From Leptolyngbyaceae cyanobacterium (GTDB lineage Bacteria > Cyanobacteriota > Cyanobacteriia > Phormidesmidales > Phormidesmidaceae), in NCBI GenBank assembly GCA_965263355.1, contig CBDHHL010000056.1, positions 2,368,001 through 2,432,000 of the forward strand: a stretch of DNA of 64,000 nt. The letters are read 5' to 3'. A program made the translations under genes and the position numbers. Below, piece by piece: positions 1 to 64,000 of this stretch (positions within the stretch are counted from its first letter, which is position 1; each line of letters starts with the position of its first letter). The notes under the pieces are model-generated. The model was not told the origin of the DNA, searched no databases, and was given only the letters and a program-made list of their open reading frames with translations.

Positions 1-747
1 AACACACTTTACGAAAAACTAGCAAACCCAGCTCTCTATCGCCAGATTCAGAAACAAATGAAGCTGCTGACAGACCAATTACTCGCAGAGGCGGCAGAGC
101 AAGGATTGAGTGATTCCTTTTTCGTTCACTATACGCCCAACTTAGGGCGAGACAACAACGATGATGAACTTGTTTGGTGGGCAGATGAAACAACGTCGGG
201 CACCACTGACTTTCAATTTATGCTGCGCGGAGCCATTAAAGAAGCAGGGGTGCTGGCCCTGCTCAATCGATATTACTTTCAGAAAATAGGAGTACATCCC
301 TTGGGAATTGGCTTTAATGCCCGACAAGCCCCCAAGAGGATGGAAGACATGTTGGCCCTGGTGAAGCAAAATTTTGACCCAACACATATGCCATTGATTA
401 TTGGTGTTGGGGATACAGTGACAAGTAAGGCCGTGGAGACAGACAATGGTTTAGTCTTTAAGCGCGGGGGGAGCGATCGCAACTTCCTCCAACTCATCCA
501 AAACATCGGTCAGGCATTCAATAGCGGCAACCTAGTTGCCTATGTCGACAGCAGTGGCGGCGAACTCAAAAATCGGCGAGCCCTTCCAGTAGAAACCCAA
601 AACGGTTTTTCCATTGTTACCCAAGGCCCTGGTGATCCACAGGATACTCGCGATCCATTAACCCTTAATGTGGTCTTTCCCGGTGGGCACCAACAATATT
701 GCGACGTATTTCAAGCGGGTGCCATCGCCCGCAAAGCAAACCAATAA
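1..747 (+). CDS. stpA: glucosylglycerol-phosphate phosphatase (5' part outside window)
   Basis: Frame is open from base 1; motifs HYTPNLGRD, GTTDFQFMLRGAIKEAG, IIGVGDTVTS, RGGSDRNFLQL match StpA/GgpP. Confidence 0.88.
   Translation, partial: NTLYEKLANPALYRQIQKQMKLLTDQLLAEAAEQGLSDSFFVHYTPNLGRDNNDDELVWWADETTSGTTDFQFMLRGAIKEAGVLALLNRYYFQKIGVHPLGIGFNARQAPKRMEDMLALVKQNFDPTHMPLIIGVGDTVTSKAVETDNGLVFKRGGSDRNFLQLIQNIGQAFNSGNLVAYVDSSGGELKNRRALPVETQNGFSIVTQGPGDPQDTRDPLTLNVVFPGGHQQYCDVFQAGAIARKANQ
473..480. repeat. HIP1 octamer GCGATCGC (representative copy; recurs across the window)
   Basis: Further copies at 897, 1377, 4916 and 48835, among others. Confidence 0.9.
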
Positions 748-752
748 CTCCC

Positions 753-1637
753 ATGCCACAAGTTATCGGTATTGATCTAGGCGGTACCGCCATTAAGTTA
801 GGACGGTTCTCCATCACAGGAGAATGTCTGGCATCACTGAGCGTCCCAACGCCTCAACCACAATCTCCAGAACCTGTTATGGCAGCGGTAGCAAATGCGA
901 TCGCCACCCTCGATCCAGACCATCAGGCCACTGTTATCGGTATCGGCACTCCTGGGCCTACCGATATTACTGCCCGCATTGCTCGCATTGCCATTAATTT
1001 ACCAGATTGGCTAGATGTACCCGTTGCTGACCTCCTCGAAGCCCGCATCCAGAGACCTGTTATCGTAGCCAACGATGCTAACTGTGCTGGCATGGGGGAA
1101 GCCTGGCTCGGTGCTGGCCAAGCTTACAAAAATCTAATTTTACTCACCCTGGGGACCGGCGTTGGGGGCTGCATCATTCTCAATGGTCAACTCTTTCTCG
1201 GTCACGATGGCTGCGCCGGAGAACTGGGGCTGGTCACCTTAGATCCCCAGGGGCACCAGTGTCACAGCGGCAATACTGGTTCCCTAGAGCAACATGTGTC
1301 TGCCCAGGCCATTCGTCGAGAGATGGGGATGGAACCTGGGGAGTTGGCACGGTTGGCAGACCAAGGAAATGGGGATGCGATCGCATTCTGGCAACGCTAC
1401 GGACGCCTCCTGGGCATTGGCATCGTTAGTTCTATCTACGTCTTAAATCCAGAAGCCGTCATTATTGGTGGTGGCATTAGTGCCGCTGCCGCCTATTTTC
1501 TGCCAGCCACTCAAATGGAAATCTCACAGCGTATCCGGCCCCATTACCGAGGCAACCTAAAAATACTGACAGCTACCTTAGGAAATCGCGCAGGCATGGT
1601 TGGAGCAGCCAAATTAGCCATAGATCATATTAGTTAA
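753..1637 (+). CDS. ROK-family sugar kinase (glucokinase)
   Basis: IGIDLGGT, VANDANCA, LTLGTGVGG, AGELG and Cys/His motif CHSGNTGSLE; ATG at 753 preferred, just after the stpA stop. Confidence 0.9.
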   Translation: MPQVIGIDLGGTAIKLGRFSITGECLASLSVPTPQPQSPEPVMAAVANAIATLDPDHQATVIGIGTPGPTDITARIARIAINLPDWLDVPVADLLEARIQRPVIVANDANCAGMGEAWLGAGQAYKNLILLTLGTGVGGCIILNGQLFLGHDGCAGELGLVTLDPQGHQCHSGNTGSLEQHVSAQAIRREMGMEPGELARLADQGNGDAIAFWQRYGRLLGIGIVSSIYVLNPEAVIIGGGISAAAAYFLPATQMEISQRIRPHYRGNLKILTATLGNRAGMVGAAKLAIDHIS

Positions 1638-2057
1638 CCACTAAAAAAACAAACCTCAAAAATAGGTCACAATCGTTACAAATACCCTTGAAAATAATTT
1701 TCTAAATTGACAAAGATAATTAATCAAAGACTTATGTCAACGGTTGTAAACTTGAGTAAACCTAAGCTCGATCACCATGTGTCTAGTGCTACATTTAGCT
1801 TATAGAAACAACTGAATAGCTATCAGGTAAATCAATTAATTCCTGACACTTCAAACCCTAAATCTCCTTCAGATTTAGCTATAAGTCTAAACTGGGTTAT
1901 GCTAATTTTAATTATTTGAAATTAGCAGCCAAATCTCAATCGATATAAGGCATATAGCAAATTTGAACTGTACACCTTAGTTAAGTAATCCTATCTATTT
2001 CTTCACCCAAACTAACAGTAGACTAGCGATTGTTTTTGAGTTTTGCCAAGTTAAAAA

Positions 2058-2089
2058 GGGATCAGTTAGAAATGACTGGTCCCTATTTT
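2058..2089. terminator. hairpin flanked by an A-run and a T-rich tail, possible bidirectional terminator
   Basis: AAAAA-GGGATCAGTTA-gaaa-TGACTGGTCCC-TATTTT. Confidence 0.45.
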
Positions 2090-2095
2090 AATGGG

Positions 2096-2143
2096 ATTAA
2101 TTAGACTATATTAATTGGACTATACTAATTAGGTTGTATTAAT
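2096..2143. repeat. 14-bp tandem repeat, about 3.4 copies, upstream of coaX
   Basis: ATTAATTAGACTAT/ATTAATTGGACTAT/ACTAATTAGGTTGT/ATTAAT. Confidence 0.75.
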
Positions 2144-2171
2144 CTGCATCCAGCCAATCAGTAAATCAAGT

Positions 2172-2957
2172 ATGGTTAATTGGCTAGCATTAGTCATTGG
2201 CAACACAAGATGGCATTGGGCCTGGTTCCAAGACAATGAACTCAAGCAGGTTTGGCACAATAGCCATATTACAAATCAAAATGCCGCAGATATAGAGCTA
2301 CGCAGCCTGTGGGCAGACAAGGTGCCCTCTCAGATGCTAAATGTGCCGACTGAGGCCATCACGATTTGGGCCATCTCAGTGGTGCCTGCCCAAGCACAGC
2401 ACCTAAAGCATATGGCTTCCATCCAATGGATTGAGCAATTTCCCTTAAAAAATATTTACACCACCATGGGGCTAGATCGAGTGGCTACTCTGTGGGGCGC
2501 TGGTCAACGATATGGATGGCCCACATTGGTGATTGACAGTGGCACAGCCTTGACGTTTACAGCCGGGAACGAAAGCACCTTTGTCGGAGGGGCTATTTTA
2601 TTAGGGGTGCGCTCTCATCTGGTCGCGCTACAGCACTATACCGCTGCATTACCTGCCGTCAGCCCCCCTTCGGACTTGCCATCACGCTGGGCTAATAACA
2701 CTACCAGCGCGATTCAAAGTGGCGTAATTCATAGCATGCTAGCAAGCATTCATCAGTTTATTCATAGCTGGCAACGGCACTATCCTCAGACCACAATTAT
2801 CTTTACAGGTGGCGATGGTAAATACCTCTATGAGTTTTATCAACAGCAGTACACCGCAAATGAAAACCAGATCCTGAACAACAGAACCTGGTTTGATCCA
2901 AATTTAATGTTTTGGGGCATTTCCGCTTATCGCAATGATGCTACTCGAGTACTATAA
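2172..2957 (+). CDS. coaX: type III pantothenate kinase
   Basis: LVIGNTRWHW, MGLDR, LVIDSGTALT, GGAIL, IFTGGDG motifs. Confidence 0.9.
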   Translation: MVNWLALVIGNTRWHWAWFQDNELKQVWHNSHITNQNAADIELRSLWADKVPSQMLNVPTEAITIWAISVVPAQAQHLKHMASIQWIEQFPLKNIYTTMGLDRVATLWGAGQRYGWPTLVIDSGTALTFTAGNESTFVGGAILLGVRSHLVALQHYTAALPAVSPPSDLPSRWANNTTSAIQSGVIHSMLASIHQFIHSWQRHYPQTTIIFTGGDGKYLYEFYQQQYTANENQILNNRTWFDPNLMFWGISAYRNDATRVL

Positions 2958-3775
2958 GCTTCTGTATCGGTACCTGCTGTTGCCGATGGAATGGCTGAGT
3001 CACGATCCATCTCTTCTAACCGAGTGACCCGATCTCTGGGATTAGGGTGAGTACTAAAAATAGCTGGTGGGCTGTTACCACTGTCTAGTTTTTCCATCAG
3101 TGTGGCCATCCCCGTTTGGTCGTAACCCGCTTCACCCATAGTGACAAACCCATGTTCATCAGCTACCAATTCATCCTTGCGGCTGTTAGGTAAGGTCAAT
3201 GCCACATCCACGGCAATGGCAACCATCTGATTCCGACTCAGCCCAAATGCTCCAGCAACGCCTTGGGCAATAGCCACATCTCGCATTTGGTCAAGGGCAT
3301 GTTTTTCAGCAATATGGCCAACTTCATGACCTAGGACACCAGCTACCTCTGCTTCATTATCAGCCGCCGCCAGTAAACCAGTTGTCACATATACAAACCC
3401 CCCCATGGTAGCAAAGGCGTTAATCCCATCATCTTCAACGACCTGAAACACGTAAGGAATATCAGGACGATCACTATGGGGAATCAGATTCTGACCAATC
3501 TGGTCGACATAGGCCGTTAATTGAGCATCTCGATGTAGTCGAAATGATTGACTCAGCAACTGCTGATTCACCTGCTTCCCAAGATTCACTTCTTGAGAAT
3601 CTGACATGTTAGTAATTTGAAACACCTGGATAGTGGGCAAAATGATGTCGAGTAATCCAGCATGAGCCGGTCTGGGAATAACCATCCCCAAACCGAGCGT
3701 CATCAAAAAGGCTATAGCACCATAGATGAGGCGGCATTGCCAGCGATTAACCCTGCGGAAAAGTCCAGTTAACAT
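2927..3775 (-). CDS. M48-family zinc metallopeptidase, exported
   Basis: INAFATMGG, GVLGHEVGH (HExxH), SRKDELVAD, STHP; hydrophobic signal ending AHA. Confidence 0.9.
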   Translation of the reverse strand: MLTGLFRRVNRWQCRLIYGAIAFLMTLGLGMVIPRPAHAGLLDIILPTIQVFQITNMSDSQEVNLGKQVNQQLLSQSFRLHRDAQLTAYVDQIGQNLIPHSDRPDIPYVFQVVEDDGINAFATMGGFVYVTTGLLAAADNEAEVAGVLGHEVGHIAEKHALDQMRDVAIAQGVAGAFGLSRNQMVAIAVDVALTLPNSRKDELVADEHGFVTMGEAGYDQTGMATLMEKLDSGNSPPAIFSTHPNPRDRVTRLEEMDRDSAIPSATAGTDTEAYSTRVASLR

Positions 3776-4176
3776 GGTCAGCTTACTGTAATGAAACGGC
3801 GAATAAAGCAAAGATGGATAGGGTCAACCTTGAAGCTGTCTTAACCAATGTTGAGACAATATCCATAATTTGACCATAGCGATAGCCTGAGCAGCTTTCT
3901 CCATGGGCTGTGACAGTTAATGGATTGTGATTTAACACTGAAAACTAGTGTAGACAGTCAAGTTAGAAGACGATACGAGTCCAATGGCGGATGTGTTGTC
4001 CATCTACCGATTTATCGGTTTACATCCATCTAACCTGGCCAACCCATGATTAAATACTAACGATTGCATTCCCCATGCCCTAGGGGGACATTGCATGTCT
4101 GTTACATTATTGTTTGAGCTAATGGGTGTTTTTGTACAGGCTCAACTATTGGGAATTATTCGGAGTGCCAGGAGCT

Positions 4177-4707
4177 ATGGCTATTTTGGATTCTAAGGGA
4201 CGCTTATTTGGCAAAATTAGCTTGCTGGATGTTGGTGCAGGATTGATCATCCTGATGGTGGCAGTCGCTGTTTTTTTCTACCCCGGCACCTCGGGTTCTG
4301 TCGCTCAAGTAGGGGCAGTGAATCAGGAAATTGAAGTGGATGTCATAGCCCGTGGTCTAACTGTGCTTAACCCCCAACAGTTTTTGGATGATTTAAAAGC
4401 TGAGGGGACCACTAATATCATCATTCGTAATCAGCCCTACGGACAGGTCGTGGTCAAAGAGGTGAAAGCCTTACCTCGCAGTACCGCAGTGCCACAACCC
4501 GATGGTTCAGTCACATCGTTTCCTGACCCCCGTCCTGAACTTGGCTTTACAGCAGATATGTTGATTACCTTAACTGGCTCTGCCCAAATCACCGATGATG
4601 GCCCCGTCTTTGGCAATAGCAAAATTAAAATCGGCACACCGATTGAATTAGAGGGCAAAATCTATAATTTCAAAGCCAGTACCGTCGCTGTACGCATTCC
4701 TGAATGA
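4177..4707 (+). CDS. DUF4330-like membrane-anchored protein
   Basis: N-terminal MAILDSKGRLFGKISLLD plus a TM helix and C-terminal KIKIGTPIELEG are typical of this cyanobacterial family. Confidence 0.75.
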   Translation: MAILDSKGRLFGKISLLDVGAGLIILMVAVAVFFYPGTSGSVAQVGAVNQEIEVDVIARGLTVLNPQQFLDDLKAEGTTNIIIRNQPYGQVVVKEVKALPRSTAVPQPDGSVTSFPDPRPELGFTADMLITLTGSAQITDDGPVFGNSKIKIGTPIELEGKIYNFKASTVAVRIPE

Positions 4708-4867
4708 TAAACCCAACAAAGAGTGATTTAAATCACATTTAATACTCAGCCACCTATCATCGTATTTTTTAAAGACTCTCAGTTTTTTATCAGAGGGTCT
4801 TCAGATGTGCTTTCCATATTTGTAGGTAAGAAAGAATTTCACCTTCCTACTGTTTGGAGGACCTATT

Positions 4868-5158
4868 ATGAAACGCTTCGTACTTTCTGGTTTATCTGTT
4901 TTGATTGCTGCTGCTGCGATCGCACCTGCTGCTATAGCAAAATCTTCTAACAACGACTCTCTAGCGAACACAACTCTTCAACAGCGCCGCTTAGATGCTC
5001 TAGACATCCGCACTAAGAACGATTCACTTGTTAATACAACGCTGCAGCAACGTCGTTTACAAGAGCTAGATGTGAGAACAAAAAGTAGCGCTCCAATTAC
5101 GAACACTACTATTCAGCAATATCGTCTTGACGCATTAGATACACGCGATAAGTCATAG
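4868..5158 (+). CDS. small secreted protein with three internal ~22-aa repeats
   Basis: GGAGG RBS; signal MKRFVLSGLSVLIAAAAIAPAAIA; repeats NTT(L/I)QQxRLxxLDxR; terminator downstream. Confidence 0.85.
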   Translation: MKRFVLSGLSVLIAAAAIAPAAIAKSSNNDSLANTTLQQRRLDALDIRTKNDSLVNTTLQQRRLQELDVRTKSSAPITNTTIQQYRLDALDTRDKS

Positions 5159-5198
5159 TTACATCAGCAGCTCACACTTTGTTTAAGTAATTGAAACC

Positions 5199-5224
5199 AG
5201 GGGGCACGTTTGTGTCCCCTTTTT
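5199..5224 (+). terminator. Rho-independent terminator
   Basis: AGGGGGCAC-gttt-GTGTCCCCT-TTTT. Confidence 0.8.
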
Positions 5225-5320
5225 CCTTATTTGCTGAATTAATAACGTCTGAACTAGAGCGATGTTAGAAGAGTCGCTATGATTAAGAAGATTGACATTT
5301 CTTAAAGTTTTTTGTCATAT

Positions 5321-6709
5321 ATGACTACAACTGCCGACTCAAACAAGCTTAAACAATTAATAGAAAAACGTATTTTACTGGGTCGGCCTCTAACTCCTGA
5401 GTTAACCGCAATTTTGCTGGTTTATTTCGTACAAGGCATCTTAGGCTTGTCTCGGTTATCAGTTAGTTTTTTTCTCAAAGATGATTTAGGCCTCAGTCCC
5501 GCAGAGATGGCAGCGTTGATAGGTGTTAGTACTCTACCTTGGACTATCAAGCCTCTATTTGGTTTTTTGTCCGACGGCTTGCCTATCTTCGGTTATCGTA
5601 GACGACCTTATCTAATCCTATCAGGTCTGTTAGGAGCAGTAGCTTGGTTGGCATTAGCTACTCTGGTATATACGGCCTGGCTAGCCACTACCATGCTCTT
5701 ACTCAGTTCATTGTCTGTGGCAGTCTCAGACGTAATTATTGATTCTCTAGTGGTAGAGAGAGCTCGTCAAGAATCTCAGGGTGAAACTGGCACATTACAG
5801 TCACTTTGTTGGGGAGCCTCTGCATTGGGTGGCTTGCTCACAGCCTATCTCAGCGGACTGCTACTAGACAAAACAAGCCCTCATGTTGTCTTCGCTCTTA
5901 CTGCAACATTTCCCCTAATTGTTTCCTGTGTTGCTTGGCTCATTACAGAGGAACCAGTCCAGGAAAAATTAGGCTTTCAAACTGTCTGGACTCATTTCAA
6001 ACAGCTTAAGTTGGCTGTTAGCCAGCGAACTATTTGGATGCCTGCGCTCTTTTTATTCCTATGGCAATCCACACCAAGTGCAGACTCAGCTTTCTTTTTT
6101 TTCACCACTAATGATTTAGGATTTGAACCTGAATTTTTAGGTCGGGTCAAATTAATCACAAGCTTAGCCGCGCTGCTGGGCATCGCTATTTTTCAGCGCT
6201 TCTTAAAAGCCGTCCCATTTCGTACTATTTTTGCCTGGTCCACGGTACTGGCCTCTCTCGGAGGAATGACAACACTATTATTAGTGACCCATGCAAACCG
6301 CAGTCTTGGCATTGAAGATCATTGGTTTAGCTTAGGTGATAATGCCATTCTTACAGCCATGGGACAGATAGCATTTATGCCGATACTAGTGCTGGCAGCA
6401 CGACTATGCCCCTCTGGTGTAGAAGCAACGCTATTTGCGCTCTTGATGTCAATTGTGAACTTGGCAATGCTGACTTCCCATGAGCTGGGTGCCCTTTTAA
6501 CCCAATGGCTTCATGTGACTGAAACAGATTTTGAAAATCTATGGTTGTTGGTGACGATTACCAATTTGACCACATTGTTGCCGTTACCGCTGTTGTTTTT
6601 ACTTCCCAACACGTCAGCCTCTTCAAACTCAGAATTAGCTGCATTACCTGGAGAATCAAATGAAGATTCCGATAAGACAGAACCCGTGCTAACAACATCA
6701 TCATCGTAA
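5321..6709 (+). CDS. folate/biopterin (BT1/FBT) MFS transporter
   Basis: LPWTIKPLFGFLSDGLPIFGYRRRPYL, ARLCPSGVEATLFALLMS; many TM helices. Confidence 0.92.
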   Translation: MTTTADSNKLKQLIEKRILLGRPLTPELTAILLVYFVQGILGLSRLSVSFFLKDDLGLSPAEMAALIGVSTLPWTIKPLFGFLSDGLPIFGYRRRPYLILSGLLGAVAWLALATLVYTAWLATTMLLLSSLSVAVSDVIIDSLVVERARQESQGETGTLQSLCWGASALGGLLTAYLSGLLLDKTSPHVVFALTATFPLIVSCVAWLITEEPVQEKLGFQTVWTHFKQLKLAVSQRTIWMPALFLFLWQSTPSADSAFFFFTTNDLGFEPEFLGRVKLITSLAALLGIAIFQRFLKAVPFRTIFAWSTVLASLGGMTTLLLVTHANRSLGIEDHWFSLGDNAILTAMGQIAFMPILVLAARLCPSGVEATLFALLMSIVNLAMLTSHELGALLTQWLHVTETDFENLWLLVTITNLTTLLPLPLLFLLPNTSASSNSELAALPGESNEDSDKTEPVLTTSSS

Positions 6710-6778
6710 GCCCTACTGATTTTTAACAGACAGTAGGCAATGCTCATCTTGCAAGAAAAAAGACAAAACATATTTCCT

Positions 6779-8260
6779 ATGCAAACACTCGCATCTCCTA
6801 ACCCATCCACTGGCTTTGATATAGATGATTGGCGTAGCGGTTATCGCTCACAACCAAATGAATATGCTTACGAAATCGATAATATTGACGGCACGATTCC
6901 AGCTAATTTAGCAGGCACACTATTCCGTAATGGTCCAGGACTACTGGACATTGCCGGACATCCGGTACATCATCCGTTCGATGGTGATGGCATGATTACG
7001 GCAATCACTATTGCAAATGGCAAAGCATTCTTTCGCAATCGCTTTGTACGTACCGAAGGCTATGTCAAAGAACAAGCTGCTGGTAAACCATTGTTCCGTG
7101 GTGTCTTTGGCACTCAAAAACCCGGCGGTCCTTTAGCCAATGCCTTTGACCTCCGCTTGAAGAATGTTGCTAATACCAATGTAATCTACTGGGGTGGCAA
7201 ACTATTGGCCCTGTGGGAAGCGTCAGAACCCTATCAGCTTAATCCAACTACCCTAGAAACTCTTGGGCCCGATTATTTAGACGGTGTGCTTAGATCTGGA
7301 GAGGCATTTTCGGCCCATCCTCGGATTGACCCTTGCTGCGAGCTGACCAACGATCAACCCTGTCTTGTTAACTTTGGCGTTAAAACCGGTCTTTCCAGCA
7401 CTATTACCCTCTACGAATTTGACCCAAAGGGTCGTCTGGTTCACACCCACCGTCGTGATATTCCAGGGTTTGCCTTTTTACACGATTTTGCCATTACCCC
7501 TAACTACTGCATCTTCTTTCAAAATCCAGTGAGCTTTAACCCGGTACCTTACCTAACAGGCTTTAAAGGCGCTGCCGAATGCATTCAGTTCAATCCTAAA
7601 CAACCGACTCACGCCCTAATTATTCCTCGAGATGGCATACGTCCAATCCAGACTATAGACCTGCCACCCTGTTTTGTTTTCCACCATGCCAATGCGTTTG
7701 AGGCTAACAGCAAAGTATATTTAGATTCGGTTTGTTATCAAGATTTCCCTGATCTGAAAGGTGCAGACAATTACCTAGAAGCGGATTTTAGTCGTATTCC
7801 CGAGGGGCAGCTATGGCGGTTTGAATTAAATCTAACTACATGCACCAGTCAGGCTGAATGCTTGATTGAGCGAGGCTGCGAGTTTCCAGCCTTGCATCCC
7901 CATCAGGTCGGTCGCCCCTATCGGTATCTATACATCGGTGTCACCCATCACCCCCATGGCAATGCACCACTCCAGGCTGTAATGAAACGAGATTTAACCA
8001 CAGGGCAAGAAGACATTTGGAGTTTTGCCCCTCGAGGTTTTGTTGGTGAACCCATTTTTGTACCTCATCCCCAGGGGACAATAGAGGATGAGGGGTGGAT
8101 ATTAAGTCTGATCTATAACGCTGAGCGCTATTGCTCAGAGCTGGCAATTTTAGACGCCCAAAAAATTACTGAAGGCCCCGTAGCTACACTCAAACTTCCT
8201 CATCATATTCCTTATGGTCTACATGGTAATTTCATGCAAAATTTGGCCATCACCGTTTAG
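6779..8260 (+). CDS. carotenoid oxygenase (apocarotenoid cleavage oxygenase, RPE65 family)
   Basis: FRNGPG, HPFDGDGM, FSAHP, FLHDF, FHHANA, PYGLHG (Fe-binding His residues). Confidence 0.92.
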   Translation: MQTLASPNPSTGFDIDDWRSGYRSQPNEYAYEIDNIDGTIPANLAGTLFRNGPGLLDIAGHPVHHPFDGDGMITAITIANGKAFFRNRFVRTEGYVKEQAAGKPLFRGVFGTQKPGGPLANAFDLRLKNVANTNVIYWGGKLLALWEASEPYQLNPTTLETLGPDYLDGVLRSGEAFSAHPRIDPCCELTNDQPCLVNFGVKTGLSSTITLYEFDPKGRLVHTHRRDIPGFAFLHDFAITPNYCIFFQNPVSFNPVPYLTGFKGAAECIQFNPKQPTHALIIPRDGIRPIQTIDLPPCFVFHHANAFEANSKVYLDSVCYQDFPDLKGADNYLEADFSRIPEGQLWRFELNLTTCTSQAECLIERGCEFPALHPHQVGRPYRYLYIGVTHHPHGNAPLQAVMKRDLTTGQEDIWSFAPRGFVGEPIFVPHPQGTIEDEGWILSLIYNAERYCSELAILDAQKITEGPVATLKLPHHIPYGLHGNFMQNLAITV

Positions 8261-8410
8261 ACAAAGCGGTTTTTACAGACAACTGCCAACTAGCTGTAAT
8301 ATCTGGCCGATCAGCGATAGCACTAATTTATGACAGTCAGCAGTTGTAGTCTGGCAACAGACGGGCACTATGCTTAGTGTAGTCAAGTAATAAATAACAC
8401 CCGTACCGAG

Positions 8411-8695
8411 ATGAATAACATTCAAGCATCAGGTAAGGAAATCTTGAACTATCGACTGCGACCTAATGAGAAAGGCATCTACCTCGACATTTGGGAAAAT
8501 AGTTCTGCTTTGACTCCAGGTCAGGCATCATATCGCTTTTTTGTCACCTATCAGCTTAAATCCATTGATGACGCTCAAACGATTTTAGACCAGTACCTGA
8601 TAGCCAATGACATGTACAACGCTGTACCGTCCAATGATGCAGTTACCCCTATTCATTTACGCACACTAGCCATTTCACCATCCTTAGGTAGCTAA
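8411..8695 (+). CDS. hypothetical protein
   Basis: 94-aa ATG ORF filling the intergenic gap; no recognisable motif. Confidence 0.55.
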   Translation: MNNIQASGKEILNYRLRPNEKGIYLDIWENSSALTPGQASYRFFVTYQLKSIDDAQTILDQYLIANDMYNAVPSNDAVTPIHLRTLAISPSLGS

Positions 8696-8696
8696 T

Positions 8697-9113
8697 TCAA
8701 GGGGTGTCAGTCGATTGCAACTGATACTGTTTTGCTTCCAAATAGTAGTCTCCCAAGTCTGCTCCATTAATGGGAATCGCTTCGTAACGTAGAATCCCGT
8801 CTACGTATACCTGCTGTCCTACTTTTGGAGCAACCTGCTGGGTCAAAATCCATATTTGTCCAGTACTATCATCAACCTGATACAGCCAACTATTCAACAG
8901 TGATACACGCTGAGTCACTACACCAGCCAAAGAAATGGACTGCTCAACTTGCTGAGGCTGACGTAACGCATCAATTTTGATAGTTGATTTAGACCGAAAG
9001 AGCACTGGCTCTTTAGACACTTGGCTCCTTGATGGGGGCTGGCAACCTATGCAAAAAGTTAAAACACCAATGCTCAGCCCGACTAAGGTCAATCTACATT
9101 TAAAAAAACTCAT
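8697..9113 (-). CDS. putative lipoprotein with OB-fold-like domain
   Basis: Lipobox-like CIGC; YQVDDSTGQIWI and VGQQVYVDG are OB-fold-like. Confidence 0.65.
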   Translation of the reverse strand: MSFFKCRLTLVGLSIGVLTFCIGCQPPSRSQVSKEPVLFRSKSTIKIDALRQPQQVEQSISLAGVVTQRVSLLNSWLYQVDDSTGQIWILTQQVAPKVGQQVYVDGILRYEAIPINGADLGDYYLEAKQYQLQSTDTP

Positions 9114-9300
9114 CGCATAAAGAAGCTGTCAGGGTTAAAGTCTAATAACATTCAATTAAGGATTAGACCGGTCGCTATTGATAACTTGATGTTTGGGCCA
9201 GGGAATAGCCTTTGGTACTCTGAGAACAGCCTATGTGGCTAGTATCCCCTAATTGACTAGCTACGTCGGCAGACTCGCCGATAAAGTTAGCAAAAACTTC

Positions 9301-10170
9301 ATGGCCCAACGGTTAGATGGCAAAGCACTTGCCCACAAAATTCAGTCCCAACTCGCAGCGGAACTTGCCCATGAGAGTGCGCAGAAGGTGCGCCCACCTG
9401 GTTTAGCCGTTATTATGGTTGGAGACAATCCGGCCAGCGCTGCCTACGTCAGAAATAAAGAACGAGCCTGTGAACGAGTGGGGATTGCTTCCTTTGGTGC
9501 CCATTTGTCAGCCGATACTTCTCAAGCAACTGTTAATGCACTGATTGATCAGTTAAACCAGGATGACCGAGTAGATGGCATTTTAATTCAGTTACCTCTA
9601 CCTGCACATTTAGATTCGGTCGCTTTACTCAATCGTATTGACCCAGCTAAAGATGCCGACGGTCTTCATCCAGAAAATATGGGTCGACTAATGCGTGGAG
9701 AACCTGGTCTGCGCAGTTGCACGCCAGCTGGTGTAATGGCTGTTCTCAAGGAGTATAAGATTGAGCCCGGTGGAAAAAAGGCTGTCATCCTGGGACGTAG
9801 TATTTTAGTGGGGAAACCTATGGCACTGATGCTGTTAGAAGCAAATGCCACCGTCACTATTGCTCACTCCCGAACCCAAAATTTACCCGAACTCTGCCGA
9901 CAGGCAGATATTCTAGTGGCGGCGGTGGGTCGTCCTAACCTGGTAGCTGCAAATTGGGTCAAGCCTCAGGCAACTATCATTGATGTGGGCATCAATCGTA
10001 TCCAGGATATTGAGGCGGGCAAATCTCGGCTGGTTGGGGATGTAGATTTTGCCAGGGTAGAGCCCATCGCTGGAGCCATTACCCCTGTGCCGGGTGGAAT
10101 TGGCCCTATGACAGTGACCATGTTGTTGCAGAATACAGTATTAAGCTACCGTAAGCGATTTAATGATTAA
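9301..10170 (+). CDS. folD: bifunctional methylenetetrahydrofolate dehydrogenase/cyclohydrolase
   Basis: [36 protein letters not shown]. Confidence 0.97.
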
Positions 10171-10303
10171 TGAATAGTTAACGTTAGCTCTTTTGTTTTG
10201 GCGCAAGTTTTCAAGTGAGCGCTGACGCTATTAGCAAATTGCCTTGCCATAGCAAATTGCGTTTGCCATAGCCCTACAAACTCATATATCCCTTTGTGTA
10301 ATC

Positions 10304-11212
10304 ATGATGACCACTGATGTTGCCGCTGCTTTTGATCTTAAAACCTACCTCGCGACCAAGTGTACTGAGGTAGAAGCAGCTTTAGAGCAGTCACTGCCAG
10401 TGGTCTATCCCGAAACCATTTACGAGTCAATGCGCTATTCATTGATGGCGGGTGGTAAACGATTGCGACCAATTCTCTGTTTAGCCACCTGTGAATTGGT
10501 AGGGGGCACCATCGAGCAAGCGATGCCCACGGCCTGTGCTTTAGAAATGGTGCATACCATGTCGCTAATCCACGACGATTTACCAGCTATGGACAATGAC
10601 GATTATCGCCGGGGCAAGCTGACAAACCATAAAGTTTATGGTGACGATGTTGCAATTTTGGCAGGTGATGCACTTTTAGCCTACGCATTTGAGTTTATTG
10701 CTGACCGCACGGAACATGTCTCCCCCAAGGCTGTGCTGGAAGTTATTCGTCGCTTGGGTAAAGCAGTGGGGGCAGCTGGACTAGTGGGTGGACAGATTGT
10801 AGATTTGGCATCTGAAGGCAAACCTAATACATCTATTGAAACCCTTAACTTTATTCATATGCACAAGACAGCCGCCCTACTTGAGGTTTCGGTAATCTCA
10901 GGCGCGATCCTGGCAGGTGCAGAAACGGAGGCAGTAGCACATCTCTCTCGCTATGCTCAAAATATTGGTCTGGCCTTCCAGATTGTGGACGATATCTTGG
11001 ATATCACCTCCACCCAGGAAGAGCTAGGGAAATCGATTGGCAAAGACATTCAAGCTCAAAAAGCAACTTATCCCAGTATTTGGGGACTGGATGAATCAAG
11101 AAAACAGGCGAATACCTTAATCCAAACTGCCAAGGATGAACTAGCAACCTTTAGTCACTTAAAGCAGCCTTTGGTTGCGATCGCAGATTACATCACCGCA
11201 CGTACGAATTAA
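10304..11212 (+). CDS. crtE: geranylgeranyl diphosphate synthase
   Basis: [34 protein letters not shown]; folD-crtE-DUF212 order. Confidence 0.95.
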
Positions 11213-11236
11213 TACCTCATTTACATCTGGATCTAT

Positions 11237-11689
11237 ATGGAAGCCTTCAACGAAATCTTTCAGAACCACGTTCTTGTCGTGTCGCTGGTCGCCTGTGTCA
11301 GTGCTCAGTTACTCAAGCTAATTATTGAAGTCATCAGCCATCAACGACTCAACTTACATGTTCTAGTTGAAACAGGTGGTATGCCTAGCTCTCATTCTGC
11401 TCTGGTAGCTGCTTTAGCTTGTGGTATTGGCCAAACCATCGGCTGGTCTAGCCCAGCATTCGCAGTGACCGCCGTGTTTGCCGTCATTGTCATGTATGAC
11501 GCTGCCGGAGTTAGACAAGCAGCTGGAAAACAGGCAAGGGTAATCAATCAAATCGTAGACGAGTTCTTCAATGATCAGGAATTTCAAGAAGATCGACTCA
11601 AAGAATTGCTAGGACATACACCTGTCCAAGTTCTTGCCGGTGCGGCTCTCGGCGTCTTTATCGGTTTACTCGCCGCACCAACCTATTAA
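11237..11689 (+). CDS. divergent PAP2 family protein (DUF212)
   Basis: GGMPSSHS, VMYDAAGVR, LKELLGHTP. Confidence 0.92.
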   Translation: MEAFNEIFQNHVLVVSLVACVSAQLLKLIIEVISHQRLNLHVLVETGGMPSSHSALVAALACGIGQTIGWSSPAFAVTAVFAVIVMYDAAGVRQAAGKQARVINQIVDEFFNDQEFQEDRLKELLGHTPVQVLAGAALGVFIGLLAAPTY

Positions 11690-11700
11690 CACCAGATCGA

Positions 11701-12456
11701 TTATCGAATAGTATCGGTTAGTCGAATTACCTGCTGACCATCGACCAAGAATGAAGTGAGCCCACTATCCACTAATTGCTGTAATTTAGCTGCTGCCGCC
11801 GATGAGTCGGTGGTATGCATAACCAACAGATAGGGGTGCTCTAGGTAAACAGCTAGACCGATATTGCCCTGTTGGGCTAAGTCGCGGCCAATAGCTGGAT
11901 TTTGCTGATAGTCCACCAGTACTGCAACACCCTCTCCTAGCAGACTGGGCTCATACTGTGGCAACTGACCAGATTGATCACCAGGAGCCTTAACAGAGAC
12001 CACTTCCACAGGCTCTATAGGTGATGAGGACGGCGTCGTTTCAGTTTCCGTAGGTTGTGCTTCGCTAGGTATTGATACGGCCACGATTGGTTCTTGTCCA
12101 GGAGCTGAGTCTGCTCCAGGAGCTGATACACCTGCTAGAGTCGATGACTCTACAACAACGGTATTCAATTCTTCAATGTCATTTAAGTACAAAGCCCAAG
12201 AGTTAGCCACCTCAAGCGAGTTAAACCCTCCCGCTCGCACAACTGGGTCTCCTAAATAGCTACAGACTAGAGTTGGCTTATCAACTGGCAGTACGGATAT
12301 GGCGCGATCTCGAGTGGCTTGATCATCACCACGCACTAGTAATAAATACTCTCCCGTTGCAGGAGGAGGGCAATCAGGATAATTCTGAGCCACCCCCTGT
12401 CCACCAATACTCAGAAGCAAAAATACCGTTACTCTACCTAGCCACCGATAGCCCAT
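11701..12456 (-). CDS. exported hypothetical protein
   Basis: Signal peptide; two globular segments joined by a P/T/E/S-rich linker. Confidence 0.7.
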   Translation of the reverse strand: MGYRWLGRVTVFLLLSIGGQGVAQNYPDCPPPATGEYLLLVRGDDQATRDRAISVLPVDKPTLVCSYLGDPVVRAGGFNSLEVANSWALYLNDIEELNTVVVESSTLAGVSAPGADSAPGQEPIVAVSIPSEAQPTETETTPSSSPIEPVEVVSVKAPGDQSGQLPQYEPSLLGEGVAVLVDYQQNPAIGRDLAQQGNIGLAVYLEHPYLLVMHTTDSSAAAAKLQQLVDSGLTSFLVDGQQVIRLTDTIR

Positions 12457-12557
12457 AACTCGATCCCCCAGCTAACTAAATCGCATGCATATCCAAAACT
12501 GGATTTGTGGGTAAAACAGTCCCCAGAGTTTCAGTTTGACTAGGGATTATAGCTTTA

Positions 12558-12887
12558 TTAAGTCGCAGTTGCTAAGGAGACTAACGGATCACTCACCGAC
12601 GTTAATGGCACCGTAAACTCTCCAGTCGCAACATACTCCAGTCGCAGCTTCAGCCAGGTAACAAATGTTTTATCAGTTGAAACTACAGCAGCAGCAGGTT
12701 GTGGACAACTTGCTTTAACGGTCTCTAAATCAGGGGATTCCAAGAAAGCGGGCTGTTTAATGAGCCAAAAGTCAATCTCTTTTTCTTTTTCTTGATAATG
12801 ACGTCGTCGCTCTTTAAGCACCTCCTCTAGGGGTTCTTCTTCCAACAAAAAGCGCTGACTGGCTACGGCGTAATAGTATGTCGTCAT
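12558..12887 (-). CDS. ycf54: Mg-protoporphyrin monomethyl ester cyclase auxiliary protein Ycf54
   Basis: YYYAVASQRFLLEEEPLEEVLKER, IDFWL, FVTWLKLRLEYV. Confidence 0.93.
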   Translation of the reverse strand: MTTYYYAVASQRFLLEEEPLEEVLKERRRHYQEKEKEIDFWLIKQPAFLESPDLETVKASCPQPAAAVVSTDKTFVTWLKLRLEYVATGEFTVPLTSVSDPLVSLATAT

Positions 12888-13114
12888 ACGTCTGATAAAA
12901 GAGATAAAGGTAATGAGTTCCTAAGCAAACTCTGTTTTCCAATCCAATAGACAGGATTTTAACAGGGAATGTAGAAACCCCTGCATATTCTGTAATTAAA
13001 CCTTGTTAAGGTTATACAGCCCAGGCATCAATAGACTCTGAACCGATGAGAAAATTACATCAAGCATTTATAGAGAGCTATTAAACCTGCCAAATTGGCA
13101 TGAGGAAAACGCTA

Positions 13115-15322
13115 CTAAAAATCGATTGGCACTGCAGCAACAGTTCGTGGAGTTTCCTGTACATCCTCATCTACCAGATAACCGTCGTCATCTTCGAAAT
13201 CAACATTATCTTCATCCTGAAGAGTAACGTTAGCACCATTAATCAAAACTCCCAACAAGCGGATATCTTCATTAAGATCGAGTTCCTCAAGGGCAGTATT
13301 CAAGACAGCTCTTTCGGTAACACCAGGCCGAGCTATCAACATCATGCCATCCGTCTGTTCCTCTAGAAGCAACGCATCATCCACACGACTTAGGGAAGGT
13401 GTATCCAAAATCACCATATCAAAGCGCTCACGGGCATCATCTAAAAAACGACGCATCTCACTGGATTCAAGTATGGCAGCCGCCTGACGTTGAGGTCCAG
13501 GACTGGGAGATACATATAGGTTCTCAATAAATGGAACCATGCGAATATTATCGCCAACGCTACCACCGTAGTAGCGCAATGGCTCCATCAAAACTCGCTC
13601 ATCGTTAACTAAACCTAGATATTGCGCCTTCGATCCCGAACGCAAATCGGCTTCCACTACAAGCGTACGTCGTCCAGCGTGCGCAGCTGCAATAGCTAAG
13701 TTGTATGCGGTAATACTTTTACCTTCATCAGCGATCGTGCTAGTCACTAGTACCACCCTGGGACCAATTACACTATCCTCAAAACCGGTCAATCGCAGTT
13801 TACTCAAGCAGCGCTCGTAGCTACTATGATACTGAGAATCTGCTTGCGCCAAAATTGGAGCAGCCTTTGCTGGACGAGTACGAATAATGGGCACAGCGCC
13901 CAGTATAGGCATATCCTGATCACGTAGCAATTTCTCCAAATCCTCAGGCGTACGGATAGTACCGTCAAGCATATCTAGCAAGAAGATAACCCCTCCACCA
14001 GCGACCAACCCCAGTAGCCCTCCTGCCAGTAAAATAGTCGCCGGATTGGGCTTTTCAGGCTCATTAATTGCTGCTAGGGGCTGATTAGCTACAGTCAAAC
14101 TACTCACAGTTTCAGCTTCAGCAGCCTCGGCATCAACAATTCGCGCTTGAATCTGATCGTAGAGTGCTTTTTTCAAACCAACCTGATATGCTAGTCGCTC
14201 ACGCTCCAGTTGCTTATTCGGCAGACTAGAATATTGCTTACGCAGATCTTGAGCTGACAGAGCTAGTACTTGACTTTGACTAATCAAAGTATCTTTTTCA
14301 GTTTGCAAGGTCACTAATTGATTTGCCAAGGCAGCGCGAGCGGGATCTAAATTGCCATTAATATTGATAACACCAGCTGGTAAAGCTGCAGTTTGACCAT
14401 CCCCAGACAAAACATCACTCACGCGTCGATTTAGCTGGGATTGTATAGCATTCAGATTACGCAAAGCGGTCACCACAGCGGGATGATCGGCCCGATGATC
14501 CGATGCCTGTAATAAGCTCAGTTCATTTTCGAGCTGATAACTTTGCGCCCGTAAATTGGCAATTAAAGGATCAGCACTGAGTGCTGATGAAACATAAGCT
14601 TCATCAGCACTCAGACCTAACCGCTGCTGCAAACTTTGAATTTGGGCATCAATTCCAGCTAATGTAATTTGATTCTGACGAATCTGCTGCTGACTGCCTG
14701 AAATTTGCCCCAGCAAACTTCCGTCTAATGCAGCTTGAATAGCAGGTCCTTCCTGACGATCATATTGCTCTAGAGTTTGTTCAGCCTGCCTAAGAGCACT
14801 TTCAATAGGAGGAAGTCGTTCATTGAGAGCATCAATAATTGCCTGTAGTCGTGCTTTATTACGTACACGACTAAATTCAACCATAAGCTGGAAAAGACCG
14901 CTGAGAACAATGACTGCTATTTCCTCATCCGCATGGATAAAACTGACGTCGGCTCTTAGCCCTGGTTGATCCTTTTTACCACCACCGATCCTCACAATCG
15001 TATTACTACGAATATCCCCCGGAGTCAAATCTATGCCCCGAGCAATCAACTGTCGAGAGGCCTCGTCAAGCAACAACTCAGAGAGCAACTGATCTTCATC
15101 CAGAATGCCCTTACCAGCCTGCTCAATGGTAGTAGCCGTAGTCGTTAATGAAACCAAAGGACCACTGTCGACCAACGTTCCCTTGGCAATATATTCAACC
15201 GGCGGCGGTGGCTGCAAAGCCACAACTCCCGAAGCGCCCAAAATAGATAACAAGCATGTTAGTCCAGCCCACTTATATCGCTGAACAGCTAATAAATATC
15301 GCTTGATAACAGGAGATACCAT
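13115..15322 (-). CDS. Wzc/GumC-type polysaccharide co-polymerase with BY-kinase-like domain
   Basis: Two TM helices around a coiled-coil periplasmic region; TSTIADEGKS, VEADLR, VILDTP. Confidence 0.9.
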   Translation of the reverse strand: MVSPVIKRYLLAVQRYKWAGLTCLLSILGASGVVALQPPPPVEYIAKGTLVDSGPLVSLTTTATTIEQAGKGILDEDQLLSELLLDEASRQLIARGIDLTPGDIRSNTIVRIGGGKKDQPGLRADVSFIHADEEIAVIVLSGLFQLMVEFSRVRNKARLQAIIDALNERLPPIESALRQAEQTLEQYDRQEGPAIQAALDGSLLGQISGSQQQIRQNQITLAGIDAQIQSLQQRLGLSADEAYVSSALSADPLIANLRAQSYQLENELSLLQASDHRADHPAVVTALRNLNAIQSQLNRRVSDVLSGDGQTAALPAGVININGNLDPARAALANQLVTLQTEKDTLISQSQVLALSAQDLRKQYSSLPNKQLERERLAYQVGLKKALYDQIQARIVDAEAAEAETVSSLTVANQPLAAINEPEKPNPATILLAGGLLGLVAGGGVIFLLDMLDGTIRTPEDLEKLLRDQDMPILGAVPIIRTRPAKAAPILAQADSQYHSSYERCLSKLRLTGFEDSVIGPRVVLVTSTIADEGKSITAYNLAIAAAHAGRRTLVVEADLRSGSKAQYLGLVNDERVLMEPLRYYGGSVGDNIRMVPFIENLYVSPSPGPQRQAAAILESSEMRRFLDDARERFDMVILDTPSLSRVDDALLLEEQTDGMMLIARPGVTERAVLNTALEELDLNEDIRLLGVLINGANVTLQDEDNVDFEDDDGYLVDEDVQETPRTVAAVPIDF

Positions 15323-15494
15323 GGACAGTCCTCGGATAAAAAGAACTAGATGAAATCAAGGCCCTGAATCATTTGATCAGGTGAAGTGAATCCGTACATC
15401 AGACATCCAGATCGCTGATCTAGACTTAAAGAAATCATAGCTCAATCATTCCATACATATCCTGCATGAAGATATGCCATGGGAACAAACTGCC

Positions 15495-16922
15495 CTAATT
15501 GAAAAAGTCACCGTTGAAAATACCATCAAAAAAGAGTATGAAGCTCAGGACATCTTGAAAGGGTTGAGTGATAGTGTCTATAGCAAAAGCAATGCGATTA
15601 ATCAAGTTCCGACCCACTACAATCACATCGTTGTCTCGCAGAGGCGGGTTTTGGGTAGGATCCCCATAGAGTGCATCCTTAGCATTTAACTTAGTAATTG
15701 CCGGTCTACCCTGTTCTGGATCAAACCTGATTAATGCGACTGAACGTAAATTAGCCTGGTTAAGTGGTAAGCCAATACCAGCCCCTCCCCTTACGGCATC
15801 ACCCACTAATGCATCTACAAATGTACTACCATTAGGCAGTCGTTGCCCTCTAACAACGCCACCAGGATAATTAAATACTCGAACTAAAATATCCGGTTGC
15901 GCCAAAGTAGAACGGGTAACAAAATTCACGTCATAATCATATGCCTGGGCTGGATCAAGTCGAGAAATGATTACAACATCCCCATTCTCAAGACGTTCCT
16001 CCGGCAGTGGCAAGCCATCACGGACGGGCGTATACAGGTCAACTGTTTTCTCTATCACACGGTTATTTGGCAAACGGCGCTGAATTCGGATCTCACGCAA
16101 ATCAGCTGTACTACGTGCCCCTCCTGCAGCCAAGAGTGCAGCTGTCACCCGCGGAGCTTGCAAGGGATATAAACCTGGACGTTCAATTTCTCCCAACATA
16201 ATAACTTCCACTCCACGCTGAGCCGTTAAAGTCAACGTGACATCGGGCACGCGATACTGACGTGGGTTATCACCCCTTAAAGCTTGATAGTTAGGAAGAA
16301 TACGTCGATTAATCTCTACCTCAGCGATCTGATAGGGCACCCCCTGAAGTGCATTTGCTAAGCCGATGGAACGTATTTCTGCAAGCACCACGTACTGATT
16401 ATATACAGCACGAATTCTATTTTCCGCCTGATTAAGCGTTAAGCCTTGCAAAGGCACAGCTCCTTCAATGGGCAAAATCACATTCCCTTGCTGATCAAGA
16501 GTTGCCTGAAATGAGAGGTCAGGAAAGCGCTGAACACTCACAAAAATACCATCGCCAGGACCTAAACGATATTCTTCGAAAGCATCCTCAATTGATCCAG
16601 GAGTAGAAGAGCCAGTACGAATCAGTAAATCTAAATCATCTAACGTTGGTCGACGTTCCAACACTTCCACTGTCGGGACCTCTGACTCTGTTGCGCCTTC
16701 AAGCACCAAAGCATCATCATCCTGTTCGTCAGGAGTCATAGGCTTCTCAAGCTGCGCTGATTCCTCGATAGTATCTTCCGATAGTGGTAATACTGACTGA
16801 GATACACTAGCCTCCTGCCAAAGAAACCAGCAGGCTGTACTTAACACAATCTGGCTAGCCAACATAGCTAACCTTTTCTCCAAAACGAGTTGGAATATTG
16901 GGGCATTTTTGACGGGTATCAT
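15495..16922 (-). CDS. Wza-type polysaccharide export protein
   Basis: YRLGPGD poly-export motif; SLBB repeats (GEIERPGLY, LENGDVV, LRDNDVIVV). Confidence 0.88.
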   Translation of the reverse strand: MIPVKNAPIFQLVLEKRLAMLASQIVLSTACWFLWQEASVSQSVLPLSEDTIEESAQLEKPMTPDEQDDDALVLEGATESEVPTVEVLERRPTLDDLDLLIRTGSSTPGSIEDAFEEYRLGPGDGIFVSVQRFPDLSFQATLDQQGNVILPIEGAVPLQGLTLNQAENRIRAVYNQYVVLAEIRSIGLANALQGVPYQIAEVEINRRILPNYQALRGDNPRQYRVPDVTLTLTAQRGVEVIMLGEIERPGLYPLQAPRVTAALLAAGGARSTADLREIRIQRRLPNNRVIEKTVDLYTPVRDGLPLPEERLENGDVVIISRLDPAQAYDYDVNFVTRSTLAQPDILVRVFNYPGGVVRGQRLPNGSTFVDALVGDAVRGGAGIGLPLNQANLRSVALIRFDPEQGRPAITKLNAKDALYGDPTQNPPLRDNDVIVVGRNLINRIAFAIDTITQPFQDVLSFILFFDGIFNGDFFN

Positions 16923-17066
16923 ACCAACTCAAAAATTAATAAAAACGTATATGAAGTTTAGTCAGCTTGTAAAAGCTATAAGTTTCTCAATGTAGCTACT
17001 GTAGCTTATCTTCTACACTATCAGAGGTTTTCAGATAAACCATGATTATGGAAACATGATTAGTTC

Positions 17067-17762
17067 CTAGGGAGCAGGGACAAACACAGTGTCTCCTAAG
17101 GACATTTGCACCAGTTGACTAAGACGCTCTAACTCTGAATAAAAAAGAGATACATCCCCTAAGGGTGGCATCGGCACAAGCAAACTAACTGCAACCCAAG
17201 GCAAGCGCTCACCTCTAATCCACTGATATTTTTGGTCTCGCCAAAACCAATGATGTGGAGCGGGATGACCACTTTCGGGCATAGCATACCATTGAGCAAC
17301 CGCAAAGGTTTGATGAGATGTCCATGCTCTAAAAGTATTGATCCTCAAAGTCCCTATCCTGAGACGCCGAGGATTGGAAGTTTGCCATTTTTGAGCGCCT
17401 TCCAAATCGATCCACTCAACTTCTGGTTGGTCGTCAGACTGCCCTTGGGGTTTTAAGAAAAGTATCATTTGGGCTGGAGCTGCCCCATTGACATGGGTCA
17501 ATTGCTGCACTGACCACTGGGAACCACCAATAGATATTTTTTGTTGAAAATCTTCGGACCAGTCGTCTATGGTTAATCCTGTTTCTTTTAGATTTCGAAT
17601 GGCACGAATTTGAGCCACTCCTGGAGGTGAGTGCCAAGGCCACTGACCAGATAAGTACTGAGGCACGGCAACAGCTGTAATCATTGCAGCTAGCAACCCA
17701 GCGACTAACCACCTTTGCCAAACGCTAGATTTAAAACCTGAAGAGAACAATGACAGCACCAT
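17067..17762 (-). CDS. cyanoexosortase B-associated protein
   Basis: N-terminal TM, PQYLSGQWPW, QPEVEWID, TFAVAQWYA; directly downstream of the exosortase. Confidence 0.82.
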   Translation of the reverse strand: MVLSLFSSGFKSSVWQRWLVAGLLAAMITAVAVPQYLSGQWPWHSPPGVAQIRAIRNLKETGLTIDDWSEDFQQKISIGGSQWSVQQLTHVNGAAPAQMILFLKPQGQSDDQPEVEWIDLEGAQKWQTSNPRRLRIGTLRINTFRAWTSHQTFAVAQWYAMPESGHPAPHHWFWRDQKYQWIRGERLPWVAVSLLVPMPPLGDVSLFYSELERLSQLVQMSLGDTVFVPAP

Positions 17763-17814
17763 CTGCTACAACATCCCTAGATCAGAATTACGACATCTAG
17801 AGCTACGAAAATAT

Positions 17815-18747
17815 CTAAAAATCCAGGGGAGTCCCTGTTTGCGCTATGGACTGATAGGACTCTTGACGCATACCCGTAAGCGCCAAATGCTTTGGAACAT
17901 GAGTTTGGATAACATTCACAATCAAGACCAAAGAGCCTAACATCACAGCAGAATAAACATCCCCGCCCCAGCTTTCATGCAGCCAGTGAAAGGCTTCTGA
18001 CATGCTGTTGCCATGAAAGAAAGTCAAAATTGTATTACGGAGAATGTTACCGACCACGCTGACCATCACAATGCCAATGAAAAAGACTCCTGTTCGCAAT
18101 TTAGAGCGATATATTCCTGTCCAGTAGGTTAGTACTAATCCCATGTACAGGCTTGTAAAGAGCATCTTTAAACCAGCGCAATGGGGAGCAACTTCCACCA
18201 ACTGCTGATTCATGCTCAAATAAATGTTGTTGACTTCCACCTCATAGCCAAGGCCATGAAGAATAGTGCCTGCTACAGTTGCAATAAATCGCTGTAATGG
18301 CAAGATGTAAGGCTCAATCAAGTAGGGTAGCTGTGTAGGTGTGGAAAAAACTATCAAGATTAAGGGAAAGAGCATCAGCCGCAAACCTGCTGGGCCTTTG
18401 AGGCATAAAAGCAAGCCCGTTAGCATCAGAGGCAACGACAGATTGACCGCATCCATTACCCCACTGGCATAAAGAATAAATGCGATGACTAAACAGACAA
18501 TGCCGGACCACTGTAATTTATCCCCTAGCCGATGCCAAGCTTGGCGCTTATCCCAAACTAGTTTTAGCGCTAGAGGGATGCCGAGAATACCATGACTAAA
18601 GTACTCATGTTGAATACTGATGCCTTTGTTAAGCCAGCCATCCCAAACCCAGTGATAAAGCAAAGGACCATAGAGAATGACTAAGCCGCTAATGACTATC
18701 AGCTCAAGTGCCCATCTTGAAGATTTAGAGCGAGAAAGACTAATCAT
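17815..18747 (-). CDS. cyanoexosortase B
   Basis: Exosortase catalytic motifs VEVAPHCAGL, GNILRN, FHWLH; HEYFSHG. Confidence 0.9.
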   Translation of the reverse strand: MISLSRSKSSRWALELIVISGLVILYGPLLYHWVWDGWLNKGISIQHEYFSHGILGIPLALKLVWDKRQAWHRLGDKLQWSGIVCLVIAFILYASGVMDAVNLSLPLMLTGLLLCLKGPAGLRLMLFPLILIVFSTPTQLPYLIEPYILPLQRFIATVAGTILHGLGYEVEVNNIYLSMNQQLVEVAPHCAGLKMLFTSLYMGLVLTYWTGIYRSKLRTGVFFIGIVMVSVVGNILRNTILTFFHGNSMSEAFHWLHESWGGDVYSAVMLGSLVLIVNVIQTHVPKHLALTGMRQESYQSIAQTGTPLDF

Positions 18748-18795
18748 AGTGGATACATTTCATAGTAGATATATTTGCTGCAGCATGAGATTGAG

Positions 18796-19953
18796 CTAGA
18801 TCAAAACTGGACAAGATTGAACCAATGCCGTAACAGTCTTTACGACATGCTCTAATTGCTCATCAGTCATGCCAGGATACATGGGCAACGATAAAATTTC
18901 TTGACTCAGTCGCTCAGCCCGAGGGAAATCGCCAGCCTGGTATCCTAAATTTTGAAACGCGGGCTGAAGATGACAGGGCACCGGATAGTGAATACCGGAC
19001 TGGATATCGTGGGCAGCCAGTTCCTGCTGGAGACGGGTACGATCAACCGGACAAGTGGACGTCAAACGGATAACGTAGAGATGATAGACATGACCACTAC
19101 CACTATGATTGACCATAGGTAATAGCCCTAGGCTCGCTAACGGTTTCAAAGCGTCGTCGTAGCGTCTGGCCAGTCGATTGCGATCGCAATTCCAAGCTGC
19201 TAGATGAGCTAGCTTAAGCTGTAGCACAGCTGCCTGGAGTGTATCAAGACGACTATTAGTTCCTCCAGGATCCGTATGGTAATACTTTTGTGTTGACCCA
19301 TAGTTGCGTAACGATCTCACCGTTTGTGCAACCACATCTTTCTGAGTAATTACCATGCCCCCATCGCCCATTGCACCCAAATTTTTGCTGGGATAGAAAC
19401 TAAACGCAGCTGCTAGCCCAACGCTACCAGCCGTCATTCCTTCCCGCTCAGCTCCATGGGCCTGGGCAGCATCTTCAAAAATAATCACATCGTAAGTTTC
19501 AGCCAGGTAACGTAATCCCTCAGGAGAGACCATCTGGCCATAAAGATGCACAGGAATAATTGCCCGTGTCCTGCAATTAATTGCCTTTTCGGCGGCGGCC
19601 AAGTCTATCAGTCCAGTGTCTAGATCGCAATCTACAAACACAGGAATTGCCCCTGCCTGCAGCACACCAATCAAGGTAGCGACAAAGGTATTGACTGGTA
19701 AAATCACTTGGTCTCCAGCTCCCACACCACAGGCTTGTAACCCCAGCGTCAAAGCATCAGTCCCAGAACCCACACCTACCCCATAAGAGGCATTGCAAAG
19801 AGCAGCAAATGCCTGCTCAAATTGGACCACTGCACTTCCCAATATGTAATCGCCTCGAGTAATCACAGCAGCCATGGCTGCCATTAACTCTGACTGTAAT
19901 GGACGATGCTGCTGAGATAGATCAACAAAGGGAACAAAGCATGAATTAGCCAT
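18796..19953 (-). CDS. DegT/DnrJ/EryC1/StrS aminotransferase
   Basis: EDAAQAHG, FSFYPSKNLGAMGDGG, NSRLDTLQA. Confidence 0.95.
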   Translation of the reverse strand: MANSCFVPFVDLSQQHRPLQSELMAAMAAVITRGDYILGSAVVQFEQAFAALCNASYGVGVGSGTDALTLGLQACGVGAGDQVILPVNTFVATLIGVLQAGAIPVFVDCDLDTGLIDLAAAEKAINCRTRAIIPVHLYGQMVSPEGLRYLAETYDVIIFEDAAQAHGAEREGMTAGSVGLAAAFSFYPSKNLGAMGDGGMVITQKDVVAQTVRSLRNYGSTQKYYHTDPGGTNSRLDTLQAAVLQLKLAHLAAWNCDRNRLARRYDDALKPLASLGLLPMVNHSGSGHVYHLYVIRLTSTCPVDRTRLQQELAAHDIQSGIHYPVPCHLQPAFQNLGYQAGDFPRAERLSQEILSLPMYPGMTDEQLEHVVKTVTALVQSCPVLI

Positions 19954-20273
19954 GGTGTGAAATTTCTAATGACATATTGGCAATTGCTCCCACTGTAGTG
20001 ACTAACAGAGGTTAAATAGAGTGGCTGCCATTGACTAAATATTGCCCAGTCAAAGCCGAGTAACACCTGAGCAGCAGCAATTCTATCCAACCACACCTGC
20101 TGATACGGCTACAAAAGTTTAGAGACACTTTAAATAACCCTAATCTTAGTTTCTCTTGTTAATTTGAGTCTTGGGCATCCCTAGCACGTAAAGTCTCTAT
20201 GAAGCTTATCGAATAACTTCGTCTCTGCTTCAGAATTGACGATGGTCGTTTCTAACGTATTTCTCTTCACAGT

Positions 20274-20603
20274 ATGGATATTAAGACAGCTCGACAGGTA
20301 GTGATAACTCAAGCGGATTTGACCCTACCCGATTCATTTTTGGCACGCCTACAGCAGCAACAACCGCCAGTGCCTGGACAAGTCACTGCGCTATTGCTGG
20401 CCTTAAAAACGGTGATGGAAAATCTCAAAACTGCTGAAAATCTAGAACGCAGCTTAGTCTATGCCCTACATCAGCTAGCCTATGGAGGTCGTCAGTTCTA
20501 TGAGCACGGCAAACTTGCAAAGGTAGAATGGCCACCATTGTTAGATGCTGATATTGAACGAATTGCGATCGCAACCGCCAAAATTTTTAAGGGCGATGTG
20601 TAA
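20274..20603 (+). CDS. conserved cyanobacterial hypothetical protein
   Basis: PPVPGQVTALLLALK and WPPLLD motifs; no ATP-binding motif visible. Confidence 0.7.
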   Translation: MDIKTARQVVITQADLTLPDSFLARLQQQQPPVPGQVTALLLALKTVMENLKTAENLERSLVYALHQLAYGGRQFYEHGKLAKVEWPPLLDADIERIAIATAKIFKGDV

Positions 20604-20620
20604 ATTTGAATTATCTCGCC

Positions 20621-21235
20621 TCATCTCTTGGTCGCAATACCCCGATAAAAATAACCAATCAGCTTAGGTAAATCGTTGGCGTAAAACTCCTGCAATTCGA
20701 CCTGGTCAAAAACCGCCTCAATCAAATTCGCCATAGGTCGATCTAAATGACAGCCATCAGCAATCCGGCGCTGCAATGGCGTAATCCGACGCTGCCAAAT
20801 ACCTATCCCTGGGTCAGGACTAAGACCGTGCTCGATAAAGAAAAATTTGCCCCCCGGCTTGAGCACTCGATAAACTTCATGGAGGGCTATTTCAATATTC
20901 GTAATACTGCATAGGGTCCAGGTACAAACTACCGCATCAAACATTGCCGCTGCCATGGGGAGTGACTCAGCACTGGCCATTTGTAACCTGATATCTATGC
21001 CTGAGGCTTGTATGCGCGGGGTTGAGAGCGCAGCCATGCCATCATTGGGATCAATTGCCGTCAGCATAGTCACTCCATCACCGTAGTAAGGTACATTCAA
21101 CCCCGTACCAAAACCAATTTCTAATACCTGACCCTCAACAGACTGCAAAAGCAACTGACGATAACCACTCAATTCCTGACCAGACATCGTCAAGTCCAGT
21201 AAGCGAGGGAAAATCAACCGTGAATAAATGCCCAT
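20621..21235 (-). CDS. class I SAM-dependent methyltransferase
   Basis: VLEIGFGTG, FDAVVCTWTLCS, VLKPGG. Confidence 0.92.
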   Translation of the reverse strand: MGIYSRLIFPRLLDLTMSGQELSGYRQLLLQSVEGQVLEIGFGTGLNVPYYGDGVTMLTAIDPNDGMAALSTPRIQASGIDIRLQMASAESLPMAAAMFDAVVCTWTLCSITNIEIALHEVYRVLKPGGKFFFIEHGLSPDPGIGIWQRRITPLQRRIADGCHLDRPMANLIEAVFDQVELQEFYANDLPKLIGYFYRGIATKR

Positions 21236-21355
21236 TAGCTACCATCCCAAAACTTCCGCTGATGCTTTCCCAAGCAGCCCTAAACACATCGAGTCTACTG
21301 ACCTAGCCTAAATAGTAGTATCTTGTTGACTCCACCGCTTATCACCAAAGACTCT

Positions 21356-22279
21356 ATGGATTCACTGAAGGGACGGGATCTGCTTAGCATGGCAGATTTA
21401 ACTAGTGCAGAACTAAATGAACTCTTGGAACTCGCCGCAAAACTCAAGGCAGGAACCAAGCAGCCCCAATGCCTCAATAAAGTCCTGGGACTAGTGTTTT
21501 CCAAGGCCTCTACTCGCACCCGTGTCAGCTTTTCAGTAGCCATGTATCAACTAAGAGGCCAAGTCCTTGATCTAAATGCTAGTGTTACCCAAGTGGGGCG
21601 TGGAGAACCGACTGCAGATACCGCCAGAGTCCTCTCTCGTTATCTGGATGTAGTCGCCATTCGCACCTTTCAACAATCTGAAATCGAGGAGTTTGCAGCT
21701 TATGCATCAATTCCTGTGATTAATGCCCTGACAGATCTAGAACATCCCTGTCAGATTTTGGCAGACCTGCTCACGCTTCGAGAAACGTTTGGTCACTTAG
21801 AAAACTTAACCATGTCTTATCTGGGCGATGGCAATAATGTCGCCAACTCGCTGATGCTGGGCTGTGCCTTGGCAGGGGTAAATATTCGAGTAGCGACACC
21901 CGATGGATACGCCCCCGAGAAAGCCATCATTGACCAGGCAGTCGCCCTTAGCCAAGGACGTAGCGATGTGATTGTCACCACTGACCCTAAAGCAGCCGTC
22001 CAAGGTAGCCATGCTCTCTATACCGATGTTTGGGCCAGTATGGGAGAAGAATCTGAGGCAGCACTCAGAATTCCCAAATTTCAGCCCTACCAAATTAATC
22101 AGTCAATGCTTGATTTGGCAGATAAGCAAGCCATTGTCCTTCACTGCCTACCAGCCCATCGTGGCGAAGAGATTAGCCATGATGTTATGGAAGGCCCCCA
22201 ATCTCGTATTTGGGACCAAGCTGAAAATCGTCTCCATGCTCAAAAGGCTTTACTGACAGCTATTCTGAGCCCGCATTAA
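21356..22279 (+). CDS. argF: ornithine carbamoyltransferase
   Basis: STRTR, HPCQILAD, DVWASMG, HCLPAHRG. Confidence 0.97.
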   Translation: MDSLKGRDLLSMADLTSAELNELLELAAKLKAGTKQPQCLNKVLGLVFSKASTRTRVSFSVAMYQLRGQVLDLNASVTQVGRGEPTADTARVLSRYLDVVAIRTFQQSEIEEFAAYASIPVINALTDLEHPCQILADLLTLRETFGHLENLTMSYLGDGNNVANSLMLGCALAGVNIRVATPDGYAPEKAIIDQAVALSQGRSDVIVTTDPKAAVQGSHALYTDVWASMGEESEAALRIPKFQPYQINQSMLDLADKQAIVLHCLPAHRGEEISHDVMEGPQSRIWDQAENRLHAQKALLTAILSPH

Positions 22280-23126
22280 GCCAGACCAGAATAGTCAAAC
22301 AACTTAAAATGAATACCCCTAAGGCCCCAGATAAAGGATTGCCATGGATACCGGTTACCCACTCAGGGACATTACCTGACGGTACAACTAAATCTGCTAC
22401 ATCAATGATGTAATAGCCCCAGATTAAGCCTCCATGAAAGCCCATCGGCAAACCTAAACTGGTAAACGGACGCCTATGAGACAACCACCGACAGAGATGG
22501 ATATAGCGGCTACTGCCCAAAATCAGCCCGAGCAAAAGTAGCCCTAAAAACTGAGGAGAGGTGCTAATTATTTCGGGCAACGGTTTAATAAAATGAGCCG
22601 CAGCAAAAAGCACACTACTCCAGAAAATAGCTTTAGGCCGAGGTAGGTCTATTTCCAATTCAGTTTGCAACCATCCACGAAATAGCAACTCCTCTGCAAA
22701 CCCAAACGCCAAGCCTATGACTAAGCCTTCTAGCGCAACCTTAATGAGTGGCTGCGGATAAAAGCTAGCCCAGCCCGCAAAAATTTCTAATCCAAATAGA
22801 AGACATACCAAGCTAAAGCCACCAATGAGTGCCAATACTAGATCACGAAAAAATCGTCTGCAGAGGACTAAACCATAGGCCTGGAAAGGATTATGCAAAG
22901 CATGTCCCCAGTAACTCCAACACCAAGCATGGGCAATAAAACATCCATATAGCATGATTAAAGCCAATGCGTTAGTGACATTGGAGCGGCCACTCCAATA
23001 ACCAATGCCATAGAAGATAAATGAAAATGGAGCCCATATTACTAACAATGTCGTCAAAAAAACGACAATTCGCCAAATCAATGGAATATGAGTCAAACGC
23101 TGATATAGCTTGGCCCACGTTATCAT
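22260..23126 (-). CDS. CPBP (CAAX-protease-like) intramembrane protease
   Basis: EELLFRG, FAAAH, GFHGG; multiple TM helices. Confidence 0.88.
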   Translation of the reverse strand: MITWAKLYQRLTHIPLIWRIVVFLTTLLVIWAPFSFIFYGIGYWSGRSNVTNALALIMLYGCFIAHAWCWSYWGHALHNPFQAYGLVLCRRFFRDLVLALIGGFSLVCLLFGLEIFAGWASFYPQPLIKVALEGLVIGLAFGFAEELLFRGWLQTELEIDLPRPKAIFWSSVLFAAAHFIKPLPEIISTSPQFLGLLLLGLILGSSRYIHLCRWLSHRRPFTSLGLPMGFHGGLIWGYYIIDVADLVVPSGNVPEWVTGIHGNPLSGALGVFILSCLTILVWLNAGSE

Positions 23127-23180
23127 TTTGGATTAATGGGCCATGGCCGAATATAAGAGGAATCTAACCTCGACTGTTTT

Positions 23181-23471
23181 TTACTCATCCGGCTCAATGG
23201 TACTTGTGAGCCCCTTAGACCGTAGCATTTCACTGTAAAACTCAGCATGCTCTAACTCACAAACAATAACTAGCCCTACTCCTGAATTATGAGCCTGCAT
23301 CATAATATCAACTGCCTGTGGCACTGAGAGGCTAGGGACAGTCTTTACCAAAGACTCCACAACATACTCCATGGAGTTGAAATCATCGTTATGCAATAAC
23401 ACCCGATAGCGGGGAGCATGCTGCCGCTTATTGGACGTAACTGTTTTTTCAATTGTCCCAGTAGACACCAT
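23181..23471 (-). CDS. clpS: Clp protease adaptor ClpS
   Basis: YRVLLHNDDFNSMEYVV, IMMQAH, GLTSTIEP. Confidence 0.95.
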   Translation of the reverse strand: MVSTGTIEKTVTSNKRQHAPRYRVLLHNDDFNSMEYVVESLVKTVPSLSVPQAVDIMMQAHNSGVGLVIVCELEHAEFYSEMLRSKGLTSTIEPDE

Positions 23472-23872
23472 GGTCTTATTACCCGTTAAATCAAGCAAAG
23501 TTAATTTCAGACAAAGACTAATCTGAAGACAAGCCCCAAATATAAACTACGCACACTGTTTTTAATTTTAACCAGAACTTATCTCAAAACCCAGACATAA
23601 ACCTCTAAATAGACATCAGATAAGGGATTGCCAATCTGAGCCAATTTCAGCAAGCTTAAAAAGCAACAAATAAATAATTTAAGTAAATGTTTCTAAACAC
23701 GCTTAGTGGTAGCTTATTAGCTAATTTAACAAAAATTGAACTTTTGCATCTTATTTCATTCCGCCACGTGGCCACATAATCAAAAGTCCTTTTCTTTCAA
23801 GGGATTGGGGACATAATCCCCATGAAATCACTGACCTATATCCGTTTGTTTAATTGAAACTTTTTTTTCAAA

Positions 23873-24304
23873 ATGGTTACCATAACTCCCGGACAAATTG
23901 TTTACCTTGAGTGCTTGGACCAGCGTCTCTACGCTGAAGCCATCCAGTTAGCTGGATCTGTGCGCTTGTGGTGTCGGCCTTTAATGCTGGTATGTCATCT
24001 CCCCTATGGCTCTCGTCAACAACAAATGATGATTGCCGAAGCTGCAACTGATCCTGAAACCTGCAACTTGGACCTTTATGACCTTAAAACGGCTCCTGAC
24101 CTAGTTTGGCCCATCAATCGATTCAAACTGGCCTTTGACACCGACTTTTTTGCCCTGCTATTCCACTTACGCATTGCTGAGGATAGGGGGAACGACAAAT
24201 TGGCAAAACAGCATTTTCAAAACTTTGTGCACATATGCTGGAACCATAGAAGCCTTGATGACGATACGCCTCAATCATCTACAAAGTTAGTTTCAATCCG
24301 GTGA
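23873..24304 (+). CDS. hypothetical protein
   Basis: 143-aa ORF; RLYAEAIQ...WCRPL...DLVWP resembles a cyanobacterial conserved family. Confidence 0.7.
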   Translation: MVTITPGQIVYLECLDQRLYAEAIQLAGSVRLWCRPLMLVCHLPYGSRQQQMMIAEAATDPETCNLDLYDLKTAPDLVWPINRFKLAFDTDFFALLFHLRIAEDRGNDKLAKQHFQNFVHICWNHRSLDDDTPQSSTKLVSIR

Positions 24305-24320
24305 AGTCTTACAAGAGCGA

Positions 24321-24515
24321 CTATCGAACCGTTGGAACTAACTGAATACGTCCTTCATCCATTTCACTCATGAGTAATTCAAGGGCTTCATAGTCAACTT
24401 CTGAAATGTAGCCCAAACGAGAAAGTTCAGAATTAATTTGTTCTTCAATATCAGGAGTGAGCCGCTTTGTATAAAGAGCTTTCTCTACCAGTTGGCGAAT
24501 GGCAAACGAGTGCAT
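24321..24515 (-). CDS. small conserved cyanobacterial hypothetical protein
   Basis: IRQLVEKAL...LTP...DYEALELLM...GRI pattern. Confidence 0.7.
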   Translation of the reverse strand: MHSFAIRQLVEKALYTKRLTPDIEEQINSELSRLGYISEVDYEALELLMSEMDEGRIQLVPTVR

Positions 24516-24873
24516 GGTGGCTTCAGCAAGCTTTCAATCAATATTTGCATCCCAAGGAGCATTGCCTATCTGGAATAGGTTCACTCCTCTTTGGGGTTAT
24601 CTCAAGTGAAACTGCTGAAATTAGCAACCTCAGTGATCCGCATCACTAAACATTAGAGCCCATCAGCTGCACCATCAACGGGGTAGCATCTGATACCGTT
24701 TGGAAGCCGGACTTTCTAGAAACTTCAAAGAATTGGACCACACATTAAGATTCCGCAAATAGCCGTTAGGTATCTGGGCAAGCTGAACTTCACACGTTAG
24801 CTTCGAGAATATATGGAAAGGTCGTGGTCCAAAACTTACATTTCAATCTAATCAAACTGATAGGAGACAGATT

Positions 24874-25194
24874 ATGAGTAGTGTTGAAACATCAGTAACA
24901 ATTGTGCGGCCTGCAGGCGCTCTAACATCCGCTACAGTTGATGCTTTTATGCAAGAGATGTTAAATGCAATCACATCTGACAATGCCAACGAGGTAGCCA
25001 TTGATATGGCAGCTGTGGACAGTGTGGATAATTCTGGGCTTTTGGCCCTAATGGCCGGGTGCGATACTGCTAAGCGCCATCGTAAGCGTTTGAGTCTATG
25101 TGATGTTGCCCCCCCAGTACGCATTGTGTGTGAGCTGGCACAGATTGATCGAGCGGTAGCGATGGTAGACAGTCAAAAGTTACAGGCTGCTTAA
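24874..25194 (+). CDS. STAS-domain anti-sigma factor antagonist
   Basis: IDMAAVDSVDNSGL, PPVRIVCELAQID; AGGAG RBS. Confidence 0.88.
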   Translation: MSSVETSVTIVRPAGALTSATVDAFMQEMLNAITSDNANEVAIDMAAVDSVDNSGLLALMAGCDTAKRHRKRLSLCDVAPPVRIVCELAQIDRAVAMVDSQKLQAA

Positions 25195-25273
25195 CCGTTA
25201 TCTCTAGAGAGGTCATTCCTGCCCCCTTTAACGACCGCAACCAATTCTTTTGATGAGGCTTTATAGGTTTTAG

Positions 25274-25327
25274 CGACTACAGGCGAACAGGCCAGCCTAA
25301 CTACCCTGTTCGCCTGTAGTCGTTTTT
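25274..25327 (+). terminator. long perfect hairpin (18-bp stem) with T-tail
   Basis: CGACTACAGGCGAACAGG (25274-25291), 13-nt loop, CCTGTTCGCCTGTAGTCG (25305-25322), TTTTT. Confidence 0.7.
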
Positions 25328-25424
25328 GGCTGATGCTGAACACCTTTCTAGGTAGCTGAGTGGTGGCATTCGAGAGTGATTAGAATCAGCTATAGTTTAT
25401 GTCTGAGTTGCTTTTTTCCTCGCC

Positions 25425-28136
25425 GTGGCTATCGCTGTAAACCAACTGATTACCCCAGATATTGCTCGTCCTGCTCGCTACTTAGGGAATGAGTTGGGGG
25501 CAATTCATAAAGCATGGGAAACTGCCACAATTCGCTGGGTCCTGACCTATCCAGAAATTTATGAAGTAGGCGCTTCAAACTTGGGGCATATCATCCTCTA
25601 TAGCATTATCAATCAGCAGCCTAGACAGCTTTGCGATCGCGCCTACCTCCCCGGCCCAGATCTGGCCCAAAAACTAACAGCAAGCAACACCCCTCTGTTT
25701 GCTGTTGAAGCACGACGACCGCTGACTGACTTCGATATTTTGGGTTTTAGCCTCAGTTATGAACTGGGTGCCACTAATATTTTAGAAATGCTAACTCTGG
25801 CAGGTATTCCCTTAACCTGGCAAGAACGTATAAGCGATGGCCCTTGGAATACATCTAGCTGGCCCATGATTTTTGCAGGTGGCCAAACCGCCACCTCTAA
25901 CCCTGAACCCTACGCCGATTTTTTTGACTTTATCGCCCTAGGAGACGGCGAAGAACTATTACCAGAAATTGGCTTAGTGCTTGAAGAAGGCAAAGCTGTA
26001 GGCATGACTCGTCAGGAAATTTTGTTGGATCTGGCTCAGGTCCCTGGCGTTTATGTACCCCAGCTTTATGACATGGCTGATGACGGATCGGTCCATCCTA
26101 ATCGCAGTGATATTCCTAAACGCATTCTCCGCCGCGTCGCCACCCCAATGCCTGACTATGCTATCGGGTTAGTCCCCCATGTACAAACCGTTCACGATCG
26201 TCTAACCATTGAAATTCGACGCGGCTGTACCCGAGGCTGTCGGTTTTGTCAGCCGGGTATGTTGACCCGACCAGCCCGAGATGTCGCTCCAGCAGATGTG
26301 ATCGATACAATCGAACGGGGTATGCAAGCAACGGGCTATAACGAATTTTCATTGCTTTCCTTAAGCTGCTCAGATTACTTAGCTCTGCCTGCTGTTGGTG
26401 TAGAAGTCAAAAACCGACTCAAGAACTACAACGTTTCTCTTTCATTACCCAGTCAACGGGTTGACCGTTTTGACGAAAATATTGCCCATATCGTTGGTGG
26501 CACTCGCAAAACAGGACTGACTTTTGCGCCTGAAGCCGGTACCCAACGGATGCGGGACATCATCAATAAAGGCCTGACAAATGAAGAACTGCTGAGCGGT
26601 GTCAAAACGGCCTATGAACAAGGGTGGGATAAGGTCAAACTCTATTTCATGATTGGTCTACCCGGCGAAACTGACGCTGATGTACTTGGCATTGCTGAAA
26701 CTATCCATTGGCTGCGTCAGGAGTGCCATACCAAAGGGCGTCGATCATTAAATTTTAACATTACAGTCTCTAATTTCACCCCTAAGCCACACACCCCTTT
26801 TCAGTGGCATTCCGTCTCCACCAGTGAGTTTGAACGCAAACAAGACATACTCCGCGAGGCATTCCGTTCTATTCGTGGCGTTAAGGTAAACTTCACAGAC
26901 GTTCGAATTTCTGCCATGGAAGACTTTATCGGTCGGGGCGATCGACGCCTAGCCCCGGTAGTACGCCGCGCATGGGAACTGGGCGCAGGCATGGATGCCT
27001 GGTGGGAAAGTTTAGAACGAGCCTTTAATGCTTGGACCCAAGCTATTGATGATGCCGGATTAACCTGGAAGTACCGTCAGGTGGAACGGGGGGAATGGAA
27101 TCTAGGTGAGTCATTGGAACAATCCAACAACGAACAGCTAGACAACCAGCAGGCAAACAGTTTTGACCATTGGAAAACAGCCATGGATGCTCCCTTACCC
27201 TGGGACCATTTGGATACGGGGATCGATAAGCATTGGCTTCAGGAAGAGCTACGTCGTGCCCTGGCAGCAGCAGTGGTTCCCGACTGTTCATTTGCAAGCT
27301 GCTCTCATTGTGGCGTATGCGGTACTGATTTTGGCCACAATGTTGTGATCCCTCCATTACCCATACCCACCTTTGAGGGACATGGTAAACCTTGCTCTGA
27401 GAGAGTTCAGAGGCTACGTATTACCCTTGGAAAATTAGGGGATATGGCTTTGATTGGTCATCTGGATTTAGCCAGAATGCTGGACCGCGCCGTTCGCCGT
27501 GCTGCCTTACCAATTTCATTTACCGGTGGCTACCATCCTGGCCCCCGCATAGCCCCTGCCAATGCTTTACCACTCGGAGCCACAAGTACAGGAGAGGTGG
27601 TTGACTTTGAACTAACTGAAACTATGGATATTGCTGACTTTAAACAGCAATTGCAGAGGCAGCTATCGGACACCCTACCTATCTACGGTGTTCAAGTAGT
27701 CGATCTCAAAGCCCCATCAGCTACTAAAGCCCTAGCTCAGGCTGACTACTTATTGGCAATCACAGCCCAACAGGGGGAGGATGACATTCCTTGGGAAGCT
27801 TGGATTGATCAGATCCTAGCTACGGATGAAATCTTGGATATTCACACCACTAAATCTGGCAAGGTTAAACAGATTGATTTGAGAGCACGCCTTCATAGCC
27901 TAGAAATCGTTTATGCATTGCCCGCTCATTTGCCTGCAAGCGTTATCCATAAACTCACGACTACTGGTGATGTAGTGATTCGATATATAGGTAGCTGTCG
28001 AAATGATGGCAATATGCTCCGGCCTGAACAGATGTTGCATATGCTAGAAAAGCAACAGGGAGGAACCAAAACGGCTTCACTGTTATTAGGACATGTGCAT
28101 CGTCAACAGTTAATTCTGGATGAAGTTACGAGCTAA
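25425..28136 (+). CDS. B12-binding-like radical SAM protein fused to a radical-SAM-linked (DUF2344-type) domain
   Basis: RGCTRGCRFCQ (CxxxCxxC), APEAGTQR, C-terminal Cys cluster, then GHLDL...FTGGYHP...ANALPLG. Confidence 0.9.
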   Translation: MAIAVNQLITPDIARPARYLGNELGAIHKAWETATIRWVLTYPEIYEVGASNLGHIILYSIINQQPRQLCDRAYLPGPDLAQKLTASNTPLFAVEARRPLTDFDILGFSLSYELGATNILEMLTLAGIPLTWQERISDGPWNTSSWPMIFAGGQTATSNPEPYADFFDFIALGDGEELLPEIGLVLEEGKAVGMTRQEILLDLAQVPGVYVPQLYDMADDGSVHPNRSDIPKRILRRVATPMPDYAIGLVPHVQTVHDRLTIEIRRGCTRGCRFCQPGMLTRPARDVAPADVIDTIERGMQATGYNEFSLLSLSCSDYLALPAVGVEVKNRLKNYNVSLSLPSQRVDRFDENIAHIVGGTRKTGLTFAPEAGTQRMRDIINKGLTNEELLSGVKTAYEQGWDKVKLYFMIGLPGETDADVLGIAETIHWLRQECHTKGRRSLNFNITVSNFTPKPHTPFQWHSVSTSEFERKQDILREAFRSIRGVKVNFTDVRISAMEDFIGRGDRRLAPVVRRAWELGAGMDAWWESLERAFNAWTQAIDDAGLTWKYRQVERGEWNLGESLEQSNNEQLDNQQANSFDHWKTAMDAPLPWDHLDTGIDKHWLQEELRRALAAAVVPDCSFASCSHCGVCGTDFGHNVVIPPLPIPTFEGHGKPCSERVQRLRITLGKLGDMALIGHLDLARMLDRAVRRAALPISFTGGYHPGPRIAPANALPLGATSTGEVVDFELTETMDIADFKQQLQRQLSDTLPIYGVQVVDLKAPSATKALAQADYLLAITAQQGEDDIPWEAWIDQILATDEILDIHTTKSGKVKQIDLRARLHSLEIVYALPAHLPASVIHKLTTTGDVVIRYIGSCRNDGNMLRPEQMLHMLEKQQGGTKTASLLLGHVHRQQLILDEVTS

Positions 28137-28173
28137 GGCTGTGTCACACTAGTTCATTGTCGACTCTGTCACC

Positions 28174-28818
28174 ATGAAATTCAAACTCATTCTGGGGTCA
28201 GCTATTTCGACTCTCTACTTAATACTGCCAGGACATTACGGCTTAGCCCAATCACAACAGCCAGAGGAGCAACCATCAACCTGTCAGCTGAGGGCTCAGC
28301 AACCACGCACGGATGAGCATACACCAGCGCACAGACCATCATCCCAGCTGTTATTAGCAGCGAAGCTAGAGGCCATCTGCCGACTCAATGACCAGCAACC
28401 ACGCACGGATGATAGCGCGATCGCAACGGATGATAATCCCTCACCTGACCATTTCACGGTACCAAGCCTCTGGTGGCATGAGCAACAGGTAGGAGAAGCC
28501 ATCAACAGCCGCCTGATTGATAGTTGGCGGGCATACGATAACACTATCAATACAAAGACTGGCCAAGCCATCTCCCATGTAGATGTGGTAATCAACAGCC
28601 AGCTCTGGCCGTTACTTAATTATTTAGAGCGCTATTCATTAATTACTCAGTTTGGCGAGAGCGCTCAATCCTACGGCTATCAGCTACGGATTTTTACAGG
28701 TAATCGTCTAGTGGGTCTACAGGTGTGTGACTTTGCAAATGATTCCTCCACGCCCACTTGCGTTGTGGAGTTAAATTATTTTGGCCAAGGAGCTATTCGG
28801 GGTGGCCGTCGGCGCTAA
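28174..28818 (+). CDS. exported hypothetical protein
   Basis: Signal peptide; PSLWW...W..LNYLERYS...FG..A..YGY motif; 20-bp duplication (QQPRTD) at 28297 and 28393. Confidence 0.75.
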   Translation: MKFKLILGSAISTLYLILPGHYGLAQSQQPEEQPSTCQLRAQQPRTDEHTPAHRPSSQLLLAAKLEAICRLNDQQPRTDDSAIATDDNPSPDHFTVPSLWWHEQQVGEAINSRLIDSWRAYDNTINTKTGQAISHVDVVINSQLWPLLNYLERYSLITQFGESAQSYGYQLRIFTGNRLVGLQVCDFANDSSTPTCVVELNYFGQGAIRGGRRR

Positions 28819-29941
28819 ACAACTCAGCCAGCTGAGCTTGCCCCTCTGCAGATAAGGGCAATAACACTTCCCCGTGCCCTGATACCAACAACGTTTCTTT
28901 GTACAGTTGAACGGGCAACTGCACATCAGGCAAGAAAAACAAGGGCGATACCCCATGACTCGCCACAGAAATCTGAGTGGCAATCGGATCTTGCCAACAG
29001 AACTTCATCCATGATTGAGCTGCATCAGTCAGTTTTGCATCGACTGGGGCAACCCAAAGATCGCTAGTCAAAACAGTTCCCTCCTGAGGATGAACAGCGC
29101 CAAGACGACGATAGCGGACTAACGTCGCTAAAATATCGCCACTCCAGCCAACGGCCAACCAAACATCTTCATTGACTAACGCTTTCAGATAATCTTGGGA
29201 ATCAAACACTTTAACTTGACGATATAGCGCTAAAAGCTGTTCTTTTATATCGTCTTGAGCCAAAACAGCTTCATCATTAACAGAATATTCCAATGCCTTT
29301 AGCACAATAGCTGCAACTAGCCTGGGCTGGTCAGGCATAGCAATTTTTCCGGCCAATTCTGGTCGCCAAAGATCTGCCCATTTGGTAATCGGCTTGAGGT
29401 TGGAATTAGATTTAAATATGGGCTTTTGATAGGCAATCATCAGCCCTTGAGTACGATAAGGAACTGCCCAAAGCTGCCCCTGAAGCTGCGATTGCCCTTG
29501 ACTATCACGTCTGAGCAAACGTTGCCAGGGCTCCGGCAAATTTTTGACTAGCTCAAATTCTGGTAACGGTTGAATTAGGTTGTTAGCAATTGCATGCTCC
29601 AACCAGGGGTCGCTGAGGGAGACGAGATGTGTTTTTACAGTTGATGCTACTGCGTCTGAAGGCGTATTGCCTAACGTTAACAATCGTCGCCACAAGGGAG
29701 GCCTTCGTGGTGTTTGAGCCTGCCACCGTTGCAACTGTTGATAAATATCTACCAGGTTAGTTTCAACTTCAAACTCAGCTGGGGTTTCCCTACTAAATGC
29801 CTTCAAAACTCGGAGTGGCACTGAATGCGCTAGCAATTTCACTTTTAAGGCATTAGATAAACTGGGCCGACAACTGGCAACGGCAGCCCCTAATAGTGCC
29901 CATAATACTGTGCGCCGTTTGATCATCGTGTTCTCGTACAA
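28793..29941 (-). CDS. PotD/PotF-like extracellular solute-binding lipoprotein
   Basis: Tat-like KRRTVL with ASC lipobox; WAVPY, WADLWRPEL, AVGWSGD, EGTVLTSDLW. Confidence 0.85.
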   Translation of the reverse strand: MYENTMIKRRTVLWALLGAAVASCRPSLSNALKVKLLAHSVPLRVLKAFSRETPAEFEVETNLVDIYQQLQRWQAQTPRRPPLWRRLLTLGNTPSDAVASTVKTHLVSLSDPWLEHAIANNLIQPLPEFELVKNLPEPWQRLLRRDSQGQSQLQGQLWAVPYRTQGLMIAYQKPIFKSNSNLKPITKWADLWRPELAGKIAMPDQPRLVAAIVLKALEYSVNDEAVLAQDDIKEQLLALYRQVKVFDSQDYLKALVNEDVWLAVGWSGDILATLVRYRRLGAVHPQEGTVLTSDLWVAPVDAKLTDAAQSWMKFCWQDPIATQISVASHGVSPLFFLPDVQLPVQLYKETLLVSGHGEVLLPLSAEGQAQLAELFSADGHPE

Positions 29942-30027
29942 TGCCTACTTAACCTAGCGCAATCGATGAAAACTACCCGATTCAAACCCCTGATTCAATG
30001 AATCTTGTCAATTTTGCGATCGCTTAT

Positions 30028-30060
30028 AAAAAAAGGGGAAGGTTCTAAACGCTTCCCCTT
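30028..30060 (-). terminator. Rho-independent terminator of psbV
   Basis: A-run then AAGGGGAAG...CTTCCCCTT hairpin, 55 nt beyond the psbV stop. Confidence 0.75.
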
Positions 30061-30115
30061 GTTAGGCTAATCAAAACGTTCAGCTCCTGATGGTCAGAAG
30101 CCTTTAGAGACCTGG

Positions 30116-30628
30116 TTAAAATGTAGCAGGGGCAGAGAAACGAGTCTTACCAGCCCCCCACATTCCACCTAAAACCTTGGGCTGAAGCAAAATATAACCG
30201 GAGATCGCCTCTACATCATCGTCAGTTAGACTACGCATCTTGGGGAAAATATCAGTACTCTTCATACTGGGATGAAGCTCAGAAATTTCAGTCAAACCAT
30301 CGTAAGTTGTCGGGTTATTTAAATAATCGACTAGAGCTTCTAAGTTATTACGACTGGGATATGCTCCTTCTAACGCTTCAGGTTCTAAACCAACGTTGGG
30401 GTTAGTCTTGGTAATACCCTGAACATGGCAAGTAGCACAGGCGTAATTAAAATTTTTACGGCCCAGAGCAACCTGCTCTAGGGAAAGCACTACTGTGTCA
30501 CCCTGCTCATTCAGGGGAATAGTACGGGTCGCCTCATCTAGCTCAGCCGCCATCGCATTGCTACCTACAAACAGGTTACCGACCAAAAAAACAGTCGCGA
30601 CCACCAGCCAAATGCATTTTTTCAACAT
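30116..30628 (-). CDS. psbV: photosystem II cytochrome c550
   Basis: Signal peptide; CATCH heme motif, TKTNPNV, PTTYDG, LHPS...DIFPKMR. Confidence 0.96.
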   Translation of the reverse strand: MLKKCIWLVVATVFLVGNLFVGSNAMAAELDEATRTIPLNEQGDTVVLSLEQVALGRKNFNYACATCHVQGITKTNPNVGLEPEALEGAYPSRNNLEALVDYLNNPTTYDGLTEISELHPSMKSTDIFPKMRSLTDDDVEAISGYILLQPKVLGGMWGAGKTRFSAPATF

Positions 30629-30869
30629 GATTCTCCTCGAAATGGATCGCCCATAAAATACGCAAAACAGCAAAAAGCATTGAGTCTAAAAAGTAGACAA
30701 TGCTCGCGATTTTACGGCTAGCTGATCAACCATATCCAAGGTGAAACAAGAGATTCCCTGAGGAAACAACCACTGTTTTGCAGGTGGATAAGGTTTATTT
30801 CAGGTAGCCAATAGTTAATAACCATCATGCCACCGATAGGGTCAATTCCCAAGACAGTTGAAGGGTTGA

Positions 30870-31808
30870 CTATATCACCGGTTTGATCTGCACTGGTTGA
30901 CCATTAACAGCTCTCTCCAGAGACACCTGACTTAGGGAAGGAGATTGGGTAGGTAGCTGATGCAACCGAATTAACTGAGCAACAGCATCTTTAAGCTGGG
31001 TTCGGGGCACAATTTTATCGACAAAGCCATGTTTCAGCAGATATTCTGATGTCTGAAAGTCATCTGGCAACTTTTCCCGAAGGGTTTGTTCAACTACGCG
31101 GCGACCGGCAAATCCAATAGTGGCATCCGGTTCGGCCAAAATAATATCGCCTAGCATGGCAAAACTTGCAGTTACCCCTCCTGTGGTGGGATGGGTCAAA
31201 ATTGGTATATAAAGCAAACGGCTATCACGATGACGTTCGAGCGCCGCTGAAATTTTCGCCATTTGCATCAGACTAAGCATGCCTTCCTGCATGCGGGCAC
31301 CACCCGATGCACAAACAATGACAACTGGCAAATGGCCCGCAGTCGCATGCTCAATTAAACGAGTGATTTTTTCGCCTACAACCGAGCCCATACTCCCGCC
31401 CATAAAGCGAAAATCCATTACCCCCAAGGCAACACCTTCGCCATTAATCTGGCCAACCCCGGTTTGCACCCCATCATTGAGTTTTGTTTTACTTTGCATA
31501 TCGCGCAGCCGGTCACTGTAGGCTTTGCGATCTCGAAACCTTAAAGGATCCTGAGGCGCAATTTGCTCATTCAAAGGCTGCCAGGTATCTGCATCGATCA
31601 ACTGCTCAATCCGCTCATCACTAAAAACACGATAGTGATGGCCACATTCTGGGCAGACCATCTGGTTAGCCCGCAGATCTTTGGTATAAGTCAGCACTCC
31701 ACATTCACCACACTTGGTCCAAAGACCGTCAGCAATCTCACGCTCCTGACGATCCTGGCTAATGGGGCTTTCTTTCTTACGATTTGCAAACCAGTCAAAA
31801 AGGGACAT
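30870..31808 (-). CDS. accD: acetyl-CoA carboxylase carboxyltransferase beta subunit
   Basis: GLWTKC zinc finger, [32 protein letters not shown]. Confidence 0.98.
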
Positions 31809-31900
31809 AGACCCTGTTCTCGATACATAGCTCCCTCCAATCCTACCGGCTTGTTCACCTACCGGGAATAGGCAGTAGCAATTTTATTCGCGGCCATAGA

Positions 31901-32698
31901 TTACAGTGACCCTTGGAAGAATAGCCTCAAATAAGCTCGTATCAAGGCATTCCCAAAAAATAGACTAATTCCTGCACCGAAGGCTAAAAATGGACCAAAT
32001 GGAATGGGTTGGCGATGCTCTAACCTGCCTGATAGGGTCCCGAGCCCACCCACTAAGGCACCTAAACATGAAGCCAGCAGTATACTTAGCAGCAACCCTT
32101 GCCAGCCTAACCAGGCTCCTAGCATAGCAGCTAACTTACCATCGCCGCCGCCCATAGCGGTCCTGCCCATCATGATGTCACCTAATATCCTAATACCATC
32201 AAATAGCCAGAGGCCCAAAATACTGGCAGCAACACTAGCGATCAAGGCTGATGAAATCGTTTGGTCAGCTAGGAAAACGCCTTGGGCTAGCCAACCTAAA
32301 CACACACCTGACATCGTTAAAGCATTCGGCAGGGTAAACGTGTCGATATCAATTAGGGTAAGGGTCACCAACCAACTAATTAAGCCCCAATAAATAGGCG
32401 TTTCAAGCGTCCAGCCAAATCGTAGAAAGATAGCTACATACAACAGCCCGCTCAGCAATTCTACAAATGGATAACGTGACGAGATAGTACGCCGACAATA
32501 ACGACAGCGACCACGCAACCATAACCAACCCAAAATGGGCACATTGTCATAGGTCTTTAAGCGCGTGTGACACTGAGGACAGTGGGATGGGGGGAACAGT
32601 AGTGAACGTCCAGCTGGCAAGCGATAAACAACAACGTTAAGAAAACTACCAACAGCAGCGCCTAAAACAAAGACAAACAGATACGGTACTAGTGGCAT
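31901..32698 (-). CDS. pilD: prepilin peptidase
   Basis: GSFLNVV, two CxxC pairs, IDID, MGGGDGKL, IPFGPFL. Confidence 0.95.
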   Translation of the reverse strand: MPLVPYLFVFVLGAAVGSFLNVVVYRLPAGRSLLFPPSHCPQCHTRLKTYDNVPILGWLWLRGRCRYCRRTISSRYPFVELLSGLLYVAIFLRFGWTLETPIYWGLISWLVTLTLIDIDTFTLPNALTMSGVCLGWLAQGVFLADQTISSALIASVAASILGLWLFDGIRILGDIMMGRTAMGGGDGKLAAMLGAWLGWQGLLLSILLASCLGALVGGLGTLSGRLEHRQPIPFGPFLAFGAGISLFFGNALIRAYLRLFFQGSL

Positions 32699-33016
32699 CT
32701 AATGCAGGCCTGGCTCTAGCTGAGTTAACGGAATAAAACTCTCATGGGGTAACAGTATAGGCTTGGGGCCAAAAATGAGTTTGCCGCGTCGGGTAGTACG
32801 ACCAATGGCTACCCCAATCGGTCGGTCAACAATGTCAGGATGGACCTCGTAATAAGTACGATAAATGTGACGAGCCGCTCGTAGCAATGCCGGATCTAAC
32901 ATAGATGACGGGGAGCGCAAATTAAGTGGACTACGCTGTAGCCCAGATGCTGCTACGCTGGGATGCACAGCCGCCTCACCGTAATTACCATACTCTGGCC
33001 GTTGTAAAGATGACAC
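32699..33016 (-). CDS. conserved cyanobacterial hypothetical protein
   Basis: AARHIYRTY...RPIGVAI...RGKLIF..KPILLP; lies between leuB and pilD. Confidence 0.75.
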   Translation of the reverse strand: MSSLQRPEYGNYGEAAVHPSVAASGLQRSPLNLRSPSSMLDPALLRAARHIYRTYYEVHPDIVDRPIGVAIGRTTRRGKLIFGPKPILLPHESFIPLTQLEPGLH

Positions 33017-33230
33017 GACTGAATACTCCCTCTAGCTAGATAGTACTTTTGTAATGAGACTGATCTGATTTGTTGGCAAACGTAGCACGTCATTTGCTGA
33101 AAATACCCTATGTCTGCAAATAGAAACAGATCTGCCCCTATTCAGTACACCAATACTAGCTAGCATCGATGGATTGTGCCAGACCTTTCTCATCAGCATT
33201 ACTTCAAGGATGCTTAAGCTACATCTCAGA

Positions 33231-34319
33231 TCAGACTTCTTCATCCAGAGCTTGCAAAAGAGCCTCACCCATTGCCTTACAGCCAACAGCAGTCATCCCT
33301 TTGGCCATAATATCGCCGGTGCGATAGCCCTGATTGAGTACTGTATCTACAGCCTTTTCAATCATGGCAGCAGCTTGGGGGTGGTTCAAACCATAGCGCA
33401 GCATCATGGCAGCACTGAACACTTGCGCAAGGGGATTGGCTTTGTCTTGCCCCGCAATATCTGGAGCTGACCCATGCACAGGTTCAAATACACCGGGTCC
33501 CGAGACACCCAAGCTAGCGGAAGGGAGCATGCCTATGCTGCCAGTGAGCATAGCTGCCGCATCGGAAAGAATGTCACCAAATAAATTGCCCGTGACAATG
33601 GTGTCAAACTGCTTAGGCCAACGCAGTAGCTGCATGGCGGCATTGTCCACATATAAATGGGTTAATTCCACATCGGTGTAGTCCTGACCGAGGGCCGTCA
33701 TGCGATCGCGCCACAGCTGAGAAACTTCCAGGACATTAGCCTTATCCACGGAACACAGACGCCCCTGGCGCTTTTGGGCAGCCTCAAAAGCCACCCGACC
33801 AATGCGATCAACCTCAGCTCCGGTGTAGGCCATGGTATTCACCCCTCGCTGATCGCCATCGGCATCAAATACGCCACGGGGTTGTCCAAAGTAAATGCCG
33901 CCAGTTAACTCGCGTACCACCATAATATCCACCCCTTCAACCACCTCTCGCTTTAAAGAAGAGGAGTCAATTAACTGAGGCAAAATTGTGGCAGGTCGCA
34001 AATTAGCAAATAACCGCAGCCCCGCCCGCAGTCCTAGCAGACCTGTCTCTGGTCTCTGGTCACGGGGTAGTGAGTCCCACTTATAGCCACCGATAGCCGC
34101 CAACAGGACTGCATCACTTTGGCGACAGGTCGCCAAGGTTGCCTCCGGCAACGGGTTACCAGTCGCATCAATAGCACAACCGCCAATGGGTACCTCAGTA
34201 AAGTCAAACTGAATATCTACCTTTACACCAACCGATTTGAGAACATCAACAGCAACCGCTGTGATTTCAGGGCCAATACCATCGCCGGAAAGAAGAGTAA
34301 TACGAAACTGTTGGGTCAT
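33231..34319 (-). CDS. leuB: 3-isopropylmalate dehydrogenase
   Basis: [40 protein letters not shown]. Confidence 0.98.
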
Positions 34320-34377
34320 GGAGGCGAGTCAGATGATCAGAAAATCATATTGTAAGCATGGTGAAGCACGCAAGGCG

Positions 34378-35013
34378 ATGGACAAGTACATTTATCTTCA
34401 TGGGTTTGCCTCTGGCCCTCAATCTTACAAGGGCAGGTGGTTGCGATATCACCTCCAAAACTGCGACATTGACCTGCAACTGCTGGATCTTAACCAAGCA
34501 GACTTTGGCCATCTCACCCTAACTCGCCAAATTAATCAGGTAATCCAACAACTCCAAGGGCCTACCACCCTCATCGGTTCAAGTCTGGGGGGCATTGTCG
34601 CCGCCTGGGTAACCCAGCAATCTGCTTATGTTGAACGGCTGATTCTACTGGCTCCCGCCTTTCAATTTTTGAGCCAATATTTATCACGACTAGGACCAGA
34701 AAAACTGTGCCACTGGAAATCGACAGGCTGGCTATCGGTATATCACTATGGTCTAAAATCTCAACAGCAGTTGCACTATGATTTTTTAACCGATGCCCAA
34801 CGCTATCCAGACAGTCAATTAAAAAAGCCAGTCCCCACGTTGATTGTGCATGGTCAACAGGATGAGGTCATTGCGCTAGAGGCCAGCCGTCTCTATGCCC
34901 AACATCGGCCTTGGGTTACTCTGCATTCATTAGACACGGACCATAGCATGACCGACGCCATGGCAAACATTTGGCAACATATCCAGGATTTTTGTGAGCT
35001 ACCAAAGTTTTGA
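34378..35013 (+). CDS. YqiA/YcfP-like alpha/beta hydrolase (esterase)
   Basis: YLHGFASGPQS, GSSLGG nucleophile, HGQQDEVI, DH. Confidence 0.9.
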   Translation: MDKYIYLHGFASGPQSYKGRWLRYHLQNCDIDLQLLDLNQADFGHLTLTRQINQVIQQLQGPTTLIGSSLGGIVAAWVTQQSAYVERLILLAPAFQFLSQYLSRLGPEKLCHWKSTGWLSVYHYGLKSQQQLHYDFLTDAQRYPDSQLKKPVPTLIVHGQQDEVIALEASRLYAQHRPWVTLHSLDTDHSMTDAMANIWQHIQDFCELPKF

Positions 35014-35114
35014 GCTGAATCAGCCCTCAAAACTTGTAACTGATAACAGCTAACATTACGGATCAGTCCTAACAAAATGGCACAATAGGTAGCCTGCTGC
35101 CCATAGAATTTTCC

Positions 35115-36233
35115 ATGCTGCCTTTCTTGCGTGCTGATCTAGCCAACCTCAAGGCTTATCATCCTCACCCACCCATTCCCGAGCCCTATGATCAGCTTGA
35201 TACTAATGAGAGTCCACTTGATCTGCCAGCAGAGATAAAGGCGTCTTTAGCCAGCCACTATCAGCAAATCCTGGCAGCTAATCGCTATCCAGATGGTGGC
35301 CATACAGACCTTAAACAGGCCATTGCTGACTATGTAGCAGAAACAGCTGACGCTGCAACAACCATTGACATATCAGTAAACAATATATCGGTAGGCAATG
35401 GTTCTGATGAACTTATCCGTTCTCTGCTGATTGCAACGGCCCTTGACAACGGTTCAATTTTGGTAGCTAGCCCCACATTTTCAATGTATAGCATCCTGGC
35501 CCAAACCTTAGGTATTCCAGTTGTCGATGTCGGTCGCAGAGGTGACTTTTGTATCAATTTAGATAGGGCCCAAACTGCAATTGAACAGGAAACGATCCGG
35601 GCTGTGTTTATGGTGCATCCCAACTCCCCTACCGCCAATCCTTTGACAACGCCTGAAATTGACTGGCTACGACAGTTGCCTAGTGATGTGTTAGTCGTCA
35701 TCGATGAAGCGTATTTTGAATTTAGTGGACACACCCTTGTGGCTGATAGCCTGAGCCGTACTAATTGGGTAGTTCTGAGAACGTTCTCTAAAGCCTTTCG
35801 CCTCGCCGCCCACCGCGTCGGCTATGCCATTGCCCAGCCCGAACTGATTAACGCTCTAGAAAAAGTGAGGCTTCCCTACAATTTGCCAAGTTTTTCCCAA
35901 GCAGCAGCCTTAGCTGCTTTAACACACCGCTCCTCACTTTTAGCGGCTGTAGATAACACCATCACAGAACGGAAAAAAATGGTCACTTGGCTACAGGCGC
36001 AAGCCATGCTTTCCCTATGGCCTAGCAAAGCCAATTTTATTTATTGTCGTTTAAGCAATCAGGGGTTGTCGAAATTTGGGATGTCCCAAGCTGAGGGACT
36101 GAATTACATCTTTAAATACCTACTTCAGCAAGGCACCTTAATCCGTTATACGGGAGGAGGACTCCGTATTAGTTTGGGCACCACCGAAGAAAATCAGCGC
36201 ACACGGAAAAACCTACAGGCCTTGCTTCAATAA
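35115..36233 (+). CDS. hisC: histidinol-phosphate aminotransferase
   Basis: [40 protein letters not shown]. Confidence 0.92.
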
Positions 36234-36271
36234 CGGCAAGGGCCGTTCAATACCCTTATAGACTATGGCGT

Positions 36272-36904
36272 TTAACGGCTCATTTCCATACGTACACGGC
36301 GAACGGTTTGAGGCAGAACCCCAACCATCAAAGCAAATGCTTCGTTCGGGACGTTATCAATGGTGCTTTTATCAAAGTAAGTCTTAAACTGATCCAAAAT
36401 CATTTGGGCCCGATCGGTGGAACGAGGTTGATCAGTAAAATTCTGAGTTAAGCGAATCCACTGTAGACGGATTTTTAGAGCTTTTTGATGGTCCTCATGA
36501 TCATCAGGTTCAATTAAAGATAAATTTCCAAGGGGAATGATTTTATGACATCCCTGATCAAAATCACCGCCCACGGCTGCGCCAGGACCAGCAAATTCAG
36601 CATAAAACTCTCGAAAAAGAATCAGGCCGTTGCGACGACGACTATTGACGACTAATAAATCGCCACGATTAATTTTTTTGAGCAAACTGTCAACGGCTAA
36701 CGTTTCATTCACAGGCAAATTAGAACTAGAACCAAGAGGCTGCTTAGCTCGCTCAGCCCACCACTTTACCGTACTATCTTCTAGGTGCATAGCATTAACG
36801 GGAGGTGGTTGTGCTTGCACATTAAATATGTGGGCGCGCTTTCGGCCAAATGGCTTAACCGACGATGAGTAGAGTGAAGGTGGCTTGGATTGAGCATCCA
36901 TCAT
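36272..36904 (-). CDS. hypothetical protein, possible Crp-like transcription factor
   Basis: EFAGPGAAVG core; C-terminal HTH-like FALMVGVLPQTVRRV. Confidence 0.55.
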   Translation of the reverse strand: MMDAQSKPPSLYSSSVKPFGRKRAHIFNVQAQPPPVNAMHLEDSTVKWWAERAKQPLGSSSNLPVNETLAVDSLLKKINRGDLLVVNSRRRNGLILFREFYAEFAGPGAAVGGDFDQGCHKIIPLGNLSLIEPDDHEDHQKALKIRLQWIRLTQNFTDQPRSTDRAQMILDQFKTYFDKSTIDNVPNEAFALMVGVLPQTVRRVRMEMSR

Positions 36905-37198
36905 TTTAGAGCGTCTACCTAGGGCTAAGGTAATCCAGACTAATTACTCTTATTTGATACGAGCACGATGACTTTCGTGTACTAAATCAATCGAGTTTTA
37001 TCCAGTCTTTGATAGTTACCAGTCCCTCCTCATACTCACTACATAAAAAATAATATTTATCAGGAGGATATGGATATTTTCACGGTATAAGGGGTAATAA
37101 ACTCTGTATCCAAAGTGCACTAGACTTTCTATAAATACGTAAATAACAGTTTTCTAGGTATAACTCTAAGCACTTTTTATTTTGAGTACATTAAACAC

Positions 37199-37795
37199 TC
37201 AGGTTAATAACTCTTTAACCATCATTTGTCGCTGCTGCCAGAAAGGTGTCTCACCGCAGGCGGCGTAACCAATCTTGCGATATAGAGCAATAGCAGGGGG
37301 ATTATCCGTAGCAACATGGAGATAAAGCCTCTGACAGCCCCAAGTTTGACCAATATATTCACAAGCCAGCAGCATTTGTTGAGCCAAGCCACGACGACGA
37401 TGGTGGGCCTCTACCGCAACATTGGCAATATAGGGGCGACGGGGCTGTAGAGGTTGCCAGAACTGAGATCGCAACGAAATTTCTACCGTGCCTACTATTT
37501 TGGCCTCAGCAGACTTCTCCACAACCACTAAGCAACCATACTGATGCGAAGAGTTCTTTAAACGCCGCTTAATATCCTCTTGAATACCCAGACGCATCAA
37601 TGGATATAGCCAACGATTCAAGCGACCCTCAGGGTAGAAACTCGTCAGTAGTAACTCAACTAACTGGGATAAATCTGCAGGGTAGGCAGGCCGAAGTCGG
37701 TAGTTTTGGGGCAGAGTATGGACTCTTTCCCAGTTAAGTGTTGACATGGTGAGCGGCTGACCAGCTGGGGAACTCTTAGTTGGTAATAGGACCAT
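37199..37795 (-). CDS. GNAT N-acetyltransferase
   Basis: YIANVAV..HRRRGLA, LHVATDN..AIALYRKIGY. Confidence 0.9.
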   Translation of the reverse strand: MVLLPTKSSPAGQPLTMSTLNWERVHTLPQNYRLRPAYPADLSQLVELLLTSFYPEGRLNRWLYPLMRLGIQEDIKRRLKNSSHQYGCLVVVEKSAEAKIVGTVEISLRSQFWQPLQPRRPYIANVAVEAHHRRRGLAQQMLLACEYIGQTWGCQRLYLHVATDNPPAIALYRKIGYAACGETPFWQQRQMMVKELLT

Positions 37796-37908
37796 TCAAG
37801 CAGGTAATGTTCACATCGTAATGAATGGTTAAAAACACGGTCCAAGGGCGCACTACATTTTCTGCAGTCTATTCATTCCTACAGTCGATCAGATAACCAA
37901 CAGGGTGC

Positions 37909-40900
37909 ATGTCTAGTCCAACACGTAATCGACAAGCCCACGCGGTCAAGCCCAAAATTCTAGTCGTTGACGATGAACCTGACAATTTAGACCTGTTCTA
38001 TCGAACGTTCTATAGAGAATTTAAGGTTCTGCGGGCAGACAGTGGTCAAAACGCATTGACAAGTTTGGCCGAGAACCCAGATACCGCTGCCATTATTTCA
38101 GACCAGCGCATGCCCCATATGAGCGGCACAGAGTTGCTTTTACAAGTTGCGCAAAGCTACCCCAATACAATGCGGATAATGTTGACAGGCTACACTGATG
38201 TAGATGACCTAGTCGACGCTATCAATACAGGCAAGGTATTTAAGTACATTACTAAGCCCTGGGAGGAAGAGGATCTGCGAGGGGTAGTTCAACAGGCTAT
38301 CGAAACTCACTTAGTCCTCAAATCAAGAACTCGAGAACTTGATCGTATTCTTGAGCAAGAAACTCTCCTCAACGAAATCACCCACACTATTCACAGCACC
38401 GAAACCTCCGAAAAGATGCTGCAGGTAATCACCCGCACAGTGGGAGCAGCATTTGAAGCGGATTATTGTGTCCTACGGCCTTTGTATGATTCGCCAGGGC
38501 AGGGACAGAACTTCTGGACCTACCAAGCGGCTTCAGCCGCGAACATTGATGGAGACACTCTGGCAGACACCGCTATTGATAGCGATAGCCTACAGGTGAT
38601 GACGGCACCCAATCTCCCTGACCATAAGGCTTATCGAATCTTAAGCCCCCAATCTAGTATTCTTATACCGCTCACCAACAAACGTGAGCCTTTGGCCATT
38701 TTGGCACTGCATCACTGCCAGCAGGCCAAACGTTGGCAAACAGAGGAGCTAAAAACCCTGGGGACTTTGGTAGATCAAGCGGCCCTGGCATTGGCGCAGG
38801 CATGGACCTACGAACGAGTCCAGGCTCTGGCACAGCGAGAAGTCTTAATTAACACAATCACTCAGGCAATTCACAGTAGCTTAGAGCCAAAACAAATCTT
38901 TTCAGCCATCACCCAAAAACTGGGACAAGCTCTGCAAACTGACGGCTGTGCAATTTCGTTATGGACCCAGGACGATGACTATGTCGACTGTGTCGGCTTG
39001 TATGATGCCAAACAGGAAAAGATTCTCTCCTTACCAAAATCTCAGGTCAAAATCAGCGAGAACCCCATTCTACAGGAACTGCTAGTCAGCCGATCGCCCG
39101 TCGTCTTTGATGACTTATCGACATCGACCATTCACACCCCTAGCCATTTATCTCTTCAGGCACAGACAACGGCCCTACTGGTAGTGCCCTTAATTACTGA
39201 CGGTCAAATCATCGGTAGCATCAGTTTACGCCAGACCCAACCTCGTCACTGGCATATGGAAGAAATCAACTTGGCCCAGGCAGTTGCCAATCAAGCGGCG
39301 ATCGCAGTGCAGCAAGCTCGGTTATACCAAACCACCCGTCAACAGGCCGAACAATTAATGGCACTAGACAAGCAAAAGACTACATTTTTTCAGAACATTT
39401 CCCATGAATTTCGCACCCCTCTAACCCTGACCATCGGTCCCCTAGAGTCGGCTGTGGAAAATGGTACTGGACTGCCCCTAGATCAGTCGGTCATTGCCCT
39501 GCGCAATTCGCGTCGATTGCTGCGACTTGTCAACCAGCTACTGGACCTCCAGCGGCTTGATGCCGGGCGCATGCAGGCGACTTTTTATCCCTGCGACTTT
39601 GATCAAGTTGTTAAGGGCGTTGCTGAGGCATTTCAAGCCTATTGCGATCGCAAACGCATTACTCTAACCACTCAAATTCAGCCCTGCCCTTCGGTCTACC
39701 TTGACCTCGAAAAATTTGACAAGGTGCTCTATAACATTCTGTCCAATGCCGTTAAATTCACCCCAGCAGGAGGGGCCATTCAAATCACCTTAAATACCTT
39801 TGAAACCCGTTGCTATCTGGAGATCGAAGACACAGGGATTGGTATCCGAAAAGAACAACTACCCTACATTTTTGAACGCTTTCAACAGGCCGATGGCTCT
39901 GCTAATCGTACCCATGAGGGCACAGGCTTAGGTCTGGCACTTGTGAAAGAGTTGGTCGAACTTCATGGCGGGGAAATTCGAGTATCCTCCTCTTATGGGG
40001 CTGGCACCTTATTTACCGTTGAACTGCCGACAGGAGCTGACCATCTACCTGCGGATCGTGTCAATCAAACTGCCCGTACCCTGGAACAGAGGCGAGCAGC
40101 GGTAGAACTCGCCGATCTCCACAATCAAGTAGTGGCTGACACCACATTAGAGCCAACCCCAACTACATTAGAACCAACCCCAACTGCAGATACTGAAGAC
40201 ACTGCAGCGATTGAGCCACTCTCTTCCCCCACAATACCAAACATAGAAATAGCCGCATTATCAAATGCAACTGTAGCTCCAGAGAGTACAACCATCCTCG
40301 TCGTTGATGACAACCCAGATTTACGAAATTATGTAGCAACAATCTTGAAACAACAGAAATATCGCATCAAGACAGCAGATAACGGCGCAACTGGCCTTGC
40401 TGTAGCCAATCACATTCAGCCTCAATTGATTATTACGGATCTGATGATGCCCCAGGTTTCCGGGATAGAACTCATTCAGAAGGTCCGCCTTAATCCCAAA
40501 CTGCAAGGTACGCCCATCATTTTACTCACAGCCAAGGTCGATGATGACACTCGCTTAGAAGGCGTCGAACAGGGAGCAGATGCTTACATATCGAAGCCAT
40601 TTAAGGATCGCGAACTTTTGGCTGAAGTACGTAATTTATTGGCACTTAAGGCCAACGAACACCGGATAGCAGAACTCAACCAGTACCTCACTGAATCTGT
40701 CCTCAAGCGCTTTTTACCAGACTCCTTGGTGCAAAAGGCTGCCCATGGAACCCTACAGCTCAATCTCAAGCCCGAACCTCGCTTAGTGACCGTTTTATTT
40801 AGCGATATTGTGGGATTTACCCAACTGTCTAATACGTTGCGATCTCGCCGGGTAGCCGAACTCCTCAACGAATATTTTGAAGCCATGACCCATGCCATTT

Positions 40901-41358
40901 TTACCAGTGGCGGCACCGTTGATAAATTTATGGGGGACGCTGTTCTAGCCTTATTTGGTGCGCCAGAACCCCTGAGTCCCAATGAACAAGTCAGGCGTGC
41001 GATCGCAGCTGCGCGCCATATGTATAAAGCCCTAGAAGAGCTGAACCAACGTTGGAGTCAGCAGGGCGTTCCCCCTGTTAGATTCCGCTGTGGTATTCAT
41101 CAAGGCACTGCCGTAGTCGGCATGTTTGGCAGTGCTCAAAGAACAGACTATACCGCCATCGGCCCTAGCGTTAATATCGCTGCGCGCCTCCAAGAAGCCG
41201 CTGACGGCGAAAGCATTTTAGTCTCCGCCGCTGTCGCCGACTACCTCGACGAACAAGAAATCGTTAAATTCAGCCCTCTAAAGCTCAAGGGCATTGATGA
41301 AACAGTTCTAACATTCAACGTTAAAACAACCCTGCCAGAAGGTATAGGGATATCGTAG
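37909..41358 (+). CDS. cyaC: multidomain adenylate cyclase (REC-GAF-GAF-HisKA-HATPase-REC-cyclase), CyaC-type
   Basis: VVDDE receiver, two GAF domains, SHEFRTPL H-box, GTGLGL, second receiver, FSDIVGFT/DKFMGD/VNIAARL class III cyclase. Confidence 0.9.
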   Translation: MSSPTRNRQAHAVKPKILVVDDEPDNLDLFYRTFYREFKVLRADSGQNALTSLAENPDTAAIISDQRMPHMSGTELLLQVAQSYPNTMRIMLTGYTDVDDLVDAINTGKVFKYITKPWEEEDLRGVVQQAIETHLVLKSRTRELDRILEQETLLNEITHTIHSTETSEKMLQVITRTVGAAFEADYCVLRPLYDSPGQGQNFWTYQAASAANIDGDTLADTAIDSDSLQVMTAPNLPDHKAYRILSPQSSILIPLTNKREPLAILALHHCQQAKRWQTEELKTLGTLVDQAALALAQAWTYERVQALAQREVLINTITQAIHSSLEPKQIFSAITQKLGQALQTDGCAISLWTQDDDYVDCVGLYDAKQEKILSLPKSQVKISENPILQELLVSRSPVVFDDLSTSTIHTPSHLSLQAQTTALLVVPLITDGQIIGSISLRQTQPRHWHMEEINLAQAVANQAAIAVQQARLYQTTRQQAEQLMALDKQKTTFFQNISHEFRTPLTLTIGPLESAVENGTGLPLDQSVIALRNSRRLLRLVNQLLDLQRLDAGRMQATFYPCDFDQVVKGVAEAFQAYCDRKRITLTTQIQPCPSVYLDLEKFDKVLYNILSNAVKFTPAGGAIQITLNTFETRCYLEIEDTGIGIRKEQLPYIFERFQQADGSANRTHEGTGLGLALVKELVELHGGEIRVSSSYGAGTLFTVELPTGADHLPADRVNQTARTLEQRRAAVELADLHNQVVADTTLEPTPTTLEPTPTADTEDTAAIEPLSSPTIPNIEIAALSNATVAPESTTILVVDDNPDLRNYVATILKQQKYRIKTADNGATGLAVANHIQPQLIITDLMMPQVSGIELIQKVRLNPKLQGTPIILLTAKVDDDTRLEGVEQGADAYISKPFKDRELLAEVRNLLALKANEHRIAELNQYLTESVLKRFLPDSLVQKAAHGTLQLNLKPEPRLVTVLFSDIVGFTQLSNTLRSRRVAELLNEYFEAMTHAIFTSGGTVDKFMGDAVLALFGAPEPLSPNEQVRRAIAAARHMYKALEELNQRWSQQGVPPVRFRCGIHQGTAVVGMFGSAQRTDYTAIGPSVNIAARLQEAADGESILVSAAVADYLDEQEIVKFSPLKLKGIDETVLTFNVKTTLPEGIGIS
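40141..40182 (+). repeat. 21-bp tandem duplication (TTLEPTP x2) in the cyclase linker
   Basis: ACCACATTAGAGCCAACCCCA / ACTACATTAGAACCAACCCCA. Confidence 0.85.
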
Positions 41359-41382
41359 ATGGCAGCATTGCATGCCATGCCC

Positions 41383-41985
41383 TTAACCTGTAGGTAACCC
41401 ATAGCTATGCATGATGTGGCGCATGCGTTTTTTGGCCCGTGATACCCGTTTGCGCAATGTGGCTTGGCTGGGAATATCGGTTTCCCCCAGCTGCTCTAGA
41501 CGACTAGTAATTTGTGCCCACGACAATTGCTCAATCGTACGCCATACCAATAGTTGAGCCGTATGGTCATCCTCACGAGATAAGGCTCTGAGAGCCTTGT
41601 AGAGTAAATCAATCTCATGGCGCAAATCAATCGACTCCAGTACATAGTCAGGCTCAGCCCCGACACGATACTCGACATCATCATAACTCTGGGATGCCTG
41701 CCGCTGGGCCTGACGGCTTTTCTCACGCACGATATTGAACGCAGTGCGCTTGAGCCAGGCATGGGGATTGTAAATAACTTCACCATTACGCTGACGTGTT
41801 TTTCCCCGTAGATAGGCCTCAAACAAAATTTCATAGGGTTCAAACTGATGCATCAGTCGAAACTGATAGAGATGGCGGCGAACCGTAGCCAATGTGGAAT
41901 AAGCATAGGAATTACCACGACCTAAAATTTCAGAAAGGGCAAGATCCAAAACATCCAATAACGGCAATTCAGGTTGGTCAGCCAT
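41383..41985 (-). CDS. ECF-like sigma-70 family factor
   Basis: 200 aa; region-2-like EILFEAYLR...AWLKRTAFNIVREKSR; region-4-like LSWAQI...ATLRKRVSRAKKRMR. Confidence 0.82.
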   Translation of the reverse strand: MADQPELPLLDVLDLALSEILGRGNSYAYSTLATVRRHLYQFRLMHQFEPYEILFEAYLRGKTRQRNGEVIYNPHAWLKRTAFNIVREKSRQAQRQASQSYDDVEYRVGAEPDYVLESIDLRHEIDLLYKALRALSREDDHTAQLLVWRTIEQLSWAQITSRLEQLGETDIPSQATLRKRVSRAKKRMRHIMHSYGLPTG

Positions 41986-42011
41986 ACCAATGAGCAGGGG
42001 ATTCTCTTACA

Positions 42012-42038
42012 TAGTGATGTTCAGTGTGGCCCCGTGAC
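42012..42038 (-). promoter_or_regulatory. GTCAC-N17-CACTA motif, copy 1 (faces the sigma gene)
   Basis: Minus strand GTCAC ggggccacactgaacat CACTA; 26 nt upstream of the ATG at 41985. Confidence 0.72.
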
Positions 42039-42144
42039 ATTACGCATTTATCTATATTTATTCAAGAATACGTAGGTTTGCCCACAGAGGACCGTAGTTT
42101 ATCGTAACGACTTCAGCCAATTAGGAAACCATTTGAAATTTGCC

Positions 42145-42171
42145 GTCACAGTAGTATGGTCCCAGCCACTA
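42145..42171 (+). promoter_or_regulatory. GTCAC-N17-CACTA motif, copy 2
   Basis: GTCAC agtagtatggtcccagc CACTA; 45 nt upstream of the ATG at 42217. Confidence 0.72.
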
Positions 42172-42216
42172 ACCACTTAGCGTACTCATTCAGCACCGTT
42201 TAATGGAGACAAACCC

Positions 42217-42702
42217 ATGTTTAGCAATTCCAGCAATGTCAGCATTAGCAATCATGCCCAGCAACATCATGATTTGATCCATGCATATTGCCAGTTATCC
42301 ATCAAGCCTGACCTGAACGATAGTGATACTGATCGTTTGGACGGTATTTTGGCAATGGCTGAAACCGATTCGCTCATAAGTTTCTTAATCGATGAAGCAG
42401 ATCATATGCTGTCACACTTATATAGTTTGATTGATGAGAACGATATTGCTGACCAGCAGAAAAAATTACAAGCCTGCCTTAACGAATCATGGCTAAACCA
42501 AGCTTTTCAGGACCTAGCCCATCGTCTGCAAACGTCACAATGTAAAAGCCTGCAACAATACCTTAAAGAAGAGGGCTTTTACACCGGAGCGATTGATGGG
42601 GTAATGGGGTCCTTGACCAAAGCTGCCATGAAGCAATGTTGCGAACAGCAAGGACAACTGCCACAGCCATTACCGATTCATACCCCAGAGACTGTGAATT
42701 AA
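42217..42702 (+). CDS. sigma-associated protein with C-terminal peptidoglycan-binding-like domain
   Basis: GGAG RBS; helical N-domain; LQQYLKEEGFYTGAIDGVMGSLTKAAMKQ is PG_binding_1-like; no signal peptide or TM seen. Confidence 0.75.
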   Translation: MFSNSSNVSISNHAQQHHDLIHAYCQLSIKPDLNDSDTDRLDGILAMAETDSLISFLIDEADHMLSHLYSLIDENDIADQQKKLQACLNESWLNQAFQDLAHRLQTSQCKSLQQYLKEEGFYTGAIDGVMGSLTKAAMKQCCEQQGQLPQPLPIHTPETVN

Positions 42703-42797
42703 TAAAATGCTGTATTCCTTTTAACGCAAAGCTTTATACAACTTGGACTATAGCCAATTTGCTGATCCAATCGCTGTACTGACCACTATACCTACCG

Positions 42798-42824
42798 GTC
42801 ACATCTGCACGGAGGTCATCACTA
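42798..42824 (+). promoter_or_regulatory. GTCAC-N17-CACTA motif, copy 3
   Basis: GTCAC atctgcacggaggtcat CACTA; about 27-30 nt upstream of the pentapeptide gene start. Confidence 0.72.
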
Positions 42825-42851
42825 GTAGATAAGTAAGCCTACTAGACTCCT

Positions 42852-43253
42852 TTGATGAACAGCATTATGCAATCGAACATTCAAACTTTAATCAAGCGTT
42901 ACCAACAGGGTGAGCGTATATTCCATGGATTAGACTTGCGGGGGTGTGACCTGAGCCATTTACAGCTACCAGAAATTGACCTCAGCTATAGCATTTTAAG
43001 TGAGGCTTCCTTAGTAAGCACAGATTTAGCATGGGCAGTTTTGCGGGATGTTAATTTGACCAACGCTAACTTGACCTCTGCCCATCTGCATCGAGCCAAC
43101 CTGAGACGCGCTAACCTCACTACGGCCACCCTCAACAAAGCCGACTTGCGCGCTGCCGACCTACGCGGCGCAACTATTGTCAATACAGTTTTTATTGACA
43201 GTAATCTTTGGGGGGCAGTGGCTCCAGACGGTAGCCCACTCCATCGGAATTAG
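42852..43253 (+). CDS. pentapeptide repeat protein
   Basis: RYQQGERIF followed by A(D/N)Lxx repeats. Confidence 0.9.
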   Translation: MMNSIMQSNIQTLIKRYQQGERIFHGLDLRGCDLSHLQLPEIDLSYSILSEASLVSTDLAWAVLRDVNLTNANLTSAHLHRANLRRANLTTATLNKADLRAADLRGATIVNTVFIDSNLWGAVAPDGSPLHRN

Positions 43254-43259
43254 AGTTGA

Positions 43260-44024
43260 TTAATCTATGCGCAACCGACGGGTGATTAAAATCAGACCAT
43301 CTTCCCGAATCAATAAACCAGATATCCAAAGGTTATCCTCTACAGCTGGCGCATCTGCTAGCTTAAACAAACCACCGGCGGATAAGAGTTCTAGATCTAA
43401 GGGACGAGGGGTAAAGAAATCTGCTGCGGTGGTGCCCTCATCTAGGGCTGCACCCAGCAAATAACGTTCACCTAGGGGTTCTTGAACAATGGCATCAAAT
43501 CCATAGCTATTACCTGGTGCTACTCGCTCAGGCAAGATCACCACAACCTCCGGTGGAGTAGCGTCAGAACTTAGCTGATTACGCTCAGATACAATTTCTT
43601 GTGATGTAATTTGATTGTTAATAAACTGCTGGCGGGAGTGAATTACCGACTCTAGGGTGAGGGAACGGGGAGTAGTTTGTCTACCATCAATATAAGTGAC
43701 TGTCTCGGCCAAATAGCCACCATTCATTTCTTCCCAAGACTGTAGCTCTACCCGATAGGTGAGGGTATCGTAACGTTCCCATAGTTGAGGCAATGTTGTC
43801 TTGAGGGCGTCATAACTAAAGCCATCATTATTAGTAAAACCGTCAGCATAAAATGCCATCACCCCCTCAAGATCTTGCTCATTAGACGCAGATTCGATCT
43901 GTTCTAAGGCATTCACCAAGGTTGCTGGTGCCGTTTCTGGAGGAGCAGCTTGGGCAGGCAAGCCAAATATACTCATCCCCAGCACACTCAATGAATACAG
44001 CAACCAGCGGCAAGGATGCATCAT
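43260..44024 (-). CDS. exported NTF2/SnoaL-like protein
   Basis: Signal ending AQA; DLEGVMAFYADGF NTF2-like start; C-terminal GGLFK. Confidence 0.75.
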   Translation of the reverse strand: MMHPCRWLLYSLSVLGMSIFGLPAQAAPPETAPATLVNALEQIESASNEQDLEGVMAFYADGFTNNDGFSYDALKTTLPQLWERYDTLTYRVELQSWEEMNGGYLAETVTYIDGRQTTPRSLTLESVIHSRQQFINNQITSQEIVSERNQLSSDATPPEVVVILPERVAPGNSYGFDAIVQEPLGERYLLGAALDEGTTAADFFTPRPLDLELLSAGGLFKLADAPAVEDNLWISGLLIREDGLILITRRLRID

Positions 44025-44282
44025 ATGTAAAATCCTCGATAGTAGTATCTGTGACAGTTCAGTTTAACAATGGACTAAATTTAGCAAAGGCAAAGCGGCC
44101 AAAAAGCATTATCTTAGAACCGATTGGTTTGGCAAATGCAATCTTTAGAAAGCACTGCCTCATTCGGACCGATTCAGCAGATAATAACTGCTGGTTAAGT
44201 TACCCTCAATATCACCCTAAAGCCCAATTTCTAATCTAGAAACAGTAATTAAGCCGATTTTTGAGGCTACTGCTACTGATAA

Positions 44283-45389
44283 ATGGTTAGAGTCTCTCAC
44301 ATTATGGACGACAGACAAGAAAATGGTGCAGGCAATAAGCTATTGATTGCTGCCAGTGGTACTGGTGGGCACCTTTTTCCAGCGATCGCAACCGCCGAAC
44401 ATCTCCCTGGCCCAATCGAATGGCTGGGTGTACCTGACCGCCTAGAAACTGAGCTTGTCCCAACATGCTATCCCCTCCATACGGTCCGTATGGGGGGCGT
44501 TCAGGGAAAACTAGGGCTGGGCACATTGAAACTCTTAATCCAATTTGTACAAGCGACCTTCGCCACTCGTCGCCTCCTGCAGAACGGCCAATTCCGAGGG
44601 GTGTTTACCACCGGTGGCTATATTGCTGCGCCAGCTATTATTGCAGCACGCAGTTTAGGATTGCCCGCTATCCTGCATGAATCCAATGCTATGCCAGGGA
44701 AGGTAACCCGTTGGCTCAGCCGCTGGTGTTCGCTGGTAGCGATTGGGTTCAAGGAAACACGGCAGTATTTGCCACAGCAGGCACAGACCTTATGGGTAGG
44801 GACACCAGTGCGATCTCAGTTTCTTACTGACAGTCACGCCAGCCTCGAAGACTTTAAAGTCCCTGACGGTGTGCCCCTCATTGTGGTCATTGGTGGCAGT
44901 CAGGGAGCCGTTGCCGTTAATCAGCTGATACGAGCAGCAGCTCCAGCTTGGCTTGAGGCAGGAGCCTGGGTGATCCATCAAACTGGCACTAACGATCCAG
45001 ATACCGAAAGTCTGCACCATCCTCAGTACATCCATCGCCCATTCTTTCAAAACGTAGCCGCTTTATTTAAGCGAGCCACATTGGTCATTAGTCGAGCCGG
45101 AGCTGGGACGTTAACTGAGCTGGCCATGACCCACACCCCATCTGTTTTAATCCCCTATCCATTTGCAGCGGACGATCATCAAGCTTATAACGCTAAAGCA
45201 TTTGGCGATGTGGGTGCAAGCAAGGTTTATCGACAGTCAGAACTCGATGGCAACACCCTCCAACAGCGGGTACTGGCATTACTGGAAACCAAAACAGAAC
45301 TAGACTGCATGCGCGTTGCGGCAAAAGCACTAGCCGTGACTGACAGTGCAGAGCAGGTAGCCGAACTACTCCAAAAAATGATGGCATAA
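44283..45389 (+). CDS. murG: UDP-GlcNAc:lipid I N-acetylglucosaminyltransferase
   Basis: SGTGGHLFP, HESNAMPG, GGSQGA, SRAGAGT, DDHQAYNA. Confidence 0.97.
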   Translation: MVRVSHIMDDRQENGAGNKLLIAASGTGGHLFPAIATAEHLPGPIEWLGVPDRLETELVPTCYPLHTVRMGGVQGKLGLGTLKLLIQFVQATFATRRLLQNGQFRGVFTTGGYIAAPAIIAARSLGLPAILHESNAMPGKVTRWLSRWCSLVAIGFKETRQYLPQQAQTLWVGTPVRSQFLTDSHASLEDFKVPDGVPLIVVIGGSQGAVAVNQLIRAAAPAWLEAGAWVIHQTGTNDPDTESLHHPQYIHRPFFQNVAALFKRATLVISRAGAGTLTELAMTHTPSVLIPYPFAADDHQAYNAKAFGDVGASKVYRQSELDGNTLQQRVLALLETKTELDCMRVAAKALAVTDSAEQVAELLQKMMA

Positions 45390-45405
45390 CGCTGCCGCCG
45401 AAGTT

Positions 45406-45894
45406 TTAGACACCAGCCGTTATCAACAGCTCGCCCACCATGCCAGCCTCAGCATGACCAGCAATGGAGCAATGGAGTTCATAAACGCCAGGTTTCTGAG
45501 GTACAAACACCCACTCCGCTTCAGCTCCAGGTTTCAGTTCCAGTTCGTGAACAGTCCCCTTAACTTCGACCTGGCCTGCTTCTACTTTTTGTGTCCAGAT
45601 CACATCTGTAAAGTCTTTAGCCGTGAAGTAATGTTTAACAGGGCTAGGATTAGCTAACAACAATTTATAGCGTTTGCCTGCCTGAAAATTCAATGTATCA
45701 GGCTCAAACACAAGGGAACCAGCCTCATTACCCAAGTGTATTTGTAACGTTTCTATCGGTTGTTGACTAGGAGCCACTGCCGCCAGTGCCCCATGGGTCA
45801 AAACTCCACAGCACGCAACCAGTAATAAACTGATACAAGCTAGCTTTTGTAACCAAGTTTTAACCAGATTGAGACAAGTACACAGGTTAATCAT
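45406..45894 (-). CDS. exported cupredoxin (plastocyanin/azurin-like) protein
   Basis: Signal peptide; KHYF and YELHCSIAGHAEAGM type-1 copper ligands. Confidence 0.85.
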   Translation of the reverse strand: MINLCTCLNLVKTWLQKLACISLLLVACCGVLTHGALAAVAPSQQPIETLQIHLGNEAGSLVFEPDTLNFQAGKRYKLLLANPSPVKHYFTAKDFTDVIWTQKVEAGQVEVKGTVHELELKPGAEAEWVFVPQKPGVYELHCSIAGHAEAGMVGELLITAGV

Positions 45895-46146
45895 AGGATC
45901 ACAGCTCCCACCATTTCGATCTACATAGCGATCTTACTGGCCTGCGTTACCCTGAAGACATCAGAGCCCCAAGAACCTCTGACAGTCAGATTCTGACGGT
46001 CAATTTTTGTCAGACCATCAGCACTTAATACTTGGGATATTCCATAAAAAATGGTTTTTGACAATACTGCCAAAAACCATGGGAAGAGTTGTGATGAACT
46101 CTGAAAATATTATTTAGTACCCTGAAAGTTGAAAATGCACCATAGC

Positions 46147-46296
46147 TTAGCCGTTTGAATCGGGTTTTATCGGAGTAGCAATAGGGGCTCTCATCTGAAA
46201 TCTAAGGCCTAAGAAGGAAAATTTAGGCTGGGTCTCGGAAGTTTTAACGGTTTGGGTAGAAGGTGTGAAAGGTGCTCCAACATGAGTGAGTCGCAT
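46147..46296 (-). CDS. small DUF4278-like protein (49 aa; not in ORF track)
   Basis: Hand translation MRLTHVGAPFTPSTQTVKTSETQPKFSFLGLRFQMRAPIATPIKPDSNG* resembles the DUF4278 pattern M.LTY.G..Y....VET.E.....FLG..Y. Confidence 0.5.
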   Translation of the reverse strand: MRLTHVGAPFTPSTQTVKTSETQPKFSFLGLRFQMRAPIATPIKPDSNG

Positions 46297-46890
46297 AGGT
46301 CAATTCCAGATAAGCGTGTAAATAAGTGTGTTAGCGGGGATAGAGTATCCTATTATACCAAATTAAAAATCCTCAACCCTACTTTAAAGTAGATGACTTT
46401 TGCAGGATCAGAGACTATTAGGCAAGAACTCGTCTTAGACAGTATGCTGCCAATTAAGCAACGCCCACCATAGCATTGGCATCAAAGCAGTCATTGCGAT
46501 CGCGAAACAGTAAGACAATTAAAGATCGTGTACCTGGGTAAATGTCATGGCTAAAGCCTCCTAAAACGTGTGTTGTATCCCTTGAATTAATAGTAAGAAT
46601 GGCTAAGCCAACTAGCTTAGCCATTCCACTGGAGGAAAGATTAAAGTTTGTTTTTTCCACTAGTGGAAAAACCTTATATGGGGGCACCTCGATTAATTAC
46701 CTATTCTCACCATTTGAGATGCTGAAACCTTTGAAAATACATTCGTGATTTCAACAGAATTTGAATACATAGAGGTGCCCATGGGACATAAAGATTTTGA
46801 ATGATAACAAGACTAGCTGCCATCATTCTGATACCAAACAAAAACGTTCTCTGAGGTTGTTGTTGACAACAAAGGTAGACAACTCACGTA

Positions 46891-47082
46891 CTACAGGTCA
46901 GCACCACCAGAAAAAGCATGACCATCAACAGCCTCAGACGAACGCCCGAAGGGATAGTACGTAGAATCTGGCTGACCATTACTGAAACGAAATCGTGGAG
47001 ATTCAGCTTGGGCAAGGGGGGCAAAGAGCGTAAGTACAGCTGTAAAAGCAAGAGCAGTCAATGCGGTACATTTACATTTCAT
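46891..47082 (-). CDS. small secreted peptide
   Basis: GGAGG RBS; signal peptide ending AQA; 37-aa mature part rich in aromatic residues, Gly and Ser. Confidence 0.65.
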   Translation of the reverse strand: MKCKCTALTALAFTAVLTLFAPLAQAESPRFRFSNGQPDSTYYPFGRSSEAVDGHAFSGGADL

Positions 47083-47424
47083 CTGAGGAGCCTCCAGTTA
47101 TCAGGTTAGATAAGGGCTTAAACACTTATTAGAATGTCGGGATGACCTGAGTTTCATCTGGACATTAACTGAAAAAGTCTGAAGGCATTTCTGAAATTGG
47201 CTGAGACAATCAGGTGATGACAATCACCAAGTGCTGAGACAGGAGCTACTTCCATAGCTGGTCTTCTTTTTTACGTGGAGATATAGCAGAAGCTTGAGCA
47301 AAGATTGCTATTCCCATGCTAGAGTTATGAGACTAAATTAAATAGCTGGGTAGCATACTGTTAGTTTGAGCGCAAGGGCGCATGCTACCTGGGTGGTTAC
47401 CCACGTTACTAAATCGAGGTAACC

Positions 47425-47616
47425 ATGGAAGATACTCAGACGATATTTGAAAAAGCTGTAGAGGCATACAGGGAAAATTGCGATCGCAACGATCTGACAT
47501 TTCAGCAACCCAGTGAAGAGTATTCAAACATGATTCATGACGTTATGTATCTGCGGGTCAGTCCGGCTAGCTATGTAGCCAGATACGATACCCGACGACA
47601 GCGTGTTCTAGCTTAG
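47425..47616 (+). CDS. small hypothetical protein
   Basis: GAGGT RBS, 63 aa, followed by a 13-bp hairpin. Confidence 0.6.
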   Translation: MEDTQTIFEKAVEAYRENCDRNDLTFQQPSEEYSNMIHDVMYLRVSPASYVARYDTRRQRVLA

Positions 47617-47626
47617 AAAGCCACTA

Positions 47627-47657
47627 TCTGTCATAGAGCCAGCAGCTCTATGACAGA
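47627..47657. terminator. perfect 13-bp hairpin between convergent genes
   Basis: TCTGTCATAGAGC-cagca-GCTCTATGACAGA. Confidence 0.6.
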
Positions 47658-47742
47658 AACCTACTAAGTAGTCGCGAAACTTGAGTGCGTTCTCATGACA
47701 ACACCCAGTAGGGTATCGGGTTGCGAGAAGGTAGTTGACCTG

Positions 47743-50700
47743 TTACAGCTCTTTAGGTAACTGCAGATTCAACTCTTGGAAAAACTCCGTATCCTCTGAG
47801 AGTACTACAGAACCTGGTTCAGCCAACTGTCCATTAATCTGCAGCTGATAGGAACCCTGCTCAAGACGCTCTAATGCATACACACCAGCATCATTCGTCA
47901 CAGAAAAACGACGAGAACTGCCATCCTCCGAGATAGCCTCCACTCGGGCACCGCCTACAGCATTACCCTCAGTATCTGTGACAACGCCAATAAACGTATA
48001 AGAAGGTATCAGAGGAATGGATACTGGAGTGTAACTACCAGGGACAACTTCTATAGCTGTGGCCCCCGTATCCGCCTGCCAATCTAACGGGAAACCAGCT
48101 GGGTCAATGTCCAAACGATAGATGCCTGGAGCTGTACGCATTAAGATACCATCATCATTGATTTCTGGCCGATAAGTTCGAATTGATTCATTGTTTAGCA
48201 CCAACAACAGATCAGCATCGTCCGTATAGAAATCTTCTTCCTGATCGCGCTGACCATTGTTGTTACGATCAAAATAGGGTTCTACCAAAATACCCCCCTG
48301 CGGTCTGAGAAAATCAGCCCGCCGATCACCAGGGCGAAATCCTCGTTGAGAATTAATGCTGGAGACTAACTCTAAGCGGAAAGAATCTTCACTAGACGTG
48401 ACAGAAACCCCTTGATAACGCGCTCTTAGTAATATCCCAGGTAGTATCGTCGTCTGGGCCGAAGCAATTAATCCTGAGCCCTCACTGCCAGTGGCATATC
48501 CTGCCTGGGCTTCCCAGGCAAAATTACCATCGGAGGCCCGCTCTCGTGATCGATATCGCCACCCTGCTGTCACGAGATTGCCACTATTTTCTTGGCTACG
48601 GGTTTCGTAATTGGTAAAAATTGAGTGGCCTGAATCAAACGTATTCGATCCAGACAGGTTATAACTCACCTCTGATAGCGTGCTCACTTCATCACCGCGA
48701 GAATCAATCTCTAAATCGCCTAGACTTTGCAGAAAATTCCAGCGAAAATCACCATCTGTATTGATAGTTGTTCTCGCGAATGTGAACGCATCTCTACCCC
48801 CAAAGGCAACTTGTGCACCGATGGCCTCAGCTTCGCGATCGCTAGCAATACCCAGTAACGTTACTTCAGGACTAACACGCCAGTCGACATTAAACCGACG
48901 TTCAAAGCGATTACTCGTAAATCGAGCACTCAAATCATCAGATGGGTCATACCGTACAGCTGCATCCACATCCCATGTGCCTTCATCATCAGCTGTTAGC
49001 ACTCGGGCAGCTACCTGTAAAGGAACATCAGTAGGCTGATAGAATAACTCACCTAACCCCTGAAAATTCTCGTCATAGACAGCGCCAACCCCTAAAGTCA
49101 ACTCTTCTGAAGCACCCCAACGGTAGGCTGCGCCACCTCGCAGTTCACCAAAGTCTCCGAGAAAATTGTTAGAGCCCGTATCACGCTGCCATCCAGTAGA
49201 AACAACCCAGGCAGACGCCCCCGTTGGTAATTGACCCGCCACGTCTGAAAAACTAACAACACGAACCTCTGGTAGATCTGTTAAGCGACCATTGGGATAT
49301 AACAAAACCTGATAGTTACGACTGAGAATATTACGACCAACATCAACCTCGTTAAACCGATATAGTCCTGACGAGTCCACCAAAACCTGGTCAATTACCC
49401 GATTACTAAACCCTTCAGTCAATTGAACTAACGTACCTGGCTCTGCCTCACCTGTAATAGTCCGACCAATTTGATTACCAGATTGCAACCGTTGGCCGAC
49501 ATCAGCACTACCACTACGTTGGTCTTTCGGGTCATAGCCTTGACGCTGTACATAGGTAGCCCCCCACAGATCATTGGCTCCAGCTGAGTCCCAAAACGGC
49601 CCCTGGGAGCCCAATACCAAGTCAAATTGATCGGTGGGTCTAAAATACTGTGCCTCAGACAAATTCCAGCTGCGTGAGTCAGAAAATTCAGGTTGGTCAA
49701 CACTGAGGTACCAGCTACCATCCCAAAGCGTACCCACTGCTGAGAAATCCCCTTGATAGGAGGTATCCCGATCACCATTACTGACGACATCTAACTCTTG
49801 CTCAAAGGCCGTCACAGTCGACTGGGGCGCTTGTATCAACGGCAGTCCCTCTAGCTGTACCTCTGAGGTACGAAATAAACGAGAGCCACGGCTACCCACC
49901 AGCCAAGGAGGCAACAGACGAACTGCGTATTCACTGATATCAAATTCAGCATCAACTTGAAATCGCTCCTCAAGTTCTTTGACCGAAAAGACCAGGCCCA
50001 AATCGTCATCTATTTGAATCGAATCAGGATCCAGCTTTGTGACAAAACCCGGCGAACTAATTTCTAACTGGCCATCGGCGTCAACATCTACCTGCAAACG
50101 TAACGCTTGAACAACCGCATCATAGGGAATCAGCCAATTTTCAAAATCAACGGCCTCAGAACCATCGATTTTTCCTTTTACAAATTCACTCAGTAAGACG
50201 GCACGCTCATTAATATTGACACCCACTGGAAAGACTTCGAATGATTCAAACTGAGAATCGTTTTCCGACGCGTCCGCATCCTCTGTACTGCCGTCCTCTA
50301 GGTCTGCAGTCTCCCCATCAGCTTCACCCGCCTCTAAACTCTCTTCATCATTGGCCTCAGCATCCTCTAGAGATGAAGTATCACCCTCTAAGTCGTCCAC
50401 CTCCAGATCCTCTAATACAGGAAGTGTGGTGTCGTTAGCTTCAGTTTCTATATCAACCAAATCAGGTAGATTGTTTTCAATATCCTCGTCTGCTGATTGA
50501 CTGGTAAAAATTTCAGCAGCGTCAATAGCATCATCCTCTGCACCACTGACATTTTGGGAGTTAAGGTCTGTGCCCATATCAGGCTCTACCAGCAGATCAG
50601 CTGCTGCCATGCCATTGAGGACGGGTAGCGTATCTTCCCCCTGTAAAGCATTAAGCCTCTCCGTCACCTCAGAAGCATCAACTGTCTGGCTTTGAAGATC

Positions 50701-51198
50701 TGTCACTGATGGACTGCTATCCACCGTGTTTGCAGACACATTAGAACCATCAACTGTCTGATTTTGAAAATCCGCCACTGATGGACTGCTATCCACCGCA
50801 TTAGCAGACATATCTACAGGCTGTGGCGACGGCAGTTGAAGTGTCTCAGAAATGGGTTCTACAGTTTGAGACAATCCATTCCCAACAAGTTTATCCTCAA
50901 CAGTTTCACTGGCAACAGTTTCATTTGCTGTAAGGGTTTCCGAATTGCTCTCAATCTGTTGTGACGTCTCATTCAGGCTAACCAGCTGTCTTTGCCCAGA
51001 ACGACCAAATTTCGCAAACATCGGTTTTGGAATCCCCACCCGTCCCTGCCGCAATGAAGTAGGTGCTGATTCCACCACAGGTGGTGTTACTACAGTGGTC
51101 GTTTCCGGTAAAATCCGATCTGCAACTTCTACATTGGAGCCTGGATCTGGGACTGGTAATGCGGGGGGTAGATTGGGGATATCAATAGCATATGTCAT
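47743..51198 (-). CDS. fimbrial usher-like outer-membrane protein with acidic N-terminal extension and C-terminal carboxypeptidase-regulatory-like domains
   Basis: Beta-strand-rich core (YRWGASEELTLGVG), plug-like ITGEAEPGTLVQL, FDRNNNGQRD and GVVTDTEGNAVGGARV...TNDAGVY C-domains; next to a chaperone and pilin-like genes. Confidence 0.72.
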   Translation of the reverse strand: MTYAIDIPNLPPALPVPDPGSNVEVADRILPETTTVVTPPVVESAPTSLRQGRVGIPKPMFAKFGRSGQRQLVSLNETSQQIESNSETLTANETVASETVEDKLVGNGLSQTVEPISETLQLPSPQPVDMSANAVDSSPSVADFQNQTVDGSNVSANTVDSSPSVTDLQSQTVDASEVTERLNALQGEDTLPVLNGMAAADLLVEPDMGTDLNSQNVSGAEDDAIDAAEIFTSQSADEDIENNLPDLVDIETEANDTTLPVLEDLEVDDLEGDTSSLEDAEANDEESLEAGEADGETADLEDGSTEDADASENDSQFESFEVFPVGVNINERAVLLSEFVKGKIDGSEAVDFENWLIPYDAVVQALRLQVDVDADGQLEISSPGFVTKLDPDSIQIDDDLGLVFSVKELEERFQVDAEFDISEYAVRLLPPWLVGSRGSRLFRTSEVQLEGLPLIQAPQSTVTAFEQELDVVSNGDRDTSYQGDFSAVGTLWDGSWYLSVDQPEFSDSRSWNLSEAQYFRPTDQFDLVLGSQGPFWDSAGANDLWGATYVQRQGYDPKDQRSGSADVGQRLQSGNQIGRTITGEAEPGTLVQLTEGFSNRVIDQVLVDSSGLYRFNEVDVGRNILSRNYQVLLYPNGRLTDLPEVRVVSFSDVAGQLPTGASAWVVSTGWQRDTGSNNFLGDFGELRGGAAYRWGASEELTLGVGAVYDENFQGLGELFYQPTDVPLQVAARVLTADDEGTWDVDAAVRYDPSDDLSARFTSNRFERRFNVDWRVSPEVTLLGIASDREAEAIGAQVAFGGRDAFTFARTTINTDGDFRWNFLQSLGDLEIDSRGDEVSTLSEVSYNLSGSNTFDSGHSIFTNYETRSQENSGNLVTAGWRYRSRERASDGNFAWEAQAGYATGSEGSGLIASAQTTILPGILLRARYQGVSVTSSEDSFRLELVSSINSQRGFRPGDRRADFLRPQGGILVEPYFDRNNNGQRDQEEDFYTDDADLLLVLNNESIRTYRPEINDDGILMRTAPGIYRLDIDPAGFPLDWQADTGATAIEVVPGSYTPVSIPLIPSYTFIGVVTDTEGNAVGGARVEAISEDGSSRRFSVTNDAGVYALERLEQGSYQLQINGQLAEPGSVVLSEDTEFFQELNLQLPKEL
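50665..50808 (-). repeat. 72-bp (24-aa) tandem duplication in the usher N-terminal region
   Basis: SANAVDSSPSVADFQNQTVDGSNV / SANTVDSSPSVTDLQSQTVDASEV. Confidence 0.85.
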
Positions 51199-51566
51199 GG
51201 GAACCTCACAACCATTTTTGGTTTTGAATAGGAACTTTTTTTTGTAAAATCAGGCCAACAAAAGATTCCTAGCAAAGAGCCGAAGCAATGATTGAAAGTC
51301 TTTCATACAAGCGTTTTCACTTACTTCAGCACAGGATGACCATCATTTAAAAGCAGCAAGCGTAATGTGTGGGGGACAAATCTGTACCCAGAAATTGACA
51401 ACAATATCTCCGTAGTTCACGGAAATACTCCGGATCACTCCTATGCAATAAACAGGGAGACTGCTGAAGACTGAGTCAGCTTGCTCAATTAGATTGAAGA
51501 GAATTAAATGGTGCGTCTGCGTTCATATCTCCATCCTTAAATGATGAATCCACCATCTAAATCAGC

Positions 51567-51914
51567 ATGATTGCACGCTTACACAGCCGTGTTGCTGCCA
51601 GCTTTTTGCTTATAGGCAGCAGCAGTCTTTTTTTGTCAGCCAAGACCGCATTTGCAGAAAGTGCCAGTACAGATATTTTGTTTACAGGAACAGTGCCCGT
51701 CACCTGCGCATTTGAAGGACTATCACCAGCAGACCAGTTAGACCCAAAACTAGTGATGGCAAATCGTCAGGCCAACTGTAACGAGGGCACAGCTAGCCTG
51801 CATTATGAATCAACAACTGTAGAATCAACTAACTTTCCTATACCATCTGAGGATACTAGCTCAGACTTCACGAGCAGCTCCCAGCAAGGCATCATTACCC
51901 TTACTGCACACTAG
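51567..51914 (+). CDS. short pilin-like exported protein
   Basis: Signal ending AFA; DILFTGTVPVTC plus a second Cys, paralogous to 53275-53736. Confidence 0.7.
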   Translation: MIARLHSRVAASFLLIGSSSLFLSAKTAFAESASTDILFTGTVPVTCAFEGLSPADQLDPKLVMANRQANCNEGTASLHYESTTVESTNFPIPSEDTSSDFTSSSQQGIITLTAH

Positions 51915-52743
51915 AGACTGTACTAGGAATCGTCACATCCAACTCAAACGGCAGGGTTTCCCACTCTTCATCTTCTGGCCAGATCAGCTCACCAGTCAGC
52001 TGATATTGGCCGGATGATAGTGTTGAAAATGTATCATCCAAGGAGCCTAGGGGGAGATGTCGAGACCCTTCTGCGATCACCGAAAACGGCTCAGTTTCAC
52101 CAGCGGCCACTTCTGCACCAGACTGTTTTAGCTGCCAGCTCACACTGGGACGACTTGATGCAGGACCAGAGTTGTTAACCAACAACTCTAACTGATTGTC
52201 TTCGACATCTACAAATGCCCTATCAACAGTTAACTCAGGAGCCAGATCTCCATGGCGTACATAAATGGTGGAACCAACTCGTGTCTTTAGCACAACACGA
52301 ACGCCTTCTTCATTGATTGACTCAACTAAATTTTCAGTAAAGAGTATACCTCGATATTCACCCTCTGCCAGACTGGGAGGGAGCTGGGCCACAAATCGAA
52401 TTTTTCGCGAACCAGCAACAGGTACCTCTAGCTCAATGGGAGAAAATCGTAGATAGGAGGTTAAATCATTGGGAGATGTCTCCAATGATTGAAACCCGTC
52501 TTCTTGATCGTAGGTAAAGGGCTCCATATAGACTCTGGCACGGAAAACCTCATCCGTCTCGTTAGTAACGGTAATCACTCCCTGAGCCCGCCCACGCTCA
52601 GCTTCTACTTCAATCACTAAGGGAGAAATCCCTACTTGTGCTGAAGCGGTCCCTACCCATAGGGCAGAAAATCCAAGCCCAAGGCCCAATATTTTTACTG
52701 TTGATAGACAACGCCAAAAAGGGAACTGCTTTATACCAAACAT
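51901..52743 (-). CDS. PapD-like periplasmic pilus chaperone
   Basis: Signal; ISPLVIE, ITVTN, LRFSP.EL......RKIRF, GEYRGILF, VNNSG; two Ig-like domains. Confidence 0.82.
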   Translation of the reverse strand: MFGIKQFPFWRCLSTVKILGLGLGFSALWVGTASAQVGISPLVIEVEAERGRAQGVITVTNETDEVFRARVYMEPFTYDQEDGFQSLETSPNDLTSYLRFSPIELEVPVAGSRKIRFVAQLPPSLAEGEYRGILFTENLVESINEEGVRVVLKTRVGSTIYVRHGDLAPELTVDRAFVDVEDNQLELLVNNSGPASSRPSVSWQLKQSGAEVAAGETEPFSVIAEGSRHLPLGSLDDTFSTLSSGQYQLTGELIWPEDEEWETLPFELDVTIPSTVSSVQ

Positions 52744-53274
52744 GACATCAACGCCTAACTAAGACTGTTTTGATAAACAACATCTCATCAGCTAACGATA
52801 AAAGGGCAGAGATTCTTCGCTATAAATGAATCAATTACCTTACAGCCTCAAAGAGTCGATTAATGTAATGGCCATTTTTTGACCTATAGCTTTTGATGAA
52901 CAGAGATCAAAGCCACTAAAAGTATGAATATGATTTTTTTCACAGTCCTCTGAAGAAAAAACAAACCTATCAGAAACTGGATATTTAAAGCCGTCATCTA
53001 CTTCTAGATAAACCCTGATAAAGCTCATTCAATATATTGCCATTAACAAAATGGTAGATACAAACCTGTATAATGAATCATTAAGTAGAAAAAGTCACTG
53101 TCTAACAATCATAGGAAAGAATGAGAATTCGATAGTTTACTTATAGTCAGGAATTCTATCTTTCCCACCACATTCCCTATGATTATTAGAGGTAAACAAA
53201 CCAGTTTTTGCTATTGCAAAACTCTGGCAAATCAACTTATCCTATTGCACCTAATGAGATACATTTAGTTTCTC

Positions 53275-53736
53275 TTAGGAAGGAGTTGCGGTAACTGTTA
53301 CTTCGAACTCATAATCAGCAGCGGGAAGAAGCGCTCCACCTTGATCGACCTTAAGATCAACCTCAATTACTTCATCCACAACTGGATCAGGATAGCTAAT
53401 AGGACCAGTACCATCATTGAGCCAAGTCATAGTATTGAATGGATTGAGAGATGGGCCAGCTTTTTTAGTAACAGCAGTCACATCTACTTCAGAAGCACTA
53501 TTACAGGTCAATTCAACAGAGCCTGAGTTACCACCAGGAGCCTTGCTAGAGAGGGCGGTAGCAGGTGTACCAATAGTTCCTAAGGTACCTGGCAGGACGT
53601 TGTCAAGCTCACAAAAGGCAGGAACAGTACCAGTAAATGGAACGTTTGCTGTTGCAGGATCTGCTTTGGCTGTAGGAGCAAGAATTACACTACTTCCAAT
53701 GGCTAAAACAGATGCTAATGCTAAATGCCGAATCAT
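53275..53736 (-). CDS. pilin-like subunit (candidate major subunit)
   Basis: GGAGG RBS; signal ending AKA; NVPFTGTVPAFC...VELTCN; C-terminal IEVDLKV...LPAADYEFEVTVTATP. Confidence 0.75.
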   Translation of the reverse strand: MIRHLALASVLAIGSSVILAPTAKADPATANVPFTGTVPAFCELDNVLPGTLGTIGTPATALSSKAPGGNSGSVELTCNSASEVDVTAVTKKAGPSLNPFNTMTWLNDGTGPISYPDPVVDEVIEVDLKVDQGGALLPAADYEFEVTVTATPS

Positions 53737-54131
53737 AATAATCCTCCAAGGAATCGAAAAACGTTTTAACTGATTTAAACCTCTAAAAAAGAATCTATTT
53801 AATAGGCAAACAGATATTTTTTAAAGGTCTGGTAAAGACTACTTAATAGACAGTCATTCTCCGGAAAAACACAGGGACTAAAATATTAAGAAAAATATTT
53901 TAGCCCCTAATCTTAAAACCCTATTTATTGACAGCAAAAATCACGACTAAAACCCTTAAAGCCGTAATAAAACAAAAATTTTAGAGCCATAAAATAGCTC
54001 AAAAAAAGCTTTATAAAGAAATCAATACCTATTAAATTCACTCACTAAAGCCGTGTTTTTAATAGGTTTTATCTCTTGTTTTTTGATCAATATTGCTATC
54101 TAAGGTTTAACTGTTCCAGAGACACCGCTGT

Positions 54132-54220
54132 CTGAGCGAAGTCGTTCGCGAAGCGTCTCCTTCGGAGTTAACCAATATACCCCAACCAGCGTCCCCTTCG
54201 ACGCCGCTCAGGGGACGCTG
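54132..54220. repeat. REP-like / short dispersed repeat cluster
   Basis: CTGAGCGAAGTCG and imperfect inverted CGACGCCGCTCAG; CTCC-TTCG-GAG mini-hairpin; CAGCGTCCCC...GGGGACGCTG stem at 54187-54220. Confidence 0.6.
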
Positions 54221-54223
54221 ACT

Positions 54224-54808
54224 CTAAGGTGCAACTGTAAGGGTCACTTTATAGGTGTAGGTTCCTGGTGGAAATCCTAACCGCAAATCCTGTGCAGTGA
54301 CGCGCATATCCACCTCTAGAGGAAGCTCGACGCCACGGGGAATAGGCAACGGCGATGCATTTGCACTGGTATTTCCCACAGGGGAGTCAACAAAGGCCTC
54401 AGCCAGGGATACCACCACATTGGGGCCGCCAGTTTGTACCGGCTCATTAACCACTAGCTGGGTATCACCATTGCACGTTAGATTAACCTGTCCAGGCAGT
54501 CCTCCTGACGCCAGACTGCTGAGTTTCTCAGCAATGGGTGACCCTACGGGCACAAGGCGACCAGGATCAGGGGTGTCAAACACACAGGCCAGGTCAACAA
54601 CACCCGTAAAGGGTACATCTACCGACGACGAGGCATTCGGAGCGGTAGAGCTGAAGGGTCTGTCAGCCGTGGTGTTATTAGTACTTGGAGTACTTACCTG
54701 TGCTAGCGCACTGGTAGAAAATGTCGTTGTCAACAGCAGTAGTGACGACGCTCCTAAGAAACTTTTTATCAGTGCTGGGATTGTTAGACAATGCGGTTGG
54801 CTAGTCAT
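54224..54808 (-). CDS. pilin-like subunit with Ser/Thr-rich N-terminal extension
   Basis: Signal ending ALA; DVPFTGVVDLAC...VNLTCN; LEVDMRV...FPPGTYTYKVTLTVAP. Confidence 0.75.
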   Translation of the reverse strand: MTSQPHCLTIPALIKSFLGASSLLLLTTTFSTSALAQVSTPSTNNTTADRPFSSTAPNASSSVDVPFTGVVDLACVFDTPDPGRLVPVGSPIAEKLSSLASGGLPGQVNLTCNGDTQLVVNEPVQTGGPNVVVSLAEAFVDSPVGNTSANASPLPIPRGVELPLEVDMRVTAQDLRLGFPPGTYTYKVTLTVAP

Positions 54809-55105
54809 ACAAACTCTTTCCTATTTTCTAAACTGTTGCGTAGCATGCTCTACTACTCAGCACATTCCAGGTAATGGATAGTCTCTGTAGTACACAAAAA
54901 TGCAGCTGAGCCCAGAGCACTACTGCCCCTGATTAAAGCCATCATCAGATGAACATGTGTGAATGGTTAGCCTACAGTTATGCAAATGTTGAAGCCATTA
55001 GCATCAATGCCAATACCATTGGCAGATGATTGACACCCCAAAAAGCTAAATTGAATGGCCCCTGCTAAGGACAATTAAAAACTTGTGCGACTCCGAGTAA
55101 GCCCT

Positions 55106-55519
55106 TTAATCTGTCAACACAGTAAACCTGTAGCGATAGTCACCCGCTGGAAAATCAACAGGTCGCCTGACTCGGATATCGACTTCGACCTGGGTGAACC
55201 CAGGCGGCAACGCTAAACGATCACCACTACTGCCTCGGCGACCGGCTGCGTTCACTTCTATATCATGATTTGTGCCCGCAGGATCAGGTGCTGGCCCAGA
55301 GGCCATGCTGGCCGAAAGTACCTGCAAGTTAATCGGCTCATCACTCCAAATTTCAAGGACAGCGGGGGCTGCTGTCTCCAAGACCTGTGGGTCGTAGGGA
55401 TCAATCTCTAAAAGGCCGCTATTAATCACCCGAATCGTAGATTCTGCATAGGCTGGAGAGAGTATGCCTAAGACGGGGGCGAAAAGTACGACCGCCAAGG
55501 GGAACACAAGGCGTAACAT
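55106..55519 (-). CDS. pilin-like subunit lacking the N-terminal VPFTG/Cys motif
   Basis: GAGGAG RBS; signal ending AYA; VEVDIRV...FPAGDYRYRFTV matches the paralogue C-termini. Confidence 0.68.
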   Translation of the reverse strand: MLRLVFPLAVVLFAPVLGILSPAYAESTIRVINSGLLEIDPYDPQVLETAAPAVLEIWSDEPINLQVLSASMASGPAPDPAGTNHDIEVNAAGRRGSSGDRLALPPGFTQVEVDIRVRRPVDFPAGDYRYRFTVLTD

Positions 55520-55939
55520 GTTAACTCCTCAGGGAACATCGCTAACGGAATCAGACGTTAAGCAGTATCGCCAGAATTGAAGCGCCTACTCTGAAAACGA
55601 CCACAATAGATGAGTGTCGTACGTCAGTTAGTACTTCAAAGCCAATGATTTAGATTTTTAGCCGCCATCTGATGTTTTCCGCATATTTCGAAACGGACCA
55701 GTGAAAATAAGTGCTCGCTACTTCAGTAATACTTGACTGAGATCACACATCAGGAATTCTACCTAAACTTAACATTTAATAATGGTAGCTTGATGATGCC
55801 TGAGTAAAGTTACTACTACACCCAAACTGGTCGATGCTTTGCCCATGAGACATAGGAAACAGAGGACAGTCAAACTGACGCTGACCATCTCCAAGAATAG
55901 ATTATAGTATGTCGTACCACACACTTTAAGTTGAGAAAA

Positions 55940-56143
55940 TTAACTACAGGTTGAAGTATTACGAAACTTTGGCAAGGAGAATGAGGCCACAACCACTCCC
56001 AGGAGTTGACCTTCTTCTAAGATCCATCGAGCAATTGGCTGAGGAGTCTCAGCTTGGGCAGCCTGACACATTGAAGACAAAACTTCCATGACATCAGGCG
56101 GATGACTGTTAGTAGATTGAATCACCGGGATAGTGGAGAGCAT
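55940..56143 (-). CDS. small hypothetical protein
   Basis: 67-aa ATG ORF between the LuxR and pilin genes; no motif. Confidence 0.35.
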   Translation of the reverse strand: MLSTIPVIQSTNSHPPDVMEVLSSMCQAAQAETPQPIARWILEEGQLLGVVVASFSLPKFRNTSTCS

Positions 56144-56394
56144 AATCTGTTCTTTTTGTGTTTTTGTGCAACTAAAAGCGCTGACTGTATTTGTTCCAAG
56201 TTAAGGAAACACTTTTAGCTTAAACCCTTACAGATTGCTCTTGGTGATCATTATGGCTAAACGTTGTGTTTTATGTCACATAGCCACTGTGAGAAATTTA
56301 TTTAATGAATCTGCATATCGACTGAAGCTCAATACCTCCAGCCGATATACGGTTATCCATAGGGGTGTAAATTTGGGCACATGATTGCACGTTT

Positions 56395-57072
56395 CTACAC
56401 TAAATGCCGACAGCGACACTCAATATTGCACTTACGAAAAATATTTTTCATATGCTTTTTAACCGTATTTAGCGCAATCACTAACTGCTCACCGACCTGC
56501 CGATAGGAAAGCCCCTGCAGATAAAGCTCCCAAACTTCAGCTTCCCGCTCGGTCAGCTCATAACGATAGGCATCTGCCATGGCCCGGTGATGGGCAATCT
56601 GGGTTAAATCTTCAATCGTGACCAGAATGCATTTTGTCGGCTGATCTGCCCAATCAATCCATTCCACATTGAGATACAGACGAATACCCCCTGGCAGAAA
56701 CGCTGTGTCATAAAGCTGCAGCGTATATTCAGGAAAGTCTTCACAGCTTTCCATCAGGAAATTACGGAGTGTCGTCACCTGCTCAGGTATACCTGTTACT
56801 GACTGATAATCAACAGCACCAAACGCCTGACCTTTGACACCTTTGCGCAAGAGCATACAAAATTCATCGGCCCTAGTCGTACTTTGGAGTAAATTGCCAG
56901 CTTGATCAAATAGGATGAAACCGCGAAATGGAAACAACTGTCCTAGCAACGTTTCAAAAATCAAGTCCAGATTATCTGTGCTGGACTTGACCTCGTTTAT
57001 GCTGTGAACAGATTGGAACACCTCATCCATAGGGGTTGGGAGGTTACTTACGCTTGCGGTACTTAGCACCAT
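56395..57072 (-). CDS. LuxR-family HTH transcriptional regulator (PAS-like N-terminus)
   Basis: LTEREAEVW...GLSYRQVGEQLVIALNTVKKHMKNI; no receiver domain. Confidence 0.9.
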   Translation of the reverse strand: MVLSTASVSNLPTPMDEVFQSVHSINEVKSSTDNLDLIFETLLGQLFPFRGFILFDQAGNLLQSTTRADEFCMLLRKGVKGQAFGAVDYQSVTGIPEQVTTLRNFLMESCEDFPEYTLQLYDTAFLPGGIRLYLNVEWIDWADQPTKCILVTIEDLTQIAHHRAMADAYRYELTEREAEVWELYLQGLSYRQVGEQLVIALNTVKKHMKNIFRKCNIECRCRHLV

Positions 57073-57352
57073 AGTTCTGTTTGCGAAATGGGGAACAAGC
57101 GATCAGCCGTAGTCAATATCTGAATGTCTAGAGGGCAAACTTCAAGTTTGATTGGTTTGACTGATCACACTCCTAACCTACGCAATGTGGCTGAACAGCG
57201 GCGACGAGAGGACTGTAGCGATCGCAATCTGACAGCAGCTACGGTTAAGACCATGGTTGCAGCCCAAGCATAACGTGGCACCCAATAGGGGCATGAGCTA
57301 GGATCAAGCAGGGTGAAGCAGGGGTGAAGCAAAATCATTGCCCCCATAGTTC

Positions 57353-58426
57353 ATGGCATACAGGAGAGGCATTCCCATGAATCCAGGGCTAAAACCAGCG
57401 GATGTTGAGGCGTGGTTTCCATTAGATGTACAAACTAAATACATCGAGCATATTGTGCATCAGCCAGGTTTAAAGATAACCCTCAGACAAGCGACCTATT
57501 TTGTCCGACTGTGGGGCTATGGCTATCTGATGCAGCATGGAATGGACCATGCACCGATCAGTACCCTCAAGCGACAGATCAGTAGCTTTTACTGCTCCCA
57601 CAGCGATGCAGCTGACTTATTTTATACACAGACCCAGGGTACACCACGGGCAGCCGGTCAGATGTTGGACAAGCTAGCCTCTAAAAACTTACTTAAACGA
57701 GGTGAAGCCGATGGTGTGGCCACCCGGCTCAGCTTAAATATTCCCCATGGGTTTGAGCTACCCGAAACAGAGAATGATGATACGTTCTATGCCGATGGTT
57801 TTGACCCTCGTAACGATGCCACCCTAGTCGCTAACATTTTAGAAAAGGTTTATAGCTACGACCCTGAACGACCGGAATCAATGCTCCACAGTATTAAGCG
57901 AGGACTCCGACAATGGGCACGACAATATTCTGAGGGTCTAAGGGTATTACGACGAACATCTACTAGAGAACCGGTTGGATTCGCTGCATTTTTGCCCGCT
58001 CACCCTGACTCAGAAGAGAAATTTGATCTCTCTCCTAGCCTAAGTTTACACCTTAGTCGGTTTGATGAGAGAGAAGAAGATCCGATCAAAATCGCAACCA
58101 AAGGAGAGCCTGATTGTTACACAGTTTTTGTGCGCAGCTGGCAAATTCAGCCCAATATTTGGACCTATGAAAACGCCTGTGAGTTGATCAAAGACTCTCA
58201 GATAACGTTGAACAAAATGCGAGACGATTTCCCCAATCTCAGTGATATTTACACCATCGCCATTCATCCCCGCTCAGAAGACTTTGCCCTATCTCTCGGC
58301 TTTCGAATGACTAAGGCAGATCCTCATTCTTCATTACGCTGGCTTTATATGCCCCTCGACCGATTTCTTGAGCTAGATTATGAGGACGTATTACTAAACT
58401 TTGATTACAGCCATCGCTACAATTAA
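57353..58426 (+). CDS. hypothetical protein (putative winged-HTH plus GNAT-like fold)
   Basis: CSHSDAADLFY...RAAGQMLDKLASKNLL is HTH-like; LRVLR...PVGFAAF...SLGF is GNAT-like. Confidence 0.65.
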   Translation: MAYRRGIPMNPGLKPADVEAWFPLDVQTKYIEHIVHQPGLKITLRQATYFVRLWGYGYLMQHGMDHAPISTLKRQISSFYCSHSDAADLFYTQTQGTPRAAGQMLDKLASKNLLKRGEADGVATRLSLNIPHGFELPETENDDTFYADGFDPRNDATLVANILEKVYSYDPERPESMLHSIKRGLRQWARQYSEGLRVLRRTSTREPVGFAAFLPAHPDSEEKFDLSPSLSLHLSRFDEREEDPIKIATKGEPDCYTVFVRSWQIQPNIWTYENACELIKDSQITLNKMRDDFPNLSDIYTIAIHPRSEDFALSLGFRMTKADPHSSLRWLYMPLDRFLELDYEDVLLNFDYSHRYN

Positions 58427-58533
58427 ACGAGTTCCCTACCTGAGGTGCGGTTTTAAGGTGGTTTACCACACATTCCAAGCCAGAATAGCTCCTTTAAAGT
58501 GGAGTGGAGCAATTCTTATGTACGTAAGCATCC

Positions 58534-58761
58534 ATGAGCCGATCTAATCCACAACCGCCTCGCCCCGTGTTGGCTAGCCAGGTTAAGTCTCAGAAAACCA
58601 CAGGTAAGTTCAAAACTTTTCGTCCCGTGCCTTACCACATCGTCCTTAGTCAAGCAGCACGATTAGAAGCATGGACTCAAGAGGTGGAAGCGTTTAGCAG
58701 CCCGGCAGAAGCAATAGATAGCAACGACTTTGATCCCAAGTTGATGGATCGATACGAATAA
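58534..58761 (+). CDS. small hypothetical protein
   Basis: 75-aa ATG ORF downstream of 57353-58426. Confidence 0.45.
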   Translation: MSRSNPQPPRPVLASQVKSQKTTGKFKTFRPVPYHIVLSQAARLEAWTQEVEAFSSPAEAIDSNDFDPKLMDRYE

Positions 58762-59041
58762 TTACCATAGTTTGTCAAGAAATATCTCTTGAAGTAATTA
58801 TTCTTGAGCCAAAGCTGCTAGAAATTTATCCACTGCGTCAAACTAATCGCGATAGGTAACGAACACGTTTGGCACGTAGATAGGCTTCCAATAACATCAC
58901 GTTAGTGATATCTACTTGGTGCCGTTGTCCTTAGGGATTGCCCCTACGGACTGATGCATTGCCCTCAGATTTAGGAACAGACAGCAAAGCCATGCTAATT
59001 CTAGCTCTGCTGCCTGCTTGAGTGTGGTTTAGCGTTGTGGT

Positions 59042-61027
59042 TTATGATTCAGAGCGCAGCTTTTCTAGAACACTCTGGTCTTCCATGGTGGTGGCATCGC
59101 CGACGAGTTCTTCACCGCTGGCCAGGTTACGGAGAAAGCGACGAATGATTTTGCCGGAGCGGGTCTTGGGCAGACCGTCAGCAAAGCGGATTTCGCCGGG
59201 GCGTGCGATCGCACCAATCTCCTTAACCACATGCTGCTTTAGCTCAGCCTTCAGCTCATCGCTAGGACTGTGGGTGCCTTCTAGAATCACAAAGGCAAAC
59301 ACATCTTCACCCTTAATCTCATCCTTACGACCCACCACAGCCGCTTCGGCCACGGCGGGGTGAGACACCAGGGCTGACTCAATTTCCATGGTGCCTAGAC
59401 GGTGACCCGACACATTGAGCACGTCATCGGTACGACCCATGATCCAGAAGTAGCCGTCTTCGTCTTTACGGGCACCATCACCGGCAAAGTAAACATACTT
59501 ACCATCCTTAGGGGGAATATGCTCCCAGTAGGTGCGGCGGAACCGAGCGTCATCGCCGTAGACGGTGCGCATCATGCTGGGCCAGGGGTGCTGAATCACC
59601 AGGTAGCCCCCTTCATTCGTACCAACAGGGTTACCTTCAGCATCAACGATTTCGGCCAGGATGCCGGGGAAGGGTTTTGTGGCTGAGCCGGGTTTGGTTG
59701 CGATCGCCCCTGGCAGCGGCGTAATCATAAAGCCACCCGTTTCCGTCTGCCACCAGGTATCGATGATCGGGCACTTCTCGCCACCAATCACTTTGTGGTA
59801 CCACATCCAGGCTTCTGGGTTAATGGGCTCACCAACGGTGCCCAAAATCCTTAAAGAAGACAGGTCACGGGCATTGGGGTGCTGATCCCCCATCTTGAGA
59901 AAAGCACGGATAGCCGTAGGCGCGGTATAGAAAATGGTGACTTTGTATTTCTGCACCACATCCCAGAAACAGCCAGGGTTAGATGCACGGGGAGCGCCCT
60001 CGTACATCACACTAGTGGCACCGTTAGACAAGGGTCCATACACAATGTAACTGTGGCCTGTAATCCAGCCGACATCTGCGGTACACCAGTAGACATCATC
60101 CTCTTTAATGTCAAAGGCCCACTTCAAGGTCATGTGGGTATATAGGTTATAGCCACCCGTGGTGTGTACCACACCTTTAGGCTTACCCGTGGTACCGCTG
60201 GTATAAAGAATAAACAGCAGGTCTTCACTATCCATGGGCTCAGCAGCACAATCAGTGGAAGCCCCTGGTTTGACATCATGCCACCAAACATCGCGACCGT
60301 CTGTCCAATCCACATCCTGCTTAGTGCGCTGAACCACTAGAACGTTGGTGACAGAGGGCACGGCCTTATTTGCTAGGGCATTGTCTACGGCAGGCTTGAG
60401 CGGCATGGCCTTATCTTTACGGAAACCACCGTCAGCGGTAATCACCACCTTCGCCTGAGCATCATTGAGGCGATCCCGCAATGCTTCAGCACTAAAGCCA
60501 CCAAAGACGACTGTATGGGCAGCACCGATGCGGGCACAGGCCAGCATAGCCACAGCGGCTTCAGGGATCATGGGCATGTAAATACCGATGCGATCGCCTT
60601 TAGCTACGCCCATATCCTTCAGCACATTCGCCATTTGACACACTTCACTATGCAGCTCAGCATAGGTCAGGGTACGAGAGTCACCGGGCTCACCTTCCCA
60701 AACCAGGGCAGGCTTATCTCGGCGATGGGTATCCAAGTGACGATCCAGGCAATTGTAGGAAATATTGATTTGGCCACCGACAAACCATTTGGCAAAAGGA
60801 GGCTGCCAATCGAGAACGGTATCCCACTTTTTGAACCAGTGAAGCTCTTGCTCAGCTAGCTCAGCCCAAAATGCAGCGGGATCAGCCGCCGCCTTATCGT
60901 AAAGAGCCTGATATTGATCAGCACCAGAAACAGTTGCTGCTGCCGCGAACTCAGCGGACGGCTCAAACAGTCGCTGCTCTTGCAGAATCGATTCGATTGC
61001 AGGCTGTGAGTTAGAGGATTGTGCCAT
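59042..61027 (-). CDS. acs: acetyl-CoA synthetase
   Basis: [38 protein letters not shown] at 61027 preferred. Confidence 0.97.
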
Positions 61028-61578
61028 AGGTCGTCTTACTAGCGTTTCTATATGCGGTTTTTTGAAGGCTATAGGTTGCAGACGCAACTAAGCCAAAACC
61101 GTCTATGTTTCTCAATATTTTTTGACGTAATGGCACGCAGCAATCATTTTGGTTGGAAATTGTAAATGAAACCTTGTCCAAGTCCAGACCTGTAGTTTTG
61201 CCGTCGAGGAACCTCTAAGTTGAAACTTAGAGGTGGTTTAAGCATCATAAAGAGCGTTGAGCAGGAGTAGACCGATGGAAGCTCCGGACAGTAATCAAGA
61301 GGCAAAAAAGGTGATTTGATACCAAATTGTCTTGGCCTTTTTAGCAACACTTCTGTTGTCTATTAACGGATGTCAAAATCTACCACCATCAATCTATGAA
61401 ATCGCTAAATTATGGGAGACACTTAAAAAACCACACTGGATCAGTATCGGCACCTACATTGGCAATCCCAGTGCAGCCTATTATCTTCAATGATGGTAGC
61501 CTGCCAGCAACTAGATGCTTAGCTGACGCTTCAGAGTCGCCATGCGCCAGCCCTCATCACTGAATAGAGGTAAAGACT

Positions 61579-61944
61579 ATGTCTGATGTTACGACCCTAC
61601 TCCAAAACTACAGTCGCGGTCAGAGAGATTTTTCTGGCTTATCTCTAGCTGATGTTAATCTCAGTCATGTGGATCTAAAAGGAGCAGATCTTAGCTACAG
61701 TGAACTGAGCAATGTGGATCTCAGGCAGGCGAACTTACGCGGTATTGACCTGAGCTATGCCAACCTCACTAAGGTTGATTTACAGGATGCAGATTTACGG
61801 GGTGCCATGCTAATCGGCACTGACCTACGTGAGGCTAGCTTAAAAAATGCCAATCTAAAGGACGCTGACTATATACCGGGAAGCACACAATTTCCTGAAA
61901 CGTTTGATCCTAGACAGGCTCAGATGTGCTCTGTTCAGACCTAG
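61579..61944 (+). CDS. pentapeptide repeat protein
   Basis: YSRGQRDF plus A(D/N)L repeats; GAGG RBS. Confidence 0.9.
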   Translation: MSDVTTLLQNYSRGQRDFSGLSLADVNLSHVDLKGADLSYSELSNVDLRQANLRGIDLSYANLTKVDLQDADLRGAMLIGTDLREASLKNANLKDADYIPGSTQFPETFDPRQAQMCSVQT

Positions 61945-62075
61945 CTCAATTGTATTAGTTCAAGCAGCATTTTTTTGTAAAAGTCAGTGCTTCATCCCCT
62001 CTTGGGAAAATCACCTGGGAATAGATAAGGTACTAATGCCAGGAATTACCCCTATCTTGTTCAAAATATTCAGAC

Positions 62076-62118
62076 GGACCTAGTAGCTAACTTTTGCAGC
62101 TCCTAGGTTCTTTTTTTT
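62076..62118 (+). terminator. Rho-independent terminator
   Basis: GGACCTAGTAGCT...AGCTCCTAGGTTC followed by T8. Confidence 0.65.
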
Positions 62119-62834
62119 AAGGGAAACAGCATAACACCACAGGTACGATTATCCATTTGTTAGAAATAGGCACATCAAATCAAGCGATCGCATCAGAAAG
62201 GTACCCATGGGGGGTCTATCGGGGAAAAGGACTCAACAATACAATGAATCTGTAGCCGAGAGGGAACTAATTATGAAGCTTCCGTATTTTGACCTAAATT
62301 TTTAGGCCAATTCAGCAACTGTCTGCTAAGTACTCAGTACTTTTACAAACGTACTACATTAGGACTATCGGGAGCAAAGGGTAGTCACTATTCGTACTCC
62401 CTAAATCAATTGAGCAAATGATATGCGTCAGCTTAGGGCAAGTTAGTCCGGCAGCTCTAAGTTTTACATCAGGTCTACCAAGGTTTCTTAGGAGATAACA
62501 TAATGTCCCCAGTCCTCTTCATTTCATTACCTTTTGTACTACTGCTTCTTATGTCTCAAGGTGCTGGCACGCATAAACCCCCAAAGGTTAAGGACACTCA
62601 AGAATCAGATTTTCAGGATGGTGACATCATCATCATTCGGAAACAGTCTAAAAAGAAGTCTTAATGATAGGTAAAATGGATAGTAGATGCCCCTGAAGGA
62701 CAGTGTGTTGAGCATTGTGTTTTGCTCTGAGTTAAGAATCAGGGTCTCTCGCAATAATTTCGGCGAAGGATTTGTGATCTTCATCATCTCAACCTGTGTT
62801 CTAGCTCACTCTCACCATTAGGACAAACCCCAAG

Positions 62835-62862
62835 AAAAAGCCCCTACCGTTGGGTAGGGGCT
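62835..62862 (-). terminator. strong Rho-independent terminator
   Basis: AGCCCCTACC-gttg-GGTAGGGGCT with an A-run on the left (U-tail on the minus strand). Confidence 0.8.
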
Positions 62863-63063
62863 CTACTGTGTTGTATCTCTGTTGAGAGGAGAAGGGAGAG
62901 AAAGATTGTGCGTCGTCTAGCTATCTACAAAACGCTAGATGCCTTGTAACTCATACCAAATCTGAGTTCATTAACCCCGATAAAAATACATCAATGCATA
63001 GGAGCAATCCCTTGTGGTTGCTCTGCGATATCGGATGCAAGTAGCCAAGATGTCGTACAGATT

Positions 63064-63261
63064 TTATGCCAAGAAACCAAGTCTCTTACCATTGTCGCGA
63101 GCCAAACGAATCAAATTCTGACGCTCGGTGCGGTCGATACCAAACCAATTACAAACTGTTGTAATCACTTTCGAATGGAGAGCAATCACCTTACCACGCA
63201 TTTGATTAAACTCACGCTTGCCAAGCTGACTACGAAGCAAAATTACAAGAGGTGCAAACAT
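63064..63261 (-). CDS. pgr5: PGR5 (proton gradient regulation 5, Ssr2016-like)
   Basis: MFAPLVIL.R.QLGK.EFNQMRGK.IALHS...RQNLIRLA..NG..LGFLA; AGGAG RBS. Confidence 0.92.
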   Translation of the reverse strand: MFAPLVILLRSQLGKREFNQMRGKVIALHSKVITTVCNWFGIDRTERQNLIRLARDNGKRLGFLA

Positions 63262-63354
63262 GTGGGCTCCTTGAAAATAAGTACATAAAAGGTCTTTTGT
63301 GGCCGTTACTTGAAGAGAATTAGAAGTGCTAGTGATAAGTAACGTGCTGCAACC

Positions 63355-63382
63355 TATGTAAACAATAGTAACGCAATGTAAC
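63355..63382 (-). promoter_or_regulatory. HLR1 (RpaB-binding) direct-repeat array upstream of pgr5
   Basis: Minus strand GTTACATT-gc-GTTACTAT-tg-TTTACATA fits (G/T)TTACA(T/A)(T/A)-N2 repeats. Confidence 0.75.
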
Positions 63383-63649
63383 GATAACGTTACAAACTAT
63401 TGCATTTATTTTTCTTATGTGAGTTATTTCGACGTACAGGTATTTACGCCAGCACAAAGCAGCCAGCCTTCAATACTGACCATTAGAAGGGCTTCATAAC
63501 TGACACAAAACTGATGGCTTAAAGGATATGTACTGCGTCTATGAGTTGCTTGCGAGCTACGACAAGCCTTCAATTAATAGACCCTGCTATCCTGAATGTC
63601 TAGGAATACGGACACAACCGTTGACACTCCCTCTCTACGTTCCTCACCT

Positions 63650-64000
63650 TTAGGGGTCAGAGAGTGTTGAGGATGGAGGCACTGCCAACAATTGACTGGC
63701 TTCTACTTGCTCAGCCCAGACCGTCAGTGTTGTGCCTAGAGATTGGTTAAGGGATGCGATCGCATCCGCTAAGTCAATGGCTGCATTCACCTCATTATTT
63801 TGGGTAGCGACCACCGCATTTTGTAGCTCTAACACCTCAAAAATATCGCCCCCCCGTCCCAAGCGTTCTCTGGTAAGGGCATTCTCTAAACGCTGCTCAG
63901 CTAACTCACGAGCCAGCCGTGTTGCTTCGATACGATTGCGCGCTGATTCCACATTTCTTAGCTGATCCTCCACATCTAAGCGAATATCCGAATTCAGACG
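63650..64000 (-). CDS. TolC-family outer-membrane efflux protein (C-terminal part only)
   Basis: ARELAEQRLE...RERLGRG.DIFEVLELQN...A...E..A..D..AIASL...LG is the OEP C-terminal pattern. Confidence 0.85.
   Translation of the reverse strand, partial: RLNSDIRLDVEDQLRNVESARNRIEATRLARELAEQRLENALTRERLGRGGDIFEVLELQNAVVATQNNEVNAAIDLADAIASLNQSLGTTLTVWAEQVEASQLLAVPPSSTLSDP

Follow-up and report, generated by a model that had tools for sequence, protein, structure and literature searches.

Three copies of the bipartite motif GTCAC-N17-CACTA lie beside the gene for a divergent ECF-like sigma factor in a cyanobacterial genome. These copies are probably the cognate -35/-10 promoters of this sigma factor, and the targets would be its own gene, a partner gene and a pentapeptide-repeat protein gene. 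This reading had been proposed in a preliminary description of the locus. It is now supported in silico by a conservation footprint, by the family-wide association of the motif with the sigma gene, by the predicted fold of the sigma protein and by the absence of a competing promoter.

Three promoter-like sites and their conservation

The motif GTCAC-N17-CACTA has exactly three matches in the window (the whole stretch of 64,000 bp that was analysed), and all of them are located within 813 bp. The mean number of exact matches expected by chance is 0.11 per window, and three matches were reached in none of 100 dinucleotide-preserving shuffles. Each spacer is 17 nt long, and the spacer sequences of the three copies are unlike one another. 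When one mismatch was allowed, eight matches were found in the window against 3.1 expected; the five additional matches are scattered and look like chance matches. The first site (42012..42038, minus strand) is the one through which the sigma gene is predicted to be autoregulated. Its -35-like GTCAC is at 42038-42034 and its -10-like CACTA at 42016-42012, and the distance from the end of CACTA to the ATG at 41985 is 26 nt. The second site (42145..42171, plus strand) is predicted to drive the divergent partner gene, and CACTA ends 45 nt from the ATG at 42217. The third site (42798..42824, plus strand) is the predicted promoter of the pentapeptide-repeat gene, with 42 nt between the end of CACTA and the ATG at 42867. 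All three sites are oriented toward a gene start. Thus, the three exact copies within about 810 bp, pointing at the starts of the sigma, partner and pentapeptide genes, were confirmed as originally described, and they are the sole exact matches in the window.

We aligned the window, as the reference, with 19 orthologous loci (20 rows; sigma identity, 86-93%). The mean identity to the window was 0.992 in the 30 box columns, 0.64 in the 51 spacer columns and 0.547 in the 314 other intergenic columns; in the coding sequence of the partner gene, it was 0.729. This is a footprint: the boxes are kept among related marine cyanobacteria while the surrounding DNA drifts. The partner-gene site is exact in all 19 orthologous loci, with variable spacers and with all ten box columns 100% identical, and the pentapeptide-gene site is also exact in 19 of 19, again with 100% identical box columns; because the loci are linked by phylogeny, such counts suggest more independent observations than there are. 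In the close relatives, the site of the sigma gene itself is the least well kept of the three, with mismatches in five of the 19 loci: 14 are exact, four differ at a single position of the -10 box, and one (L003) has two mismatches (GTTAC-N17-TACTA). At this site, the -35 flank GCGGAATGTCAC is conserved too. Downstream of the partner-gene site, CTTAGC (42176-42181) is conserved. Because the sites recur in the 19 orthologous loci, which provide data independent of the three original copies, the concern that the motif had been derived from its own copies is removed. Conservation upstream of sigma orthologues, which had been named as a check, was observed in these 19 loci and in distant loci, and the sequence-level predictions that had been set as tests all came out as predicted.

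We also searched for sigma-70-type promoters in the region 41300-43400. Only one such site was found, compared with 3.8 in shuffled sequences, and its -10 hexamer is within a non-conserved spacer. Thus, no competing conserved sigma-70-type promoter was found in this region.

The pentapeptide-repeat gene (42867..43253, plus strand) encodes a protein of 128 amino acids, which matches Pfam Pentapeptide (PF00805) at 76.9 bits (cutoff, 20.2). Its score against the NCBIfam Alr5209 equivalog is 102.5 bits, under the cutoff of 125. From sequence comparison, we assign its start to the ATG at 42867, not to the TTG at 42852 given in the list of open reading frames. When the protein that begins at this ATG was aligned by tblastn with the 18 loci of relatives that have the gene, every alignment started at its first residue, and conservation of ATGCAATCGAA supports the same start. 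An inverted repeat, CTAGTAG-N10-CTACTAG (42822..42845, plus strand), overlaps the -10 box of the predicted pentapeptide promoter. It may possibly be an operator or a 5' stem. The folding energy of the hairpin was not significant (z-score, -0.98). Across 16 loci, 86.6% of the cells pair and three cells are changed on both sides; the covariation is weak, with 12 of 500 shuffles reaching the observed value.

The sigma factor and its partner protein

The sigma gene (41383..41985, minus strand) encodes a divergent ECF-like protein of 200 amino acids with the sigma2-sigma4 composition, as judged from the open reading frame, profiles and predicted fold. A Pfam search with this protein gave no family at E<=1, and it reached no cutoff of the curated sigma HMMs in Pfam and NCBIfam. 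Below the cutoff, the NCBIfam matches were PRK12527 (39.4 bits) and TIGR02937 (sigma70-ECF; 22.6 bits vs 42.9). Among 21 members of the sigma family, Sigma70_r2 matches three (best E, 0.03) and r4_2 matches four. When the family profile was compared with the PDB, the best match was the ECF sigma factor SigW (5wuq; E, 4.8e-4; profile positions 47-194). In the AF2 model (pLDDT, 84.7), a low-confidence linker (103-117) connects two helical domains. In a Foldseek search with this model, the best 21 matches listed are all sigma factors, and ranks 1-11 are ECF sigma factors (SigL, SigE, SigH, RpoE and SigW; probability, 0.82-1.00; best E, 7.5e-3); no match was obtained at E<=0.001. Owing to a different arrangement of the domains, the TM score is only about 0.3. 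Residues invariant in the family, read by eye, fall in stretches resembling regions 2.3-2.4 (W77, E88 and R91) and region 4.2 (R178, R183 and R189). The protein is therefore modelled as having the ECF-type sigma2-linker-sigma4 fold with no sigma3 domain, and its initial assignment as an ECF-like sigma factor is upheld by profile and fold as a two-domain sigma factor.

The partner gene (42217..42702, plus strand) encodes a soluble protein of 161 amino acids, in which Pfam and the AF2 model (pLDDT, 82.2) place a helical N-terminal domain and a C-terminal PG_binding_1 domain. PG_binding_1 (PF01471) matches at 28 bits (cutoff, 23), and it was found in 11 of 14 partner family members (best E, 6.3e-19). 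Of 29 loci searched with an HMM of the partner family, 26 have a matching open reading frame adjoining the sigma gene. The C-terminal domain resembles the N-terminal peptidoglycan-binding domain of SleB (6tci; Foldseek probability, 1.00; 46% identity over 41 columns; VIA Z, 6.3). Structure searches with the N-terminal domain gave nothing at E<=0.001 in Foldseek, and the best VIA-align Z values (6.1-6.2) were tied with unrelated helical proteins. The comparison with the cytoplasmic anti-sigma domain of PupR (5cam_A) gave a VIA-align Z of 6.1 (rmsd, 2.6 Å over 55 residues), which is tied with that of unrelated helical proteins and is under the level that the tool regards as meaningful for helical bundles; the Foldseek probability was 0.47. 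An Atlas search with the N-terminal domain gave nothing beyond the cyanobacterial PG_binding_1 cluster to which it belongs (score, 0.76). No Pfam anti-sigma family was found in the partner and its family members, and no transmembrane segment was seen in the partner sequence. The partner is likely the regulator of the sigma factor and is an anti-sigma candidate.

The motif in other cyanobacterial genomes

We sampled 401 cyanobacterial genomes and found homologues of the sigma factor (threshold, E<=1e-8) in 45 of them. Some genomes have two to four paralogues, and the close clade of the window mostly has one copy. We analysed a distant set of 27 loci, in which the identity of the sigma proteins is 27-50%. 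The exact N17 motif is upstream of the sigma open reading frame, in the same orientation, in 11 of these loci, at a distance of up to about 150 nt in ten and about 270 nt in one. In four further loci, the -10 box deviates at one position (CACTT or CACTG). In the other 12, the N17 motif is absent at up to one mismatch. Nine of these 12 keep GTCACa, as read by eye, with altered spacing or an altered -10 box: N18-CACTA (L056 and L072), N16-CACAA (L069-71 and L074), N16-CACTT (L073), N17-CACAG (L075) and N20-CACTT (L080). No convincing variant was seen by eye in L061, L076 and L077. The partner genes carry the motif too, and a paralogue locus in one genome (G251) has three copies in 2.4 kb. In two other lineages, the motif is carried by the gene for a small Cys-rich, zinc-ribbon-like protein instead of the pentapeptide gene. 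The three genes had been proposed to form one module. This holds family-wide for the sigma and partner genes; the pentapeptide gene is confined to the close clade. Among 76 distinct sites, T precedes CACTA in 56, and the motif can also be read as TCAC[A]...TCAC[T] with a repeat offset of 20 nt. A point against recognition by an ECF sigma factor is that CACTA does not resemble the -10 box usual in this group, which is CGTC-like.

A genome scan for the motif had been suggested as a check. We scanned the genomes of four close and five distant relatives and used the reversed pattern as a control. The numbers of motif and control matches were 15 vs 23, 13 vs 24, 4 vs 8 and 12 vs 26 in the close genomes, and 7 vs 9, 7 vs 18, 7 vs 11, 3 vs 16 and 9 vs 6 in the distant genomes. 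The bare 10-nt motif is thus not enriched over the reversed control in these nine genomes. Therefore, the ten bases alone do not define a regulon, and the regulon is probably small. The extra genome-wide matches were rejected as targets; most of them are inside long open frames.

One extra match differs from the others: it lies between genes, points in the correct direction and is conserved although its spacer varies. This fourth site, outside the window, is in front of an operon for NfeD-like and SPFH (flotillin-type; Band_7) proteins in close relatives. Exact copies, whose spacers differ, are present in five genomes (G001, G003, G004, G152 and G080), and the copy in G002 carries a single mismatch. 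No motif was found upstream of the NfeD-like gene in the distant genomes G204 and G273, and a degenerate pattern of the fourth site had no match in the window at up to three mismatches.

A proposed circuit, its alternatives and known systems

In the circuit that we propose, RNA polymerase with the sigma factor would start transcription a few nucleotides downstream of each CACTA, and the sigma gene would be positively autoregulated. The soluble partner, with its helical N-terminal domain and PG_binding_1, would keep the sigma factor inactive until a signal arrives. The output would be a very small regulon, and the presence of the NfeD-like/SPFH membrane operon in the regulon of the close relatives would suggest a response that concerns the envelope or the membrane. 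A more far-reaching version can also be formulated, which we regard as rather unlikely. It holds that the locus encodes a new ECF signalling pair, in which a soluble cytoplasmic anti-sigma factor of a new class would sense peptidoglycan fragments or precursors via PG_binding_1 and free the sigma factor. A tiny regulon for envelope and membrane maintenance (the sigma factor, the partner, the pentapeptide or zinc-ribbon-like protein, and NfeD/flotillin) would then be expressed via GTCAC-N17-CACTA, and the sigma factor would represent a cyanobacterial ECF group invisible to Pfam-based censuses.

The recurrence of TCAC at the 20-nt offset and the frequent T before CACTA, described above, would also suit a DNA-binding regulator, for example a response regulator reading a pair of TCAC half-sites separated by about two turns of the helix, with transcription from weak housekeeping-type promoters nearby. 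A large gene for a hybrid receiver/histidine-kinase/cyclase (37909-41358) adjoins the sigma gene and is syntenic in two close relatives. However, the strict orientation to the downstream gene and, in most loci, a distance to the start codon that varies little fit a promoter better, the region has no conserved sigma-70-type -10/-35 pair for such a factor, and the motif follows the sigma gene into lineages without the neighbouring kinase. A repeat offset of 20 nt is also unusual for winged-helix regulators. We therefore judge that the motif is unlikely to be an operator of this kind.

The sites may instead be true promoters whose reader is a different alternative sigma factor with its gene elsewhere in the genome, and the local sigma gene would be a mere target. 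Cross-recognition is conceivable where a genome has several paralogues of the family, and the paralogue loci carry the same motif. However, the motif is upstream of the family's own genes at 27-92% identity, also in genomes with a single detected copy; the close clade of the window is mostly single-copy; and the motif clusters seen in the nine scanned genomes lie at sigma loci. This makes a distant sigma factor a very improbable reader of the sites. A reading without any regulatory function, in which the three copies arose by chance or are left over from a short dispersed repeat, has next to no probability, even though the motif is elsewhere in the genomes about as frequent as its reversed control. 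The shuffles contradict chance, the boxes are invariant while spacers and flanks diverge, and the three copies do not come from one repeat unit because their spacers differ. Recognition by the adjacent ECF-like sigma factor is thus the reading that we prefer.

The SigW/RsiW system of Bacillus subtilis resembles this locus in several respects. Both sigma factors are two-domain sigma2-sigma4 proteins of about 200 amino acids, and SigW is the best solved match of the family profile. In each case, the sigma gene is preceded by a bipartite promoter of fixed spacing, which in the window is a predicted one, and is adjoined by a conserved partner gene. SigW-type promoter boxes differ from GTCAC and CACTA. 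In contrast to SigW, the sigma factor in the window is too divergent for the cutoff of any curated sigma HMM, and its partner, unlike RsiW, has PG_binding_1 and no visible transmembrane segment or detectable anti-sigma domain. The predicted regulon is small, and in the window's close relatives it includes an NfeD-like/SPFH operon; in B. subtilis, yuaF-floT-yuaI is likewise SigW-dependent (PMC7026026). ECF41 sigma factors are described as reading TGTCACA-n16-CGTC in front of their own genes and of adjacent ones (PMC3426412). By that description, ECF41 shares with the window nearly the same -35 box ((T)GTCACA) and a very small local regulon of its own and neighbouring genes. However, the window has CACTA in place of CGTC as the -10 box, and a 17-nt spacer compared with 16+/-1 nt. 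The sigma protein in the window also lacks the C-terminal SnoaL-like extension, ending directly after sigma4 at 200 amino acids, and the gene adjoining it is not of the COE type. The match of M. tuberculosis SigJ (5xe7) to the family profile is marginal (E, 0.57) and covers the N-terminal part only.

Autoregulation is common among ECF sigma factors and enables promoter prediction, as stated in the ECF 2.0 classification (PMC7826278). Within the portion of its supplementary text covering part of the group descriptions, ECF111 has a one-TM anti-sigma factor at position +1, and ECF237 has no anti-sigma factor and no conserved promoter motif. Both are groups rich in cyanobacterial ECF-type sigma factors of similar size, but these descriptions do not match a locus that combines a soluble PG_binding_1 partner and a strongly conserved motif. 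The terms "GTCAC", "PG_binding_1" and "pentapeptide" are absent from the same portion. Our full-text literature search found no description of the family, the motif or the partner. The proposed circuit is of an ordinary kind, but the family seems not to have been reported before. Censuses based on Pfam domains probably miss the family; this probably includes ECF 2.0, because its filter requires Pfam matches to sigma2 and sigma4 (PMC7826278).

Synthetic biology employs orthogonal pairs of ECF sigma factors and promoters as building blocks. For cyanobacteria, such a building block could come from a pair whose boxes are unusual and whose genomic targets are very few. The soluble partner with a peptidoglycan-binding domain raises the question of which signal is sensed in the cytoplasm. 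The alternative sigma factors of cyanobacteria are poorly mapped to promoters, and for one family the analysis gives a precise prediction that comprises the sigma factor, the boxes, the spacer, the target genes and a candidate regulator.

Three motif sites and their conservation in close relatives

The 64-kb window contains exactly three matches to GTCAC-N17-CACTA, confirming the count in the preliminary description. Dinucleotide-preserving shuffles gave a mean of 0.11 matches, and none of 100 shuffles reached three. The sigma-gene site (42012-42038, minus strand) has its CACTA, the -10-like box, 26 nt from the ATG of the sigma gene (41383-41985, minus). The partner-gene site (42145-42171, plus) lies 45 nt from the ATG of the divergently transcribed partner gene (42217-42702, plus), and the pentapeptide-gene site (42798-42824, plus) lies 42 nt from the ATG at 42867. 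Thus, all three copies are aimed at gene starts as had been proposed, with one correction: the conserved start of the pentapeptide gene is ATG 42867 rather than TTG 42852. Conservation of this gene starts at ATGCAATCGAA in the alignment of the window and 19 loci, and the protein starting at ATG 42867 was aligned from residue 1 by tblastn in all 18 relatives' loci that possess the gene. The three spacers have no relation to one another; therefore, the sites do not represent a single repeat unit in three copies. When one mismatch was allowed, 8 matches were found versus 3.1 expected, and the five additional ones were scattered and unremarkable.

Searching species-representative genomes with the sigma protein gave 20 loci (86-93% identity), all belonging to marine cyanobacteria of the Leptothoe / Adonisia / 'Leptolyngbya sp. 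PCC 7375' group. The upstream region is present in 19 of these, over which the following counts were made. The partner-gene and pentapeptide-gene sites are exact in 19/19 loci. At the sigma-gene site, 14 loci match exactly; four have one mismatch in the -10 box (L011, CACTT; L012 and L015, CATTA; L016, CACTG), and locus L003 has GTTAC-N17-TACTA. The spacers vary between loci. When the window and the 19 loci were aligned with MAFFT, mean identity relative to the window was 0.992 in the motif boxes (30 columns), versus 0.64 in the spacers (51 columns), 0.547 in other intergenic sequence (314 columns) and 0.729 in the partner coding sequence (486 columns). The boxes therefore form a clear phylogenetic footprint, which meets the objection that the counted copies had themselves served to define the motif.

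Two further elements accompany the boxes. CTTAGC (42176-42181, plus), 5-10 nt past the partner -10 box, is almost invariant in the 20 aligned loci; it and the similar T.AG words found after CACTA at other sites may represent an initiation-region element. An inverted repeat, CTAGTAG-N10-CTACTAG (42822-42845, plus), overlaps the -10 box of the predicted promoter of the pentapeptide gene and is kept in most close relatives, with compensatory CTAATAG/CTATTAG in loci L007 and L020. Because its 5′ arm overlaps the -10 box, this repeat could be an operator in DNA instead of a stem in RNA.

The motif in distant relatives

A sigma homologue was found at E<=1e-8 in 45 of 401 cyanobacterial genomes sampled class-wide, and we examined 27 distant loci (27-50% sigma identity). 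The exact N17 motif is present 5′ of the sigma ORF, in sigma orientation, in 11 of them, within about 150 nt in ten cases and at about 270 nt in one. Four further loci have one -10-box mismatch (CACTT or CACTG). Among the remaining 12, inspection by eye located GTCACa at the expected place in nine, with altered spacing or -10 box: N18-CACTA (L056, L072), N16-CACAA (L069, L070, L071, L074), N16-CACTT (L073), N17-CACAG (L075) and N20-CACTT (L080). No convincing variant near the sigma gene was seen by eye in the other three (L061, L076, L077). The motif also precedes divergently transcribed partner genes in distant loci. Thus, it is kept upstream of both orthologous and distantly homologous sigma genes. 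A sigma-paralogue locus in genome G251 (contig C103, 145554-147940) carries three exact copies within 2.4 kb, a clustering that resembles that in the window.

From 76 distinct exact sites, which are phylogenetically non-independent, the consensus extends to GTCACA (A in 67/76) and T (56/76) before CACTA. A weaker signal, T-N-A-G/A, follows CACTA at 6-9 nt, with T at +6 and A at +8, about where initiation would be expected.

The sigma protein and its neighbors

The 200-aa sigma protein has no Pfam match even at E<=1, and its NCBIfam matches are below threshold (PRK12527, 39.4 bits, cutoff 162; TIGR02937 sigma70-ECF, 22.6 bits, cutoff 42.9). By eye, invariant residues in a 21-sequence family alignment resemble sigma region 2.3-2.4 (..PHAWLKRTAFNIVRE.SR) and region 4.2 (..LRQR.SRAKKRLR). 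The best solved sequence for the family profile was the ECF factor SigW (5wuq; E 4.8e-4, positions 47-194); SigL, SigE and SigH ranked next. The AlphaFold2 model (mean pLDDT 84.7) has two helical domains and a disordered linker at 103-117. Foldseek ranks 1-11 for this model are all ECF sigma factors (probabilities 0.82-1.00); all matches have E above 0.001, and a differing placement of the two domains keeps TM-scores at about 0.3. We conclude that the protein is an ECF-like sigma, as proposed, with two domains and outside the curated models. The family profile matched 128 proteins at E<=1e-10 in a large protein collection. Where the source was named, it was always a cyanobacterium (Leptothoe, Leptolyngbya, Nodosilinea, Oculatella, Phormidium, Lyngbya, Calothrix), and most of the 128 have no precomputed Pfam domain.

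At its C terminus, the 161-aa partner carries a PG_binding_1 domain (28 bits, cutoff 23), matched in 11 of 14 family members; its N-terminal helical domain is family-conserved, with the consensus EYCxLALQ..L....ADRL..IL.QAE.DPLLSFWIDEADH. No signal peptide or hydrophobic segment was seen on inspection of its sequence. The partner-family HMM matches an ORF adjoining the sigma gene, either divergent or directly downstream, at 26 of 29 loci. In the partner model (pLDDT 82.2), the C-domain resembles the N-terminal peptidoglycan-binding domain of SleB (Foldseek probability 1.00; VIA Z 6.3). Neither Foldseek nor VIA gave a clear structural match for the N-domain; the cytoplasmic anti-sigma domain of PupR (VIA Z 6.1) ranks level with unrelated helical proteins, so that a likeness to it is at most a lead.

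The product of the third gene is a pentapeptide-repeat protein (Pfam, 76.9 bits). The proposal that the three genes form one module stands for the close clade, to which the pentapeptide gene's membership is confined. In two distant loci, a small Cys-rich zinc-ribbon-like gene (CPxC...CxxC) bears the motif instead (L057 37-339, minus, one mismatch; L079 1179-1451, plus, exact). In locus L061, an ORF resembling these has a site with one mismatch.

Convergent with the sigma gene, the two stop codons being separated by 25 nt, is a gene for a 1149-aa signaling protein (37909-41358, plus), in whose translation we recognized by eye putative receiver, GAF-like, histidine kinase, receiver and nucleotide cyclase domains; it also neighbors the sigma gene in both close relatives inspected (L051, L053). 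Convergent with the pentapeptide gene is a 254-aa ORF (43260-44024, minus) whose N-terminal part includes a hydrophobic, signal-like segment; it matched no Pfam or NCBIfam family (E>0.04).

Regulon size, alternative readings and known systems

In nine genomes, the bare 10-nt motif was not enriched relative to the reversed pattern: 15 vs 23, 13 vs 24, 4 vs 8 and 12 vs 26 in close genomes G001-G004, and 7 vs 9, 7 vs 18, 7 vs 11, 3 vs 16 and 9 vs 6 in distant G273, G204, G251, G226 and G386. Most extra matches were dismissed as regulon sites, being inside long open frames. One fourth site, located outside the window, is intergenic and correctly oriented, with conserved boxes and a varying spacer. 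It lies 30-odd nt 5′ of a gene whose 237-aa product, a membrane protein, gives a weak, below-cutoff NfeD C-terminal match (17.9 bits), and next to which comes an SPFH/Band_7 gene (9.4e-21) downstream; the arrangement is found in relatives' loci L034 (1500-3027), L021, L041, L082 and L083. Five close genomes (G001, G003, G004, G152, G080) carry this site without a mismatch, and G002 (L081) departs from it by one base, GGCAC. No motif precedes the homologous NfeD-like gene in two distant genomes. As a precedent for ECF-controlled NfeD-flotillin genes, the B. subtilis yuaF-floT-yuaI operon is described as SigW-dependent (PMC7026026).

Could the boxes be something other than promoters read by the adjacent sigma? 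Chance origin of the three sites is excluded by the shuffles and the box footprint. A scan of 41300-43400 for sigma-70-type promoters gave one site versus 3.8 in shuffles, and its -10 hexamer falls within the partner-site spacer, which is not conserved; the conserved boxes thus stand as the sole candidates for promoters. Alternatively, the motif reads as a TCAC repeat with a 20-nt offset, which a DNA-binding regulator might recognize, although orientation, start-codon distance and co-inheritance with the sigma gene fit a promoter better. Where a genome carries several sigma copies, a paralogue might also recognize the sites. The preliminary reading, an autoregulated ECF-like promoter, is supported at the sequence level by conservation in the 19 close loci and in distant loci, and the three sites are predicted to be promoters read by the adjacent sigma.

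The arrangement would work like a classical autoregulated ECF circuit, in which a regulator is encoded with the sigma; here the partner is the candidate for that role. The -35 box resembles the TGTCACA of ECF41; however, the CGTC -10 box, 16-nt spacer and C-terminal SnoaL-like extension that PMC3426412 describes for that group are all absent here. By their descriptions in the ECF 2.0 material consulted, the cyanobacteria-rich groups ECF111, with a one-TM anti-sigma, and ECF237, which lacks a conserved motif, do not fit. As outlined in PMC7826278, that classification retains only proteins with Pfam sigma2 and sigma4 matches, so the present family would mostly fall out; the portion of its supplementary group descriptions examined does not contain 'GTCAC', 'PG_binding_1' or 'pentapeptide'. 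A 2024 census of cyanobacterial sigma factors is described as domain-based (PMC11119718). Full-text literature searches found no published description of the motif or the sigma-partner pair.

This kind of circuit is well known, and the sigma-partner-motif family is apparently new and unclassified. By analogy, the predicted NfeD-like/SPFH target suggests a possible membrane or envelope function. What is unusual in this circuit is its -10 box and a soluble partner with a peptidoglycan-binding domain.
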